Shown here one piece after another: positions 1-64,000 of a stretch of DNA of 64,000 nucleotides. This DNA is from an uncultured Spirochaetaceae bacterium (GTDB taxonomy: Bacteria; Spirochaetota; Spirochaetia; SZUA-6; DRHE01). A model generated the notes under the pieces. That model had not been told where the DNA came from, did no database searches, and saw only the letters and a list, made by a program, of their open reading frames with translations. The position numbers and the translations under genes are program-made. The first letter of the stretch is position 1. Each line of letters opens with the position of its first letter. The stretch lies in contig CAZPPB010000005.1 in the NCBI GenBank assembly GCA_964588355.1, positions 218 to 64,217 of the forward strand. The letters run 5' to 3'.

Positions 1-1567
1 GAAACCCAGTCCCCGTGGGAAGCGGCTCGAATCGCATTACCACGTGGCCGTACTGGCCCCGCCCTCCGCTCTGCCGGATAAACTTACCTTCCGCTTCAGC
101 GCTGGCGGCGATGGTTTCTCTGTAAGCCACCTCCGGTTTGCCGATCGTCGCCTCCACCTTGTATTCCCGCAATAACCGCGCCAACAGAATCTCCAGGTGC
201 AGTTCCCCCATTCCGGAAAGAATCGTCTGACCCGTTTCTCTGTCATAACGGATCCGGAAGGTCGGATCTTCGTCCAGGAGCTTCCGGATTGCGCTGCTCA
301 GGTCTGCAGCATCGGCTTTGGTCTTGGGCTCTATCGCGATGGAGACGACAGGCTCCGGAAACACCATCGACTCGAGCAGCACGGGATTGCCTTCCTCACA
401 GAGGGAGTCGCCGGTGTGAACTCGTTTCAAGCCCACCGCCGCTGCTATATCCCCTGCAACCACCTCGTCAATCTGCTCCCGATCGTTGGCATGCATCCTC
501 AGCAGCCTGTGCACCCGTTCTCGTCGGGCCGCCGTCGCGTTGTACACAGTGCCGCCCTTTTTCAGGGTTCCGCTGTACACCCGGAAGTACGCCAGCTTAC
601 CCACGTAGGGATCGCTCATGATCTTGAACACGAGTGCGGCAAAAGGCTGATCCGCTCTCGGAATCAGGTTTACGTAGTCCCCCGTGTTCGGCTGAATCGC
701 AGTCACTGCCGCTGTCTCTACCGGCGAGGGCAGATAATCCAAAACCGCATCTAGGAGAGTTTGAATCCCCTTGTTCTTGAAAGCCGCTCCGCAGAGTACC
801 GGAAATATCAACCCCGCGATTGTGGCGCTGCGCAACACCTGCTTGATTCGCTGCGCAGTGAGTTGCTTTCCCTCCAGATACTCTTCCAGAAAGCTGTCGT
901 CGGTTTCAGACAAGCGTTCCAGCAAGGCGGCTCGCATCTCCGCCGCTCGTTCAGCCAGAGCCTCAGGCGGCTCGGTCACACGGTAGCGTGCGCCCAGAAC
1001 ATCCTCATCCCAAAGATACGCCTTCAACTCTATAAGATCGATCACACCGAGAAAATCCGACTCTGCTCCGATGGGCAGCTGAACCGCAGTCGCGTTAGCT
1101 CCGAGACGCCGGTGAAGCTCCTCGATAACCCCTTCGAAACGGGCCCCGGCCCGATCCATTTTGTTGATGAAGACGATCCGCGGGATCTTGTAACGGCCCG
1201 CCTGTTTCCAGACCGTTTCACTCTGCGGCTCTACTCCCTTGACGGCGCAAAAAACGCCTATCACTCCATCTAATACTCTCAAAGATCGTTCAACCTCGGC
1301 CGTAAAATCCACATGACCGGGTGTATCTATTATATTGATCTGGCAATCCCTCCAGGAACAGAAGGTCGCGGCGGCGGTTATGGTTATACCCCGCTCCTTC
1401 TCGAGCTCCATCCAGTCCATCTCCGCCTCCCCCGCATGGACCTCACCCATCTTGTGGGTTCTGCCCGCGTAGTAGAGGATGCGCTCGGTCGTCGTTGTCT
1501 TCCCGGCGTCTATATGCGCCGTGATCCCGATATTGCGAATCCTCTCGAGCGGGAACGGAACGGACAT
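1..1567 (-). CDS. fusA: Elongation factor G, 3' end runs off the window (absent from the ORF track)
   Basis: Manual minus-strand translation from ATG 1567 gives [25 protein letters not shown]...ERGITIT...DTPGHVDF...NKMD. Near position 1 it reads [16 protein letters not shown] (EF-G domain IV). Follows rpsG. Confidence 0.95.
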
Positions 1568-1616
1568 ACGCTCTGCGTCCCGGGATGCTCCTTTTAGAGC
1601 ATCACAGCCAGCCAGA

Positions 1617-2087
1617 TTACCAGCGGTAGTGGGCAAAGGCCTTATTTGCCTCTGCCATCCGGTGGGTATCTTCTTTTTTCTTGAAAGCAGCTCCTGTTTG
1701 ATTGAAGGCATCCATCAGCTCGGCGGCGAGCTTCTCGCTCATCGACGTTCCGTGCCGATCCCTGGAGTACTGGATGATCCAGCGCATCGCCAGAGCTTCC
1801 CGTCTGCTTTCACGGACCTCCACGGGAACCTGATAGGTCGAACCTCCGACCCTTCGCGACTTCACCTCGACCACCGGCTTTACATTTTCGAGGGCCTTCT
1901 CGAATACCTCAACGGGGTCCTTCCCCGCTTTTTTCTTGATGATATCCAACGCGTCATATACTATCCCGTAGCCGACCGATTTCTTCCCCCGAAGCATCAT
2001 ACGCACGACAATCCTGGAAATATTCATGTTGCCGTACTTCGGATCCGGCGGAATGGGCCTTTTGGGCGGTACTCTTCTCCTAGGCAT
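1617..2087 (-). CDS. rpsG: 30S ribosomal protein S7
   Basis: MPRRR...[11 protein letters not shown]...[15 protein letters not shown]; 156 aa from ATG 2087; str operon position. Confidence 0.98.
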
Positions 2088-2100
2088 AGTCAGTTCCTCA

Positions 2101-2475
2101 TCAGACCTTGGGCCGCTTGGTTCCGTACTTGGACCGGGCCTTGCGCCGATCTTCCACACCCAGGGTATCCTTTGCCCCCCGGATGATGTGATAGCGCACA
2201 CCGGGCAGGTCTTTGACTCTGCCGCCCCGGACCAGCACCACCGAGTGCTCCTGCAAATTGTGACCGATTCCCGGAATGTAGGCGGTAACCTCGATCCCGT
2301 TGCTCAACCGAACCCTCGCCACCTTTCTCAGGGCCGAATTCGGCTTCTTCGGTGTAACTGTCATCACCCGGGTGCAAACGCCCCTCTTCTGCGGGCAGGA
2401 CTGCAGCGCCGGAGCCTTGTTCTTCTTGTGCACAGCTTGCCGGCCTTTGCGAACAAGCTGATTGATTGTCGGCAT
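2101..2475 (-). CDS. rpsL: 30S ribosomal protein S12
   Basis: [12 protein letters not shown]...[17 protein letters not shown]...[13 protein letters not shown]; AGGAGA SD upstream. Confidence 0.99.
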
Positions 2476-2588
2476 CACATCTCTCCTATTATGCAATACA
2501 TCGCAATCTTCCTCTTCGGTTGCCATCGAAGATTGCGATCCGTGCTTAGACACACAACTCACCCGAAGCTTGAAAACAAGCGGGGGAG

Positions 2589-2617
2589 AATCTAACAATA
2601 CACACACAAAATGTCAA
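2589..2617 (-). promoter_or_regulatory. Sigma70-type promoter of rpsL-rpsG-fusA
   Basis: Minus strand TTGACA (2617-2612), 17 nt spacer, TAGATT (2594-2589). Confidence 0.75.
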
Positions 2618-2751
2618 CCCCTCGAGGAACTCCCCCAAGAGGTTGATCAAGGTGGTCTTATGTTCGCTGCTCAAACAGTCCTGCGCCAGATACTTCTTCT
2701 GGGCAGTGAGGCTGCACCATCAAAGGTGCCACTTCACCCTATGAACATAGC

Positions 2752-2788
2752 AAAAATGCTCGAAACAATCAAGCGATTTGTTTCGTGC
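2752..2788 (-). terminator. Probable intrinsic terminator after rpoC
   Basis: Imperfect hairpin CGAAACAAATC-GCTT-GATTGTTTCG just after the rpoC stop, followed by ATTTTT. Confidence 0.55.
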
Positions 2789-2791
2789 AGT

Positions 2792-5700
2792 TTACTCGGT
2801 TTCCTGGAGCATTGCGGCCAGCTCCTTTTCCCGTCGCTTCTCCTCGATGATACGGTTCACCTGCACGTCCAGATCTTCCATATTTTCATCGAGCAGCTTG
2901 ATATTGTTGTAGGCGCGAATCCCAGTACCGGCGGGTATCAAATGACCGATGATCACGTTCTCCTTCAATCCGTGCAGGTGATCCCGGCTTCCCTTTATGG
3001 AAGCGTTGGTCAGAACCCGGGTCGTCTCCTGAAAGGAGGCCGCCGAAATAAAGCTGTCGATGTTCAATGAAGCCTTGGTGATTCCCAGCAGCAGCGGCCG
3101 GGCAATGGCCGGCTGTCCACCTTCGCGGATCACCTTTCTGTTTTCCTGGTTGAATTTGTACCTGTCGATCTGCTGGCCAAAGATGAAGTTCGTATCTCCA
3201 ACCTGTATGATTTCGATCTTCTTCATCATCTGACGGATAATCACACCGATGTGCTTGTCATTGATATTCACCCCCTGCAGTCGATACACCTCCTGGATCT
3301 CATTCACAAGATAGCTCTGCAGGGCCTGCTCACCGAGGATCTGCAAGACATCGTGGGGGTCGATGTTTCCGTCGCACAGCTGCTCCCCCGCTTCCACGTG
3401 ATCACCATCCCGAACCAACAGGTGCTTGCCCATCGGCACGAGGTGCTTGAACTCCTTCCCGTATGGATCCGCGACCACGATAACCCGTTTGCCCTTGAGC
3501 AGTCCCCGGAAACTGACGATTCCGCTGACCTTGGTCAGTACCGTCGGATTCTTCGGCTTTCTGGCCTCGAAAAGCTCGCCCACCCGGGGAAGTCCGCCGG
3601 TGATGTCCCTGGTCTTGACGCTCTCCCGTGGGAGTTTGGCCAGTATTCGCCCGGGATTTATCTGCTCCCCGTCGGCTATGTTGAGGTAGGCACTGCCGGG
3701 CAGGTGGTAAGTGGCCGCGATTTCACCGCTGTCGTCGTGAATCACGATTCTCGGCTGGAGTGTTTCCACCGTGTAATCGGTGATCTTCTTCTCGATCTTG
3801 CCCGTATCCTCGTTGATCTCTTCTTTCAGGGTCGTACCGAGCACGATATCCTCGAAGACCGCCGTTCCCGCAGTTTCCGCGATGATCGGTTCGCTGAAGG
3901 GATCGAAGTAGGCGATCGGCTCTTCCGCAGCAAGGATCTGCCCCTCCTTGACCATCAATTCCGACCCATTTCGGATGTCCACTCTCTGAGGCTGGGCGAT
4001 CAGCAGCAGGATGGTTTTGGTGCGATGGACATAGGCGATCTCCTCCGCGATGATCTTCTCTCCCTTTCGCTGCACGACCACCTCGCCCTTCAGCACTTTC
4101 TGGCCGTCCTTGACCATGACCCGGTCGCCGGTTTTGAGCTCGACGGTTCGAAGAATCCTGTGCACCATGATATAGCCCTTGCGGGTGAACAGCAGGTTGC
4201 CGCTCTTAATCGGGACCGTGTTGCCGATAATGCTTTCCACCAGGATGGGATATCTCAGATAGATCCTACTCTCCTCGCTGATCTTCGTAGCGGCTCCGCC
4301 GATGTGGAAGGTCCGCATGGTGAGCTGCGTTCCGGGTTGGCCGATAGACTGGGCTGCGATGATGCCCACGGCCTCTCCGATGTTCACGGTCCGATTGGAA
4401 GCCAGGTTGCGGCCGTAGCACTTCACACACACACCGTGCTGGGCTTCACAGGTCAACACGGTGCGGATCCGCACGTGCTCGATCCCGGCGGCTTCTATCT
4501 GATCGGCGATCTCGTCGGTGATCTCCTGGTTCACATCGATGATAATCTCACCGGTTATCGGGTGACGCACCCGCTCCAGAGTAAAACGCCCGGCAATTCG
4601 ATCGCGGAGGGATTCGACGATCTCCTCGCCGTCCTTGATGGCCCGCCTATCCAGGCCGTTGATGGTGCCGCAATCCTCGTCGTTCACCACCACATCCTGA
4701 GCGATATCCACCAGCCTGCGGGTCAGATAACCGGCATCGGCGGTTTTCAGCGCCGTATCCGCCAACCCTTTGCGCGCTCCATTGGTGGATATGAAGAACT
4801 CGATGACCGAGAGCCCCTCCTTGAAGTTGGAGCGAATCGGCAGCTCGATAATTTCACCGGAAGGCTTGGCCATCAGTCCCCGCATACCCCCCAGCTGGCG
4901 GATCTGGCTGCGGGAACCGCGGGCACCGGAGTAGGCCATCATATGAACCGGATTGAATCCATCCCGGTCGCTTGCCAGGTCGTTCATCAGCTCCTTGGTA
5001 ATGTCTTCGTTCGTCCTGCTCCATTCCTCCACAACCCGGTTGTAGCGCTCTTCATTGGTGATATGGCCCTGGAGGTACTGGTTCTGGATCTCTTCCACCT
5101 GCGAGTTGGCCTTGGTGATCAGTTCCTTCTTGGTTTCCGGGATGATGATGTCTTCCATGCCGATGGTCGCGCCGAAGCGGGTAGCATAGCGAAATCCCAT
5201 ATCCTTGATCGTATCGAGCATATTTACGGTTACATCCGAGTCGTACTCCTTGTAACAGAGAGCGATGAGGTTGCGCAGCTCCTTCTCCCCCAAGGCCTGG
5301 TTGATGAAGCCGATCTCCGGAGGGAGCTCTTCGTTGAGGATGATCCGCCCCGGTGTAGTCTCGATGTACTCACCGTCGGTCTTGACCTTGATCAGTGCCT
5401 GATAGTCCACAGATCGGGCATCGATGGCCATCAGGACCTCCCCGATACCGCTGAAATGCTTGCCCTCGCCCTTGGCTCCCGGCTTTGCCCTGGTCAGGTA
5501 GTTGATTCCCAGCACCATATCCTGGGTGGGAATTACGATAGGATTGCCATTGGCCGGATTGAGAAGGTTTCTGGAGGACAGCATCAGGGTCCAGCATTCG
5601 ATCTGAGCGGCCGGAGTGAGGGGAACGTGGACGGCCATCTGATCGCCGTCGAAGTCCGCGTTGAAGGCATGGCAGACGAGGGGATGCAGCTTGATGGCCT

Positions 5701-7000
5701 TTCCCTCCACCAGGACCGGCTCGAAAGCCTGAATACCAAGTCGATGCAGGGTCGGAGCGCGGTTCAGCAGCACGGGGTGTTCGGTGACCACCTCGTCCAG
5801 CACGGCCCAAACCTCCGGGGTCTCCATCTCCACCAGGGTCTTTGCCTTCTTGATATTGTAGACAACGTCCTTTTCCACCAGCTTGCGCATGATGAAGGGT
5901 TTGTACAGCTCCAGGGCCATTTTCGTGGGCAGCCCGCACTGGTGCAGCTTGAGCTCCGGGCCCACGACGATCACCGATCGGCCGGAGTAGTCGACCCGCT
6001 TGCCCAGGAGGTTCTGGCGAAAGCGCCCCTGCTTGCCTTTCAGCATGTCCGAGAGGGATTTCAGAGGACGGTTGGCCGCTCCCTTCACGACCCGTTTCTT
6101 CTTTGAGTTGTCGAACAGAGCGTCCACGGCTTCCTGGAGCATTCGTTTTTCATTGCGGATGATGATATCCGGAGCGTGCAGCGCCAACAGGCGTTTCAGC
6201 CGGTTGTTTCTGTTGATCACCCGGCGATACAGATCGTTCAGATCCGAGGTCGCAAAACGCCCGCCGTCCAGCTGTACCATGGGCCGGAGCTCCGGCGGAA
6301 TAACGGGGATGACATCGAGGATCATCCATTCCGGACGGTTTCCCGAATCCCGGAACTGCTCGACGATTTCGATGCGTTTGAGCAGCCGTTTGTCGCTCTT
6401 GCGGCCCTTCTCCTGCATTTTGACCCGCAGCTCTGCGGACAGGCCGTCCAGGTCGAGGGTCTCCAGGAGGGTCCGGATCGCCTCGGCGCCGATCCCGGCG
6501 GAGAAGGCCATACCGTAGCGCTCCTGCGCCTCCAGGTACTCTTCCTCTGTGAGCAGCTGCATCTTCTTCAAATCCGTATCACCGGGATCGATGACGATGT
6601 ACTTCTCGTAGTAGAGGATCGAACGCAGGGCCACGATCGCCAGGTCCAGGAGCAATCCCATCCGGGAGGGCACGGAGCGATAGTACCAGATGTGAGAGAC
6701 CGGGGAGGCCAGCTCGATGTGGCCCATCCTCTCGCGGCGCACTCGGAAGTGGGTTACCTCTACGCCGCAGCGGTCGCAGATCACACCCTTGTAGCGGATC
6801 GACTTGAACTTGCCGCAGTAGCACTCCCACTCCTTGGTGGTTCCGAAGATTCGCTCACAGAACAAGCCGTCTTTCTCGGGCCGCAGTGTTCTGTAGTTGA
6901 TCGTTTCCGGTTTTTTGACCTCACCGTAGGACCAGGCACGTATCTGATCCGGAGAGGCCAGCTTGATCATAATACTATCGAAATCCTGCATCTCTCTCAT
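2792..7000 (-). CDS. rpoC: RNA polymerase beta' subunit
   Basis: 1402 aa; NADFDGD catalytic motif, N-terminal Zn finger, [16 protein letters not shown]. Confidence 0.99.
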
Positions 7001-7060
7001 TATAAATGTCCCTCCCTAGATCCGATCTCCGATCGGTTGACAATAAAAAAATTACGTCAA

Positions 7061-10000
7061 TTAGAATCGGCTTCCCTGCCGATTAATAAGCTCCTCATCT
7101 CTCTCCGTCAATGCGATCTGCTTGCCCTTGTTGTCGTAGATGGACACATCCAGGGCCAATCCCCGCAGCTCCTGCACCAGGACATTGAAGGACTCGGGGA
7201 TGCCGGCCTGGGTGAAGGATTCGTTCTTCACGATGCTCTCGTAGATCTTGGCCCGCCCCGACATGTCATCACTCTTGATCGTCAGAAGCTCCTGCAGGGT
7301 GTTGGCCGCTCCGTAGGCTTCCAGGGCCCACACCTCCATCTCCCCGAGGCGCTGTCCGCCGAACTGGGCCTTTCCGCCCAGGGGCTGCTGGGTCACCAGG
7401 GAGTAGGGTCCGGTGGAACGGGCGTGCATCTTGTCGTCGACCAGGTGGTGCAGTTTCATCATGTAGATGTAGCCCACGGTGACCGGGTTTTCGAAAGGTT
7501 CCCCGGTCTGGCCGTCGAACAGAGTGACCTTGGAGTTTACCGGCAGCTCGGCTGCCTTGAGCTTCTCTTCGATCATCTCGTTGGAGGCGGATTCGAACAC
7601 CGGGGTGGCGTACCACTCTCCCAGCTTGTATCCCGCCCAGCCCAGCTCCGTCTCCATGATCTGACCCAGGTTCATACGCGAAGGCACGCCCAGCGGATTC
7701 AGCACCAGATCCACAGGAGTGCCGTCCTCCATGAAGGGCATGTCCTCTTCCGGCAGCACCCTGGCAATTACTCCCTTGTTGCCGTGGCGCCCGGCCATCT
7801 TGTCTCCCTCCTGGAGCTTGCGCTTGGTGGCGATGAGGATCTTATCCACCTCCTCGACTCCGGGATTCAGTTCGTCGCCCTCGGCACGTTTCAACCGCTG
7901 CACGTCGATCACCGTGCCCTCGATGCCGTGGGGCACCCTGAGAGAGGTGTCCCGGACATCTTTGGCTTTCTCCCCGAATATCGAGTTCAACAACTTGAAC
8001 TCAGGGGTCGAATCGGTCTCGCTCTTCGGTGTGACCTTTCCCACCAGGATCGAGCCGGATTTCACCTCCGCGCCGATGCGGATGATGCCCTCTTCATCCA
8101 GGTGCTCCAGAGAGTTGTCGCTGGCGTTGGGAATGTCTCGGGTGATCTTCTCCGGTCCCAGCTTGGTCTCCCGAACCTCGATGGAAAACTCCTTGATGTG
8201 TATCGAGGTATATCGGTCCTCACGAACCAGTTTCTCTGAAATCAGAATCGCATCCTCATAGTTGTAGCCGTTCCAGGGCATGAAGGCCACCAGGACGTTG
8301 ACCCCAAGGGCCAGCTCTCCATTGTATGTGGCCGGACCGTCGGCGATCACTTCCCGCTCGTTGACTTTCTGGCCGGGAGCGACGATGGGTTTCTGGCTGA
8401 AACAGGTATCCTGGTTGGTTCGTTGGAACTTGATCATCGGATAGACATCCAGCTCATCCGCCTTGCCCTTTTCCGGCTTGATCACGATCTTTTCGGAGGT
8501 TACATACTCAACCTGTCCTGCCCGCTGTGCAGCCACGGCCACCCCCGAATCGAAGGCGGTCTTCCGCTCCATCCCCGTCCCTACCCGGGGCGGTTCGGGG
8601 CGCAGCAGCGGCACGGCCTGCCGCTGCATGTTCGAGCCCATCAGAGCCCTGTTGGCGTCGTCGTGCTCGAGAAAGGGGATCAGAGAGGTGGAGACCGATA
8701 TGATTTGTTTGGGAGAAACATCCATGTATTGGATGTCTTTGGCTTTCCGGGTTATATAGTCCCCTCCCTTTCGAGCCGGAATCAGCTTCTCCTGGAACCT
8801 CCCCTTGTCATCGATCCTGCTGGTCGCCTGGGCGATGTAGTACTTCTCCTCGTCGATTGCCGACAGGTATTCGATTTCATCGGTCACCACCCCGCCTGCT
8901 ACCTTGCGGTACGGGGTTTCCAGGAAACCATACTCGTTGACCCGTGTGTAGTTGGCCAGCGAAACGATCAGTCCGATGTTGGGTCCTTCCGGGGTTTCGA
9001 TCGGACACATTCGTCCGTAGTGGGTGTAATGAACATCCCGAACCTCGAATCCAGCCCGGTCTCTGGAAAGCCCCCCCGGTCCGAGGGCGTTGAGCCTGCG
9101 TTTGTGGGTCAACTCGGCCAGGGGATTCACCTGGTCCATGAACTGGGAAAGCTGGCTGGATCCGAAAAATTCTTTGATAGTGGCTACGATCGGTTTGATG
9201 GAGATCAGATCCTGCGGCCGGATGGTATCGGCTTCTTTGAGGCTCATCCGCTCTTTGGCGATACGCTCCATGCGGGTGAAGGCAACTTTCAGGTGATTGG
9301 TCAGCAGCTCACCGGCGGAACGAATTCTCCGGTTGCCGAGGTGATCGATATCATCTACGTTTCGCTCGCCGATGTACACCTGGGTGAGGAATATCACGGT
9401 GTTGATGATATCTTCGGGAATCAGGGTATGGGTCTTGTAAGGCTGCTCGTAATCGAACTTCTTGTTCAGCTTGTATCGACCGACCCGCCCCAGATCGTAT
9501 CGCCGCGGTGTGAAGAACATGTTCTGCAGATCCTTCTCCGCGCTCTCCAGTGTGATCGGCTCTCCCGGCTTGATCACTCCGTAAACCCGGCTGATGGCCT
9601 CTTCCTTGGTCGGCTCATCCTTTTCCGGGTCGTCTCGGGAGTAGATGACCTCCTCGCGCTCGAAACAGTTGAGGATGATCGGCGAATGAAGCGATTTTTC
9701 ATTTAGGAAGTCGATGACCTCGATCGAAGCGATTCCCGAATGGATCAACTCCTCCACATCGTGGGGATGGATCTTGTCTCCCGCCCGGTACAGCCTCTTG
9801 GTCTGCCCCTCTTCCTCGTGGAATACCGCGCGGGCAAACACCATTCCGAGGACCTTCTCCTTGTCTTCCCTGCTCTCGGAGATCTTCACGGTCTTGGTCT
9901 GGTAAAACAGATCGATGATCTTCTCCCGTGTATCGAATCCCAAAGCCCGCAGGAAAATCGTAGCCAGGATCTTCTTCTTCCTGTCGATCTTCGTATAGAC

Positions 10001-10552
10001 CAGTTCTTTCTTCTGATCGACCTCGAACTCCAGCCAGGAGCCGCGGTAGGGAATGATGCGGGAGGAGAAGACTCCCTTATCGTGGCTGAAGATCACCCCT
10101 GGGGAACGGTGGATCTGGCTTACGACCACCCGCTCGGCACCGTTTACTATGAACGTACCCCTGGGGGTCATAAGGGGGATATCCCCCATGTAGATCTCCT
10201 TCTGCCTGATTTCTCCGGTGTTGAGAAAGATCAGATTGATCTTGGCCTTGATGGGGATCGCGTAGGTCAGCCCCTTGTTCTTGCATTCCTGCTCGCTGAA
10301 TACCGCAGCCTCCTCATCGAGGGTATACCCGCCGTATTCCAGAACCATATCCCCGTTGGGACTCTCTATCGGGAAAATCGCCTGAAAAACATCTTCCAAT
10401 CCCTGTCGCTGTACGGATTTTCCCTCTCTGAGTTTTTCCCGCTGCAGGAATCGCTCGAACGACGAGAGCTGAATGTCGATCAGACTCGGCATTTCCATCG
10501 CCTCTTCCACACCCTGACCGATATAGACTCTCTTGATCATTTCAGGAACCAT
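7061..10552 (-). CDS. rpoB: RNA polymerase beta subunit
   Basis: 1163 aa; SQFMDQ..HKRR Rif region, [21 protein letters not shown]; GGAGG SD. Confidence 0.99.
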
Positions 10553-10581
10553 GTGCCCTCCCGTGAGCTGTTAGTGGACGA

Positions 10582-10618
10582 CGATACCACCGGCGGAAGG
10601 TATCCTCCGGTGGTATCG
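10582..10618 (-). promoter_or_regulatory. rplL-rpoB intercistronic stem-loop (attenuator/processing-site-like)
   Basis: Perfect 12-bp inverted repeat CGATACCACCGG...CCGGTGGTATCG with no U-tract. An attenuator at this junction is known in other bacteria. Confidence 0.5.
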
Positions 10619-10648
10619 AGTTTGTGGGGTTGTGGTGCAAAGTTACGA

Positions 10649-11038
10649 TTATGTAACCTCAACCGTAGCGCCGGCTGACTCCAGCCGCTCTTTGATTTTT
10701 TGAGACTCTTCTTTGCTGATGGCCTCTTTCACAGCCTTGTCACCAGCTTCGACGAGCTCTTTCGCTTCTTTGAGTCCGAGACCGGTTATGGCCCGGACCT
10801 CCTTGATTACGGGGATTTTCTTCCCGTCCTCGAAGCTCTTCAGTACGACGGTGAACTCGGTCTGCTCCTCCGCCGCAGCGGCTTCCCCGCCCCCGGCTGC
10901 AGGAGCCGCGGCTACCGCTACCGGAGCGGCGGCAGTTACACCGAACTTCTCTTCCATCGCCTTTACCAACTCCGAAATCTCGAGCACCGTTTTATTGGCG
11001 ATTGCCTCGAGAATCTCATCGTTCGTCAGTGTTGCCAT
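10649..11038 (-). CDS. rplL: 50S ribosomal protein L7/L12
   Basis: [13 protein letters not shown]...[24 protein letters not shown]. Confidence 0.99.
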
Positions 11039-11101
11039 TTATCTTCTCCTTGTTTTGTTATGCAGCAATAGCTGGAACACATTCAAAGACTAATGCTGCT
11101 T

Positions 11102-11638
11102 CTATTGCTTGTCTTTGCTCTCGGCCACGGCCTGAAGGGTGCGCACCAGTTTGGTGACGATCCCATTCATGGCGTATACCAGGTTCGTCATCGGGGCGCT
11201 CATCGTACCCATCAAAATGGCGTACAGATCGTTTCTGCTCGGGAGCTTGCTGATAGCCTCCACCTCGCCGGAGGAGACCACTTTGCCCTCGACCAAACCG
11301 CCCTTTATCTTCAGGGTGGAATCCCTGGTGAAGTCGAACAGCACCTTGGCGATCGGACTGATGTCAGCCTTGGCCAGAGCCAGAGCCGTGGGATCGATCA
11401 GGAAATCCTCCTCGAAGGGAAATCCCAGCTCGCCCAGAGCCAGGCGGGCGTAACTGTTCTTCACCACCCGGTACTCGGCTTCCTTTTCCTGCAGGGTTCG
11501 GCGCAGCTCGGTGATCTGAGAGACATTGAGACCGCGGAAATCAGTGAAGATCACATCTTGAGAGCTTTCGATCAGTTCCTTGATCTTGCGGATACCTTCG
11601 GTCTTGTACGGCTGTATCTTCTGAGTTTTCTCTGCCAT
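11102..11638 (-). CDS. rplJ: 50S ribosomal protein L10
   Basis: DFRGLNVSQITELRR...VVKNS...KLPSR; lies between rplA and rplL. Confidence 0.97.
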   Translation of the reverse strand: MAEKTQKIQPYKTEGIRKIKELIESSQDVIFTDFRGLNVSQITELRRTLQEKEAEYRVVKNSYARLALGELGFPFEEDFLIDPTALALAKADISPIAKVLFDFTRDSTLKIKGGLVEGKVVSSGEVEAISKLPSRNDLYAILMGTMSAPMTNLVYAMNGIVTKLVRTLQAVAESKDKQ

Positions 11639-11641
11639 CGC

Positions 11642-12322
11642 TTATGCCTTTTCCTTGGGATTCACCATAATCCCCGGTCCCATGGTGGAGGACACGGCGA
11701 TCGATTTGATGAACTCCCCTTTTATATCCGCGGGTTTTTTCCGCTGCACCTCGTCGATGAGAAGCCGGGCATTCTCGGCGATTTTCTCCTTGTCCATGGA
11801 AACCTTTCCAATGGGCAGGTGGATAACCCCGGTTTTGTCCCCTCGAAACTCAACCCGCCCCTTCTTCACCTCTTCGATCGCCTCTTTGATATCAAAGGTA
11901 ACGGTCTTGGTCTTGGGATTGGGCATCATACCCCGGCGCCCGAGAATCGGTCCGAGCTTGCCGACGTCCTTCATCATGTCCGGTGTGGCCACTGCCACGT
12001 CGAAATCGAGCCATCCGCCCTGGATCTTTTCAACAAGGTCCGCATCGCCGACGAACGCGGCTCCGGCCTCTTTCGCCTCATCCGCCTTCTCTCCCTTGGC
12101 AAAGACCAGGATCTTCTTCTCCGCCCGGAAGCTGTTGGGCAGCACTAGAGTGTCGCGAATCGAATGTTTGGCCTTTACGTTGAGCTTGAGAGCTATCTCC
12201 ACAGTTTCGTCGAACTTGGCATACGCCAGTTCCTTGACCAGATCCAAGGCCCGGTCCAGGTTGTACTGTTCGGTGACGTCGTACTTTTCCAGTGTCTGCT
12301 GGTACTTCTTTCCCTTCTTCAT
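11642..12322 (-). CDS. rplA: 50S ribosomal protein L1
   Basis: AKFDETVE...ATPDMM...LGRRGMMPNPK...SSTMGPG. Confidence 0.99.
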   Translation of the reverse strand: MKKGKKYQQTLEKYDVTEQYNLDRALDLVKELAYAKFDETVEIALKLNVKAKHSIRDTLVLPNSFRAEKKILVFAKGEKADEAKEAGAAFVGDADLVEKIQGGWLDFDVAVATPDMMKDVGKLGPILGRRGMMPNPKTKTVTFDIKEAIEEVKKGRVEFRGDKTGVIHLPIGKVSMDKEKIAENARLLIDEVQRKKPADIKGEFIKSIAVSSTMGPGIMVNPKEKA

Positions 12323-12756
12323 TACAGCCCCTCCACGGTTACACCCATGCTCCGGGCTGTTCCGGCGATAATCTTCATCGCCCCGTCGATATCATTGGCG
12401 TTCAAATCCGCCATCTTCTGTTCCGCGATTTCCCGGATCTGCGCCGCCTTAATGGACGCCACCTTGTCCTTGTTCGGCACGGATGATCCTTTTTCCAGGC
12501 CGCAGGCCTTCTTGATCAATACCGCCGCCGGGGGGGTTTTGGTTATGAAGGTGAAGCTCTTGTCCGCATAGACGGTTACCACAACCGGAATGAGTAAACC
12601 CGGCTCCACGTTCTTGGTGCGATCATTGAACTGCTGAACGAACTGGGGTGCCGACACCCCATGGGGACCCAGAGCGGGCCCCACCGGTGGTGCGGGGGTC
12701 GCTTTACCCGCCGGCACCTGCAGCTTGATGAGAGCTGCGATTCTCTTCTTCGCCAT
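12322..12756 (-). CDS. rplK: 50S ribosomal protein L11
   Basis: [20 protein letters not shown]...TARSMG; ATG 12756 with GGAGG SD. Confidence 0.98.
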
Positions 12757-12761
12757 CTTTT

Positions 12762-12817
12762 TTTCCTCCGTTCGTGGTGACTGCGTCCGCCTCAAGATGC
12801 AGGACGGACTCCCATGA
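12762..12817 (-). promoter_or_regulatory. Putative L1-binding autoregulatory leader of rplK-rplA
   Basis: Minus strand TGGGA-GTCCGTC...GGCGGAC-GCAGTC-ACCAC: a hairpin flanked by GGGA/ACCA elements resembling L1 target sites, next to the SD. Confidence 0.45.
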
Positions 12818-12821
12818 ACCC

Positions 12822-13376
12822 TTAGATTTTCTCCACCTGGAGAAAATCCAGCTCAACCGGTGTCGATCTTCCAAAGATGCCTACCATGACCCGCAATTTT
12901 CCCTTTTCGAGATTGATCTCCTCGACCGTACCGGTAAAACTATCGAAAGGACCGTCGATGATCCGCACGGTCTCTCCCTCCGTAAAGGTCTGTTTGGGCT
13001 TCAGAACCTTTTCGCTCTTTATCTCTCCGGCACGCTGCAGTACCTCCCGTGCCTCCTCACCGCTGATGGCCTGGGGCTTCTGGTTTCTGCCGAAACCCAC
13101 AAATCCCGTCACACCGGGAATCTGGCGAATCGCGGAGCAGATCTGCTTCCAGTTGTTGTCCGGAAGATCCATCTCGATCATGATGTATCCGGGCAGGAAC
13201 TTCTTGGAAGTCACTCGCCGTTTGCCGTCTCTTACCTCAACGACCTCCTCTGCCGGGACTTTGACATTGAATACGTAATCCGCCAAAGCACCGTCTTCGA
13301 CCAGCTTATTGACGTGCTTCTGCACCTTGTTTTCATATCCTGAATAGGTATGGACTACATACCAGCCTTTTGCCAT
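12822..13376 (-). CDS. nusG: Transcription termination/antitermination factor NusG
   Basis: [14 protein letters not shown]...KKFLPGY...VRIIDGPF...[10 protein letters not shown]. Confidence 0.98.
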
Positions 13377-13416
13377 CGGCGTTTCCTCTTAGGTCGTTCG
13401 CTTCGTCTGCCGGTTT

Positions 13417-13596
13417 TCAGAAAATCAGATCGATTCCACGAAAAATGATGAAATCAACTATACCCAGAGCGATGGCGATGAGGATTACTGAAACCAGAAC
13501 CACCTTTGTCGAAGAGGCTACCTCTTCCCGGCTGGGCCAGGTTACTTTCTTGAGTTCGGCGAAACTCTCTTTGAAGAATCGGATTATCTTCTTCAT
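13417..13596 (-). CDS. secE: Preprotein translocase SecE (59 aa, absent from the ORF track)
   Basis: Manual translation MKKIIRFFKESFAELKKVTWPSREEVASSTKVVLVSVILIAIALGIVDFIIFRGIDLIF; ELKKVTWP motif plus one TM. Confidence 0.95.
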   Translation of the reverse strand: MKKIIRFFKESFAELKKVTWPSREEVASSTKVVLVSVILIAIALGIVDFIIFRGIDLIF

Positions 13597-13641
13597 CTCT
13601 TTCCTCTCGAAGCTTTAAGGATGCGCTTTCTTAAAAGGAAG

Positions 13642-13716
13642 CAGGCCAGGCAGGACTCGAACCTGCAACATCCGGTTTTGGAGACCGGCGCTCTAGCCAA
13701 TTGGAGCTACTGGCCT
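13642..13716 (-). tRNA. tRNA-Trp (CCA anticodon); 3' CCA not encoded
   Basis: Cloverleaf: acceptor AGGCCAG/CTGGCCT, anticodon arm CCGGT-CTCCAAA-ACCGG, T loop GGTTCGAGTCC. Confidence 0.96.
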
Positions 13717-13729
13717 ACGCACTTGGCTG

Positions 13730-13906
13730 TTACTTTATCTTGGTTTCCCTGTGCAAGGTGTGCTTTCTGTCAAACTTGCAGTACTTGTTGAACTCCAGCT
13801 TCCCCTGGATGTTCCTCTTGTTCTTGCTGGTTGTATAATTCCTGCGGTTGCATTCGGTACACTGTAGCGCCACGAGCTCAACCGTCTTCCCCTTAGCCTT
13901 GGCCAT
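13730..13906 (-). CDS. rpmG: 50S ribosomal protein L33 (58 aa, CxxC/CxxD zinc-binding type; absent from the ORF track)
   Basis: Manual translation [58 protein letters not shown]; AGGAG SD. Confidence 0.95.
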
Positions 13907-13982
13907 CCGCTCCTATCCTTCCCGATATTTTCTTGTCGCCCGTCCCTCGACGCGTCCAGCCCTATCGGGCTGTCGAAAACCC

Positions 13983-14012
13983 AATATAATAAAAATACCC
14001 CGTTTTTGTCAA
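13983..14012 (-). promoter_or_regulatory. Sigma70-type promoter upstream of rpmG
   Basis: Minus strand TTGACA (14012-14007), 18 nt spacer, TATATT (13988-13983). Confidence 0.7.
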
Positions 14013-14128
14013 TGGCATAATTTTCGCATTGCCCCTCTCTTGCTGTCTTGCCGCTCGCTGTACCTTCAAACAGACGCGCGACAGGCTCACCGCAAGGGCG
14101 GAGACCCATTCGGGGAATCTTTATTTCC

Positions 14129-14201
14129 AGCCTCCGATCGGACTTGAACCGATGACCCCCTCCTTACCATGGAGGTGCTCTACCAACTGAGCTACAGAGG
14201 C
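14129..14201 (-). tRNA. tRNA-Thr (GGT anticodon); 3' CCA not encoded
   Basis: Cloverleaf: acceptor GCCTCTG/CGGAGGC, anticodon arm CCTCC-ATGGTAA-GGAGG, T loop GGTTCAAGTCC. Confidence 0.96.
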
Positions 14202-14248
14202 GGTTAATTCTTTTATATATATAGAATTAAGCCAAAATTTCGCCGGAT

Positions 14249-14277
14249 ATACTACACTATTTCACGATGTTTGTAAA
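14249..14277 (-). promoter_or_regulatory. Sigma70-type promoter of tRNA-Thr
   Basis: Minus strand TTTACA (14277-14272), 17 nt spacer, TAGTAT (14254-14249), in an AT-rich stretch. Confidence 0.6.
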
Positions 14278-14513
14278 GGTACATCCGCTCGATATTACAA
14301 TTTAATCACAAAAACCTTGACAATCAATCTTTTCAGTCCGAGGATGATGCCGAAAGGGGAGCCCGGTGCGTGTCGTATCATCGCAATGCCCAATTCGAAA
14401 ATGTAAGATTTTTTTTCACCTTCCCTGCCAGCTCCGTCGTTCCCGCGTCGAGTTGAAAAGCATGGGTGGCTTCGTGTACAAACGGCACAGGATCTGTCAG
14501 AAAATGTTTTAAC

Positions 14514-15353
14514 ATGTCCATCCAAAACCTGCTAAAGGATTTTCTTCGAGTCGGGTTTTCCGCAAAGGATTTCTACAGCGTGATAAACAGCGTCTACCGG
14601 CGTTTCTACGCTGAAGATCTCATGCTCCACTACCCGATATGCCGGCACAGGGCAGAGGCTCTCCTCGAGTGCCAAAAGAACCTGACCGACTATTGTCTTT
14701 CAAAATTGCCGGATCTTCGGGATCAGCAGGTTCTGGAGATCGGTTGCGGAAACGGAGTGCAAAGCGCCTATATCCTGGAAAATTGCAGGCCCGCGCGGGT
14801 CATCGGTGTGGATCTGAGCCCAGCCAACATCACGATCGCCCGGAGTCAGCCCGCCCGAGCGGACCGGCTGCTGTTCCTGCTGGACGATGCCCAGGTGCTC
14901 ACTCACATCGAAGATCGGTCGATCGACACGGTGATCAATATCGAAAGCGCGTTCCACTACCCGGATAAAAAGCGCTTTCTTGCCCAGATCAAACGAGTGC
15001 TGAAACCGGGAGGCGCCTTCCTCATCGCCGACATCCTCAACAGGACTGAAAGCGGCAGGAACGCCGTCTCCTTCTGGCAACGGCGGATGAATCTGAATCA
15101 TTGGACCCTGGTGGAATACAGGAACGCCCTGCGGGCGAGCGGCTTGCGGCTCAATCACCAGGAAGATATGACCTCGCTGATCCTGCGCGGATACCGTCAC
15201 GCCCGCATCTGGAGCAGAACCTACCTGGCTCAGGGTCTGATCCCCGCGCTGATGGGCTACGCCTGGGGCAGGGCTATGACCGCCGTGAACTCCCTTCTCC
15301 TTCTAACCCTTCGCCGCTACTACCTCTTCGTGGGCTACAGAAGCAGATCCTGA
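14514..15353 (+). CDS. Class I SAM-dependent methyltransferase (small-molecule/lipid type)
   Basis: VLEIGCGNG motif I, GVDLS, DDAQ, DTVINIESAFHY. Start is uncertain (14514 or 14466). Confidence 0.85.
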   Translation: MSIQNLLKDFLRVGFSAKDFYSVINSVYRRFYAEDLMLHYPICRHRAEALLECQKNLTDYCLSKLPDLRDQQVLEIGCGNGVQSAYILENCRPARVIGVDLSPANITIARSQPARADRLLFLLDDAQVLTHIEDRSIDTVINIESAFHYPDKKRFLAQIKRVLKPGGAFLIADILNRTESGRNAVSFWQRRMNLNHWTLVEYRNALRASGLRLNHQEDMTSLILRGYRHARIWSRTYLAQGLIPALMGYAWGRAMTAVNSLLLLTLRRYYLFVGYRSRS

Positions 15354-15398
15354 CGATCAATCAACGAGTTGCAGCATTCGCGATCCCTTTTTCTTCCA

Positions 15399-15995
15399 TC
15401 ACCGGTAGAACAGCAGCAGGGATCCGCCGTACAGGCGCCGATCTGACAGATGCAGGCGGCCGCCGGCGGATACGGGAACTTCCCCCGCGCCGGCGGTTTC
15501 CGCAACCGTGATCTCCGGCCCGAAGCCAATAACCTGCGGAAAGCTCCTCTCCTCCTCTTTGGACAGATGGATGATCAGGATTCCGCCTTGGTTGAGGATC
15601 CGCCGGGCTGCGATCAGCTGCAAAACCTCCAGCTTGCCCCGCTGACGGAATGGGGGATCGAGGAAGATCCGATCGAAGCTGCGCTTGACCCGCCGCAGAT
15701 AGTGCTCAACCGGCAGGAGGTGCATTTCGGTCTGCTCCTGAACAATGTCCAAATTGCGCTGCAGGGCCGAACGCTTGCCCCGGTCCTTCTCCACGAATGC
15801 CACCGGTTCGGCGCCCCGGGAGGCCGCTTCGATCCCCACCGACCCGGATCCGCAGTACAGATCGAGGAACGAACAGCCTTGAATGTCCCGGAGCACGGCG
15901 AACAGGGATTCCCGCATCCGATCCATTGCAGGACGGATCACCCCTGGGGGAACGATCAGTTTTCTTCCTTTATATGTCCCGCCGGTAATCCTCAA
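15399..15995 (-). CDS. rsmD: 16S rRNA m2G966 methyltransferase RsmD
   Basis: MRITGGTYKGRKL...RESLF...LDLYCGSG...EAASRGA...FLDPPF; TTG start overlaps the recG stop. Confidence 0.9.
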   Translation of the reverse strand: MRITGGTYKGRKLIVPPGVIRPAMDRMRESLFAVLRDIQGCSFLDLYCGSGSVGIEAASRGAEPVAFVEKDRGKRSALQRNLDIVQEQTEMHLLPVEHYLRRVKRSFDRIFLDPPFRQRGKLEVLQLIAARRILNQGGILIIHLSKEEERSFPQVIGFGPEITVAETAGAGEVPVSAGGRLHLSDRRLYGGSLLLFYR

Positions 15996-18043
15996 TTCGA
16001 CCCTCCCTGTGCATCGAGCACCTCCCTCAAAGCCCGGTGCTGCGGATCCAGCAGCCCCGGATCCCTCGAGAGGATCTCCCGGGCGTCCTCCCGGGCCAGC
16101 AGAAACAGGTCCCAGTCGGAAATCAGCTCTGCGACGGCGAAGCGCGGGAATCCGGACTGTTTCTGACCCAGGAACTCCCCCGGGCCCCGGATCTTCAGAT
16201 CCTGCTCGGCGATCTCGAATCCATCCGTGGCGTTCATGATCGCCTTCAGACGGGCGATCCCCATCTCGGTGAGATTGCTGCCGTATATCAGAAATGCATA
16301 GGACTGTCTCTCACCCCGCCCTACCCTGCCCCGCAGCTGATGAAGGTTGGACAGCCCGAACCGTTCGGCATGTTCGATCACCATGCAGGTGGCCCGCGCG
16401 ACATCCACACCCACCTCCAACACGCTGGTAGCCACCAGGATATCGATCTGTCCGGCCGCAAACCCCTGCATGACCCGGATCTTCTGCTCCTCCGTCACCC
16501 GGGAGTGGATCAGGGCCAGGCGAAGACCGGCAAACACCCCCCTCTTCAACCGCTCATACATCCGCTCGGCGTCCTTGAGCTCCAGGCTGGAGGATTCTTC
16601 GATCAGGGGGTACACGAAGTAAGCCTGGCCGCCCCGGGCGATCTCCCGCCGCACCCTCTCGTAGACCTTGACCTCGTTCCCCTGGCGGGCCAGATGGGTG
16701 ATCACCGCTTTGCGGCCCCGGGGAAGGCTGCGGATCTCCGAAACGTCAATCTCTCCGAAAGCGCTGAGGGCCAGGGTGCGGGGAATCGGGGTGGCGCTCA
16801 TCAGCAGCAGATCCGGGTGATCCCCCTTGGCCACCAGGGCCCGGCGCTGAGCAACCCCGAAGCGCTGCTGCTCATCCACGATCACCAGGCCCAGCCTCCT
16901 GTACTGCACATCTTCAGAGAAAAGTGCATGGGTGCCGATCAGCAGATCGATCTCTCCGGCCTCGAGACTGTCCAGAAGCAGTCGCCGCCCGGCGCCCTGC
17001 ACATTTCCCGACAGGAAGGCTACTCGAACTCCCAGGGGCTCGAGCAATCGGGCCGCGTTGTCCCCGTGCTGGCGGGCCAGCAGCTCCGTGGGGACCAGCA
17101 GCGCCGCCTGATCCCCGGACTCGATCACCGAAAGGGCCGAGGCCAGGGCGACCAGCGTTTTGCCGCAGCCCACCTCCCCCTGCAGCAACCGCGCTCCCGG
17201 ATGGGGGGCGAACAGATCCTCCTCGATCTCCTGGAGGACCCGCAGCTGATCGGCGGTGAGGGCAAAGGGCAGGCGATCCAGGAGAGCTCGCTTCAGCGCG
17301 CCGGCGGGGCGGGGGCGGGATCGCCGTATGGAGGCGCGGATCAGCCGGCTGCGGCCGAGGGCAAGCTGATAGTGCAGCAGCTCCTCGTAGGCCAGGGTCT
17401 TTCGGGCCCGGGCGAGCTGCTCCATGGACTCGGGAAAATGGACAGCCTCCAGGGCCGCACGTTTGGGCAGACAGTCCCGGCGCTCCCGCAGGGCAGGAGG
17501 GAGCCCTTCGCTCAGCTGCGGCAGAACGATATCCAGAGCCCGGCGCATCAGCTGGCGGAGCGCAGTCTGGCGCAGGCCTTCGGTCAGGGGATAGATCGGC
17601 AGGATCCGGGCATAATCGGCCCGTTCACGCCCCTGTTCAAAGGGCTCGACTTCGAAATCACTGGCCTGAAGCTCGCCGCCGCGGCGTTGGAATCGTCCCC
17701 ACACCCAAAACCTCCTCCCCGGCTGGAGGACCCCGGACAGATAGCCGCGCCCGAAGCACAGAAGCGCCGCCCTGCCCGTCTCATCCTCGATTCCGACCTT
17801 CAAGGTCTTGCGGTAGCCCCTGCCGATCCATCCGCGGGAGCGGACGCGAACCAGCACGTTCACCCGATCGGCCCGCTCGGCCGCCTCGAGGCTGTCCCTG
17901 TGGCGGCGATCCTGATAAGTTTTGGGATAGTGGCTCAGCAGCTCAGCGAGGGTTCGAATACCGAGACGCTCCAGGCGACGCCGGGCGACCGGCCCGACGC
18001 CGTGAAGCTCTTCGACCCCTTCCCGGTACTCATGCAGATGCAT
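15992..18043 (-). CDS. recG: ATP-dependent DNA helicase RecG
   Basis: QGEVGCGKT, IVDEQQRFGV, MSATPIPRTL, QLRGRVGRG, DLKIRGPGE. Confidence 0.96.
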   Translation of the reverse strand: MHLHEYREGVEELHGVGPVARRRLERLGIRTLAELLSHYPKTYQDRRHRDSLEAAERADRVNVLVRVRSRGWIGRGYRKTLKVGIEDETGRAALLCFGRGYLSGVLQPGRRFWVWGRFQRRGGELQASDFEVEPFEQGRERADYARILPIYPLTEGLRQTALRQLMRRALDIVLPQLSEGLPPALRERRDCLPKRAALEAVHFPESMEQLARARKTLAYEELLHYQLALGRSRLIRASIRRSRPRPAGALKRALLDRLPFALTADQLRVLQEIEEDLFAPHPGARLLQGEVGCGKTLVALASALSVIESGDQAALLVPTELLARQHGDNAARLLEPLGVRVAFLSGNVQGAGRRLLLDSLEAGEIDLLIGTHALFSEDVQYRRLGLVIVDEQQRFGVAQRRALVAKGDHPDLLLMSATPIPRTLALSAFGEIDVSEIRSLPRGRKAVITHLARQGNEVKVYERVRREIARGGQAYFVYPLIEESSSLELKDAERMYERLKRGVFAGLRLALIHSRVTEEQKIRVMQGFAAGQIDILVATSVLEVGVDVARATCMVIEHAERFGLSNLHQLRGRVGRGERQSYAFLIYGSNLTEMGIARLKAIMNATDGFEIAEQDLKIRGPGEFLGQKQSGFPRFAVAELISDWDLFLLAREDAREILSRDPGLLDPQHRALREVLDAQGGSN

Positions 18044-18047
18044 CGCA

Positions 18048-18632
18048 TCAGATCGGCAGATTGTTGAGGAACGCAACCAGACGGGGAACCAGATAAAGGC
18101 CGAGCAGCCAAAGAACCAGGAGGAAAACGATCGTCAGGTACAGATACTGACGCTCGGAAAGCGTCTGTCTGGCGGGGAAGATGCGGCGCACCAGGGACAC
18201 CGCCGGCTCGATCATATAACCGAGAGCTCCGATGAGCCGGGAGTCCCGCATATTGGCAACCGCTCCCAGGATCGCCCTCAGAACGGCCATGACCAGAAAC
18301 AGAACCAGCAGAAAACGGACAGCCGCCCAGAGTGCGCCGGCAACTATACCCAGGAAGAGCCCCAGGGAAATCTTGCCGGTTTCCCCGATCAAGTAGATCA
18401 CCTGCAGAATCACCACCAGGGTGAGGATGGCCGCTATAGGGGTGAAATCGATCGTCCCCCGCCGCAGGAAGCGAAGGCGTCTGAACAACGACAAATACGG
18501 TTCGGTAAGCCGGACCAACAGCTCCCACGGCCTGCCGTAAACCGATCCCTGGAACCAGGACAGAATGATGCGCAGGCCAAGCATTAGAATGTAGACGAAG
18601 ATGATTGCTGTTAAGAAGCGCCAGAACGTCAA
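18048..18632 (-). CDS. YggT-family membrane protein (extended)
   Basis: RIILSWF...LTEPYL...IDFTPIAAIL; second half repeats the YggT-like pattern; TTG start with GGAGG SD. Confidence 0.8.
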   Translation of the reverse strand: MTFWRFLTAIIFVYILMLGLRIILSWFQGSVYGRPWELLVRLTEPYLSLFRRLRFLRRGTIDFTPIAAILTLVVILQVIYLIGETGKISLGLFLGIVAGALWAAVRFLLVLFLVMAVLRAILGAVANMRDSRLIGALGYMIEPAVSLVRRIFPARQTLSERQYLYLTIVFLLVLWLLGLYLVPRLVAFLNNLPI

Positions 18633-18655
18633 ATCTTTACCTCCCTCGTTTCGCT

Positions 18656-19945
18656 CTACAACGGCAGAATTCTGTAGAAGCGGGACTGCTCGGAGATACC
18701 CGATTCCGCGCTCACCTCGCGAAGCGCCTTTCTGGCCTGCTCTTCCCTGGCCTCATCCACCAGGACGTACAGGTCGGAAGGCTCGCTGGGATCTTCCCAT
18801 TTCTGATGCACCGATTCGATATTGATGCCGTTGTCTGCCAGACAGCCGGTAACCGCCGCCCAGATCCCCGGTCTGTTCGCTGTTATGAAATGGAAGAAGT
18901 AGCGATACTCCATCTCCTTCTCCGGATACAGCTCAAGAGCCCGGGAAGGATCGAAGGGATAGCCGCCGCGGCGGTCATGCAGCACCAGACTCTGCACCAG
19001 ATCTCCCAGATCCGAAGCCACCGAAGAGGCGGTCGCATTCGCCCCGGCGCCCCGGCCCAAAAACAGGGCCGGCCCGAGATAGTCACATTCCACGAATACC
19101 GCATTGACCTCGTCCCGCACCAGGGCGAGGGGGTGGCGAGCCGGGATCAGGGCGGGAAACACGGTGACCGAGGGCTTGCCGTCGATGAGGATAGCCGAAG
19201 CGATCAGCTTGATGGCAAATCCTGCCGACGCTGCGAACTCGATCTCTCCGGGGGTCACCGTGGTGATTCCCTCACAGAGGATGTTGCGGTAGTCCACCCA
19301 GCCGCCGAAGGCAAAGGCGGCCAGAAGACTGATCTTGTGCGAAGCATCTCCGCCGCCGACATCCAGGGTCGGGTCGGCTTCGGCGAAGCCTGCATCCTGA
19401 GCCTGCTGCAGCGCTTCGGCGAAGGGCAGCTGCTGCTCACTCATCCGGGTGAGGATGTAGTTGGAGGTCCCGTTCAAAATGCCCAGGATCTTATCGATCC
19501 GGTTGCCCACCAGGCTCTCGCGAACGATCTTGATGATCGGGATCCCCCCCCCGACCGCCGCCTCGAATTTGAGGTAGACCTGCTTCTCCCGCGCCAGTTT
19601 GAACAATTCGGCGCCGCGGAGGGCCAGGAGCGCCTTGTTCGCGGTGATGACATGTTTTCCCGCTTCGATCGCGGATTGGATGATCTCATAGGCGACATCG
19701 GTACCGCCGACCAGCTCGATCACGACCTTGATGTCCTGCTGTTCGACGATGCTGCGGTAGTCATCCACCAGCAGCTCCCGGGGGACCAGAGCTTGAGCAG
19801 CGGCGGTGTCGATCTCCGCGATCCTCGCGATCTCCACTGAAGTTCCCATCTTGCTGGCAAAATGGCTTCCGTTCCGGCTCATCAGTTCGTAGAAGCCCCT
19901 GCCCACCGTGCCCAGCCCGACCAGGCCTACCTTTACTCTTTCCAT
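18656..19945 (-). CDS. hom: Homoserine dehydrogenase with C-terminal ACT domain
   Basis: GLGTVG, VITANKALLA, FEAAVGGGIPII, LNGTSNYIL, EADPTLDVGG. Confidence 0.95.
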   Translation of the reverse strand: MERVKVGLVGLGTVGRGFYELMSRNGSHFASKMGTSVEIARIAEIDTAAAQALVPRELLVDDYRSIVEQQDIKVVIELVGGTDVAYEIIQSAIEAGKHVITANKALLALRGAELFKLAREKQVYLKFEAAVGGGIPIIKIVRESLVGNRIDKILGILNGTSNYILTRMSEQQLPFAEALQQAQDAGFAEADPTLDVGGGDASHKISLLAAFAFGGWVDYRNILCEGITTVTPGEIEFAASAGFAIKLIASAILIDGKPSVTVFPALIPARHPLALVRDEVNAVFVECDYLGPALFLGRGAGANATASSVASDLGDLVQSLVLHDRRGGYPFDPSRALELYPEKEMEYRYFFHFITANRPGIWAAVTGCLADNGINIESVHQKWEDPSEPSDLYVLVDEAREEQARKALREVSAESGISEQSRFYRILPL

Positions 19946-22900
19946 ACGTCCTCCACCAATGGATGTTCACGAACCTCCGCCAGAACCCGATCCTCCGCCG
20001 ACAGGGTGATGTGGGGCGAGGCCTTGATCACGACCTCCCCGCTCGCCCCATTTCCCCGGACGTGGAAGTACACCCCGCAGTCACCGGGTTTGTCGACTAT
20101 GAAATCCCGCAGCCGCAGGAACTGCTCCTCATTGCCCTCCGCGGAGGCGAAACGCAGGTGCACCGCCCGCGCCTGTTTATCCTTGAGTTCCTCGGGATCG
20201 AGCAGGGATTCGACCAGAAGCTTGGGTTCCCCCCTGCTGTTGTCGATACGCCCCCGAGCCACCATCACGCTGTCCCCGACCAGCCGCTCTCTGGATTTCT
20301 CGAAGACATCGGAGAACAGCACCAGCTCAACGGTACCGCGGAAATCCTCCAGTTGAGCGAAGGCCATCCGGCGGCCCGTCCTCGTGGTGATCTCCTTGAT
20401 CTCCTTGAGAATGCCTATCACCGTATAGGTCCTTTGGGCGGAACAGGCGGTCAGCCGGCTGAGATCGAGGTTACCGTGATTCTGTATGTGATTCCGATAT
20501 TTGTCGAGGGGGTGGCCGGAAAAGTAGAAACCGAGGTTCTGCTTTTCATGGGTGAGCTTCTCGAGAGCCGGCCACGGGGGACAGGGCTCCATGATCAGGG
20601 GTGATTCGTTTTCCTCCAGGGGATCGAAAAGAGTGGTCTGCCCGTACTTCTGGATCTCTTTGAAGCTGTTCACGGTTTCCAGGATCCTGTCCAGATTGTG
20701 CATCAACACGGCCCGACCGGTACCCAGATTATCGAACAAGCCGCAGCGGATCAGGGTCTCCACGACCTTGCGGTTCACGGTTTTCAGATCCAAACGTTTC
20801 AGGAACTCCAGAAGATCTTTGAATGCCCCTCCCTGGTTTCGCTCCTCCACGATGTGATCCACCGCCGCACTGCCGACGTTTTTGATCCCCCGGAGTCCGT
20901 ATACGATCTTGCCTTCCCGCACCGTGAACTCCTGCTCGCTCACATTGATATCAGGAGGCAGCACCTCCAAGCCCATGGTCCGGGCTTCGGCGATATACTC
21001 CGACAGTTTGTCCGTGGAATTGATCTCATTCGTCAGGTTGGCCGCCATGAACTCCGCCGGGTAGTTGGCCTTGAGATAGGCGGTCTGATAGGCCAGCAGG
21101 GAGTAGGCCGCCGCATGGGACTTGTTGAATCCGTATCCGGCAAAAGGAACCAGAAGCTCGAAAATTTTTTCCGCCTGGGCGCCGGAGTAGCCCTTGGCCG
21201 CCGCCCCTTTCAGAAATTTGACCTTCTGCCGGGCCATGACATCTACCTTCTTCTTGCCCATGGCCCGGCGCAGGATGTCCGCCTCGCCGAGGGAATAACC
21301 CGCGACCTGGCGGGCGATCTCCATCACCTGTTCCTGATACACGATGACCCCATAGGTCTCCTCGAGGATCGGCTCGAGCTCCGGCAGAGGGTATTGAATG
21401 CGCTTTTTTCCGTTCTTGGCATCGATGAACTGGTCGATATACTCCATCGGGCCCGGACGATACAGGGCGTTCAAGGCGATCAGGTCGGGGATCGATGTCG
21501 GTTTGGACTTTCTCAGAATTTCCTGCATACCCTGGCTTTCAAACTGGAAGATGCAGGTGCTTCGCCCCTCCCCGAGGAGGCGAAAAGTGGCGGGGTCATT
21601 TTCGGGGATACGGTCGATTTCCATGTTCACCCCACGCCGCTTGAGAAGGTCAATGGTGTTTTTGATTATCGTGAGGGTTTTCAGGCCCAGGAAGTCCATC
21701 TTCACCAACCCGCAGTCTTCCAGATAGTCCATCGAGTACTGGGTGGAAACCGTCTCGGTCTTCGGGTCCCGATACAGGGGAACGTAGTGGGTCAATTCCT
21801 GCTGCCCTATCACGATCCCCGCCGCATGGGTGGAGGCGTGCCGATGCAACCCTTCCAGCCTCAGGCTGACGTCGAGAAGTTTCTTGTAGTTCTCACCCAG
21901 CGAAGTCATACGGGCAAGCTCCGGGTCCACCTTCATCGCTTTGCGCAGGTTCATCTTCGGTCCCAGGGGCACTCTCTTGGCTATAGCGTCGGCCTCGGCA
22001 TAGGGGATATCCAGAACCCGGGCCACATCCCGAATCACGGCGCGGGCCTTCAAGGTTCCGAAGGTGATGATCTGTCCAACCCGGTCGCTTCCATACTTGC
22101 GCAGCACGTAGTCGATGACCGCCGGCCGTCCCTCATAGCAGAAATCGATATCGAAATCGGGCATCGACACCCTCTCCGGATTGAGGAATCGTTCGAACAG
22201 CAGCCCGTACTTGAGGGGATCGATGTCGGTGATCTTCAGGGCATAGGCTGCAAGCGACCCGGCGCCGGACCCCCTGCCCGGACCCACGGGGATTCCGTTT
22301 TCCCGGGCGTAGTGGATGAAATCCCAGACGATCAGGAAATAACCGGTATAGCCCATCGTGTTTATCACGGACAACTCGTAGTCCAGACGCTCCCGTATCT
22401 CCGGGCCGGATTCGGAATACCGCTCGGCCAGTCCGCGATGGGCCAGTTCAGACAGGTAGCTGCCCAAAGTGTAGCCCTCGGGAACCTCGTAGTGTGGGAG
22501 CAGAGGACCCGGAAGGGGGATTTCCAGATCGCACATATCGGCGATCACCCGGGTGTTCGTCAAGCTCTCGGGAAATTCGGGAAGCGCCCGGGCCATCTCC
22601 TCCCTGCTCTTGAAGTAGAACTCCGGATAGGCGAACTTGAGACGCTTGCCCTCGCTGACCTTTTTTCCTGTGCCGATGCAGATCAGGATATCCTGGGAGT
22701 AGGCGTCCTCCTTGTCCGTATAGTGGATATCGTTGGTGGCAACTGTGGGGATGCCGGTTTCCCGAGCCAGCTCCGACAACCCGCTGAGAATGGTGCGCTG
22801 CTCCGGTATGCCCTGATATTGCAGCTCCAGGTAGAAATTGCCCCGCCCGAACAGCTCGTCATAAAATCGTGCCTTATCCCGGGCCGCCTGCTTCTGGCCG

Positions 22901-23349
22901 TCCAGGATGAGCCTCGGTATCTCCCCGCCCATGCATCCGGACAGGGCTATAAGGCCCCGGCTGTGCCGCTGGAGAAGTTCGTCGTCGATGCGGGGTTTGT
23001 AGTAGAAACCCTCCACATAGGAGAGAGTGGACAGCTTCAGCAGATTCTGATAGCCCGTCACATCTTTTGCCAATAAAACGATATGGTAGTAACGGGCTGA
23101 CCCTTCGGTCCCGGACTTGCTGAACCTGGAACCCGGAGCGATGTAGAACTCCGAACCGATGACCGGCTTGATCTCCTGTTTGCGGCACTCGAGATAGAAC
23201 TTCAAGCTTCCGAACATGTTGCCGTGATCGGTGAGTGCAAGGGCAGACATGTTCAGCGCCTTGGCTTTGGCAACCAGACTTTCTATGGATGCCGCTCCGT
23301 CAAGAAGCGAGAAATCGGAGTGATTGTGAAGGTGTACAAAATCTGACAT
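19933..23349 (-). CDS. dnaE: DNA polymerase III alpha subunit
   Basis: PHP motifs HLHNHS, TDHGN, NDIHY; GRGSGAGS; MPDFDIDF; KMDFLGL; FNKSH. Confidence 0.98.
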   Translation of the reverse strand: MSDFVHLHNHSDFSLLDGAASIESLVAKAKALNMSALALTDHGNMFGSLKFYLECRKQEIKPVIGSEFYIAPGSRFSKSGTEGSARYYHIVLLAKDVTGYQNLLKLSTLSYVEGFYYKPRIDDELLQRHSRGLIALSGCMGGEIPRLILDGQKQAARDKARFYDELFGRGNFYLELQYQGIPEQRTILSGLSELARETGIPTVATNDIHYTDKEDAYSQDILICIGTGKKVSEGKRLKFAYPEFYFKSREEMARALPEFPESLTNTRVIADMCDLEIPLPGPLLPHYEVPEGYTLGSYLSELAHRGLAERYSESGPEIRERLDYELSVINTMGYTGYFLIVWDFIHYARENGIPVGPGRGSGAGSLAAYALKITDIDPLKYGLLFERFLNPERVSMPDFDIDFCYEGRPAVIDYVLRKYGSDRVGQIITFGTLKARAVIRDVARVLDIPYAEADAIAKRVPLGPKMNLRKAMKVDPELARMTSLGENYKKLLDVSLRLEGLHRHASTHAAGIVIGQQELTHYVPLYRDPKTETVSTQYSMDYLEDCGLVKMDFLGLKTLTIIKNTIDLLKRRGVNMEIDRIPENDPATFRLLGEGRSTCIFQFESQGMQEILRKSKPTSIPDLIALNALYRPGPMEYIDQFIDAKNGKKRIQYPLPELEPILEETYGVIVYQEQVMEIARQVAGYSLGEADILRRAMGKKKVDVMARQKVKFLKGAAAKGYSGAQAEKIFELLVPFAGYGFNKSHAAAYSLLAYQTAYLKANYPAEFMAANLTNEINSTDKLSEYIAEARTMGLEVLPPDINVSEQEFTVREGKIVYGLRGIKNVGSAAVDHIVEERNQGGAFKDLLEFLKRLDLKTVNRKVVETLIRCGLFDNLGTGRAVLMHNLDRILETVNSFKEIQKYGQTTLFDPLEENESPLIMEPCPPWPALEKLTHEKQNLGFYFSGHPLDKYRNHIQNHGNLDLSRLTACSAQRTYTVIGILKEIKEITTRTGRRMAFAQLEDFRGTVELVLFSDVFEKSRERLVGDSVMVARGRIDNSRGEPKLLVESLLDPEELKDKQARAVHLRFASAEGNEEQFLRLRDFIVDKPGDCGVYFHVRGNGASGEVVIKASPHITLSAEDRVLAEVREHPLVEDVWKE

Positions 23350-23442
23350 ATTGGCTGCAGGCTGTGTCTTGCGCGCTTCCCGAACTTCCGAATCGATAGT
23401 ACCACGTTTGCCCTGAAAAGGAGAAGCTCCCCGGCAGGCGTA

Positions 23443-24333
23443 TTACAGTAAATCCAGGCTGCGGATGTTGATCTTTTCGAGAAAGGAGCGAAACAGGCGA
23501 AGGGAGGTGGCCGCCCTGTAGCGGCCTTTCGGGTTATCCGCAACCTGATCGGTCAGAGCATCGCCCAGTTCGCGTGACAGGGTATCGATGAGTCTCGCCG
23601 GCATAGGGAGGTTGGCGCTTTTCAAACGCTCCTCCAATACGGGCATACGAAATACCGGTGTTTCCAAGCCACCTAAGCAGAAGTGCAGTGTTTCGAGGCT
23701 GCCCTTGGGGAAACGGGCTACACCGGCGAAGCTCAGGGTGGTCGCGAATCCCGAGCCGCCGTGTACCTTGCGGGTTACGGCGAAATCCCATTCCTCCAAG
23801 GGCACCCGGATTCGGGTAAGAATTTCACCTGGACGCAGGTCCGGCAGATTTCCTCTGCCGAAAAACTCCCCCACCTCCACCCAGCGGGTCGAGCCTGCGG
23901 TTCGCAGCTCCAACTGGGTATCGATGACGCTCAAAGCCGGCAGGCTGTCACCCCGACAGGCCCTCAAGGAGATATTGCCGCCGAGAGTAGCCAGGTTGCG
24001 AATCCCGGGTGTAGCGATCTTCGAAAGTGTTTCGAACAGAACCGGGGGAAGAACGTTGCGTCCGATGCTGAGAATCCTGGATAGATCCAGGACCGAGCCG
24101 ATGTCTAGGTAGCGCTGCCCCCGGGAGATCCGGTTCAGCTCCTGGACATTCCCCAGGTAGATCACCTTCTGCGGCAGGTTCAAGGGGCGGCCGCTGCCCA
24201 TCTGGGCCTGCCTGGCTATCTCGGTTCCCCCGGCGTACAGCAGCGCTCCGGGATTTCGGGTGAACAGACGCAGCGTTCCCCCGAGACTCTTGGGGCGAAA
24301 TACCCTAACTTCTTTCAACGCGTCTTCGGCCAT
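23443..24333 (-). CDS. Xanthine dehydrogenase/CoxM-family FAD-binding subunit
   Basis: AGGTEI, IRNLATLGGNI, GDSLPAL, GEILTRIRVP. Confidence 0.85.
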   Translation of the reverse strand: MAEDALKEVRVFRPKSLGGTLRLFTRNPGALLYAGGTEIARQAQMGSGRPLNLPQKVIYLGNVQELNRISRGQRYLDIGSVLDLSRILSIGRNVLPPVLFETLSKIATPGIRNLATLGGNISLRACRGDSLPALSVIDTQLELRTAGSTRWVEVGEFFGRGNLPDLRPGEILTRIRVPLEEWDFAVTRKVHGGSGFATTLSFAGVARFPKGSLETLHFCLGGLETPVFRMPVLEERLKSANLPMPARLIDTLSRELGDALTDQVADNPKGRYRAATSLRLFRSFLEKINIRSLDLL

Positions 24334-24799
24334 ACCTTCGTTTCCTGCTGCTTCGTTCGACAACGGAATTCACGATCCTTCTGTAGCTGCCGCAGGAGCA
24401 GAGATTGCCCGTAAGAGCCTGAAGGATCGCCTCCTTCCCCGGCTCCGGGTCGGACAACAGCAAGGCCGCCAGGGCCACCTGCATTCCCGAGGAACAGAAT
24501 CCGCAGCGGTACACGTCACAGTCGGGTAATTTTTTTCGAATATCCGCGAAGGATTTGAGGCTGTGAATCCCCTCTATTGTCACGATCTCCGCATCGCTAA
24601 GGGTAAAAGCCGGGATCAGGCAGGAGTTGACAGCGACGCCGTTCATGAGCACCAGGCAGGCTCCGCACTCTCCGCGGGCACAGCCTTCCCGGGTTGCCTT
24701 CAAACCAAAGTCGCAACGAAGAACGTCCAACAGGCGGGCACCGGGATGGGCCTGAAGCAGCACGGGCTGTTCATTCAGGATGAAGCGCAGCTTTATCAC
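24305..24799 (-). CDS. Xanthine dehydrogenase/CoxS-family 2x[2Fe-2S] subunit
   Basis: GCARGECGAC...NSCL, CGFCSSG, GNLCSCGSY; GTG start overlaps the upstream TGA (GTGA). Confidence 0.88.
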   Translation of the reverse strand: MIKLRFILNEQPVLLQAHPGARLLDVLRCDFGLKATREGCARGECGACLVLMNGVAVNSCLIPAFTLSDAEIVTIEGIHSLKSFADIRKKLPDCDVYRCGFCSSGMQVALAALLLSDPEPGKEAILQALTGNLCSCGSYRRIVNSVVERSSRKRRYGRRRVERS

Positions 24800-26892
24800 G
24801 TTTCCAGGCACTGTTGGATAACCTCCGCCGTGATCGGCACCTGATCTATATACAATCCGGTAGCCTGACAAACCGCCTCCGCATAGGAGGCGGGAACCCC
24901 GAGGTAGGGAAGATGTTCGAAGCCCTTCATCTCAGCACTTTGGCTCTCTAATAGACGGATCTGGATCTCGGGCAGCTCGGTTGCAGAGGGAACCAGATCG
25001 CCGGCGAAACAGGCAGTCAGCGCAGAGGCAGCTGCGGCCGTGTATCCCAACAGCCGGCTCGAACCCAGACAGCGAAGGATTTCCCCCTCCAACATTCCCA
25101 GTATCGCGGTTCGATCCCAGACCGCTCCCGTTTCTACCGCCATCCAGATACCCCGGCAGGTGCTCTGGAAGGTCACCGGATCCAGTTCCACTTCGACGAC
25201 CGTGGCAGCCCAGGAAAGATCCCCCGCCTCCTCACCGGCTCTGCGCTTTCCCTGTGCATGTCGATCACCTCCAAGCCCGTGCTGCTGCTCCGCAGAGAGG
25301 CTTCTGCGCACCTCGATCGGCAAGGCAAAACCTTTGCGCTTGCGCTGAATGCTCCAGCAGCACTGTTCGAGCAGGGGGAGAGCAACCGCGACGACCCGGG
25401 AGAGGATGGTGGGGCCCGTGTCGGGCACCTCCCGAGTATCCACGGGCTGCACCGTGATTTTTTTAGGATCCAGCCCGAGAAGCTCCGCCGCCCTGTGAAT
25501 GAGGATTCCATGGATTCCCATTGCAGAGTCCACCAGGGAGGTGTAGATCCGCAGGCGCCGATTCCTGTCGAGAACGAGTTTCATCGCCGAGCTCTTGGGA
25601 GCCGGCTCGAGGTTGTGCAGATCTGCCGACCACCCCCGCCCATCCTGATAAGCAAGGGCCAGTCCGATTCCCCGCAGGGGATAGGTACCCTGATCGATGG
25701 TTTTCCTGCGTTTTTTTACAGCGGCATAGGCTGAGTATTTCCGGATGAAGTCCGACAGACCGGTAACCTCCTCCAACACCGCGAGCGCCGAGGCCGGCCC
25801 CTCCTTCCGTCCCGCTTGCGCCAGGTTCTCCCTCTTCCAGTTGAACGGATCCAGCTGGGCGATCTCCTCCAGCCGGGAGCTGTGCAGTTCCGCCGCAAAA
25901 AACGCCTGGGATAAACCTGAGGCTCGAAACGGACCGATCGGTGGAAAATCGGTCGCCACAGTTCGCCCGGTCACCTCCAGGTTCGGGATCTTGTAGGCTC
26001 CCCAGGCGCAGTGGACGGCCCGATGCAGGGCTTCACTGTTTTTTGGGGCGTAGCAGCCTCCGTCCATGAGGATCTGCACCCGCACCGCCATCGTACCACC
26101 ATCCTGATCCAGGGCGGTTTGATGGCGGATCTGAAACTGCGGACCCTTGGGAGAACAATGCAGATCCTCATCTCGGTCGTACACCAGAACCACGGGTTTC
26201 TTCGCAGTGTAGGCGAGCAAACCCGCCTGGGCGGCAACCAGAAACGAGGACAGCAGTTTGCCCTCCGTGCTGTTTCCGATCGGCACCGCCACCACCCTGA
26301 CCTTTCGGGGCGGCAGATTCAGACAGCCAGCGATCGCCAACTGCAGGCCGAAGGGATCCTGGGTAGCGGCATGAACGGTGAGGGACTTCCCGTCCCAGTC
26401 GGCCACTGCCCCCAGCGTGTCGGGATAGTAATGTTCCTGCCGGGCGGTGCGATACTCCCCCTCCACGATCTGCTCGGCCAAACTGAAGGCCAGATCCACG
26501 TCCCCGTGAGCTAGGTTGATGATCTGAGCCTCCCGATACGGTCCCGACAGGTCTTTGTACTCGACGGGGGGTTGCTCCTCATAGGACAGCTCGACCGCAG
26601 AGGATAACCGCCCCAACACCTCCGCATTGGGTCCGCAGAACAGAAGCAGAGGCTCTCCCAGGTAGCGGACCTTGGATTTCACGAGGATGGGCAAAGAGTA
26701 CCCGGCATAGGAAAGAACGCTCGTACCGGGGATATCCTGCTGGCCGACGCAGAAGTATCCCCGAGGCAGAATCGGAACACCGATGGCGGTGACAGTTCCT
26801 TTACGAAAGGGGGCGCGGAACACCGCAGCCCGGAGAGATCGTTTTGGAGCAATGTCGCTAATGAAGGGTTGCATCATGGCCTGACCCGTCAT
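24796..26892 (-). CDS. Xanthine dehydrogenase/CoxL-family molybdopterin-binding subunit, motifs degenerate
   Basis: Family layout recognisable (QEHY, GAYKIPN, FRASG, RGIG, DT..P..GPT..SR) but GGGFG, GQG and KGxGE equivalents are altered. Start uncertain. Confidence 0.78.
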   Translation of the reverse strand: MTGQAMMQPFISDIAPKRSLRAAVFRAPFRKGTVTAIGVPILPRGYFCVGQQDIPGTSVLSYAGYSLPILVKSKVRYLGEPLLLFCGPNAEVLGRLSSAVELSYEEQPPVEYKDLSGPYREAQIINLAHGDVDLAFSLAEQIVEGEYRTARQEHYYPDTLGAVADWDGKSLTVHAATQDPFGLQLAIAGCLNLPPRKVRVVAVPIGNSTEGKLLSSFLVAAQAGLLAYTAKKPVVLVYDRDEDLHCSPKGPQFQIRHQTALDQDGGTMAVRVQILMDGGCYAPKNSEALHRAVHCAWGAYKIPNLEVTGRTVATDFPPIGPFRASGLSQAFFAAELHSSRLEEIAQLDPFNWKRENLAQAGRKEGPASALAVLEEVTGLSDFIRKYSAYAAVKKRRKTIDQGTYPLRGIGLALAYQDGRGWSADLHNLEPAPKSSAMKLVLDRNRRLRIYTSLVDSAMGIHGILIHRAAELLGLDPKKITVQPVDTREVPDTGPTILSRVVAVALPLLEQCCWSIQRKRKGFALPIEVRRSLSAEQQHGLGGDRHAQGKRRAGEEAGDLSWAATVVEVELDPVTFQSTCRGIWMAVETGAVWDRTAILGMLEGEILRCLGSSRLLGYTAAAASALTACFAGDLVPSATELPEIQIRLLESQSAEMKGFEHLPYLGVPASYAEAVCQATGLYIDQVPITAEVIQQCLET

Positions 26893-26950
26893 TCTACTTT
26901 CACCCGCACGACGTGGCAATAGCAAGGTGAAAGCAGGCAGGAGCGGCGGG

Positions 26951-28138
26951 TTAATGCTTCTTGTAGAAGCGGGCGCCCAGTTCCTTTATCGCGGTAATGA
27001 CCCGCTCGACCTGTTCATCTTCCAGATCGGGATAGATCGGCAGGCTTATTGTCTCCAGGTAGCAGCGCAGAGCTGACGGAAAATCCCGCTCCTTGAGATC
27101 GTAGGTGTCGCGGTAGTAGGGCATGATGTGCAGGGGAATGAAGTGAACCGACACACCGATGCCCCGTTCCATCAGGGCGTCCACGAAACCGTCCCTGTCC
27201 ACGGTCAGCTTGGAGAGTACCAAACGGATCTGAAACAGATGCCAGGAGTGGGCTGGATCGCCCGCCGGCAGTCTCAGGTAGTCCAGTCCCTGCAAACCCC
27301 CGCGATACATCCGGGCGATCCGCTCCCGGGCCAGATAGAACCCTTCGGACTTCCGCAGCTGCACCCGCCCCAGGCTGGCTGCCAGATCCGTGAGATTGTA
27401 TTTGAATCCCGGCTCCCGCACTTCGTAGTACCAGGAGGCAGCCCTGGAGGTATACCGGTTCCACACGTCCCGGTCGATCCCGTGCAGCCGCATCATGCTC
27501 ATGCGGCGGGCCAGCTCCCCGTCACGGGTCACCACCATGCCCCCCTCCCCGGTTGTAATCGGCTTGGTGGCGTAGAAGGAGTACACCCCCATGGCACCGA
27601 CGGTTCCGGGTGCCTTCTCCTGGCCTTCACGGGGAAGACAGTGGGCCGCATCCTCGATGACCGTGGCTCCGTGAGCCGCCGCCAGGTCCAGGATCGTGTC
27701 CATACGGCAGGGAAGACCTCCAACATGCACGGGGATCACGGCAGCGATCGAAGGATCGTCGGCAAAGGCCTTCTCCAGACCCTCAGGACTGATATTGCAG
27801 ATGTCCTCCTCGATATCTACGAACAGAGGATCGGCGCCCAGGTAGCGGATCACTTCCGCGGTGGCGGCAAACGTATAGGGGGTGGTGGCCACCCTGCTTT
27901 TCTCCCGAACACCGGCGGCCTCCAAACAGAGGTGAAGCCCCGCGGTGGCCGAGTTGACCGCCAGGGCGTGCTCCACTCCTGCCCGGAGCGCAAACTCCCG
28001 TTCGAACTGCAGCGTCACCTCTCCGGTAGTCAGCCACCCGCCGCGCAGGACCGAAAGGACCGCCTCCTCCTCTTCCCGATCGATGGAGGGTCTATAGAAG
28101 GGGATGAAATCGGGGACGAAATCAGTGGGCCGGTTCAT
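26951..28138 (-). CDS. DegT/DnrJ/EryC1/StrS PLP-dependent sugar aminotransferase
   Basis: AVNSATAGLHL, IEDAAH, SFYATKPITTGEGG (PLP lysine), GFKYN. Confidence 0.93.
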   Translation of the reverse strand: MNRPTDFVPDFIPFYRPSIDREEEEAVLSVLRGGWLTTGEVTLQFEREFALRAGVEHALAVNSATAGLHLCLEAAGVREKSRVATTPYTFAATAEVIRYLGADPLFVDIEEDICNISPEGLEKAFADDPSIAAVIPVHVGGLPCRMDTILDLAAAHGATVIEDAAHCLPREGQEKAPGTVGAMGVYSFYATKPITTGEGGMVVTRDGELARRMSMMRLHGIDRDVWNRYTSRAASWYYEVREPGFKYNLTDLAASLGRVQLRKSEGFYLARERIARMYRGGLQGLDYLRLPAGDPAHSWHLFQIRLVLSKLTVDRDGFVDALMERGIGVSVHFIPLHIMPYYRDTYDLKERDFPSALRCYLETISLPIYPDLEDEQVERVITAIKELGARFYKKH

Positions 28139-29603
28139 CTTCGGGCACCAGGAGGGTGGGAACGATCTCTTTGAGGGTCTGTCGGAGCGCGTTCCGGTTG
28201 CGGTAAACCTGCGCCTTCCGGTCGTTATAAAAGCAGATCGGCCGCAGCCGATCGATGACCCCCTCCAACTGCCCGTTCAGAGCGTAGTGGCGGTCGAGCT
28301 TGAGGATCTTCGGGTATTCCGTGGATTTTGCCCGATCCCCGTTGCTCCACAGGCTCTCCACCAGCTTTTCGCCGGGGCGAAGGCCGGTGTAGACGATCGG
28401 GATCTCCTCCCGGGGTTCGTAGCCGTAGAAACGCACCATCTGCTCGGCCATTTCTTTGATCGATACCGGTTCCCCCATATCGAGCAGATACAGGCCCCGC
28501 GGCTCTCCGACCCCGCCGGCTTGAAGCACCAGACTCGAGGCCTCCGGGATCGTCATAAAGAAACGCCTGCTCTCCGGATCTGTGACCGTAACCGGTCCGC
28601 CCTTGAGGATCTGGCTGCGGAACAGGGGCAGGATACTTCCCCGGGAACCGAGAACGTTGCCGAAGCGCACGACCAGAAACACTTTGCCGGGACTGTCCTG
28701 CCGCAGCACCAGCTCTTCGGCGATCAGCTTGGAAGCCCCGTATACGCTGTTTGGATCTACCGCTTTGTCCGTGGAAACCAGGAGGAAGCGTTCGACCTCC
28801 GCGGCCAGGGCCGCGTCGACTATATTCTTCGTCCCGAATACGTTATTTTTTACAGCCTCCACGGGATTGGCCTCGAGCATTGGAACGTGCTTGTGAGCGG
28901 CTGTGTGAAACACCACATCCGCCCGGGTCCGTTCAACGATGTAGCGCATGAAGTCCCGATCCTGAAGCTCTCCCAGGATCGGCACAATCGTGGCCCGCTC
29001 TCCGACACCCTCCTCCTGGAGAAGACGCAGCTCCCGTTCGATCTCATAGATGCTGTTCTCGCCGTGTCCGAACAAAAACAACCGCTCCGCCCCGCCGGAC
29101 AGCAGCTGCCTGCTGAGCTCGGCACCGATGCTGCCCCCCGCCCCGGTCACCAGAACTCGTCTGCCCCGTAGATAGGCCAGGCTCTTTTTCAAATTGACCT
29201 GGACCGGATCTCGGGTAAGAAGATCCTCCGGATTGATCTGGCGGGCCTGGATCAGGTGTGCTTCCCCGTCGAAGATCTGGGAGATCCGGGGTACGAAGCG
29301 GATGCGCACAAATCCGGCCTGGACCAGAAGCCGGAAGATACGCTTCAACTGCTCCCTACTGGCCCCGGGGATGGCGATGATCGCCTCGTCGGCGGGAGTT
29401 GTCTTGAGCAGTTCGACAACCTCCTCTATCGGACCGAGAACCGGGGTGGAATGAATGCGGGATCCGATCTTCTGCGGATCGTCGTCCAGGAAAGCAACAA
29501 CCCTGCCGAAAATCCCCTTTTTGCGGATCTCCCGGGCCAGGGTGATCCCGGTGATGCCCGCCCCGATGATATATATTCTGTTGTCGGATCTGCGCGGAGT
29601 CAT
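28122..29603 (-). CDS. CapD/PglF-like nucleotide-sugar 4,6-dehydratase lacking the N-terminal membrane region
   Basis: FLDDDPQK, TGAGGSIG, AAHKHVP, STDKAV, YGASK, RFGNVLGSRGS, GLRPGEKL. Confidence 0.9.
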   Translation of the reverse strand: MTPRRSDNRIYIIGAGITGITLAREIRKKGIFGRVVAFLDDDPQKIGSRIHSTPVLGPIEEVVELLKTTPADEAIIAIPGASREQLKRIFRLLVQAGFVRIRFVPRISQIFDGEAHLIQARQINPEDLLTRDPVQVNLKKSLAYLRGRRVLVTGAGGSIGAELSRQLLSGGAERLFLFGHGENSIYEIERELRLLQEEGVGERATIVPILGELQDRDFMRYIVERTRADVVFHTAAHKHVPMLEANPVEAVKNNVFGTKNIVDAALAAEVERFLLVSTDKAVDPNSVYGASKLIAEELVLRQDSPGKVFLVVRFGNVLGSRGSILPLFRSQILKGGPVTVTDPESRRFFMTIPEASSLVLQAGGVGEPRGLYLLDMGEPVSIKEMAEQMVRFYGYEPREEIPIVYTGLRPGEKLVESLWSNGDRAKSTEYPKILKLDRHYALNGQLEGVIDRLRPICFYNDRKAQVYRNRNALRQTLKEIVPTLLVPEDEPAH

Positions 29604-29700
29604 AGCTCTACTAGATTCTCGGAATATTATAAGGAGTCGCTTAACGGGTTATGATCCTGGTGGATTTCCAGGGACGGCTTGAAATGGATGTTTCGGCGGC

Positions 29701-30234
29701 TCAGCTGGAAGTTGGCTGATCCAATGCCTTTTCCAGAGAGTCGAAGCCGAAATCGATCAGGAAGGAGTCCTCGTACAGCTCCAGGCGAATCCGTGCCCGC
29801 CCCTTGCGGCGATCGACCTTGACCACCCGGCCTTCCATCCCCTTCAAAGGCCCGGAGATCACTCGGATCCGATTGTCCTGATCGAAGAACACCCTGGACC
29901 TCTGAACGACCTCGCCGTAGGAGAGAAAGTGGAGAAGGATCTGCCGATCTCGAGCGCTGAGCGGTTCGATATGCTGATTGTCCTTGAGATAGCGCAGAAA
30001 TCCGGGGATCCTCCTCAGCGCCCCGTACAGCGTCGCTGAGACTGATTCAGCCTGCAGGAAGAGATAACCCGGGAAGATAGAAGCCACCGAGTTCTTCCAC
30101 TCGCCCCGGCGACGGATGCGCAGGGCTCTCCTGGGCCAAAACAGCTGTTCCGCCGGAGCCTGGAGAACCTTGTCGGCTTGTCTGATGTACTGCTGTTCTT
30201 TTCCGGTCCGCACCTGGATTACAAAAAGAGCCAT
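29701..30234 (-). CDS. loaP: NusG paralog, LoaP-type antiterminator
   Basis: VRTGKE, IFPGYLF, ISGPLKGMEG and a basic KVDRRKGRA loop in the KOW domain; heads polysaccharide genes; a separate housekeeping nusG is present. Confidence 0.75.
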   Translation of the reverse strand: MALFVIQVRTGKEQQYIRQADKVLQAPAEQLFWPRRALRIRRRGEWKNSVASIFPGYLFLQAESVSATLYGALRRIPGFLRYLKDNQHIEPLSARDRQILLHFLSYGEVVQRSRVFFDQDNRIRVISGPLKGMEGRVVKVDRRKGRARIRLELYEDSFLIDFGFDSLEKALDQPTSS

Positions 30235-30326
30235 ATTTGATATGCACTACCGTACCATGTCGACTTCTCGCCTTTCAATGCGTTTGCACCGATAATGAGG
30301 TAAACAGCAATCCTGCGGAGCCGCCG

Positions 30327-30878
30327 ATGAAACTCAAAGCACTCGTACTACAGTTCCTGATCCTTTCCTCCGTCACCGGTTTCGGCCAGACCTTCATGAT
30401 CGTGGCCAACGAGATTCGGGACGGGGAAGAGCTCAGCCGCCCCTTCGCCAGCCAGGAAGGGATGATCGAGGGGATGTTCGACTCCGGCTACGTGAACTTC
30501 GATACCGGATTGTACGCACCCGCGGTGGACTGGAAGGCGATGGATTTTCGGGAACCTCTGGCCATCGCCCGACAGGGCCTGGCTCAATACCTGCTGGCCG
30601 CAGAAGTACGGTCGTCCACCGAACCCCGGGAGCCGACCACAGTACAGCGGGATGGCGGGGAGAGTAATGTGCAGGGGCTGCTGAAAATCGAAACGTCTGT
30701 GCTTTACTATCTTTTCGACGTCAGAAACTCAAGCCCCCTCGGCAGGGGGGAGATGTTTTTCGACAATGAAAGCCCTGAAACCCTGGAGCTCACCTATACC
30801 CAGTTCCTCCACTCCGTGGGTCGGGATATCGCGCAACGGGGTATCGAGCTGATGAGAAACAACGCGGTAAACCGTTAA
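30327..30878 (+). CDS. Hypothetical exported protein
   Basis: Signal-peptide-like MKLKALVLQFLILSSVTGFGQ; start chosen at ATG 30327. Confidence 0.7.
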   Translation: MKLKALVLQFLILSSVTGFGQTFMIVANEIRDGEELSRPFASQEGMIEGMFDSGYVNFDTGLYAPAVDWKAMDFREPLAIARQGLAQYLLAAEVRSSTEPREPTTVQRDGGESNVQGLLKIETSVLYYLFDVRNSSPLGRGEMFFDNESPETLELTYTQFLHSVGRDIAQRGIELMRNNAVNR

Positions 30879-30993
30879 ACCGCTTCGTTTTCCCTCAGTT
30901 TACATCCCCATTTCGCTTTTCTGTTTTTCCTGCTATACTGTTCATTCAGGGGTTGAAACAGCCGATGTAAGAGAAGAGGGTATATCTCTTACC

Positions 30994-34540
<3,547 letters not shown>

Positions 34541-34581
34541 TCTAATCCGCCCGGAACAGCCCCGACCCTGAAAAATTATCA

Positions 34582-34610
34582 TTGACGCCTCTGTTGCTTC
34601 GGATTACAGT
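34582..34610 (+). promoter_or_regulatory. Sigma70-type promoter of the BMP ABC operon
   Basis: TTGACG, 17 nt spacer, TACAGT. Confidence 0.65.
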
Positions 34611-34649
34611 ACTAGGAAATCAATCAATGCATGAAGGAGGTGGAAATCC

Positions 34650-35792
34650 ATGAAAAAAGTGTTTCTGCTACTGTTTGCCATTCTCATGGTTGTAGCCCTT
34701 CTGGGCTGCAAGAAGGAAGAGAAGGCAGCGGTGCCGGAGGGGCCGAAGTACAAGATCGGGATCGTCTTCGACGTGGGCGGACGGGGGGATCAGTCCTTCA
34801 ACGACTCCGCCTACAACGGCATGAAGATGCTCGCGGAGGAGTACAACGGCTACATCAAGGACGATCCGGATCAGGTCGACTTCGGAAAAGAGATCGAACT
34901 GAAGTACCTGGAGCCCCAGACCGGGGGCCAGGACCGGGAGCAGCTGCTGCGGGCTCTTGCCGAAGAGGAATACGATCTGTTGATCGGGGTCGGGTTCCTG
35001 TTCACAGACTCCATAACCAAGGTAGCTGCGGATTTTACGGACCAGCATTTCGGCATCATCGACGGCTTCGTCCCGGATCTGAACGAAGACAGCAACATCA
35101 CCTGCCTGTCCTTCGCCGAGCACGAGGGTTCCTTCCTGGTGGGCGCCATTGCCGCTCTGGTCGACGACACGGGCAAGGTCGGCTTCATCGGCGGGATGGA
35201 TATCCCCCTGATCCACAAGTTCCACGGCGGATTTTTTGCCGGTGCAATGTATGCGAAGGAAGCGTTGCGAAAGCCCGGTGCCCTGCTGGGTCAGTACTGC
35301 GGCAAGGATCCCACGGCGTTCAACGATCCGAAAACAGCGGAAAGCATCGCCGTCAATTTCTACAACCAGGGCGCCTCGATCATCTATCACGCCGCCGGCG
35401 GTTCAGGGGCCGGCCTGTTCAAGGCGGCCAAGGATCTGGATGAATGGGCGATCGGCGTGGATTCCGACCAGGGTCTGATCTACGCCTCCAGTGACAATCC
35501 GGAGGAGCAGGCCATGGCCGAGCACATCCTGACCTCCATGCTCAAGCGGGTGGACAACGCCATTTACCTGACCGGGAAGGAACTGATCGACACGGGCAAC
35601 GTGGCCGGCGGCTACGACGAGTTCGGACTGGCCGACGACGGGGTCGGCTACGCACTCAACCAGTACAACCAGGAAACACTGGCACCGTATACGGCCCAGG
35701 TGGACGAAATCAAGGAGAAGATCATCAGAGGTGAGATCACCGTGCCCGATGACGATGCCAAAGTAGAGGCGTGGGCGGCGGAGGCCTTTTAA
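34650..35792 (+). CDS. BMP-family ABC substrate-binding lipoprotein (nucleoside/purine type)
   Basis: Lipobox LLGC; GGRGDQSFNDSA; FAEHEGSFLVG; IGVDSDQ; SMLKRVD; AAGGAGGT SD. Confidence 0.92.
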   Translation: MKKVFLLLFAILMVVALLGCKKEEKAAVPEGPKYKIGIVFDVGGRGDQSFNDSAYNGMKMLAEEYNGYIKDDPDQVDFGKEIELKYLEPQTGGQDREQLLRALAEEEYDLLIGVGFLFTDSITKVAADFTDQHFGIIDGFVPDLNEDSNITCLSFAEHEGSFLVGAIAALVDDTGKVGFIGGMDIPLIHKFHGGFFAGAMYAKEALRKPGALLGQYCGKDPTAFNDPKTAESIAVNFYNQGASIIYHAAGGSGAGLFKAAKDLDEWAIGVDSDQGLIYASSDNPEEQAMAEHILTSMLKRVDNAIYLTGKELIDTGNVAGGYDEFGLADDGVGYALNQYNQETLAPYTAQVDEIKEKIIRGEITVPDDDAKVEAWAAEAF

Positions 35793-35809
35793 GGCCGATT
35801 AGCTGAACC

Positions 35810-35847
35810 AACGGGACGGACCGCACCTTCGGGCCGTCCCGTTTTTT
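35810..35847 (+). terminator. Intrinsic terminator between the BMP and ATPase genes
   Basis: AACGGGACGG...CCGTCCCGTT stem followed by a T-run. Confidence 0.85.
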
Positions 35848-35878
35848 AATCTTTTTTTAGAACCATGGGAGCTTAAGA

Positions 35879-37405
35879 ATGTCTGACACTCTGCTCGCGA
35901 TGGAAGGAATCACGAAGGTCTTCCCCGGTGTCCTGGCCAATGACGAGGTCAGCTTCGATCTTCAGCCCGGGGAAGTTCACGCCCTTGTGGGGGAAAACGG
36001 GGCGGGCAAGACCACCCTGATGAAGATCCTCTACGGGCTGCAGAAGCCCGATTCGGGGACGATCTATCTGCGTGGCCAGGCCACGAGCATCCGCAATCCC
36101 CGGGACGCGATTGCCCAGGGGATCGGCATGGTCCACCAGCACTTCATGCTGGTTCCTCCTTTCTCGATCCTGGAGAACATCGTTCTGGGGGAAGAGACCC
36201 ATACCGCCGGCATACTGCGGATGGAAGAGCCTACAGAAAAAATCGAACGGATCATGAGAGAAAATGGCCTGCCCGTGGATCTTTCCGTTACCGTGGCGGA
36301 ACTGCCCGTGGGACTGCAGCAGCGCGTGGAAATCCTGAAGATCCTCTACCGGGGTGCGGAGATCCTGGTCTTCGACGAACCTACCGCCGTGCTGACGCCG
36401 GGAGAGGTCGACGATCTGTTCGAGACCTTCCGCATGATGAAGGATCAGGGCAAGGGGATCGTGTTCATCACCCACAAGCTCGACGAGGTTCTGGCCGTCG
36501 CCGACAGGATCACCGTGATCCGGCGGGGCAAGGTCATCGAAACATTGCCGCGCAAGGGAGCTACCAAAGCCAAAATCGCAGAGCTGATGGTCGGAAAGCC
36601 CGTTCTCCTGGAGGTGAAAAAGGAGACCGTCGAAGCGGGAGCCACGATATTGGAGGTTCGCAATCTCCGGCAGACCGGAGAGCGGGGAACCGCCGTACTG
36701 GCGGGAGTAGGTCTCTCGGTCAAAGCCGGTGAAATCTACGGAATCGCAGGGGTGGAGGGCAACGGACAGACCGAACTTGTGAAGGCCGTCACCGAGCCGG
36801 TAAAGCTCGATGAGGGCGATGTCCTGCTGCAGGGGCAGAGCATTCTTTCCTGGGACGTGCGAACCCGAAGGGATGCGGGGATCGCCCATATCCCCGAGGA
36901 CCGCCAACGCTTCGGGCTGCTCCTTCCCTTTTCCCTGGCGGACAACCTGACCCTGGGTCGCCATCACCGCCCGCCCTTCGTCAAAGGATCCCAGTGGATC
37001 GATTCTGCGAAGATCCGCGAGTCGGCCAGAAAGACCATCGCAGCTTTCGATATCCGCACGCCATCGGAGACCACCCCGGCCCATGCACTTTCCGGGGGTA
37101 ACCAGCAGAAAGCCATCGTGGCAAGAGAGATGAGCTTCGAGCCGATCCTGCTGGTAGCCTCCCAGCCGACCCGGGGAGTGGACATCGGCGCCCAGGAGTT
37201 CATCTACTCCCAGCTGCTGGAGGCCAGGCAGAACGGGAAAGCGGTGCTGCTGGTCTCCGCAGACCTGGATGAGATCCTGTCGCTGGCGGACCGCATCGGG
37301 GTGATGTTCAAAGGCCACATTATCAAGGAACTGGATCGAGCCGAGGCCACCCGCGAGAAGATCGGGCTGTACATGACTGGAGGCGAACAAGATGCTGCGC
37401 ATTAG
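35879..37405 (+). CDS. ABC transporter ATPase with two NBDs (CUT2/NupO type)
   Basis: [33 protein letters not shown]. Confidence 0.95.
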
Positions 37406-38489
37406 ATTCGACAAGTTCCGGCTCATGGAGCTGCTGGCTCCCGTACTGGGATTCCTGGCCGCTCTGGTCGTGCTGCTGATCATCACCATGATCGTGGGGG
37501 AAACCCCGGGCAACACCATCCGGGCTATCCTCAAGTTCACCGTCTCCAACGCCTACCGCCTGGCCAGCGTTTTCTCCGTAGCCATCCCCCTGTTCCTCTC
37601 AGGGCTGGCCGTGGCCATTGCCTTCCGGGCCGGGGTGTTCAACATCGGCGTGGAGGGGCAGTACTTCATCGGCGGACTTGTCGGCGCACTGGCCGGCATT
37701 TACCTGCCCCTTCCCAAGGTGATCCACCTGCCCGTAGTTGTGCTTGCCGCGATGGCCGGAGGCGCTCTCTGGGCGGCGATTCCGGCGGTGCTGAAGATCA
37801 CCAAGGGCATCCACGAGGTCATCTCCACGATCATGTTCAACAACATCGCCCTGGCCCTGGTGAACTTTCTGGTCAACGGCCCGTTGTCGGGGCGGGGTGA
37901 ACAGAGCCTCGAGCCGCAGACCCGCAGGATCCTGTCCACCGCCCTGTTCGGCAAGCTCAACCACTGGTTCCAGGCGATCGGCCTGAACGTGCCCAACCAC
38001 GTGTACCTGGACTACACCCTGATCGTGGCCATCATCATGGGCATTCTGGCCTATGTCCTGCTGTTCCGGTTGCGTTTCGGTTTCGAGATTCGCGCGGTGG
38101 GCACCTCCATCGACGTCTCCCATTACGCCGGCATCCGGGTAAAGACTGTACAGCTGGGAGTGTTTTTGATCAGCGGGGCCGTGGCCGGTTTGATCGGTAT
38201 GCAGGAGATCTTCGCTATCCGGGGATACTACACCTTCCAGATCGCCTCAGGGCTGGGTTTCGACGGCATCGCCATCGCCCTGATCGGCCGCAACTCCCCC
38301 ATCGGGGTGATCTTTTCGGCCATCCTGTTCGCCTTTCTCAAGCAGGCTGGCTACGGGCTTCAGTTGTATACCTCCGTGCCGAATTCGATCATCTACATTA
38401 TTACCGGTCTGATGATCATATTCATCGTGATCATCAATGAAATCGTGACCCGCTACATTCGGGCGCTGCGCAAGAAGGAGGCTGCCTGA
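37392..38489 (+). CDS. ABC transporter permease 1
   Basis: GVFNIGVEGQ, HEVISTIMFN, GFEIRAVG, GFDGIAIALIGRN. Confidence 0.92.
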   Translation: MLRIRFDKFRLMELLAPVLGFLAALVVLLIITMIVGETPGNTIRAILKFTVSNAYRLASVFSVAIPLFLSGLAVAIAFRAGVFNIGVEGQYFIGGLVGALAGIYLPLPKVIHLPVVVLAAMAGGALWAAIPAVLKITKGIHEVISTIMFNNIALALVNFLVNGPLSGRGEQSLEPQTRRILSTALFGKLNHWFQAIGLNVPNHVYLDYTLIVAIIMGILAYVLLFRLRFGFEIRAVGTSIDVSHYAGIRVKTVQLGVFLISGAVAGLIGMQEIFAIRGYYTFQIASGLGFDGIAIALIGRNSPIGVIFSAILFAFLKQAGYGLQLYTSVPNSIIYIITGLMIIFIVIINEIVTRYIRALRKKEAA

Positions 38490-38490
38490 G

Positions 38491-39363
38491 ATGGATTTTT
38501 CGATCATCCTAGATTTCCTGTTCAAAGGGTTGGAGATATCCGGACCGATCGCCTTCGCCGCCCTGGGCGCCGTTTTCTGTGAACGCAGCGGCGTCATCAA
38601 TATCGCCCTTGAAGGCTTCATGGCGGTTACAACCTTCACGATCGTGTGGGGATCTATCGTCTTCCAGAGCATCTGGATGGGACTGCTGGTGGCCATCGTA
38701 ACCGGTGTCATCATTAGCCTGATCCTTGCGGTGGCCACCATCACCTACCGTGTCAACCAGATCGTCAGTGGGGTGGCCATAAACATCATGGCTGTAGGCA
38801 TCGGCCGCTTCCTGTCCCAGAACATCTTCAACCAGGAGACCCAGTCACAGCTGAATCCCTACCTGTTTCCGACGGTGTTCGGCATCAACTCCTTCGCCTT
38901 CGCGCTCATTCCGATCACGGCGATCTGCTGGTTCGTGCTGTTCAGGACCCGCTTCGGCCTGCGCCTGCGCGCCGTAGGTGAAAATCCGGAGGCGGCGGAT
39001 ACCCTGGGAATCAACGTGTATCTGATGCGCTACTCCGGGGTGATGCTCTCCGGGGTGATGTGCGGCCTGGCCGCGGCTGTGCTCTATCCGGCCAAGTGGA
39101 TCAACGGCATGACCGGCGGCAGGGGATTCATCGCGCTGGCGGCCATGATCTTCGGGCGCTGGCACCCGGTGGGGGCGGTGCTGGCGGCACTCCTGTTCGG
39201 CTACGCCGACACCTTCCGCATCATGTTCGAAACCAAGATTCCCATTCCCAGTCAATTCGTGCAGATGCTGCCCTACGTGCTGGCTATTCTCGTGCTGGTG
39301 GGAATGATGGGGAAGGCAAAAGCTCCGGCTGCAGACGGTAAACCCTACGAACCGGGTGAGTGA
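38491..39363 (+). CDS. ABC transporter permease 2
   Basis: ERSGVINIALEG, GLRLRAVGENPEAADTLG, GRGFIALAAMIFG. Confidence 0.92.
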   Translation: MDFSIILDFLFKGLEISGPIAFAALGAVFCERSGVINIALEGFMAVTTFTIVWGSIVFQSIWMGLLVAIVTGVIISLILAVATITYRVNQIVSGVAINIMAVGIGRFLSQNIFNQETQSQLNPYLFPTVFGINSFAFALIPITAICWFVLFRTRFGLRLRAVGENPEAADTLGINVYLMRYSGVMLSGVMCGLAAAVLYPAKWINGMTGGRGFIALAAMIFGRWHPVGAVLAALLFGYADTFRIMFETKIPIPSQFVQMLPYVLAILVLVGMMGKAKAPAADGKPYEPGE

Positions 39364-39379
39364 ACCCGGCGGCTTCAGG

Positions 39380-39964
39380 TCAGCCGCTGAGGCGTCGCAG
39401 CTCCTGCTTGGCCCTGGATAGAACCTCGTTGTACCGATCCTCGAGGATCGTCATGTTTTCACGCAGCATCTTCTGGAAGTCCGGATCCATGGCCGGATCT
39501 ATCTTGACTCGTGCGCCCACCTGCTGGCTCATCGCCTGCTCTTTCTGCCGCAGGATCGGCTGGAATCTCTGCTCCACAGCTTCCACGACCCTCTTGCGCT
39601 CCTGCAGGAAATCCCCCAGGAACTGCTCCATCTGGTTCAACAACTTGCCGAGGTGTTTGCTGTCGGCAACCAGAGCGTGGAATCCCTTCCCGGCCTTCTT
39701 GCTCTGGAGAAGCGACATCTCATCCAACGGAAGTTTGAGATTGGCCAGCAGGGCCTGCAGAGCTCCCTCTTTGACGTGACGAAGCTGCTTCTTGTCGAAA
39801 CCCTCGAGCAGTTTTTTTAGATCGACATCCTCCTCCGACAGAAACTTGGAGACTGCCTTCTTCCCCTCCGTGATGAAGGTATTTGCCTCCAGGGCTTCCT
39901 TGTTGGCCTCTACATCCTGGGTGCGCTCCAGCGCGATTTCCAAAGCCGATTTGATTTCTGACAT
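39380..39964 (-). CDS. Hypothetical alpha-helical protein
   Basis: 194-aa ORF starting MSEIKSALEIALERT, with coding-like composition; no motif recognised. Confidence 0.7.
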   Translation of the reverse strand: MSEIKSALEIALERTQDVEANKEALEANTFITEGKKAVSKFLSEEDVDLKKLLEGFDKKQLRHVKEGALQALLANLKLPLDEMSLLQSKKAGKGFHALVADSKHLGKLLNQMEQFLGDFLQERKRVVEAVEQRFQPILRQKEQAMSQQVGARVKIDPAMDPDFQKMLRENMTILEDRYNEVLSRAKQELRRLSG

Positions 39965-40096
39965 GGTTTTTTTCCCGTCTGTTTTCTTTGTTTCTCACAA
40001 TTTACTCAGGAATGGTGCCCAAAATCAAGGTGGGGAAGCCCAGGCGCGGCCAGCGGCGGGCGGCCAGCAGCACGCGATCTTGCAGTGGAGTTTTCC

Positions 40097-40711
40097 TCAA
40101 CCAATAACTTCGCGATCCGTAACGATCCCCTCCAGGATCTCGTCGTGATCCGAAACCGGCACCCGCTCCACCAGCTGCTCTGCGAAGGCCAGACCCACGG
40201 CCCAGGACCGGCTGCCAGCCGGGTGAGCCGCCCGTAATCGGTGCAGAAAGCGGTCGTAGAAGCCCTTCCCCCTTCCCAGCCGACGCCCCTCGCTGTCGAA
40301 GGCCAGGCCGGGGGTCAGGACGAGCAGCCGTTTTCCCGTAGGCAGGGAGGGATCGACCAGCTTCCAGGCGGGATCCGGCTCGAGGATCCCGAACTGATTG
40401 GGAAGCAGGTTTTCTGTGCGTCCGTCGTAGAAATAGAAAGCCAGATCCTCCCCCTCCATGCGGGGGATGGCCACCCTCTTTCCGTCCCGATAAGCCCGGG
40501 CCACGATAAAACGGGTGTCCACCTCACCGCCCATGGGGATGTAGATGAACACCCACTGCCCGTCCCTCCACCAGGAGGTCGGAAACAGCCGCTCGGCCAG
40601 GGATTGACTCCTGCTCTCGATCTGCGGACCGTCGAGCGCGGCCAGCCGGGCTCTGACTTGCGCTCGCACTGTTCGCTTCCGGGCGACGATATCTGTAGTT
40701 GATTCAGCCAC
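40097..40711 (-). CDS. 5-formyltetrahydrofolate cyclo-ligase
   Basis: GEVDT, FGILEP, TPGLAFDSEGRRLGRGKGFYDRFL. Confidence 0.92.
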   Translation of the reverse strand: MAESTTDIVARKRTVRAQVRARLAALDGPQIESRSQSLAERLFPTSWWRDGQWVFIYIPMGGEVDTRFIVARAYRDGKRVAIPRMEGEDLAFYFYDGRTENLLPNQFGILEPDPAWKLVDPSLPTGKRLLVLTPGLAFDSEGRRLGRGKGFYDRFLHRLRAAHPAGSRSWAVGLAFAEQLVERVPVSDHDEILEGIVTDREVIG

Positions 40712-40811
40712 TTCGAGACCCCTCCACTCTGTCGATGTTTAAGATTTCTCTATCCTGCAAACCGCTCCTCCAGTCTCAGCCCGTCCCTCCACCGAGCCAG
40801 GCGACGATCTG

Positions 40812-40978
40812 GCCGCAGGTCACCACCGAGTTCAACTCGAGGGATCGGAGGGTCAGCTCCAGATCCGTCTGATAGAACCCGCGTACCGCCGCTTGATGAT
40901 CACCTTCTCGCCCCGATCCACCGACAGACCTTCGGCAACCTCCACATCCGCAGCGCCCTCCAGAATCGGGGTCGGCCA
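40812..40978 (-). pseudogene. Frameshifted internal remnant of an isochorismatase/cysteine-hydrolase gene
   Basis: One frame reads VEVAEGLSVDRGEKVIIKRRY and another GFYQTDLELTLRSLELNSVVTCG. One base restored near 40882 gives KRRYSGFYQTDL. No start or C-terminus. Confidence 0.65.
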
Positions 40979-42052
40979 TCAAGCACGTGCCTCGAAGACT
41001 TCCACCGCCCGTCTCATCTTGCCGATGATGTCGACCTGGAATGGACAGCGCTCCACGCACACCCCGCACTCGGTGCAATCCGACCCCCTGGCGGTCATGT
41101 CTGCGTAACGCTGCCTATTCGTGCTGTCGTGGCCGGGTCCGTGTCCGAAATGCTCCACGTAGTCCAGGCAGCGGATCACCTCCGGGATGAGGATCTCCTG
41201 GGGACAGGGAAGACAGTGTTTGCACAGCACGCACTGGCCGCGAAGCCGTTCGGTCAGCTCCTTGTGCAGCGGCGCATAGGTCTTCTCCTGCTCCGATGCC
41301 TCTACATAGTCCAGTGCCTGCCGGAACTCCTGCGCATTCCTCGGTCCGGGCACCACAGTGGCAACCGGTTGGGAAAGTACGTAGTGCAGACACTGCACCG
41401 GCGAAATGCCGGTCGGACGACCTTCGCTGTGCAGGAGCCGGCCGCCGTAGTAGGGCTTCATAGCCACGACCCCCACCCCGAGTTCTTCTGCGGCCTCCAG
41501 GAGCACCTGACTGTCCGTGTCCTCCCGATGCTGGTAGAGATTGACGGGAAACATGAGAACATCGATCAATCCGGATTCCATAGCCTGACGGGCGATATCT
41601 GGGTAGTGACTGCTCAATCCGATGAATCCCAACCGGCCCTGACGCCGGTATCCTTCGAGGTTTTCTATGGACTCCTGAGCCCACCCCTGCCAGACATCCT
41701 CGGTATCCACCATCGTGAGGACGGCAATCTCCACATAGTTGTTGCCGACCCTCTCGAGAACCAGCTCGAAGCATTCCCGGCAGCGATCGACAGGTTCGTG
41801 GGCTACGAATCCCCAGTGAGCGGCCAGGGTCAGGCTATCCCGATGGCGCTGTACAGCAGGGATGATTGCCCGCCAGTGCTCGGCATAGATCCCGGTCGGA
41901 TCGTTGTAGACCAGATCGACGTATTCGCCTCCGGCCGACACGGCCAGATCGAACACCTCGTCCATATTCCTCTGCACCGCCTCCAAGTGCTCGACCCCCA
42001 GCCCGATCACGCCGACCTCCAACCCGGTTGCCCCGAGAACCCGCTTGTCCAT
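40979..42052 (-). CDS. Aldo/keto reductase with C-terminal 4Fe-4S dicluster
   Basis: GFIGLSSH, MFPVN, VVAMKPYYGG; CVLCKHCLPCP and CTECGVCVERCP. Confidence 0.9.
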   Translation of the reverse strand: MDKRVLGATGLEVGVIGLGVEHLEAVQRNMDEVFDLAVSAGGEYVDLVYNDPTGIYAEHWRAIIPAVQRHRDSLTLAAHWGFVAHEPVDRCRECFELVLERVGNNYVEIAVLTMVDTEDVWQGWAQESIENLEGYRRQGRLGFIGLSSHYPDIARQAMESGLIDVLMFPVNLYQHREDTDSQVLLEAAEELGVGVVAMKPYYGGRLLHSEGRPTGISPVQCLHYVLSQPVATVVPGPRNAQEFRQALDYVEASEQEKTYAPLHKELTERLRGQCVLCKHCLPCPQEILIPEVIRCLDYVEHFGHGPGHDSTNRQRYADMTARGSDCTECGVCVERCPFQVDIIGKMRRAVEVFEARA

Positions 42053-42152
42053 GTCCTCAAATCCTCGTTTTCGCCGCCCTTTGTTGCACTGTTGAACTCT
42101 ACACTATATCCTTGAAGTCGAGAAGCAATATTTGTCTTCGGAGGAAAGCGAG

Positions 42153-43307
42153 ATGAATGACAGGAAACTGCGGGCGGGGATGATCGGAGGAGGAATCGGG
42201 GCGTTTATCGGGCCGGTGCACCGCATGGCCCTGGAGCTGGACAACGAGGCCGAGCTTATAGGCGGAGCGTTTTCCCGGGATCCGGAGAAGTCCAGGGCAA
42301 GCGCCGCCCGGCTCTATCTCGATCCGAAGCGGGTCTATCACGACTACCGGGTCATGGCGGAGAGGGAAGCGAAATTGTCGGAGGACCGACGGCTCGATTT
42401 CGTGGTCATCGTCACCCCCAATTCCTCCCACTTCGAAATCGCCCGCACGTTTCTGGAATCCGGGTTTCACGTGGTCTGTGACAAACCTGTGGCTCTGTCC
42501 CTGGAAGAGGCGAAAATCCTGCGAGACACCGCGCGGGACAAACGGCGCCTGTTGATGATCACCCATGCCTACACCGGGTATCCCATGGCGAAGCAGGCGA
42601 GACAGATGATCAAAAACGGTGAGTTGGGGGACATCCTGAAAGTCGTCGTCGAATACTTCCAGGGCTGGATACCCTTTCGCCTGCAGGGTGAGGCAAAGGC
42701 GGACAAAGCCTGGAAATTCGATCCGAAGGTGTCGGGACCCTCTCTAACGGTGGCAGACATCGGGATCCATGCGGAAAACCTCGCCCACTACGTCACGGGT
42801 TTGGAGATCGAAGAGCTGTGCGCAGATACGAACTCCTTTCTGGCCGGCAGAGGGCTGGAGGACGACGCAGCCGTGCTGATCCGCTACCGGGGGGGCGCCA
42901 GAGGCATTCTCAGCGTATCCCAGATGCTGGCGGGGGAGCACAACGGATTGACCATCCGGGTCTACGGAAGCAAAAAGAGTCTGTTCTGGAAGCAGGAGCA
43001 GCCGGAGATCTTGCTCGTACGGGACATCAACCGATTCGACACGGTCCTTCACAAGGGAGGACCGGATCTGTACCAGGAGGCCGACGCAGCCAAGAGACTG
43101 CCCAGCGGTCACCCCGACGGGCTCACCGCCGCCTTCGCCAATCTGTACCGGGCCTTCTTTCAGGCGATCCGGCGGCGGAGCAGCGGTGAAGATGCTCCCC
43201 GAGGGGATTACCCGGACATCGCCGACGGGGTAAGGGGCATGGCTTTCGTGGAGACGGTGCTGCAGAGCGCCGCTTCCCAGAGTAAGTGGCTCAAGATGAA
43301 GGAGTAG
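42153..43307 (+). CDS. Gfo/Idh/MocA-family oxidoreductase
   Basis: GMIGGGIGAFIG, VTPNSSH, VVCDKP, YTGYPM, DIGIHA; GGAGG SD before ATG 42153. Confidence 0.92.
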   Translation: MNDRKLRAGMIGGGIGAFIGPVHRMALELDNEAELIGGAFSRDPEKSRASAARLYLDPKRVYHDYRVMAEREAKLSEDRRLDFVVIVTPNSSHFEIARTFLESGFHVVCDKPVALSLEEAKILRDTARDKRRLLMITHAYTGYPMAKQARQMIKNGELGDILKVVVEYFQGWIPFRLQGEAKADKAWKFDPKVSGPSLTVADIGIHAENLAHYVTGLEIEELCADTNSFLAGRGLEDDAAVLIRYRGGARGILSVSQMLAGEHNGLTIRVYGSKKSLFWKQEQPEILLVRDINRFDTVLHKGGPDLYQEADAAKRLPSGHPDGLTAAFANLYRAFFQAIRRRSSGEDAPRGDYPDIADGVRGMAFVETVLQSAASQSKWLKMKE

Positions 43308-43317
43308 TGACGGTACC

Positions 43318-44259
43318 ATGACTGAGGTACAGCAAGATGGAGCCCGAAGCCCGACCTTCGAGCCCCTCAGATTCGGAGCGATCCTGGACAGGACGATCAG
43401 TCACTATATCCGCAACTTCGTGCTGTTCTTCGGCATCATGCTGATCCCGCAGGGGCTGACCTACGCCGCCGGGATCGTTCTCAGCAAGAGCCTGGGGTGG
43501 AGCAACCGGCTGGCCACCGTGCTCTACGTCCTCGTGTATATCGTGATCTACCTGCTCAGCCTCGCGGCCGGAACCGGCGCAGCCACCGTGGCCATCAGCA
43601 GCCGCTATCTGGACCGGGAGATCTCCGTGGCGGCCGCCTACAGGCAGGGGCTGCGCAGGATCGGTTCGATCATGCGGGCCTGGGTCATTGCCGCCATCCT
43701 GATCGGGCTGGTCTTCCTGGGTTTCCTGGCGGGCCTGATTGTTCTGTCCGGTGTTGCCACAGCGGTATTCCCCTATCCTGCCCAGCAGATGGCTTTTCTT
43801 ATGCTTCCTGCTATTGTTTTCCTGGGCGGCATCCTCCTGGTAGGGAGAATGATCGCATCCTACAGCCTGATCACCCCCGTGAACGTGCTGGAGAACTGCT
43901 CAGCCCGCCAGAGCCGCAAGCGGTCGCGGCTGCTGACGAAGGGCGTGCGCTGGGGGATTTTCGGGATCTTTCTCCTCTACCTGATCGTCGTCACGATTGC
44001 TTCGTTTGGATTGACGCTGCTCGTCAATCTGGCCATGGGGATCGGCCCGCGCCTGCTGTTCACAGCGGAGCAGAGCTACATCCACTATCTGGTGAGGGCG
44101 CCGCTGCAGTTCCTCTTGGCCCCCATCCCGGCGATCCTGGTCGTGCTCATCTTCTACAACCAGCGCATCCGCAAAGAGGGCTATGACCTGGTGCTTCTTG
44201 CCGAAGCCCTGGCGGAGACCCGAGATGGCGATTACAATAGAAGGGTGAGCCAGGAATGA
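43318..44259 (+). CDS. Multi-pass membrane protein (MoxR-locus associated, copy 1)
   Basis: Several hydrophobic segments; ends LIFYNQRIRKEGYDL. Confidence 0.8.
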   Translation: MTEVQQDGARSPTFEPLRFGAILDRTISHYIRNFVLFFGIMLIPQGLTYAAGIVLSKSLGWSNRLATVLYVLVYIVIYLLSLAAGTGAATVAISSRYLDREISVAAAYRQGLRRIGSIMRAWVIAAILIGLVFLGFLAGLIVLSGVATAVFPYPAQQMAFLMLPAIVFLGGILLVGRMIASYSLITPVNVLENCSARQSRKRSRLLTKGVRWGIFGIFLLYLIVVTIASFGLTLLVNLAMGIGPRLLFTAEQSYIHYLVRAPLQFLLAPIPAILVVLIFYNQRIRKEGYDLVLLAEALAETRDGDYNRRVSQE

Positions 44260-45056
44260 CCGACCCAGGACGGAGCCCGAACGAAAATCCGCTGCCCAGG
44301 CTCGAAGCCATGACCTTCGGCATGATTCTGGACCGGGCGGTCAATCTCTACTTCCGGAACTTCGGGCTTCTGTTCGGAATCATGGCCGTCTCTCAGGTGA
44401 TCAATCAGATCAACTACGTAATATGGGCCGGGACGATGCAAGGCACGGTGTATGTACCCGCGTTCGTGTACACGCCCGTGTACTATCTGGTCAATCTGCT
44501 GACCATGGCGGTCGGCACCGGAGCGGTGACCATCGCGATCAGCAGCCGATATCTGGGCAGGGAAATCACGATCCTCCAGTCCTACCGAATCGCTCTACGC
44601 AAGCTGTGGACTCTTCTGGGAGCCCGGATCGTGGCGGGTCTGCTGGTGGGGTTGGGTTTTATGCTTCTGGTTATCCCCGGAATTCTTCTGGCCGTGGCCT
44701 TCAGCCTGATCACGCCGGTCGTCATGCTGGAGGACGCTTCGGCGGGAACGAGCCGGGAACGCTCCCGGGAGCTCACAGCGGGATTCCGCTGGCAGATCTT
44801 CGCCCTGTTTCTGATTTACTATATAGTCTATTGGCTGATAACCTTGGTGTTCGGCAGCCTGCTTGTGGCGCTTACCGGATTAATCCTGCCGGCCTTCCTT
44901 GGCGCGCCTTCCGTCGCCAGGCTGCTCCTTGCACCGCTGCTGATTCTGATGACCCCGATTTGGGCGCTGTTCACGGTCCTGATCTACTACAATCAGCGCA
45001 TCAAGAAAGAGGGTTTCGACCTGGCCGTGCTGGCCGAAGCCCTGGTCCGCGAATGA
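44256..45056 (+). CDS. Multi-pass membrane protein (MoxR-locus associated, copy 2)
   Basis: Paralog of the preceding gene; ends LIYYNQRIKKEGFDL; ATGA overlaps at both ends. Confidence 0.8.
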   Translation: MTDPGRSPNENPLPRLEAMTFGMILDRAVNLYFRNFGLLFGIMAVSQVINQINYVIWAGTMQGTVYVPAFVYTPVYYLVNLLTMAVGTGAVTIAISSRYLGREITILQSYRIALRKLWTLLGARIVAGLLVGLGFMLLVIPGILLAVAFSLITPVVMLEDASAGTSRERSRELTAGFRWQIFALFLIYYIVYWLITLVFGSLLVALTGLILPAFLGAPSVARLLLAPLLILMTPIWALFTVLIYYNQRIKKEGFDLAVLAEALVRE

Positions 45057-45685
45057 ACGGATCGGCTATGCCCACGGCCCAGGAGATCATCCGTTTCACC
45101 GATGAGGTACTGCGGCGTCCGGAGTTCAACCCTGCCGCCAGGCCGGCGCAGCGGCGGCTGAACTTCCTTGAGCGCTTCCTGGACTGGCTGGCTTCCCGGG
45201 GGCCGGTGCGGATCGGGCCGACCGGCCTGATCGTTCTGAAGACGCTTTTCATCCTGCTGCTGGTGATTCTGGTCGCCTACCTGGTGCGGCTGCTGCTTTC
45301 CGGATCGGTGCGTTGGGCCGCCCCCGCAGGCCGGCTTCGGAGCAGCCGGGATGCCGGTCCGGAGGTGACGGCTGTCCGGGGCGGCTTGAGCGGCTCCCTG
45401 GAGGACGCGCAGTTCGTCTTGAAACGGGGAGACCTGCGCACCGCCGTAAGGATCCTCTATCGGAATTTGATCGAAAGGCTCAGCCAAGGCGGTTTCCTCA
45501 AGGCTGCGCTATGGAAAACGAGCCTCGCCTATCTACGGGAATGCCCCCGGAGTGCGGAACAGTTCACCATGCTCGAGGAAACCGTACAGGCCTACAACGC
45601 CATCGTGTACGGCCACCTCTCCTACGACGACCGGGTGATCGAGCGGCTGCTGACCAGTCTGCGCGATCAGGGTGGGCAGAGATGA
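45053..45685 (+). CDS. DUF4129-like membrane-anchored protein
   Basis: ATG 45053 overlaps the upstream TGA; one TM; KTSLAYLRE...YNAIVYG pattern. The longer ORF-track start lies inside the upstream gene. Confidence 0.65.
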   Translation: MNGSAMPTAQEIIRFTDEVLRRPEFNPAARPAQRRLNFLERFLDWLASRGPVRIGPTGLIVLKTLFILLLVILVAYLVRLLLSGSVRWAAPAGRLRSSRDAGPEVTAVRGGLSGSLEDAQFVLKRGDLRTAVRILYRNLIERLSQGGFLKAALWKTSLAYLRECPRSAEQFTMLEETVQAYNAIVYGHLSYDDRVIERLLTSLRDQGGQR

Positions 45686-46866
45686 ATCGCACCGCCAAGC
45701 AGAACCTGGCGGTTGCCGGACTCTCCCTCGGCGTCTTTGTCCTGGTGATCCTGCTGCTGAGCACCGCGCAGGACGGTCCCCAGTCCTCCTACCAGGAGAA
45801 AACCTCGAGCTTTTTCACAGACTCCAGCGGGACCAAGGCGATATACCTCGTACTGCAGCAGTTCCTGCCTTCGGCGAAGAGGTGGATGAAACCGCTTCAC
45901 CTCCTTCCGCCCCCGGAAGGCGGCAATGCGACGAGCCTGCTGATCATCGGACCCACCGACCCGCTCGACGTCGCGGAGGCGGAGGCTCTCGACCGTTGGA
46001 TCGTCCAGGGCGGGCAGCTGATCCTGGCCCTGCAGCGGCCCTGGCATATCCTGGAGCAGGCGGCGGAGCAGAGCCCGGAGCCGGAACCGTTCCTGCTGCG
46101 GCATGGTTTCTCCTTCACCTCGGCAGAAGATGTGGTGAGCAGGTTCAAAGAGTATGAGAATCCGATCGGCCCGCTGCTGCTGGGAGGCAGCGCGCTGCGG
46201 GCCGGTGAGTTTACCGAGCTTTTCAGCGACCAGCTGTACATCAAAGGAGCTGCGAAGCAGCTTGGGTCCGGCAGGATCGTGGTGATCGCCGATCGGCAGG
46301 CCTGGTCCAACGATCGGCTGGCTGAAAGCCGGAATTCGGTCTGGCTGGTCTCCACCGTGTTCTCCTGGAGCAACGGCCGGCTGCTGATCGACGAGTACCA
46401 TCACGGCTTTCAGAGCAGCAGGGGCCCGGTCTCCCTGATCCTCTCCTTCATCACCTCGTCTTGGGGACTGGTCTTTGTGCAGTTGGCGGCGGCGGGTCTC
46501 CTGCTGGTCTGGCTGCGGGGCAGACGTTTCGGCCCGGTGATCGACCTTCCCGCCGAGAGAAGACAGGATCCTCTCAGCAGAGTCGAGTCTCTGGCCACCC
46601 TGCTGACCACGGCCAAGGCTACCTCCTTCGCCCTGCAATCGGTCCATCAGCTGCTTCTGCACCGCCTGTGGCAGCTGCGCTTCGGAACTCTGTCCGTGCG
46701 CCCGCACACAAAAGCGGAGAGGGGAATCGGCAAAAACGTATTTTCTGCGGACTATCGTTCCCTGCTCCGAGACCAGGAGCAGGGCAACGCCCCGAGTGAG
46801 GAGGAACTGTTGCGGGCGGCTCGGGAGGCCGGAAAAATAATACAGGAGTACAAAAGTGGACGATAA
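45682..46866 (+). CDS. DUF4350-like membrane protein
   Basis: N-terminal TM, DSSGTKA, GSGRIVVIAD..WSN, LIDEYHHG, second TM, RRFGP; ATGA overlap. Confidence 0.72.
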   Translation: MNRTAKQNLAVAGLSLGVFVLVILLLSTAQDGPQSSYQEKTSSFFTDSSGTKAIYLVLQQFLPSAKRWMKPLHLLPPPEGGNATSLLIIGPTDPLDVAEAEALDRWIVQGGQLILALQRPWHILEQAAEQSPEPEPFLLRHGFSFTSAEDVVSRFKEYENPIGPLLLGGSALRAGEFTELFSDQLYIKGAAKQLGSGRIVVIADRQAWSNDRLAESRNSVWLVSTVFSWSNGRLLIDEYHHGFQSSRGPVSLILSFITSSWGLVFVQLAAAGLLLVWLRGRRFGPVIDLPAERRQDPLSRVESLATLLTTAKATSFALQSVHQLLLHRLWQLRFGTLSVRPHTKAERGIGKNVFSADYRSLLRDQEQGNAPSEEELLRAAREAGKIIQEYKSGR

Positions 46867-47821
46867 GAGTCTTCAGAAAGCCCTGGCGGTTTCTACAGCG
46901 ATCCGCGAGGAACTGGGCCGCATCATCATCGGCCAGGAGCCGGTGGTGGAGGAACTGCTCACCGCATTTGTAGCAGGCGGCCATGTTCTCTTTGAAGGGG
47001 TGCCCGGCCTGGCCAAGACTCTGGCGGTGCGCTGTCTGGCCGCCAGCCTGGATCTTTCCTATTCCCGCATCCAGTTCACCCCCGATCTGATGCCGGTGGA
47101 TATTACGGGAGTGAACATATACGACAGCGGGAAAATGGAGTTCATCTTCCGCCGGGGCCCGATCTTCGCCGACATCATCCTGGCCGATGAGATCAATCGG
47201 GCACCGGCCAAGACGCAGTCGGCCCTTCTGGAAGCGATGCAGGAGCGGCAGGTTACGGTTGACGGCAAGAACCACCCCCTGTCGCAGCTTTTCATGGTGG
47301 CCGCCACCCAGAATCCGATCGAATACGAAGGGACCTATCCCCTTCCGGAAGCTCAGCTCGATCGTTTTATCATGAAAATACTGATCCACTACCCCGATGC
47401 CGGGGAGGAGCTGCGTATGCTGGAAACCATGAACGGCATCGGCGCCCGCGCCTACGATGCCCACCGCCTCATCAAGAAGCGGGCCTCCGCCGCCCAGATC
47501 CGCACCCTGCGCCTGGGAGTTCACGAAATCGAAACAGACCAGAATATCCTGAGCTACATCATCGCCATCGTGCAGGCGACCCGGTCCTTTCCCAGCCTGA
47601 GCCTGGGAGCCAGTCCGAGAGCCGCGGTGATGATCCTGCATGCCGCCAAGGCGCTCGCCCTGCTGAGAGGCAGCCCCTACGTGCGGCCGGATGAGGTCCA
47701 GTCCGTCGTCCGCCCCGCCCTGAGACATAGGGTATTACTGACCCCGGAGGCGCAGATCGAGGGGTTGAGCGCCGACGACTGCCTGGAAACCCTTCTCAAG
47801 CAGGTGCCCGTACCGAATTAG
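46856..47821 (+). CDS. MoxR-family AAA+ ATPase
   Basis: EGVPGLAKT, RIQFTPDLMPVDITG, LADEINRAPAKTQSALLEAMQE, LPEAQLDRF, GASPRA. Confidence 0.95.
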   Translation: MDDKSLQKALAVSTAIREELGRIIIGQEPVVEELLTAFVAGGHVLFEGVPGLAKTLAVRCLAASLDLSYSRIQFTPDLMPVDITGVNIYDSGKMEFIFRRGPIFADIILADEINRAPAKTQSALLEAMQERQVTVDGKNHPLSQLFMVAATQNPIEYEGTYPLPEAQLDRFIMKILIHYPDAGEELRMLETMNGIGARAYDAHRLIKKRASAAQIRTLRLGVHEIETDQNILSYIIAIVQATRSFPSLSLGASPRAAVMILHAAKALALLRGSPYVRPDEVQSVVRPALRHRVLLTPEAQIEGLSADDCLETLLKQVPVPN

Positions 47822-47823
47822 TC

Positions 47824-49134
47824 ATGCTTCCCGCCAGACGCCTGATCATCCTGGTCGCCGCCACCTCTCCGTTGTGGTTTGTCGCCGCGGTCGTTCCGGC
47901 AACCTGGGTGATCCCGACGGGCTGTCTGCTGGTACTGGCCGGTTTGAGCGTGTGGAACTATCTGCACACCCCGGAGGCGGACCGGCTGGCGGCGCAACGG
48001 ACCCTTCCGGCGCGGCTTTCCCTGGACTCCGAATACACTGTCCGCCTGAGTGTGGAGAATCGATCCCGACAGAGGATCCTTCTGGAGATGCGAGACGAGG
48101 TTCCGGAGTGTCTGGTTGCCGACACCCTGCCGGCGGACTGCCTGGTCGAACCCGGCGCCACCGTGGATATTCCCTACCGGGTGCGCGTAGTGAAGAGGGG
48201 CATCGCCGAGTTTCCCAAAATTCACTGCCGCGTGCAGGCCGGCCCCGCTCTGGTGCACCGGCAGTTTTCCCTGGATGTGTCTTCCCGCTCCAAGGTTTAC
48301 CCCAGATTCCTGGGCGTGGATCGGTACGATCTGCTCGCCCTGATCGATCAGCGGGAGGAGGCGCTCAGGACCTCGCGAAAGGTAAGGGAGCGCGGCTCGG
48401 ATTTCGAGAGCCTGCGTCCCTACAACACCGGGGACGATCTTCGGCAGGTCGACTGGAAGGTTTCGGCAAAGAGGGGAACCCTGATCAGCCGCAATTACCA
48501 AATCGAAAAAGGCCAGCAGCTGACGATCCTCATCGACGGGGGACGTTTCATGGTGGAGGAAATCGGAGGCCGTCCCCGTTTCGAGCACGCCCTGAACGCT
48601 GCGGCCATGCTCAGCTACGTCGCGCAGAAGCGCGGCGACGCGGTATCCGTGGCCTGCTTTTCCAACCGGATCGAGGCCTATATGCCGACCACCAAGGGAC
48701 AGCTGATCATGCCCCGTGTCCTGGAAACCCTGTTCGAGGTCCGGCCGAGAAACGTGGAATCCGACTACTGGCACGTTTTCGCCCAGGTCCTTGCCCGTCT
48801 GCAGAGGCGCAGTCTGATCATTTTGTTGAGCGAGGTATTGGACCGGGCCGGAAGCAGCGGCCTGATCAACAACCTGGTGCGGGCCACCCGCAAACACCTG
48901 ATTCTCTGCGTCGTCATGGTGGAAGCCGAGCTGTACAGCGCGGCCGATGCGCTGCCTTACGATCTGCCCTCAACCTACCGCAAGGCCGCCGCCAGTCACG
49001 TGACCCTGGAACGCCAACTAGCGCTGGCGGACATGCGCAGCCGGGGAATCATGGTGCTGGAGACCTCTCCGCAAGCCTTCAGCATTCAATTGGTTCGAAA
49101 GTACCTGGAAATCAGAAGGACGGGTCTGCTGTAG
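47824..49134 (+). CDS. DUF58 domain protein
   Basis: GSDFESLRPYNTGDDLRQVDWKVSAK; IDGGRFM; FEHALNAA. Confidence 0.88.
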   Translation: MLPARRLIILVAATSPLWFVAAVVPATWVIPTGCLLVLAGLSVWNYLHTPEADRLAAQRTLPARLSLDSEYTVRLSVENRSRQRILLEMRDEVPECLVADTLPADCLVEPGATVDIPYRVRVVKRGIAEFPKIHCRVQAGPALVHRQFSLDVSSRSKVYPRFLGVDRYDLLALIDQREEALRTSRKVRERGSDFESLRPYNTGDDLRQVDWKVSAKRGTLISRNYQIEKGQQLTILIDGGRFMVEEIGGRPRFEHALNAAAMLSYVAQKRGDAVSVACFSNRIEAYMPTTKGQLIMPRVLETLFEVRPRNVESDYWHVFAQVLARLQRRSLIILLSEVLDRAGSSGLINNLVRATRKHLILCVVMVEAELYSAADALPYDLPSTYRKAAASHVTLERQLALADMRSRGIMVLETSPQAFSIQLVRKYLEIRRTGLL

Positions 49135-49135
49135 T

Positions 49136-50938
49136 ATGGAGGAAGTACTAAAAATCGCCACCCCGGACAACGTTGAGCTGGAGTTCGACCTGGCCGGCGC
49201 GGGCTCGCGTTTCCTGGCTCTGTTCATCGATACCCTGGTGTGGTCGGGAATTATGATCGTCCTGGTGGTGGGTTTCACCGTAACCAGCGGACAGGCCCTG
49301 TCGAGATCCCTGTCCGGCCTGGAAGCCTGGCAGACCGCCGTGTTCATCTTTATTTTCTTTCTGACCCGGTGGGGCTACTACATCTTCTTCGAATCGATGC
49401 TCAGAGGCCAGACCCCCGGCAAGAGAGCGATCGGACTGCGGGTGATCCGGGAAAACGGGCTGCCCCCCTCCACGAGCCAGATCCTGATCCGCAACCTCCT
49501 GCGCATCGCCGACATGCTCCCTCCGCCAATCTATCTGGTGGGTGCGCTCAGCGTACTGCTGAGCAAGAGGGGACAGCGGCTGGGAGATATGGCGGCGGGG
49601 ACCCTGGTGATCAGAGAACGCTTCGGCACCGGGAGCCGCACCAGGGACAGCCGCGACTACGGAGCCGGCTGGATCGCCAGACTGGAGAGGGGACACTCCC
49701 AGTTTGCTCTGGTGCTGCCGAAGGGCACGATCACCATTCGCCAGGTTGCCCTGATCGACGCCTACCACAACCGCAAAGAAAGCCTGAGCCAGGAGCAGAG
49801 GAACAGGCTGGCCTGGGAGATCAGCAAACCCCTCTTCCTCCTGTTCGACCAGCAGCCGGAGGACCTGGAAAACGATCCGGATCGCCTCCGGGTCTGCGAA
49901 TCGCTCATGGATGAGATATTGACCCGGGTGCGGCAGAGCGCCGGTGGGGAAGCAGACCGCGGGAAGATCGACGAGGATGCGCAGAGCAAGTCCCGCACCT
50001 GGAGCTCCTTTGGCGCCAGAGTCGAAAAACTTCTGCGCAGCGGCAAGAGAGGACTGAGAAAACTGACTGGCCCGGACATGAAGGGTCTCCTGGTCGACTA
50101 CCGCCGTGTTTCCACTGATCTGGCCCGGGCTCAATCCATGGGTGCGGACCGCAACACGATCACAAAACTCAACCGGATGGCTATCGGCGGCCACAATCTG
50201 CTCTACGGTTACGTGAAAACCAGGATGGCGGTGTCCGGCCGACGCTGGTTCGGCCTGTTTGCCCGAGAAGTTCGGGAAAACTACCGCGTCGTACTGCTGT
50301 CGGCCTCTATCTTCTTCGCCGCCGCCCTTGTCAGTTTACTGGCCGTCCGCTGGCACCCGGAGCTGGCCTTCGAACTGGTGGGGCCCCAGTTCTACGACTT
50401 CCAACCGGCCCGGGAGGAATCGCTGCACGATATTCCCCAGATCATTCGCCCGGTCGCCGCCTCGGCGATACTGAGCAATAATCTGCAGGTTGCGATCCTG
50501 GCCTTCGCCTTCGGCATGACGCTGGGCATCGGCACGGTGTATCTGCTGCTCTACAATGGCATCCACCTGGGTTCGGTGATCGGCTGGATGGGCCTGACCG
50601 GAAACGGCCGCGCCCTGTGGGGATGGGTTATGCCCCACGGGGCTACTGAAATCACGGCCATCATCATCGCCGGAGCCGCCGGGCTGCTGCTGGCAAAGGG
50701 AGTACTGGTTCCAGGCCGCTACAGGCGCTGCGGGTCACTCAAGATGATGGCGCAAAAAGCTCTGATACTGGAGCTGGGCTGCATGCTGATGCTGGGCGCG
50801 GCCGGCCTGATCGAAGGATTCGCCTCCCCCAGCCAGATCGGTTTCCCGGTGAGAATAGCGATCATGGTCGGCAGCATCCTGTTGTGGGCGCTGTATTTCA
50901 GCAGCGCAGGAAAATCGAAGCGGATCGTTGGGGTGTAG
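49136..50938 (+). CDS. RDD-family domain fused to SpoIIM (DUF95)-family membrane domain
   Basis: N-terminus TPDNVELEF..AGAGSRFLA..GQTPGKR..QRLGDMAAGT (RDD); C-terminus YRRVSTDLA...NNLQVA...PHGATE...IEGF (SpoIIM); a single 600-aa frame. Confidence 0.85.
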   Translation: MEEVLKIATPDNVELEFDLAGAGSRFLALFIDTLVWSGIMIVLVVGFTVTSGQALSRSLSGLEAWQTAVFIFIFFLTRWGYYIFFESMLRGQTPGKRAIGLRVIRENGLPPSTSQILIRNLLRIADMLPPPIYLVGALSVLLSKRGQRLGDMAAGTLVIRERFGTGSRTRDSRDYGAGWIARLERGHSQFALVLPKGTITIRQVALIDAYHNRKESLSQEQRNRLAWEISKPLFLLFDQQPEDLENDPDRLRVCESLMDEILTRVRQSAGGEADRGKIDEDAQSKSRTWSSFGARVEKLLRSGKRGLRKLTGPDMKGLLVDYRRVSTDLARAQSMGADRNTITKLNRMAIGGHNLLYGYVKTRMAVSGRRWFGLFAREVRENYRVVLLSASIFFAAALVSLLAVRWHPELAFELVGPQFYDFQPAREESLHDIPQIIRPVAASAILSNNLQVAILAFAFGMTLGIGTVYLLLYNGIHLGSVIGWMGLTGNGRALWGWVMPHGATEITAIIIAGAAGLLLAKGVLVPGRYRRCGSLKMMAQKALILELGCMLMLGAAGLIEGFASPSQIGFPVRIAIMVGSILLWALYFSSAGKSKRIVGV

Positions 50939-50947
50939 GAAGGATGA

Positions 50948-50976
50948 TTCCCCAACCCCTGCCCGCCGGTTATAAT
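50948..50976 (+). promoter_or_regulatory. Possible sigma70 promoter of the AI-2E gene
   Basis: Perfect TATAAT at 50971-50976; weak -35 TTCCCC with a 17 nt spacer. Confidence 0.45.
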
Positions 50977-51029
50977 CCGGAAGCAGATAACTGCGTTCAC
51001 CCCAAGATTTCACGACACGGAGACAGGTG

Positions 51030-52139
51030 ATGGCAAAAGAGAAAAAACGCAGACAAGAGGCGAATCAGCCCACCGAGTTTCAGATGGGTTCACGAAAGCT
51101 CAATCGAACCTTCCTCCTCATCCTGCTGGCAGGCGCCGGGCTGCTGGTGTTTTTTGTCGCCAAGGTGTTCCTCCTCCCGATCCTCCTGGCTGCGATCGCC
51201 GCGGCTCTGTTCCGTCCGCTGAACATGAAAATTCTCAGAGCGCTCAAGGGCAGGGCCACGCTGGCAGCTCTACTTTCCCTCGTGATTTTCTGTCTGATCA
51301 TACTCATCCCGCTCGCCCTTCTCGGCACCCTGGTCACCCAGAACGTGATAGAGGTGACCCGGCTGGTCAACCGGAACACTCCTCAGATCAAGAGCTGGTT
51401 TCAGAATGTTGACTCCTGGATCGCGGCCCTCCCCTTTGTCGGGGGTCAGCGGGTATCCACACTGATCGACAGCAACCGGCTGGTCAACTTCATCCAGCAG
51501 GCGGGCAGCACGCTGGTGGAAGGGGTGACCAGTCTTGCCGGTAATATCGCCCGGACCCTGCTTCTGCTCTTTGTTTTCATCTACAGTCTGTTTTTCCTGA
51601 TCAGAGACGGTGACAAGGCTCTGATCTCCGTTTCCGAGGCGATTCCTCTGCTCGAAGAGGACAAACTCGCGATTACCGACAAATTCGTTTCGGTGAGCCG
51701 GGCCACCTTGAAAAGCACCTTTCTGATCGGAGGCATCCAGGGCGTGATTGGTACGATCCTCTTCGTTGCCCTCGGCATTCCCGGCGCCGTACTGTTCGGT
51801 GTCCTGTTTCTGGTTCTGGCCGCCATCCCCGGTTTGGGTCCCGCGGTGATCTGGCTGCCTACAACGGTGATCCTGTTTGCCCTGCAGAGATATTTTTCGG
51901 CGGCAGTCATGCTGGTGATCGGCGCGGGTGTGATTCCCCTGGTTGACTACATACTCCGTCCGCGGCTGGTGGGCAAAGACACGCAGCTGCATCCGCTTCT
52001 GGTTTTCATCGGGGTACTGGGCGGGGTCGCCCTCTTCGGAATCTGGGGACTGTTGTTCGGACCCCTGGCCATGAGTGTGGCGGTTACTCTGACAACCATT
52101 TTCAAACGCATCTTCAAGGGAGAACTCAAGGATATCTGA
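51030..52139 (+). CDS. AI-2E (PerM/UPF0118) family transporter
   Basis: FFLIRDG, QGVIG, IPGLGPAVIWLP, DYILRPRLVG, LFGPL. Confidence 0.9.
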   Translation: MAKEKKRRQEANQPTEFQMGSRKLNRTFLLILLAGAGLLVFFVAKVFLLPILLAAIAAALFRPLNMKILRALKGRATLAALLSLVIFCLIILIPLALLGTLVTQNVIEVTRLVNRNTPQIKSWFQNVDSWIAALPFVGGQRVSTLIDSNRLVNFIQQAGSTLVEGVTSLAGNIARTLLLLFVFIYSLFFLIRDGDKALISVSEAIPLLEEDKLAITDKFVSVSRATLKSTFLIGGIQGVIGTILFVALGIPGAVLFGVLFLVLAAIPGLGPAVIWLPTTVILFALQRYFSAAVMLVIGAGVIPLVDYILRPRLVGKDTQLHPLLVFIGVLGGVALFGIWGLLFGPLAMSVAVTLTTIFKRIFKGELKDI

Positions 52140-52215
52140 AGAATAGCCCGCAGATCCGTGGGGACTTGTGTTTTGCTGTGCTCCTCCTATACTGAATAGT
52201 AGAGGAGGATAGAGT

Positions 52216-52413
52216 ATGTTTACGAACCTGGCTACGAATCTGGGCAGTGCGACGCTCGCGGATGTCCAGCGTCTGGAGAAGGAGATCGGCTATCCGCTCC
52301 TGGCCTTCTCTTTCTATGACGTAGAGCCGGCTGAGCTGGATGCGGACAAGCTCGCCAAGATTCAGGAATACGAAAAGGGCAAATGCATCTGCCTGCTGGC
52401 GGTCAAGCCGTAG
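52216..52413 (+). CDS. 65-aa protein with an internal two-fold repeat
   Basis: Strong GGAGG SD and upstream TATACT; repeats DVQRLEKEIGYPLLAF and KIQEYEKGKCICLLAV. Confidence 0.75.
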   Translation: MFTNLATNLGSATLADVQRLEKEIGYPLLAFSFYDVEPAELDADKLAKIQEYEKGKCICLLAVKP

Positions 52414-52437
52414 CCTTAGAGGAAACACCGCCAAACA

Positions 52438-53430
52438 CTATCGCCTCCGATACTGGGCCAGCAGCATCTGAACCTCCGCAAACATCTGTTCGGATACGAC
52501 AGTCCCGGTAACAAGGTCCAGTCCCTCTTCCATCACCCCTTCCCATTCCGCCGAGTCTTGAGGTGAGACCGGATGGATCTGCAAGCCGTTTTCCAACATG
52601 ATCTGCACAGCCTCTTGCTCGAGCGCTGCGGTTTCCTCGTTCAACGTGGTCAGATGCCGGTCCACGATGGCCAGCAGCTCCGTCTTGAGCGCTCCGGGAA
52701 TGCCTTCCCATACGCGCTCGGAAACAACGATCCCGCTGAGCATCGGGGCCAGCGGAAACTCCATCATGTTTTTCGCCAAACCGAACCACTGCAGCGCTGC
52801 GGCGGTCAGGGGCGTGAGCAGGAAGGACTCCAGCAGATCGCTCTGCAGTGCCGGAAGTACCTCCGTAGGTGCGATCGGAACCACACGAAATCCCAGCTCT
52901 TTCCAGGCATCGACGATCTCGGGGGAGGAGGGGTCCACGTGCATTTTCAGCCGTTGGGCGTCCCGGGGGGTGAAGACCGGGGTCTTCGAGAACAGATGAG
53001 CCCAGCCTGCCAGAAACCAGGCAACGAGGGTGAAGCCCTTCTCTTCCATCATCCGGTTGAAGGTGGGCTCGAGCTCGGCCATCACGTACTCCATCTCCCC
53101 GGAGGTCCGGACCACAAAGGGAAGCTGCACGGCGTAGAAATCCTCGACGATGCTGCCGAGTCCCACACCGGTGATGGCAGCCGCCTGCAGCTGATTGATC
53201 CTGATCTTGCGGATCATGCTGGGCTCGTCCCCCGCGATGCCCCCCGCGAACACCTTTACCTTGAGCCTGCCGCCGGAGGCGGCATGCCAGTCCGCGGCAA
53301 TCCGGCGAAGCGCCCTGTCCCAGGGCGACCCCTCGGGGGCCAGACTGCCGAGCTTGATCGTTTGTGCCTGCACACCGGCTGTCAGAACATAAAACAGACA
53401 CAGGCAAAACAGAACTTTCCGATACACCAT
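52438..53430 (-). CDS. TRAP transporter substrate-binding protein (DctP/TatP type)
   Basis: Signal peptide; IKLGSLAPEGSPW; GGIAGDE..MIRKIR; no DctQ/M gene in the window. Confidence 0.85.
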   Translation of the reverse strand: MVYRKVLFCLCLFYVLTAGVQAQTIKLGSLAPEGSPWDRALRRIAADWHAASGGRLKVKVFAGGIAGDEPSMIRKIRINQLQAAAITGVGLGSIVEDFYAVQLPFVVRTSGEMEYVMAELEPTFNRMMEEKGFTLVAWFLAGWAHLFSKTPVFTPRDAQRLKMHVDPSSPEIVDAWKELGFRVVPIAPTEVLPALQSDLLESFLLTPLTAAALQWFGLAKNMMEFPLAPMLSGIVVSERVWEGIPGALKTELLAIVDRHLTTLNEETAALEQEAVQIMLENGLQIHPVSPQDSAEWEGVMEEGLDLVTGTVVSEQMFAEVQMLLAQYRRR

Positions 53431-53436
53431 CTGCTG

Positions 53437-54750
53437 TTACGCAACCTCCAGATTCATCCGTGCTGATTCTCCCGCCGCTATACCATTGGCCAGGATCTCC
53501 AGTATGTTATATGTACCGCATTTCCGGGCATTGAGAAAGCCGCTCCAGGCGATTTCCGCCAGCCTTCCGCTTTCCAGAAGATCGAATAGCCACTGCCCCG
53601 TATAGGAGGGATCCTCCTGGGGAACCCCGGCCCCGATCTCGAGCAGCCATTTACGGTTGAAGACCTCCTGGGATCCGATCGTCGGGCTGATCATGATCGG
53701 AATCCCCAGGCCGCAGTAAAAGGACAGCTCGCTCGGTTTCGTCCAGAGTATATCGGTTTCATGGAGGATCCGGGAAAAGGACCTGAAGTACTCGTGCTTG
53801 CTGCGACCGAATATCACCCGGAGATTCCGATTTCCCGGCAGCAGCTGCTCCTTGAAGCTGTCGAAGCGGGACCTGACCTGTTCGCGAACACCGGCGACCA
53901 GGTTGAGGCGAACCGATCCCTGCTGCAGGCGATCCCTCAGGCTGGAGGCAATCTGACGGGCGATCTCCCCCTGCGCGCCCGCTCCGCCCACGGCGAAGGT
54001 GATCGTGATGGGGCCCGGGCTGTTGGCGGGGATTCCCGCTGAGCCCAGAAAGTGGGCAGCGTTCTTACCCTGCCGCCGCCGGAAGCGGCCTTCAGGATCC
54101 AGCCGGCACAACCTTCGGCCAAGATCGTATTTGAGACGATCCAGGCTCCTGTCTCCCAGCAGCTCCAGGGGCAGTGGGAAACCGGTCAGGGATATCCTCT
54201 GCGCAGGAACACCGTAGCTGCGAAGACGCAGAACCGTGCGCTCGCAGGGCACAAGATAGTGGATTCCGCTCTTTTGCGGATCTCGGGCGACCCATGCTCT
54301 GGCCACTTCGGCGTCGCAGATAACGCAGTACACCGGATCGTACCCGGCTCTGTCGGCGGCGATCGCCGGTGCCAGGTAGGAAGTGATCAGGGCAAGCGGC
54401 TTGCTGCCGATCCTCTCCAGCATGCCCCCGCACAACCCCCGGTCGATCAGGGTTTCCAGCAGCTTTACCTGACGATCCGGTGTGGAAAGATCCCTGACCG
54501 GATAGTAGGGGGGGATGCTGAGCAGGCGATCCATCAGACCGAACAGAGGTGTGCCGACCAGGGGAATCGATTTGCATCGGGAGATCATTTCGTAAGTTTT
54601 CCGCACCCTGTTCCACAGCCGGCTCTCTTCCGGTGAACAATATTGTTCTCCTCCGACCGGAATAATCCCGCCTTCGGCCACCGAAGCCAGCGGATACGTG
54701 GCCCGCTGATGGCCCAACCCCATATCAACAGTTGCTACCCAGGCTTTCAT
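53437..54750 (-). CDS. Uncharacterised GT-B-fold protein resembling GT28 (MGDG synthase/UgtP-like)
   Basis: DMGLGHQRA, WTKPSEL, PTIGSQEVFNRKWL (compare GxGH and PGQEExN). Family assignment is tentative. Confidence 0.6.
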   Translation of the reverse strand: MKAWVATVDMGLGHQRATYPLASVAEGGIIPVGGEQYCSPEESRLWNRVRKTYEMISRCKSIPLVGTPLFGLMDRLLSIPPYYPVRDLSTPDRQVKLLETLIDRGLCGGMLERIGSKPLALITSYLAPAIAADRAGYDPVYCVICDAEVARAWVARDPQKSGIHYLVPCERTVLRLRSYGVPAQRISLTGFPLPLELLGDRSLDRLKYDLGRRLCRLDPEGRFRRRQGKNAAHFLGSAGIPANSPGPITITFAVGGAGAQGEIARQIASSLRDRLQQGSVRLNLVAGVREQVRSRFDSFKEQLLPGNRNLRVIFGRSKHEYFRSFSRILHETDILWTKPSELSFYCGLGIPIMISPTIGSQEVFNRKWLLEIGAGVPQEDPSYTGQWLFDLLESGRLAEIAWSGFLNARKCGTYNILEILANGIAAGESARMNLEVA

Positions 54751-55979
54751 CGCACCATCTCCTTGTCAACTGAATATAGGTCTGCCGATCCGCCTACCGC
54801 TGCCGCGGAGGATCGTCCAAGCAGGCTCAGGTAACGCTCCTTCACCTCCCGCACCGCATCCTTCCAGCTCATGCACAGGCTCCTGCGAGCCCCTTCACCG
54901 TTCCGGTGGAGCAGTTGCTGATCTTCCAGGAGCAATGCGAGCTTTCCCGCATAAGCCTGCACCGAGTTTTCCGTGGCGAACCCGTTGTTGCCATCCACGA
55001 TCTGCTGCGCCGCTGCGGAACCTTCGATCACCACCGACGGCACCTCAAAGGCGGCCGCCTCCCGTACCACCAGCCCGCAGGTGTCGTAGAGGGAGGGAAA
55101 CAGGAAGCAGTCGGCGCGGGCGTAGCAGGCGGACAGGGCTTCCCGGTCCCGCAGCACTCCCACAAAGATCGTCCTCCGGTCCAGACCCAAACGAGACGAC
55201 ATCAGCCGCAGGGATTTCGCCGCATATCCCTCGCCGACAAAAGCCACTTTGAATCGCCCCCCCATCCTGTTCAGCAGTGACAGAGAACGCAGCAGGAAGG
55301 CCAGGTTCTTCTCCCAGGCGTGGTCGCCCACGTAGAGGAAGAGAAAATCCCGCCGGTCCAGCGAGAGGAAGTTCTCTCCCCGTTTCCGCAACTCCGCCGG
55401 ATCTGCGGGCAATCCGAAATCGATTCCATGTCTGACGATCTGGACGGCACCCCGGTATCCATATTCCCTCAGCGTCTCCACCGCCGCTTCCGTGGGCACC
55501 CATACCTGATCTGCCGAAGCGTAGAAATCGACGATCCGCTTCACCACCGGATCCACCAGGATCCGGTCGGCCAGGGCGCAACGGAGCATCACGTTTTCGA
55601 GCTTGTCCCGATACTTGCTGTGGAAGGTGGCTACGATCGGGATCCCTCTCTGTCTGGCAAGCTTCAGGGCAAATCTGCCGGCAAAAAACGGCGAGTGGGC
55701 GTGAACCAGGGCAAAGCTTCGGCCCCTGAGAGCCCTCTGCAGAGACATATCCAGCTGCGGCAAACCTACTCTGTAAGGCCTGCGGCCTATCAATGGAAGG
55801 GAGAAGAACCTGTACGTCCCCGAGGGCTGAATATCCGAATACCCGGGAACGGCCGGTACCACGGCGTAGGCCGGGCCGAGGGTCCGGTTCAGTTCAGACA
55901 GGTAGTTGCTGATCGTCAGGGACACGCCGTCCATGATCGGGAAATAGGAATCGCTGAACTGGCCGGTGACTATCTGCAT
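54747..55979 (-). CDS. GT4 glycosyltransferase (diacylglycerol glucosyltransferase/MGS-like)
   Basis: FSDSYFPIMDGV, HAHSPF, YVGDHAWEKN, FPSLYDTCGLVVREAAA; GAAGGGG SD before ATG 55979. Confidence 0.88.
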   Translation of the reverse strand: MQIVTGQFSDSYFPIMDGVSLTISNYLSELNRTLGPAYAVVPAVPGYSDIQPSGTYRFFSLPLIGRRPYRVGLPQLDMSLQRALRGRSFALVHAHSPFFAGRFALKLARQRGIPIVATFHSKYRDKLENVMLRCALADRILVDPVVKRIVDFYASADQVWVPTEAAVETLREYGYRGAVQIVRHGIDFGLPADPAELRKRGENFLSLDRRDFLFLYVGDHAWEKNLAFLLRSLSLLNRMGGRFKVAFVGEGYAAKSLRLMSSRLGLDRRTIFVGVLRDREALSACYARADCFLFPSLYDTCGLVVREAAAFEVPSVVIEGSAAAQQIVDGNNGFATENSVQAYAGKLALLLEDQQLLHRNGEGARRSLCMSWKDAVREVKERYLSLLGRSSAAAVGGSADLYSVDKEMVR

Positions 55980-56004
55980 TTCAATCCCCTTCCAGCAAAG
56001 GGAA

Positions 56005-56021
56005 AGCAATTCGCATGCCAT
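56005..56021 (-). promoter_or_regulatory. Sigma54 (-24/-12) promoter pointing into the GT4 operon
   Basis: Minus strand TGGCATGCGAATTGCT = GG-N10-GC, about 25 nt upstream of the GT4 ATG. Confidence 0.78.
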
Positions 56022-56098
56022 TGGAGCTTTCTTTTCTAATTCACTATTATGTGAAGAAATGTTGGAAGACTCTCATTCCGGATACCCGGGCGGGAGCG

Positions 56099-56124
56099 AC
56101 AACTCTGGTTGCAGGCCGGCAACC
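56099..56124. promoter_or_regulatory. Candidate upstream activator sequence for the left sigma54 promoter
   Basis: ACAACTCTGGTTGC overlapping the palindrome GGTTGC-N6-GCAACC, about 105-130 bp upstream of the predicted start. Confidence 0.55.
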
Positions 56125-56216
56125 GGGGCTTCTTCTTGATTGATGAATGAAGGCCGCCTATAATGCAAAGCAAAGGGGCAGGAAGCAGCCGCATCAACAG
56201 CGTAGACAGCGCAAAG

Positions 56217-59180
56217 ATGCCCGAGGAGAACCGTATTACCATCCTACCGTTCTGGCTGAACCTGGATTACTTCTCCGTACTTCGGCTGTCGAGCTTCATC
56301 ATTTCTCTGTGCATTGCCGTTTATCTGTTCAGGCTCAAACAGAGATCGGAATCGACTCTGTGGCTGGCCTGGGTGTTCAGCGGGGGCGCATTGCTCAACC
56401 TGTCGACCTTTTTGGAGTTTTCCGGTCCCTACTACTGGCAGCCCTACACCCTGAAAAACCTGCTCATGCCTTTTCTCCAGGCTCTGGCCGTGGCTGTTGC
56501 CGCCTTCTCCCTGCTGAGTTTTGTCTATCATTTCCCTCATTTCCAGAAACCCGATCGCCGTGAGTACCTCGTCGTCCGCTCTCTGTACATTCTGGCCAAT
56601 CTCCTTATTCTCGGATTGACCTACTACAACTTCATCTCCCTCAAGAGGCTGCGCGGCATCGTAGACTTCGAAAATACCTACTATATCTTCTTTTATACAA
56701 TTCTAGTCGCGGAGTTCACCCTGGCCGTGTTTCTGCTGCTGCGCAAATCCGTACGGTTTTCGACGGGCAAGGCCCACTCCTGGTGGCGCAAACTGATCAA
56801 CCCTCGGGGCAAGGATGCCCTGGCGGCCGGCTCTCTTGCCCTGGTGCTGGTCTTGCCCGCCGTGGTTCTGGTGGTGTACCTGCTGGAGAACCGGGGGTTG
56901 CTGCCGGTATATCTGGCAAACTACCTAATCTGGCTGATATTCCTGCTGTTCTACTGCAGCTTCGTCGTGACCTACCTCAATCACACGGTTGAACGCACGA
57001 CCCTCCAGGTGAAATTGGTGGGGGTAGTGCTCGTATTCGTCGTGGGGGTCCTCGGGCTGATATCCCTTTTTGCCGGCAGGGCGTACCAGCAAGACTACCT
57101 AAATAAGAACCTGGTCACCGACCGGAGGACCGTTCACTTCGCACTCCAGCAATTCGTCAGTTACACGATCTCCGCGGCTCCCTATCACTTCGATCCGGAG
57201 CTGGGATCGGAAATCGAGGTCGGCTTCAACCAGGCCGTAGCCTTGAAACTCCCCTTTGCCTTCCCCTTCTTCACCGACACCTATCGAACGGTGCAGCTGC
57301 TGCACGGCCCCATGATCCTGCTCGGGGAGGATGCCGGCGATAAGAGCTGGGGCGGATACGATCCCACGCCGGCGATCGCGCCGCTTCTAATGAATCTCGA
57401 CCCGAGCCAAGGGGGAGGCATCTACTGCAAGGAGCAGCCGGACCGGCTGACCATAACCTGGAACGAGTTGTCCGAGTACGGGCATGCCAACAAAAACACT
57501 ATCCAACTGGTGCTGCAGCAGGATGGCTCTATCGATTTCTCTTATAGGGAGATAAACATTGAAAGCGGCTACAGCCCGATCCAGATGTACGTGTACACCT
57601 CCGCCACCGTAACGGGGCATCATCCCGGCGCTGCCGGCCAGACGGCACCGGTCGGCCCCAGGCTTATTGGGATCCATCCGGGCAGCCGCCGGGCAGACCT
57701 GCACCGGGTTCGCTTCTCCGGAGGGCTTCCCTGCATCAGCAAGATTCCGGAGGTCCTGTTCGAAGCCTACGACATCGATTTTTATCGCCATCTTCACAGC
57801 CGCATGGCCGTTCTGGTTGTGGTCCTCATTGCCTCCACTATACTGGTGCTGTTTACCGTGCCGATCCTGTTCAGAACGAGCCTGATACGGCCGCTGCAGG
57901 CGCTGTACCGGGGAATGGAACGGGCCGACAGCGGCGACCTGGAGGTGAGCGTCACCCCCCAATTCAACGATGAGATCGGCGCCCTGACCCTGTACTTCAA
58001 CGGGATGCTGCAGTCCATCCAAAAGGAAGAGGCTAATTTCCTGACTCTGGCCGGAAACGCCCAAGACGGGATCCTGATCGTGCTGGAGGACGGCCGGATT
58101 GCCTATGCCAATAAAAGAGCGGTCGAGATCAGCGGTCGCGGCCCTGCCGGGCTCATCGGCACACCGGTCCAAGAGTTGATCCGATTCAAGCAGGCAACGG
58201 CCGCTTCCGAACAATTCTGGAAGAAGGCGAGTGAGCAGCAGGAGACCGAACACCTGGAAGGAAGCGTGCTCATCCCAGGCCGAGAACCTATACCGGTGGA
58301 GATGACCATCTCCAACACCTACTGGCACAGAATGCCTGCGGTCGTGGTGATCCACCGGGATATCAGCGAACGGATACGCAGAGAGGAACAGGATCGGCTG
58401 TACCAGCAGCTGCTCATCCAGATCGATAAGCTCACCACGTTGAGCATTCTGGCCTCCGCAGTGGCCCATGAAATCAACAATCCCAATCAGGCGATTCTCA
58501 ACCTGATCAGGGTCCTGAGTAAGGCCTGGAACGAAGTGCATCCTCACTTCACAAAACAGATCTCTGAGATCGAAGAAATCGAGATCGCCGGGTTCCCCCT
58601 GGACGAGCTGCTCGACAAAGTAGCGGTCTGGCTCACGGATATCGAGTCCAACTCGGAGCGGATCAACGGTATCGTGCAGGATCTGAGATCCTACATCCGG
58701 GGGGAGCCGAAAACGATGAGCAGCGTCGATCTGTCAACCGTGGTTCGCTGCGCCTTGGAACTGATGCACTATCACATCAGGAGGGCAACGGATCATTTCA
58801 TTCTTCAGCTGCAGGACACGCTCCCGTCCATTCGCGGAAATCCCCAGCAGCTCCAGCACGTGGTCATCAACCTGATCTTGAACGCCTGTCAGGCCCACCA
58901 GAATCGGGACACTCCCATCGAAGTCAGTACATCCTATGAGGAGGACCTGGGATCGGTCCGCCTGAAGGTGCAGGACCGGGGCTGCGGCATTCCCGAGGAC
59001 ATCATTGACAAGATCCGGGAACCCTTCTTCACGACCAGGCAGAAAGCCGGCGGCACCGGAATGGGCCTGTATATCGTTGCTTCCATCATCCAGGACCACA
59101 AGGGCACGCTGGAGTTCACATCGGTTGTAGGCAGCGGCACCACGGTCCTGGTTGACTTTCCCGCGGAGGATAGAAAATGA
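56217..59180 (+). CDS. Sensor histidine kinase: about 8 N-terminal TMs, NIDO-like extracytoplasmic domain, TM, HAMP, PAS, HisKA, HATPase
   Basis: AHEINNP, NLILNA, DRGCGIP, EPFFTT, GTGMGL; HAMP (PLQAL...DEIGAL...FNGM). Start uncertain (56217 or 56163). Confidence 0.92.
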   Translation: MPEENRITILPFWLNLDYFSVLRLSSFIISLCIAVYLFRLKQRSESTLWLAWVFSGGALLNLSTFLEFSGPYYWQPYTLKNLLMPFLQALAVAVAAFSLLSFVYHFPHFQKPDRREYLVVRSLYILANLLILGLTYYNFISLKRLRGIVDFENTYYIFFYTILVAEFTLAVFLLLRKSVRFSTGKAHSWWRKLINPRGKDALAAGSLALVLVLPAVVLVVYLLENRGLLPVYLANYLIWLIFLLFYCSFVVTYLNHTVERTTLQVKLVGVVLVFVVGVLGLISLFAGRAYQQDYLNKNLVTDRRTVHFALQQFVSYTISAAPYHFDPELGSEIEVGFNQAVALKLPFAFPFFTDTYRTVQLLHGPMILLGEDAGDKSWGGYDPTPAIAPLLMNLDPSQGGGIYCKEQPDRLTITWNELSEYGHANKNTIQLVLQQDGSIDFSYREINIESGYSPIQMYVYTSATVTGHHPGAAGQTAPVGPRLIGIHPGSRRADLHRVRFSGGLPCISKIPEVLFEAYDIDFYRHLHSRMAVLVVVLIASTILVLFTVPILFRTSLIRPLQALYRGMERADSGDLEVSVTPQFNDEIGALTLYFNGMLQSIQKEEANFLTLAGNAQDGILIVLEDGRIAYANKRAVEISGRGPAGLIGTPVQELIRFKQATAASEQFWKKASEQQETEHLEGSVLIPGREPIPVEMTISNTYWHRMPAVVVIHRDISERIRREEQDRLYQQLLIQIDKLTTLSILASAVAHEINNPNQAILNLIRVLSKAWNEVHPHFTKQISEIEEIEIAGFPLDELLDKVAVWLTDIESNSERINGIVQDLRSYIRGEPKTMSSVDLSTVVRCALELMHYHIRRATDHFILQLQDTLPSIRGNPQQLQHVVINLILNACQAHQNRDTPIEVSTSYEEDLGSVRLKVQDRGCGIPEDIIDKIREPFFTTRQKAGGTGMGLYIVASIIQDHKGTLEFTSVVGSGTTVLVDFPAEDRK

Positions 59181-60583
59181 GAAGCTCTCGTTACCCCGTA
59201 AATCCAATACTGATCGTGGACGATGAGGCATCCGTGGTTCAGGCAACGTCCGCCCTATTGACATCCCACGGCCTCAACAATCTTCTCGGCTGTCAGGACA
59301 GCCGAGAGGTGATGGCCATGCTCCGGGACAACGAGGTGGAGATTGTTCTGCTGGATTTGAACATGCCCCACATCACGGGCCGGAAGCTCCTGGATCAGAT
59401 CAGGGCGGAGTATCCCCACATCCCTGTGATCGTGGTCACTGCGGCCAACGAGGTGCAGACCGCGGTGGAGTGCATGAGAGCCGGAGTGTTCGACTACATG
59501 GTTAAGGCGATCGAGGAATCCCGACTGGTGAGCGGTGTTCGACGGGCCATTGAGAGCAGAGAGCAGGCGCGGAACTTGGCAGAGCTCCGATCCCGATTCA
59601 TGACAGGCGAGCTGAACCATCCGGAAGCATTCTCATCGATTATCACCCGCAGCAGCAAGATGAAATCGATCTTTATCTACATAGAAGCTATAGCCCATAC
59701 AACCGATCCGGTGCTGATCACCGGAGAGACCGGAGTGGGAAAACAGCTGATCGCCCGAGCTGTCCACGATGTCAGTAGACGAACCGGTGAGTTCGTCGAG
59801 GAGACTGCCGGCAGATTTGATTCGGAAAAGCTCGCAGACACTCTATTCGGACACGAAAAAGGGTCATTCACTCACGCAGTCGATTCCCGGGCGGGACTAA
59901 TCCATGAAGCGAAGGGAGGAACTCTTTTCCTCGACGAAATCGGTGACCTAAGCAAAGACGCACAGATCCAACTGCTGAAGTTTTTCGATACGGGAAAGTA
60001 CAGCCCCTTCGGCGCGGATCGGCCTAGACGATCCGATGTCCGAATAGTACTGGCCACCAACCGGAATTTGAAGGAGTTGATGGAAAAACACCTGTTCCGC
60101 AGAGACCTGTACTTCCGGATTTCGATCCACGAGATAACAGTGCCTCCGCTGCGGGAAAGGACGGAGGATCTGCCGCTGCTTCTCGAACATTTTACGAATT
60201 CGGCGGCTAAAGAATATAACAAAAACCATCTCGACGTTCCGGTGGGATTAGCTGGGCAGATATCCTCATACTCTTTTCCGGGAAATATCCGGGAACTTCA
60301 GAAGTGGGTGAAAAACGCCGTGCTTGCGGCCAAACCCTCCGACACTGTTCTTCCCGTCCGGCCTATACTAGAAGCGATGCGCCAGGGTGATCCTACCACT
60401 GGAGACGAGCAGCCGGAGGCCGGTCTGCTGTTCGGGGATATCCTGCCCACTGTGGAACAGGCAACACAGCTGCTAAGATATGAAGCCCTGGCGCGCAGCG
60501 GTGGCAACATCTCCGAAGCCGCCCGCCTTATCGGGATCTCCCACCAGGCTCTGAGCAAGTGGCTCAAAGATCACGGCGGTTGA
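59177..60583 (+). CDS. NtrC-family sigma54 response regulator (receiver, AAA+, HTH)
   Basis: LLDLNMP receiver, GETGVGK, LFGHEKGSFTHA, LFLDEIG, FRRDLYFRI, C-terminal HTH; ATGA overlap with the kinase. Confidence 0.93.
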   Translation: MRSSRYPVNPILIVDDEASVVQATSALLTSHGLNNLLGCQDSREVMAMLRDNEVEIVLLDLNMPHITGRKLLDQIRAEYPHIPVIVVTAANEVQTAVECMRAGVFDYMVKAIEESRLVSGVRRAIESREQARNLAELRSRFMTGELNHPEAFSSIITRSSKMKSIFIYIEAIAHTTDPVLITGETGVGKQLIARAVHDVSRRTGEFVEETAGRFDSEKLADTLFGHEKGSFTHAVDSRAGLIHEAKGGTLFLDEIGDLSKDAQIQLLKFFDTGKYSPFGADRPRRSDVRIVLATNRNLKELMEKHLFRRDLYFRISIHEITVPPLRERTEDLPLLLEHFTNSAAKEYNKNHLDVPVGLAGQISSYSFPGNIRELQKWVKNAVLAAKPSDTVLPVRPILEAMRQGDPTTGDEQPEAGLLFGDILPTVEQATQLLRYEALARSGGNISEAARLIGISHQALSKWLKDHGG

Positions 60584-60612
60584 AACGGCGATCAGCCATG
60601 CTTGCCGCCCCT

Positions 60613-60626
60613 GCAATCAAGGTTGC
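60613..60626. promoter_or_regulatory. Candidate upstream activator sequence for the right sigma54 promoter
   Basis: GCAATCAAGGTTGC (GCAA-N6-TTGC), about 105 bp upstream of the predicted start; resembles the left site. Confidence 0.55.
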
Positions 60627-60698
60627 GCCCTGCGCCGGCTCGAAAGGCTACTCCAGATCTATCTCTATGTATAGGTTGGAATTATTTGCACTAATGAT

Positions 60699-60715
60699 TT
60701 GGCACGATATTTGCG
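60699..60715 (+). promoter_or_regulatory. Sigma54 (-24/-12) promoter downstream of the response regulator
   Basis: TTGGCACGATATTTGCG, a near-perfect match to TGGCAC-N5-TTGC. Confidence 0.82.
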
Positions 60716-60729
60716 TTACCCTTTGCATC

Positions 60730-60903
60730 ATGGCCGTTCAAAAACAGCTGCCCATGAGACCCCGAAGCGGCTACCGCCTGGCTGCACTCAGGCCGGTCAT
60801 TCGCTGCTTCTGGAATCGAATCATCGTCGCGGTGGCAATCAGAGCAATACTGATCCTCTACGCCCTGCTGCAGTACGTTTTGACAAAATATCGAGCTGAA
60901 TAG
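60730..60903 (+). CDS. Putative small single-TM protein (57 aa, or 49 aa from ATG 60754)
   Basis: Basic N-terminus then IIVAVAIRAILILYALLQYVL; directly after the sigma54 promoter; no clear SD. Confidence 0.4.
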   Translation: MAVQKQLPMRPRSGYRLAALRPVIRCFWNRIIVAVAIRAILILYALLQYVLTKYRAE

Positions 60904-60943
60904 GGTGCGGCTACCTATGGTGCTGGCATGCCGCCTGCTTGCC

Positions 60944-61717
60944 TCAGGAGCCCAGCCGGTAGAGCCGAGCGGTGTTCCGGGCCACGGCTTCCATCACCTG
61001 TTGCTCGGGCACCCGCTTGATCTCCGCGATGGCCCGCGGAACCGCGGCGGTGTTGGCCGGCTCATTGCGCACGCCCGCCTCCGGTCCAAGGACCGGAGAG
61101 TCGCTCTCCACCAGCAGGCAGCTCAGAGGCAGGTGGCCGATCAGCTTCTGCTTCTGACGGGACCGTACCACGGATGGGGGAACCGAAAAGAAGTACCCCG
61201 CCTCCACGGCCGGCCGGGCCGTAGAGGCCTTGCCGTCGAAGGCGTGCATCTGTACCCGGTGAGCTCCCCGTTCCAGCAGCGCGGCGATGGTTTGCCGGCC
61301 TGCGGAGCGGGAGTGGACGTTGAGAGGCAGGTCCAGCTCTAGAGCCAGGTCGACGAAGCGCAGGAACAGCTCGCGCTGAAGCTCCTCCAACTCCGCCTGT
61401 TGCCCTTCGGGGGCTCTCTTCACGATCCAGTGATCCAGGCCTACCTCGCCCACGGCAACCAAACGGTCGCGCTCCCTGCGGATCAACTCGATCAGCGCCT
61501 CGGCTTCGCCCAGGTCGAATCGATCCGGATACAAACCCGCCGCCGGAAGCAGCAGCGGATCCTCCTCGGCCAGGGTCAGATTCTTGAGGGCATCCTCGAG
61601 GCTTTCCCCCACACACACCACTGCGGTCACCCCGGCCGTCCGGGCCCGGGAGAGCACATCGGCACGGTCGACGTCAAAAGCGGAGTCACACAGATGAGCA
61701 TGGGTGTCGATAATCAT
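60944..61717 (-). CDS. tatD: TatD-family deoxyribonuclease/hydrolase
   Basis: MIIDTHAHL, GLYP, VGEVGLD, VHSR, LVESDSP, RNEP. Confidence 0.92.
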   Translation of the reverse strand: MIIDTHAHLCDSAFDVDRADVLSRARTAGVTAVVCVGESLEDALKNLTLAEEDPLLLPAAGLYPDRFDLGEAEALIELIRRERDRLVAVGEVGLDHWIVKRAPEGQQAELEELQRELFLRFVDLALELDLPLNVHSRSAGRQTIAALLERGAHRVQMHAFDGKASTARPAVEAGYFFSVPPSVVRSRQKQKLIGHLPLSCLLVESDSPVLGPEAGVRNEPANTAAVPRAIAEIKRVPEQQVMEAVARNTARLYRLGS

Positions 61718-61838
61718 GCGGCGGCTTCGATTCTCCTCGAGACAAGAATGTACACCAGGGAATCTTCGGGGCACAAGGACCGGCGGATAATTATTCCGAC
61801 CCTGTACTCTCACCGCCGTTCAGGCTATCCTGAAAGTT

Positions 61839-63239
61839 ATGAGTTTTGTCATTCTCGGTGCCGGCGGCGTAGGTTTCCAGCTGGCCAAACAGCTCGTGGA
61901 CGAGGGCAAAGACGTAGTCCTGATCGAAAAGGACGCGGAGAAGGCTAAGCAGGCGAACAATCTGCTCGACTGCCTGGTGCTCAACGAGGTGGGGAACAAC
62001 CTGGACACCCTTCGCAGGGCCGGCATCGCCAGGGCGGAATACTTCATAGCGGTTACCGACTCGGACGAAATCAACATGATCGCCTGCGGTATGGTCTCCG
62101 GTGAATCCGGGGTGCCCTACAAGGTGGCGCGGATCCGCAACATCGACTACTCTCATACTCAAATCGTAGAGAGACCCTTCCTGGGCATCAATTATGTAGT
62201 CAATCCCGAGATCGAGGCTTCCAGGGCTATCATTGGGGCCATTGAGCGGGGCGCTGTGAGCGACGTTGTATTTTTCGAAAAGAGCATGCTCCAGATGCGA
62301 AGCCTCACGGTCTCCGGCAACTTGATGTTCGACAACAAGTCAGTGGAGGAGATCAAAGGCCTGGTCCAGGACAATTTCCTTGTGGCTGTGATCCTCAGGG
62401 AGAATCACTTCCTTATTCCGAAAGGCGACACCGTTGTAAGGGAAAACGACACGCTCTACCTGATCGCCACGGAGGAGAGCTTCGAAAACATCTTTTCTCA
62501 GGTGGGCAAGAAGCGGATGCCGACCAGGAGGATCGTTCTCATCGGGGGCAACACCGTCGGGCGCTACGTAGCCGAGCATTTCCTGGAGCGGAGGAAACCG
62601 GGCCTGTCGATCTTCAAGAAGCTGCTCCGGCCCTTCGCAACTGCGGGCAAACATCATGTGAGCATCATCGACAGCGATTACGACATCTGCAGTTATCTGG
62701 CCGACCATTATCCCGCCGCGATGGTGATCAACGCCAATATCTCCGACGAAGGCTTCAGTGATGAGCAGGAACTGGCCGAAGCGGACGTGGTAATCGCCAC
62801 GACGGAAAACCAGGAGCTCAACATCGTAAACACCGTGTACGCCAAGACGCTCGGAGCCAAGCGATCCATCGCCCTGGTCAAGAAGAGCAGCTACGTGCAG
62901 ATAGCCACGACCCTGGGTATCGATGTGGCCATCAGCCCGATCGACAGCATGGTAAGCAGCATACTGCAGTTCATCCGCACCAGCAATGTCCGCAGCGTAC
63001 ACAGCCTATCGGGCGGCAAGGTGGAGGTCACGGAGCTCTCCGTCTCTGAAGGCAGCCGGGTCAGAGACAGGCCGCTGCGCAAGGTAAAGCTTCCCCCGGA
63101 TACCTTGATTCTGTCCGTGATCCGGGGCGATGAGGACATCATCCCGGACGGTGACTATCACTTTCAGAGCGGAGATCATGTGATCGTGATTACCGGCCGG
63201 GAATCGGTATCGAAAGTCGAATCCCTGTTCATCGGATAG
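61839..63239 (+). CDS. trkA: Trk potassium uptake regulatory subunit
   Basis: Two RCK units: ILGAGGVG, DSDEINM..C, KVARIR, VNPE. Confidence 0.93.
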   Translation: MSFVILGAGGVGFQLAKQLVDEGKDVVLIEKDAEKAKQANNLLDCLVLNEVGNNLDTLRRAGIARAEYFIAVTDSDEINMIACGMVSGESGVPYKVARIRNIDYSHTQIVERPFLGINYVVNPEIEASRAIIGAIERGAVSDVVFFEKSMLQMRSLTVSGNLMFDNKSVEEIKGLVQDNFLVAVILRENHFLIPKGDTVVRENDTLYLIATEESFENIFSQVGKKRMPTRRIVLIGGNTVGRYVAEHFLERRKPGLSIFKKLLRPFATAGKHHVSIIDSDYDICSYLADHYPAAMVINANISDEGFSDEQELAEADVVIATTENQELNIVNTVYAKTLGAKRSIALVKKSSYVQIATTLGIDVAISPIDSMVSSILQFIRTSNVRSVHSLSGGKVEVTELSVSEGSRVRDRPLRKVKLPPDTLILSVIRGDEDIIPDGDYHFQSGDHVIVITGRESVSKVESLFIG

Positions 63240-63243
63240 GCGT

Positions 63244-64000
63244 ATGCATTTCGCCCCGCTTCTGCGAACCATAGCCGTCCTGCTCATCATCGTCTGCGCC
63301 TTCATGCTCTTTCCGATTGCCTTCGCCCTGTACTATGGCGAGATGGAGACCATACCCTTCTTCTTCTACCCCATGGCTATGGTTGTGCTGGCCGCGACGA
63401 TCGTACTGCTGCTAACCCGGAGGGTCACAGTCAACCTCTCCCACCGCGACGGGTTTCTCCTGGTCACCTTCAGCTGGATCTTCTCCGCTCTGGTCGGCTG
63501 CCTGCCCCTGTACCTTTCCGGTTCCATTCCCCGCTTTGCAGACGCCTACTTCGAAACCATGTCGGGGTTCACAACCACCGGAGCCTCGATCCTCACCGAG
63601 ATCGAGGGCCTTCCCAAGTCCATGCTTTTCTGGCGCTCCCTGACCCATTGGCTGGGAGGGATGGGCATCGTGGTGCTGACGATCGCCATCCTTCCCCTGC
63701 TGGGAATCGGCGCCTACCAGATGATGAAGGCCGAAGCTCCGGGGCCCAGCCTGGACAAGATCACACCCAAGATCACCGAGACGGCCAGGATCCTCTGGGT
63801 CATCTACCTGGGGCTGACCGTGGCCGAGACCGCGCTGCTGATGGTCGGTGGGATGAGCCTCTTCGACGCCCTCACCCACACCTTCGGCACCCTGGCTACC
63901 GGCGGATTCTCGCCCAAGAACCGCAGCGTTGGATACTTCGACTCGGGATTCATCCATATAGTGGTGACCGTCTTTATGCTGCTGGCGGGGATGAACTTCA
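63244..64000 (+). CDS. trkH: Trk potassium uptake membrane subunit, 3' end runs off the window (absent from the ORF track)
   Basis: Manual translation from ATG 63244 includes FETMSGFTTTGAS, FWRSLTHWLGGMG and TLATGGFS. Confidence 0.93.
   Translation, partial: MHFAPLLRTIAVLLIIVCAFMLFPIAFALYYGEMETIPFFFYPMAMVVLAATIVLLLTRRVTVNLSHRDGFLLVTFSWIFSALVGCLPLYLSGSIPRFADAYFETMSGFTTTGASILTEIEGLPKSMLFWRSLTHWLGGMGIVVLTIAILPLLGIGAYQMMKAEAPGPSLDKITPKITETARILWVIYLGLTVAETALLMVGGMSLFDALTHTFGTLATGGFSPKNRSVGYFDSGFIHIVVTVFMLLAGMNF

Follow-up and report, generated by a model that had tools for sequence, protein, structure and literature searches.

Do three spirochaete genes that resemble a xanthine dehydrogenase still encode a molybdenum enzyme? 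The question arose from a stretch of 64,000 nucleotides of an uncultured Spirochaetaceae bacterium (here called the window), in which a first-pass annotation had seen a degenerate molybdenum site beside intact FAD and Fe-S subunits. The locus was confirmed as a trio of the xanthine dehydrogenase (XDH) family, encoded on the minus strand by three overlapping genes with intact reading frames, in the order large subunit (L), small subunit (S) and FAD subunit (F). The longest open reading frame of L (24796..26925) encodes 709 amino acids, but as the orthologues measure 698 or 692 amino acids, the start is likely ATG 26892 or ATG 26874. S (24305..24871) probably starts at GTG 24799, which overlaps the L stop codon in the sequence GTGA, and F (23443..24363) at ATG 24333, preceded by GAAGG and overlapping S by 29 nt. 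In Pfam searches L matched MoCoBD_1 (4.6e-51) and MoCoBD_2 (6e-15), giving it the MoCoBD fold of the XDH family; S matched Fer2_2 and Fer2, and F matched FAD_binding_5 (2.4e-32). An AF2 model of L (pLDDT 83.5) aligned in Foldseek with XDH, AOR, 4-HBCR, PaoC and Qor at TM values of 0.80-0.84. The trio is thus similar in folds and subunit set to the three-subunit XDH family (PucD/E/C, XdhA/C/B), which includes nicotinate dehydrogenase (3hrd), 4-hydroxybenzoyl-CoA reductase (4-HBCR, 1rm6), quinoline 2-oxidoreductase (Qor, 1t3q) and PaoABC (5g5g). All three proteins scored far under every equivalog cut-off of NCBIfam.

The family is characterised by the molybdenum cofactor (Moco) motifs GGGFGGK, FRGFG and GQG and by the catalytic Glu of KGxGE(x)P, and L does not conform to these. 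HMMER alignments with solved structures, combined with orthologue alignments, placed GNSTEGK (L residues 217-223; 26257..26277, minus strand) on the GGGFGGK loop of nicotinate dehydrogenase and human XOR. In the printed numbering of 2e1q, G797, G798, F799, G800 and E803 become N, S, T, E and L, the last being Leu224, which takes the place of the Glu (XOR E802/803) just after the loop. The same alignments showed FRASG (residues 333-337; 25915..25929, minus strand) for FRGFG, with R913 kept, G914 changed to Ala and F915 to Ser, and DSAMG (residues 466-470; 25516..25530, minus strand) for E/D-x-GQG, on the EMGQG column of 2e1q, with Met for the Gln Q1041. KGFEHLP (residues 667-673; 24907..24927, minus strand) replaces KGxGExP according to MAFFT and to four structure alignments made pairwise and separately with 4-HBCR (1rm6), 7dqx, 8gy3 and Qor (1t3q). 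In all four, the column of the catalytic Glu is occupied by His671 (codon 24913-24915), and Glu670 lies without gaps on the column of the preceding Gly. The four altered loops and the His, which the first-pass annotation had read from the sequence, were therefore recovered on solved structures; the outcome that would have spoken against it, the Glu of KGFE at the catalytic position, was not seen at the level of alignment, and a structural shift of one residue that brings Glu670 into the catalytic place is possible. The pattern is not attributable to base composition or chance, because all five canonical XDH-family large-subunit paralogues in the same genome retain GG[GAS]FGGK, FRGFG and GQG.

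Degeneration is mildest in the clade of the window copy (the window clade). QEH and the Arg of FRGFG are still present there, as are an Arg in alignment with the substrate Arg of XOR (R880/881), a remnant of LSR and the conserved acid adjoining the catalytic column, at position 670 of L. Such residues would be expected if L of this clade continues to accommodate Moco or one of its variants, for instance the cytosine dinucleotide form, in a non-canonical pocket, and acts as a molybdenum hydroxylase or reductase of altered chemistry with Glu670 as a shifted catalytic base. We regard this as unlikely. N, S, T and E side chains crowd the loop of glycines that normally wraps the cofactor, and the Gln of GQG is Met. 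The catalytic column is also free to vary, containing H, K, Q, N, D, E or R in different orthologues, and it is the acid one residue before it that is conserved.

The two partner subunits appear competent for their cofactors, which would also suit a Moco-binding L. All eight cysteine columns of the Fe-S clusters are occupied in S, as required for two [2Fe-2S] clusters, and F retains the FAD motifs as AGGTEIA (GGT) and ATLGGNIS (ATLGGN), in agreement with the first reading of this subunit; in both respects the trio is like the three-subunit XDH enzymes. That reading had also taken S to be intact, which is correct for the eight cysteines but not for the signature QCGFCTPG. This reads RCGFCSSG in S, with Arg122 (24506-24508) at the Gln position. 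In XOR, the Gln of QCG[FY]CTPG touches the pterin. QCGFC[TI]PG was present in seven of seven canonical S subunits examined and absent throughout the degenerate family, which again argues against Moco in L. The loss of this Gln, together with the replaced Moco motifs and catalytic Glu of L, sets the window trio apart from the three-subunit XDH enzymes.

Is L then a decaying paralogue of a genuine xanthine dehydrogenase of the same genome? The five canonical paralogues would be in line with this, as would the rate of evolution of the trio, about twice that of its neighbours (dN/dS of 0.20-0.23 for L, 0.18-0.19 for S and 0.18-0.21 for F, against 0.07-0.12 for neighbouring genes). Values of about 0.2 in intact, overlapping frames nevertheless indicate purifying selection, and the same replacement residues are found in orthologues from 95% down to approximately 56% identity, in the forms GN[ST][TM]EGKLL, FRA[SA]G, VDxxMGI and KGF[ED]xLP; more distant relatives show looser variants of them. 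Gene neighbourhoods are likewise conserved throughout the class, and the gene order L-S-F was found in 21 of 21 loci. In a tree of 44 degenerate large subunits and 18 canonical relatives, all 44 formed one clade (SH-aLRT 100, stem 0.55) with the canonical proteins outside it, and the window clade was nested within (support 98-99). The named members of the degenerate clade are all Spirochaetota, including Treponema pallidum; a search of genome contigs for related loci matched only close Spirochaetaceae MAGs. The comparison of orthologues and dN/dS, suggested in the first-pass annotation as a check, thus yielded conserved substitutions under selection. A decaying pseudogene is ruled out by dN/dS, conserved substitutions and tree nesting, and decay of a former paralogue is correspondingly a most improbable origin for the trio.

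The occurrence of the family was compared with that of Moco synthesis genes, another check proposed at the outset, and the result was divided. Of the 50 genomes of the Treponema-like family f2, all had the degenerate XDH-like family and none had MoaC. MoaC, MoeA (MoeA_N), MoaA (C-domain) and MoaE were all sought without a match in the complete genomes of T. pallidum, two Treponema-like species and Borrelia anserina. In the canonical-bearing families f19 and f25, the genome counts matched those of MoaC (16/17 against 15/17 and 24/38 against 24/38). Persistence in genomes without detected Moco synthesis genes, a further difference from the three-subunit XDH enzymes, therefore holds for f2, T. 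pallidum and B. anserina. It does not hold for the source genome, in which MoaC and the five canonical, Moco-type large subunits rule out a missing Moco synthesis. MoaC was also found in 16 of the 20 genomes of its own family, f1, the other four being incomplete MAGs. Moco is hence available to the window copy, as a Moco-binding L would need, and because the source genome makes the cofactor, its loss from this particular L can only be inferred. Against Moco binding, proteins from genomes without detected Moco synthesis genes surround the window clade in the tree, and relatives scoring 539-595 bits occur in two genomes (G422 and G429) that are 92-95% complete and in which no MoaC was found. Absence of these genes is an imperfect proxy, as is seen from two relatives with canonical motifs: L075 comes from a complete genome without a match to any of the four genes, and L077 from a genome in which MoaC, the only one of the four searched for there, was not found.

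The degeneration of the family is graded, from the window clade to Treponema, T. pallidum and probably on to Borrelia. The T. pallidum large subunit belongs to the same degenerate clade as L, but its motifs are completely scrambled, and the S of T. pallidum is without the N-terminal cluster cysteines; the window copy is milder in both, and its genome differs in having MoaC. At the far end would stand the B. burgdorferi locus bb_0554-bb_0556, proposed as 'xdhACB' by Phelan et al. 2023 (PMC9993122), which has the L-S-F order and similar gene sizes. In hhalign, a wide profile of the degenerate family matched the Borrelia-like large subunit over its full length (93.4%, E 2.4e-7, 578 columns); a narrow profile of the window clade gave 0.1%, and the canonical profile a probability of 3%. 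The Borrelia-like L has no Moco motif, the S is without the four N-terminal cluster cysteines and the F without both FAD motifs, whereas the window L is less degenerate, and its partners keep the eight cysteines and the FAD motifs. The Borrelia locus is reported to be required for resistance to ROS and in both ticks and mice, and was read as a uric-acid-forming xanthine dehydrogenase, an activity that lacked biochemical confirmation (PMC9993122). A literature search on the T. pallidum 'quinoline 2-oxidoreductase' locus and on molybdoproteome surveys naming Treponema or Borrelia returned nothing useful.

This series may also be taken to mean that the trio forms a pseudoenzyme complex devoid of redox activity, whose role is structural, regulatory or one of sensing, its cofactor sites being relics that are lost at lineage-specific rates. 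The missing N-terminal cluster cysteines in the T. pallidum-like and Borrelia-like S, the losses in the Borrelia-like F and L, and the persistence of the genes in reduced genomes, with B. burgdorferi requiring them in ticks and mice (PMC9993122), would all be accommodated. We nevertheless find it improbable that redox function was given up altogether. The eight cysteines and FAD motifs are strictly retained in the source genome and in most others of the family, and purifying selection acts on S and F as it does on L, which matches the prediction of a working electron-transfer chain.

An indication of function was sought in the genes around the trio. The first-pass annotation had drawn attention to the position just upstream of dnaE. 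This adjacency was found in 16 loci, chiefly those of Spirochaetaceae MAGs together with L076 and L081, and not in Treponema, T. pallidum or Borrelia; it is lineage-specific and was rejected as a clue to function. The conserved partners lie on the other side. Directly upstream of L, on the same strand, is a PseC-like sugar aminotransferase gene of the DegT family (26951..28138, minus strand; NCBIfam PseC 352 bits, below the cut-off of 423), and this is also the immediate same-strand upstream neighbour of L in 27 of 35 degenerate-family loci. It is overlapped by 17 nt by a gene for a long UDP-sugar 4,6-dehydratase similar to PseB/FnlA/CapD (28122..29603, minus strand), assigned from NCBIfam and synteny. 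At the head of the operon is a LoaP-type NusG paralogue (29701..30234, minus strand; NCBIfam antiterm_LoaP 147.9 bits, above the cut-off of 125). At least 17 loci have LoaP upstream of the module, and in L066 and L080 it immediately precedes L.

The arrangement of LoaP, PseB-like, PseC-like, L, S and F genes on one strand, with constant spacing, is shared by 27 of the 35 degenerate loci, that of T. pallidum among them, and by neither of the two canonical relatives examined. In T. pallidum the same five-gene order on one strand reads Cap5D, SpsC, 'conserved hypothetical', 'quinoline 2-oxidoreductase' (O83119) and 'XDH family subunit M', with Cap5D as the counterpart of the PseB-like dehydratase of the window. 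A LoaP-type paralogue leading a co-directional run is also known from LoaP-controlled polysaccharide and secondary-metabolite operons. Here, unlike in the usual LoaP operons, the cargo consists of the sugar dehydratase and aminotransferase pair with the XDH-like trio, and in this lineage also of dnaE and further housekeeping genes. The genome further encodes a NeuB-type synthase and four Maf-like proteins. The Borrelia trio, in contrast to that of the window, has no adjoining LoaP, PseB-like or PseC-like gene, so the link to sugar genes is not universal.

The explanation that we favour, and to which we give somewhat better than even credence, is a Moco-free flavin and iron-sulfur complex tied to the amino-sugar operon. 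This was also the direction of the first-pass annotation, which had suggested a Moco-free electron-transfer, scaffold or sensor complex, or altered chemistry; selection, the nesting of the clade, the genomes without detected Moco genes and the altered signature of S all favour a Moco-free complex over a working molybdenum hydroxylase or a decaying copy, and for this copy we infer that Moco was lost. The trio would be a heterotrimer of XDH fold on a spirochaete-specific, monophyletic branch, with a large subunit that no longer binds Moco. With S able to hold two [2Fe-2S] clusters and F able to hold FAD, the complex would most likely be a flavin/iron-sulfur redox module. The former molybdenum subunit would survive, remodelled and under selection, as a ligand-binding or scaffold subunit, and hydroxylation of purines or aldehydes by the complex would not be expected. 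The trio is presumably transcribed as the tail of the LoaP-led operon, after the UDP-sugar 4,6-dehydratase and 4-aminotransferase genes, and from this position it probably takes part in making a modified amino sugar or is linked to that pathway. The product in treponemes would be a nonulosonic acid of the pseudaminic or legionaminic type for flagellins. More tentatively, and on balance doubtfully, the rebuilt molybdenum pocket might be a new active or ligand site, in which the trio catalyses a novel redox reaction of a nucleotide amino sugar or of its acyl decoration, for example the unusual hexanoyl-type group of treponemal flagellin nonulosonic acid; Borrelia xdhACB would then be a stripped-down descendant with a non-purine function.

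In databases the family is labelled 'xanthine dehydrogenase family protein molybdopterin-binding subunit' or 'molybdopterin-dependent oxidoreductase'. Since it occurs in the syphilis spirochaete and probably in those of the relapsing-fever/Lyme type, which appear unable to make Moco, the label is probably wrong on chemistry. If the family is Moco-free, the uric-acid-forming XDH chemistry proposed for Borrelia (PMC9993122) is unlikely, and a gene set that is kept even in the 1.1-Mb genome of T. pallidum, and that Borrelia requires in both ticks and mice, would have some other function. The trio would then be a clear example from nature of a complex metalloenzyme shedding its catalytic cofactor yet retaining its electron-transfer subunits. 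The graded series from the window clade to Borrelia offers material for studying cofactor loss, and the link with LoaP and amino-sugar genes gives a concrete lead in tractable treponemes.

The xanthine dehydrogenase-like (XDH-like) trio of the window lies on the minus strand directly upstream of dnaE (19933-23349), in three long ORFs: the large subunit L (24796-26925, 709 aa), the two-cluster [2Fe-2S] subunit S (24305-24871) and the FAD subunit F (23443-24363). The stop codon of L (TGA, 24798-24796) overlaps a GTG (24799-24797) at which the homology of S starts, and F likely starts at ATG 24333 behind GAAGG, giving an overlap with S of 29 nt. L probably starts at ATG 26874 or 26892, because its orthologues measure 692 or 698 aa. 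No terminator-like site was found in the intergenic region between F and dnaE. Pfam matches were MoCoBD_1 and MoCoBD_2 for L, Fer2_2 and Fer2 for S and FAD_binding_5 for F; the top NCBIfam models were of the PucD/PucE/XdhA type, all far under their cut-offs (PucD: 184 bits versus 784). The AlphaFold2 model of L (pLDDT 83.5, pTM 0.86) matched xanthine oxidoreductases, D. gigas AOR, 4-hydroxybenzoyl-CoA reductase, PaoC and quinoline oxidoreductase with TM scores of 0.80-0.84, and the entire XDH-type fold is predicted to be kept.

In the xanthine oxidase family, the molybdenum cofactor (Moco) is bound by conserved loops and the Glu of KGxGE is the catalytic base. These motifs were mapped in L by HMMER alignment to solved structures; XOR residue numbers are as printed for human 2e1q. 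GNSTEGK (L 217-223) falls on GGGFGGK, replacing G797, G798, F799 and G800 by N, S, T and E, and the following Glu803 column is occupied by Leu224. FRASG falls on FRGFG, with Arg913 retained, Gly914 changed to Ala and Phe915 to Ser, while DSAMG on EMGQG replaces Gln1041 by Met. For the catalytic column, the last 150 residues of L were used as a query, which yielded independent pairwise alignments to four structures (1rm6, 7dqx, 8gy3, 1t3q). In all four, which have no gap in this stretch, the catalytic Glu is matched by His671 (codon 24913-24915) and the preceding Gly by Glu670, in agreement with the first-pass annotation. As an internal control, five further XDH-family large subunits of the same genome (C200:2390-4852, C113:2938-5619, C43:148-3564, C64:14470-16728 and C85:3-926) retain GG[GAS]FGGK, FRGFG and GQG. 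One of these five, of 1139 aa, is a fusion in which the small-subunit signature QCGFCTPG is present as well. The degenerate Moco site noted at first pass is real.

S and F had been described as intact. All eight cluster cysteines are indeed present in S, and F retains its GGT and ATLGGN motifs, but S reads RCGFCSSG versus QCGFC[TI]PG in the five canonical S sequences of the same genome and in two canonical relatives. The Gln of QCGFCTPG contacts the pterin in XOR, and every S of the degenerate family (trios in which the Moco-holding motifs of L are replaced) has another residue at this position. With this Gln and the L motifs both replaced, the two walls of the Moco pocket have been altered together. 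In four loci of a Treponema-like genus, g8 (L070, L071, L072, L079), the last Cys pair of S is C-x-P, not C-x-C, which leaves the C-terminal cluster one ligand short.

Orthologues of L ranged in identity from 95% to about 40%. The same replacements, GN[ST][TM]EGKLL, FRA[SA]G, VDxxMGI and KGF[ED]xLP, were found in P0004-P0029 (95% to about 56% identity), with looser variants in the more distant P0032-P0037, and several replacement residues are invariant or nearly so. The catalytic-Glu column itself varies (H, K, Q, N, D, E, R), while the acidic residue just before it is conserved. Nei-Gojobori dN/dS values of the window against three unsaturated orthologous loci were 0.20-0.23 for L, 0.18-0.19 for S and 0.18-0.21 for F, versus 0.07-0.12 for dnaE, hom and the PseB-like and PseC-like genes and 0.16-0.19 for recG. 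The trio is thus under purifying selection, about twofold relaxed compared to most neighbour genes. A decaying copy with canonical orthologues, the alternative raised at first pass, is ruled out by the conserved replacements and a dN/dS of about 0.2.

An exhaustive phmmer search yielded 150 representatives at 50% identity. GG[GAS]FGGK was absent from 148 of the 178 full-length proteins compiled from these and the orthologue set; most of these 148 share another recurrent pattern, with xxxLDGKLWY, xFAGFGL (without the Arg), no GQG, PSxLSRNxT and, in many cases, KGIGELP. Named members were all Spirochaetota (Spirochaeta, Spirochaetales, Treponema, Treponemataceae), and their annotation is 'molybdopterin-binding subunit' or 'molybdopterin-dependent oxidoreductase'. 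When 67 large subunits were placed in a maximum-likelihood tree with canonical XDHs as the root (a quick search, with several Treponema-like rows on long branches), all 44 degenerate large subunits formed a single clade (SH-aLRT 100, stem 0.55) separate from 18 canonical near relatives. The clade of the window was nested within it (support 98-99), and its trio belongs to a class-wide, previously undescribed variant of the XDH family.

The T. pallidum trio carries the product names 'conserved hypothetical', 'quinoline 2-oxidoreductase' and 'XDH family subunit M'. In Borrelia burgdorferi, bb_0554-0556 are co-transcribed and required in ticks, in mice and for ROS resistance; the name xdhACB was proposed, although by the authors' own statement the enzyme could not be confirmed biochemically (Phelan et al., PMC9993122). 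The trio of Borrelia-like genomes matches the degenerate family in gene sizes and order. The degenerate-family profile aligned with its large subunit over 578 columns (probability 93%, E 2.4e-7), versus 3% for the canonical profile, and none of the Moco motifs sought there was retained. The S proteins of T. pallidum (L059:9270-9737) and of the Borrelia-like loci (L060-L063) have lost the four N-terminal plant-type 2Fe-2S cysteines and kept the C-terminal four, and Borrelia-like F has lost both FAD motifs, GGT and TxGGN. The normal electron path from Mo through Fe-S to FAD looks impossible in these trios, and such losses point to a graded series from the clade of the window to Treponema and T. 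pallidum and on to Borrelia.

Cofactor supply was assessed by searching the family profile and MoaC in the same 401 sampled Spirochaetota genomes. As regards the Moco biosynthesis genes that the first-pass annotation wanted checked, the Treponema-like family f2 has the profile in 50/50 genomes and MoaC in 0/50, but MoaC is present in 16/20 genomes of the window's own family, where canonical paralogues would explain it. The profile was likewise universal, and MoaC not found, in f3 (3/3, 0/3), f6 (2/2, 0/2), f8 (1/1, 0/1) and f10 (2/2, 0/2); in the families with canonical motifs, the counts for the profile and MoaC were 16/17 and 15/17 (f19) and 24/38 and 24/38 (f25). In four complete genomes with a degenerate trio, including Treponema pallidum and Borrelia anserina, searches for MoeA_N, the MoaA C-domain and MoaE were likewise negative. 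Two trios with canonical motifs (TGGGFGGKEDY, AFRGFG, GQG, QCGFC[TI]PG) combine a Moco-type enzyme with no visible Moco synthesis: for L075 (G380:C1:2644000-2657000), the complete genome gave no hit to MoaC, MoeA_N, the MoaA C-domain or MoaE, and for L077 (G374:C35:7000-15949) MoaC, the sole gene searched, was not found. Beside the latter trio, a single minus-strand ORF (L077:384-3272) matches both S and L queries as an S-L fusion. Because of these two loci and the MoaC of the window's own family, we infer Moco loss in this copy from phylogenetic position and motif state, not from cofactor supply. The Moco-free complex suggested at first pass is the best-supported reading of the trio, but is unproven for this copy.

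The genes upstream of L encode a PseC-like DegT aminotransferase (26951-28138), a long PseB/FnlA/CapD-like 4,6-dehydratase (28122-29603, minus strand) and a LoaP-type NusG paralogue (29701-30234) scoring above its cut-off. The dehydratase has an additional N-terminal Rossmann-like region (residues 5-117) with weak matches to Rex and sugar-transferase models; it resembles the long CapD/PglF forms but is apparently soluble, no membrane segment being noted. The order LoaP-dehydratase-aminotransferase-L-S-F, on one strand and with nearly constant spacing, was found in 27/35 degenerate-family loci, including T. pallidum, where genes named Cap5D and SpsC precede the trio; two canonical relatives were examined, and both lack this order. 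LoaP directly precedes L in two loci, and Borrelia keeps the trio without the LoaP, PseB-like and PseC-like genes. The adjacency to dnaE stressed at first pass holds here, but dnaE follows the trio in 16 loci only. Elsewhere, the genome encodes four Maf-like proteins with an MptE-like domain (566-697 aa; C1:28862-29368, C1:89932-90420, C1:91671-92120 and C62:11013-11525) and a NeuB-type synthase cut by the contig end (C223:3796-4176), which suggest a capacity for flagellin glycosylation with nonulosonic acid, away from the PseB/PseC-like pair. In T. denticola, filament assembly depends on a pseudaminic-type nonulosonic acid that decorates the flagellins and bears an unusual acyl group (PMC13439194, PMC9481697). 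Given the conserved operon neighbours, the NeuB and Maf genes and this flagellin glycan, amino-sugar or nonulosonic-acid chemistry is, by guilt by association, the best functional lead for the trio.

Follow-up and report, generated by a model that had tools for sequence, protein, structure and literature searches.

Which kind of input domain does a sensor histidine kinase use when its extracytoplasmic segment carries the motifs of NIDO, a domain of matrix and surface proteins, and where does its signal go? The gene in question lies in a 64-kb stretch of DNA from an uncultured Spirochaetaceae bacterium, here called the window. The original prediction, covering positions 57075 to 57800 (residues 305 to 546 of the open reading frame at 56163 to 59180), saw a NIDO domain lying behind about eight transmembrane helices and ahead of HAMP, PAS, and kinase domains, and suggested that the protein may sense surfaces or polymers. 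Most known bacterial extracytoplasmic sensor domains have Cache/PAS, four-helix-bundle, or periplasmic-binding-protein folds. A large receptor family that combines a NIDO-type beta domain with an uncatalogued eight-helix block would enlarge the signaling catalogue by one new input domain and one new membrane module.

RESULTS

An intact histidine kinase with nine membrane helices

The open reading frame list and Pfam matches to HAMP, PAS, and HATPase_c identify a sensor histidine kinase gene at positions 56163 to 59180 (plus strand, like all features of the protein described below). Its 1,005-amino-acid product consists, from the N to the C terminus, of eight transmembrane helices, a periplasmic all-beta domain, a ninth helix, and HAMP, PAS, and HisKA/HATPase domains. 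Pfam located the HAMP domain at residues 570 to 620 (PF00672, 41.4 bits; positions 57870 to 58022), the cytoplasmic PAS domain at residues 632 to 738 (PAS_9, PAS, and PAS_4; positions 58056 to 58376), and the HATPase_c catalytic domain at residues 892 to 1002 (PF02518, 85.2 bits; positions 58836 to 59168). The DHp/HisKA region (positions 58446 to 58703) gave a subthreshold HisKA match of 18.1 bits and contains the H-box AHEINNPNQ, in which the predicted phosphoaccepting residue, His769 (positions 58467 to 58469), is nearly invariant in family alignment A1. The kinase core is intact and has the features of a class I (HisKA) enzyme, combining this H-box with the N, G1, and G2 ATP-binding boxes (NLILNACQA, DRGCGI, and GGTGMGL) and with a DHp helical hairpin, modeled by AlphaFold2 as helices 735 to 800 and 813 to 846. 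Its best partial match in NCBIfam was to AtoS/ZraS-type kinases.

Single-sequence hydropathy, a family-averaged profile, and a full-length AlphaFold2 model (pLDDT 84.8) agreed on eight helices N-terminal to the periplasmic domain. They form a block spanning residues 36 to 311 (positions 56268 to 57095), with the N terminus outside, and occupy residues 36 to 56, 63 to 87, 97 to 123, 129 to 164, 170 to 198, 217 to 243, 249 to 274, and 281 to 311 in the model. Helix 9 (positions 57804 to 57869) was found at about residues 548 to 569 by hydropathy and at 536 to 589 in the model, where it continues unbroken into the first HAMP helix. The original prediction had placed four sequence strings between helix 8 (about 281 to 311) and this pre-HAMP helix (about 548 to 569). 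All four occur in the kinase translation and lie there by hydropathy and AlphaFold2: LKLPFAFPFFTDTY at residues 361 to 374, AIAPLLMNLDPSQGGGIY at 404 to 421, LTITWNELSEYG at 429 to 440, and NTIQLVLQQDGSIDFSY at 445 to 461.

Because the kinase has positive-inside loops at residues 56 to 64, 119 to 134, and 198 to 219 and its HAMP domain is cytoplasmic, residues 304 to 547 (245 amino acids; positions 57072 to 57803) are placed outside the cell. Topology judged by hydropathy, the positive-inside rule, the placement of HAMP, and the model predicts an extracellular domain, and the cytoplasmic location that would have counted against the original prediction was not found by hydropathy, family profile, or model.

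A divergent NIDO domain in the periplasm

The signature motifs of NIDO occur in the canonical order, FAFPFF at residues 364 to 369, AIAP at 404 to 407, TITW at 430 to 433, and finally the string at 445 to 461. The usual N-G turn is missing after the first motif, its place being taken by LHGPMILLGE. The Pfam NIDO model (PF06119) matched residues 429 to 460, scoring 16.4 bits with the full protein and 20.9 bits (E = 3.8e-4) with the isolated segment. Since both scores fall under the curated gathering cutoff of 25 bits, we treat the target as a divergent NIDO member. A Pfam scan of the segment up to an E value of 10 returned no other family.

Relatives gave clearer matches. Ten of 21 family members matched NIDO alone in Pfam, with a best E value of 4.9e-8, and two relatives, P0043 (45.2 bits) and P0046 (34.6 bits), exceeded the cutoff. 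Both also have the membrane block and are related to the target at E values of 2.6e-40 and 6.2e-33, respectively. A search with the family profile retrieved 13,406 cluster representatives, and all 10 of the multi-repeat proteins sampled among its top matches passed the Pfam NIDO cutoff. An independent HMM, built from 28 repeats of such non-sensor multi-repeat proteins of unrelated architecture, scored the target at 83.5 bits, compared with 8.9 bits for the best of 2,000 shuffles. Its alignment defines a NIDO-like core at residues 333 to 468 (positions 57159 to 57566) containing the motifs FxFPFF, IAP, TW, and NTIQLxL..DG..F.Y. Taken together, the Pfam match, the passing relatives, the reciprocal profile search, and the repeat HMM support the homology of the periplasmic domain to NIDO, in keeping with the original prediction, even though the target itself is subthreshold.

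An AlphaFold2 model of the domain (pLDDT 83, pTM 0.84) contained 14 strands, and its only helix was the C-terminal one entering the membrane. Compared with known NIDO domains, it has an additional hairpin at the N terminus (residues 322 to 339) and, at the C terminus, about 80 extra residues that include a GIHPG strand and a loop modeled with low confidence. A Foldseek search of the PDB gave no match with an E value below 0.1 (best E = 0.11, TM score below 0.2), and a sequence-profile search of the PDB with the domain also gave nothing, the top entry being laminin gamma-1 LN at an E value of 0.47. Against BFVD, Foldseek found four confident matches (probability 1.0, TM score 0.44 to 0.49), all to uncharacterized phage and ChoanoV1 proteins. 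We rejected a Cache, dCache, or PAS-type sensor, the fold that would have overturned the original prediction, since the model is all beta, lacks a long N-terminal helix, and has no match in the PDB, and since the segment matched no Cache/PAS family in Pfam. No structural homolog has been reported for NIDO (PMC4227867), and circular dichroism data for the SNED1 NIDO domain agree with the all-beta content of the target domain (10.1101/2020.07.27.223107).

A widespread architecture with an exchangeable periplasmic domain

The kinase is a member of a large receptor family, so far undescribed. The relatives named by a single-protein scan were all close ones from uncultured Spirochaetaceae or Spirochaetales metagenome-assembled genomes. 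The original prediction had called the combination of seven or eight membrane helices, NIDO, HAMP, PAS, and kinase unusual. The architecture itself was confirmed and was absent from the literature searched, which likewise described no bacterial NIDO sensor, but it is not rare: eight helices, a NIDO-like domain, a further helix, HAMP, PAS, and kinase were common to 105 of the 203 domain-profile matches fetched. The unit formed by the block, the NIDO-like domain, and HAMP was joined to several outputs (n = 43), namely HisKA/HATPase (30), REC (16), SpoIIE (6), cyclase (6), and GGDEF (1), and in P0047 a sigma54 AAA+ domain was fused to it. The NIDO-like domain is strongly conserved within the family and is tandemly duplicated in some members (P0043 and P0046).

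Of 151 genomes from the phylum, 31 encode the block and 4 the NIDO-like domain. Scanning 16 diverse blocks against Pfam identified no matching family, only scattered single hits such as MASE3 in 1 of the 16 (E = 0.0028). Conserved motifs of the block (FAYxFP..RE.R, LRK..S, P.G..A.A.R, and YLNH..EPTT..VKLVG) fall on predicted cytoplasmic loops; among the conserved loop residues are E134, R194, and K284. Spirochete copies of the block are mostly paired with other periplasmic domains, and a paralogous two-component system in the same genome, with its paralog on contig C1 at 77793 to 80384, keeps the block while carrying an unrelated one, which marks the NIDO-like domain as an input that can be swapped.

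The adjoining regulator and candidate sigma54 promoters

A 4-nt overlap joins the kinase stop to the start of the next gene (positions 59177 to 60583, plus strand), and the two genes are translationally coupled. Pfam identified REC, sigma54-interaction AAA+, and HTH_8 domains in its product, making it the cognate response regulator of an NtrC-type pair, and the pairing was kept at all five loci of relatives. The GAFTGA loop reads GSFTHA in the regulator translation; judged from this sequence, contact with sigma54 is plausible.

The two best sigma54 sites of the window flank the kinase-regulator pair, and both are candidate output promoters. One, TGGCATGCGAATTGC (positions 56006 to 56020, minus strand), is a −24/−12-like site with one mismatch that faces a GT4 glycosyltransferase operon, and a perfect site occupies the same position in the same-genus genome L008. 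The other, TGGCACGATATTTGC (positions 60700 to 60714, plus strand), lies just 3′ of the regulator gene, is the only perfect match to the −24/−12 consensus in the 64 kb, and has counterparts in L008 and L012. Across the window, the frequency of consensus matches with up to two mismatches did not exceed that expected by chance.

The genes adjoining the kinase vary among relatives, and comparison of five loci revealed no conserved ligand-related gene. As a separate observation, a DUF6938 glycosyltransferase-like protein encoded in the window showed weak similarity to the MGDG synthase adjoining a distant relative (E = 5e-4 over 67 residues).

DISCUSSION

We favor, with a probability of roughly 0.6, the reading that this membrane kinase has a divergent NIDO-type periplasmic input, set between helix 8 of the eight-helix block and helix 9, and signals to a sigma54 regulator. 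A periplasmic or envelope-derived ligand would bind the NIDO-like domain and displace helix 9, which is continuous with HAMP; HAMP and PAS would then set the autophosphorylation of His769, and the phosphoryl group would pass to the adjoining REC-AAA+-HTH regulator, activating sigma54 promoters. Specificity would reside in the exchangeable periplasmic domain, with the block serving as an unchanging scaffold or transducer. Both the ligand and the regulon are what we infer. The giant multi-repeat surface proteins in which the domain also occurs suggest that the ligand would most plausibly be a polymer or glycan and less so a small metabolite; the suggestion is one of analogy because no ligand or solved structure has been reported for NIDO, even in animals (PMC4227867; 10.1101/2020.07.27.223107).

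The real sensor could instead be the eight-helix block, responding to the membrane or lipid state or to a membrane-soluble or cytoplasmic ligand, with the NIDO-like domain as an accessory for dimerization, envelope tethering, or localization. The block may itself carry the signal because its most conserved motifs face the cytoplasm, a placement that would let them engage HAMP or a partner. It is also conserved across very distant relatives and occurs in far more genomes of the phylum than does the NIDO-like domain, and glycolipid-type glycosyltransferases divergently adjoin the kinase in two separate lineages. We nevertheless consider this explanation rather unlikely: paralogs exchange the periplasmic domain and keep the block, as would be expected if that domain set specificity, and the strong conservation and tandem copies of the NIDO-like domain also speak against an accessory role.

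In a further alternative, the NIDO-like domain binds no free ligand, and the signal would come from a periplasmic or outer membrane partner protein, a co-sensor or lipoprotein, docked on it. Beta-sandwich-type extracellular domains often make protein contacts, matrix proteins with NIDO assemble with other proteins, and one relative has a CsgG/PEGA lipoprotein-like gene nearby. Yet no conserved partner gene adjoins the kinase at the five loci examined, and NIDO has no reported interaction partner (10.1101/2020.07.27.223107), making this explanation improbable. A chance motif match in a Cache/PAS-type or other known periplasmic sensor, which the target's own score under the Pfam cutoff might suggest, is very hard to reconcile with 83.5 bits from the independent repeat HMM, with NIDO as the sole Pfam family up to an E value of 10, and with an all-beta model that matches nothing in the PDB at an E value below 0.1, although many Cache/PAS structures are deposited there.

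Returning to the NIDO-type input, we propose tentatively that the unit of block, NIDO-like domain, and HAMP could make up a widespread class of bacterial transmembrane receptors, hitherto undescribed, with NIDO as a true ligand-binding sensor. If so, the bacterial kinase would be the first tractable system for what NIDO domains recognize: a small soluble bacterial NIDO with a kinase readout would offer an easy route to a NIDO structure and ligand, and the two paralogous systems of this genome, which differ by a natural swap of domains, would be a ready-made specificity experiment.

NIDO (PF06119; SMART SM00539) occurs in nidogen-1 and -2, alpha-tectorin, mucin-4, SNED1, Drosophila Mesh, and bacterial multi-repeat surface proteins. 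The target domain resembles these in its motif order (FPFfG, IAP..D, TW, NTFQ..L..dG..F.Y) and in being extracellular, by prediction, and mostly beta, and its sequence relationship to NIDO is significant. It differs in that LHGPM..LGE....WGGY replaces the N-G turn and in that it serves as the input of a receptor, flanked by membrane helices, and is not strung along a secreted matrix or adhesin protein.

The cytoplasmic half resembles AtoS, ZraS, and NtrB kinases with their NtrC-family activators, sharing a HAMP-PAS-HisKA-HATPase core (H-box HE.NNP) and a coupled REC-AAA+-HTH_8 regulator. However, the kinase scores far under the AtoS/ZraS equivalog cutoffs (198 versus 646 bits), the eight-helix block and NIDO-like domain of its N-terminal half have no counterpart in those kinases, and its regulator has GSFTHA in place of the usual GAFTGA.

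Like 7TMR-DISM, MASE1-9, and 5TMR-LYT, the block is a polytopic N-terminal module fused to diverse outputs (kinase, SpoIIE, cyclase, and GGDEF), although it does not consistently match their Pfam models. In 7TMR-DISM proteins the extracellular domain lies ahead of the membrane block, whereas in the target it comes after the block, inserted before helix 9 and HAMP.

Architecture and topology of the sensor kinase

The sensor kinase is encoded at 56163..59180 (+) of the window and is 1005 amino acids long. The original prediction placed a NIDO domain (Pfam PF06119, known from animal matrix proteins) at 57075-57800, and the four peptide strings it quoted all lie in this translation (residues 361-374, 404-421, 429-440, and 445-461). 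Pfam identified HAMP (residues 570-620), PAS (632-738), a weak HisKA (762-847), and HATPase_c (892-1002), and the H, N, G1, and G2 boxes of the kinase core are intact.

We located membrane helices by Kyte-Doolittle hydropathy, by a family-averaged profile of 31 relatives, and in a full-length AlphaFold2 model (mean pLDDT, 84.8). The three methods agreed on eight helices before the periplasmic segment (residues 36-56, 63-87, 97-123, 129-164, 170-198, 217-243, 249-274, and 281-311) and one after it, which runs unbroken from residue 536 to residue 589 into HAMP. Three basic loops (56-64, 119-134, and 198-219) are predicted to lie in the cytoplasm, where HAMP must also be; residues 304-547 are therefore outside by prediction, as is the N terminus. 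The proposed order of about eight helices, NIDO-like segment, helix, HAMP, PAS, and kinase is thus borne out, at the coordinates given, by the reading frame, Pfam, and all three helix methods, and the segment is predicted to be periplasmic rather than cytoplasmic.

The periplasmic domain belongs to the NIDO family

When the isolated segment was compared with Pfam, PF06119 was the sole match (20.9 bits, E = 3.8e-4), covering profile positions 82-116 only. This match is significant, yet it falls below the curated cut-off of 25 bits and is insufficient for membership on its own. A region-restricted search with the segment found 48 relatives, most of which come from metagenome bins of spirochaetes. 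In this set, P0043 and P0046 share the eight-helix membrane block, carry two tandem copies of the domain, and pass the NIDO cut-off (45.2 and 34.6 bits, respectively). Among 21 aligned relatives, the domains of 10 matched NIDO and no other family. Searching 1.84 billion cluster representatives with the family profile gave 13,406 matches at E <= 1e-3 (3,856 at E <= 1e-10), the top ones falling into two groups: proteins with the same receptor architecture and giant proteins of 3 to 30 repeats. Each of the 10 giant proteins sampled was above the Pfam NIDO cut-off (27-65 bits), and 9 of them are non-sensors. An independent HMM, built solely from 28 repeats of those nine, scored 83.5 bits against the kinase (E = 1.4e-24; best of 2000 shuffles, 8.9 bits) and aligned continuously over residues 333-468. 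Because the relatives, the profile search, and the repeat HMM close the gap left by the kinase's own sub-cut-off score, the NIDO assignment stands: by these sequence comparisons, the domain is a divergent NIDO-family member that has additional parts to either side, namely a hairpin (322-339) and an extension (469-535) with a conserved GIHPG strand.

P0057 and P0062 are further relatives in which the stretch from helix 8 to the HAMP-proximal helix holds two NIDO-like domains in tandem.

A model of the domain (pLDDT 83, pTM 0.84) has 14 strands, and its sole helix is the C-terminal one entering the membrane. Foldseek found no usable match to this model in the PDB (best E, 0.11; TM-scores, <0.2), and a profile search of PDB sequences found none. 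Cache, dCache, PAS, four-helix-bundle, and binding-protein sensors are well represented there, so these identities were excluded, including the standard Cache/PAS-type sensor weighed in the original prediction. The lack of a PDB match agrees with published statements that no structural homologue could be found for nidogen NIDO (PMC4227867) and that NIDO is mostly beta, without a crystal structure or known interaction partner (10.1101/2020.07.27.223107). Against BFVD, Foldseek returned four uncharacterised viral proteins with the same predicted fold (probability, 1.0; TM, 0.44-0.49), A0A6J5KVM1, A0A6J5P7T5, A0A5B8HUW7, and A0A5B8IEP9, of which two belong to uncultured tailed phages and the other two to ChoanoV1, a giant virus of choanoflagellates. 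These may be viral NIDO-like domains.

The eight-helix block, a probable constant transducer

Even very distant relatives have a homologous block. It matches no Pfam family and has its motifs (FAYxFP..RE.R, LRK..S, P.G..A.A.R, and YLNH..EPTT..VKLVG) all on predicted cytoplasmic loops. The domain profile matched 203 of 208 fetched proteins, with the block directly before the domain in 105 of the 203. In a sample of 43 receptors with both parts, the outputs were HAMP (42), HATPase_c (30), REC (16), SpoIIE (6), adenylate/guanylate cyclase (6), GAF (5), and GGDEF (1). One relative, P0047 (L024:1801-4548), is a one-component protein in which HAMP, preceded by the block, the NIDO-like domain, and a membrane helix, leads directly into sigma54-interaction AAA+ and HTH_8 domains; it would be a membrane-anchored enhancer-binding protein without a kinase step.

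The block also occurs apart from NIDO. In one sample of 151 genomes from the phylum, 31 encode the block, at 65 places in total and with as many as seven copies per genome, and 4 encode the NIDO-like domain. Loci L021 and L022 (G161:C1) are examples of the block elsewhere in the phylum, and one family has it joined to HAMP-SpoIIE-TPR in proteins of about 1060-1090 amino acids, whose periplasmic domains have no family assignment.

The same genome encodes a paralogous two-component system outside the window (contig C1, 77793-81808). In its kinase (77793-80384), the block is 25% identical to that of the kinase in the window and the cytoplasmic part, again made up of HAMP, PAS, and kinase core, 35%; a sigma54-type regulator (80384-81808) is coupled upstream and shares 47% identity with the regulator in the window. 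The paralog's periplasmic segment of about 125 amino acids is unrelated to the NIDO-like domain and matches no family. The pattern of this paralog and of the phylum distribution is that of a constant transducer, the block, with an exchangeable periplasmic input. That the block is kept while the periplasmic domain is swapped is our main reason for taking the NIDO-like domain to determine specificity. The main rival reading, in which membrane state is sensed by the block itself and the beta domain plays an accessory part, we consider less likely.

The cognate regulator and candidate sigma54 sites

The response regulator gene (59177..60583; REC, sigma54-interaction AAA+, and HTH_8) overlaps the kinase stop codon by 4 nt. 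The same pairing is found in each of the five relatives' loci examined, which come from three families; conservation of the flanking genes is limited to the genus. The sigma54-contact loop (59820-59900 (+)) reads GSFTHA versus the usual GAFTGA, retaining F and T.

The two best sigma54 matches in the window flank the gene pair and point outward. One, at 60700-60714 (+) just after the regulator gene, is the only perfect TGGCAC-N5-TTGC in the 64-kb window; the other, at 56006-56020 (-), has one mismatch and faces a divergent GT4 glycosyltransferase operon. A same-genus genome has sites at both equivalent positions, another relative has a perfect site directly after the regulator gene, and a relative of a different family has a one-mismatch site before a divergent neighbour encoding an MGDG-synthase-type glycosyltransferase. 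Loose consensus matches are no commoner in the window than chance, so we treat these sites as leads, not proof, to a local regulon that may involve envelope glycolipids.

If the GT4 gene is read from its longest frame, which begins at 56021 (-), the sigma54-like site falls within the first codons; an internal Met (MQIVTGQF...) at about 55979 (-) is probably the true start. The different-family glycosyltransferase (L011:5291-6823 (-), MGDG-synthase/GT28 type) lies divergently beside the orthologous kinase, and the DUF6938 protein of the divergent operon in the window (53437-54750 (-)) weakly resembles it in the GT-B C-terminal part (E = 5e-4).

Proposed mechanism and comparison with known systems

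We favor, with a probability of roughly 0.6, the reading that the NIDO-like domain is a ligand-binding input signaling through the ninth helix, HAMP, PAS, and His769 to the sigma54 regulator. A periplasmic or envelope ligand would bind the domain and move the ninth helix; HAMP, PAS, and DHp would then set phosphorylation of His769, and the regulator would switch on nearby sigma54 promoters.

In the literature searched, we found no description of a bacterial NIDO sensor or of this membrane block. In some relatives, databases already list NIDO beside HAMP and kinase domains, which makes the combination implicit in Pfam. As a sensor kinase the protein is of a known kind; its input module is unusual and undescribed. 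The finding is real, and the family it belongs to is large.
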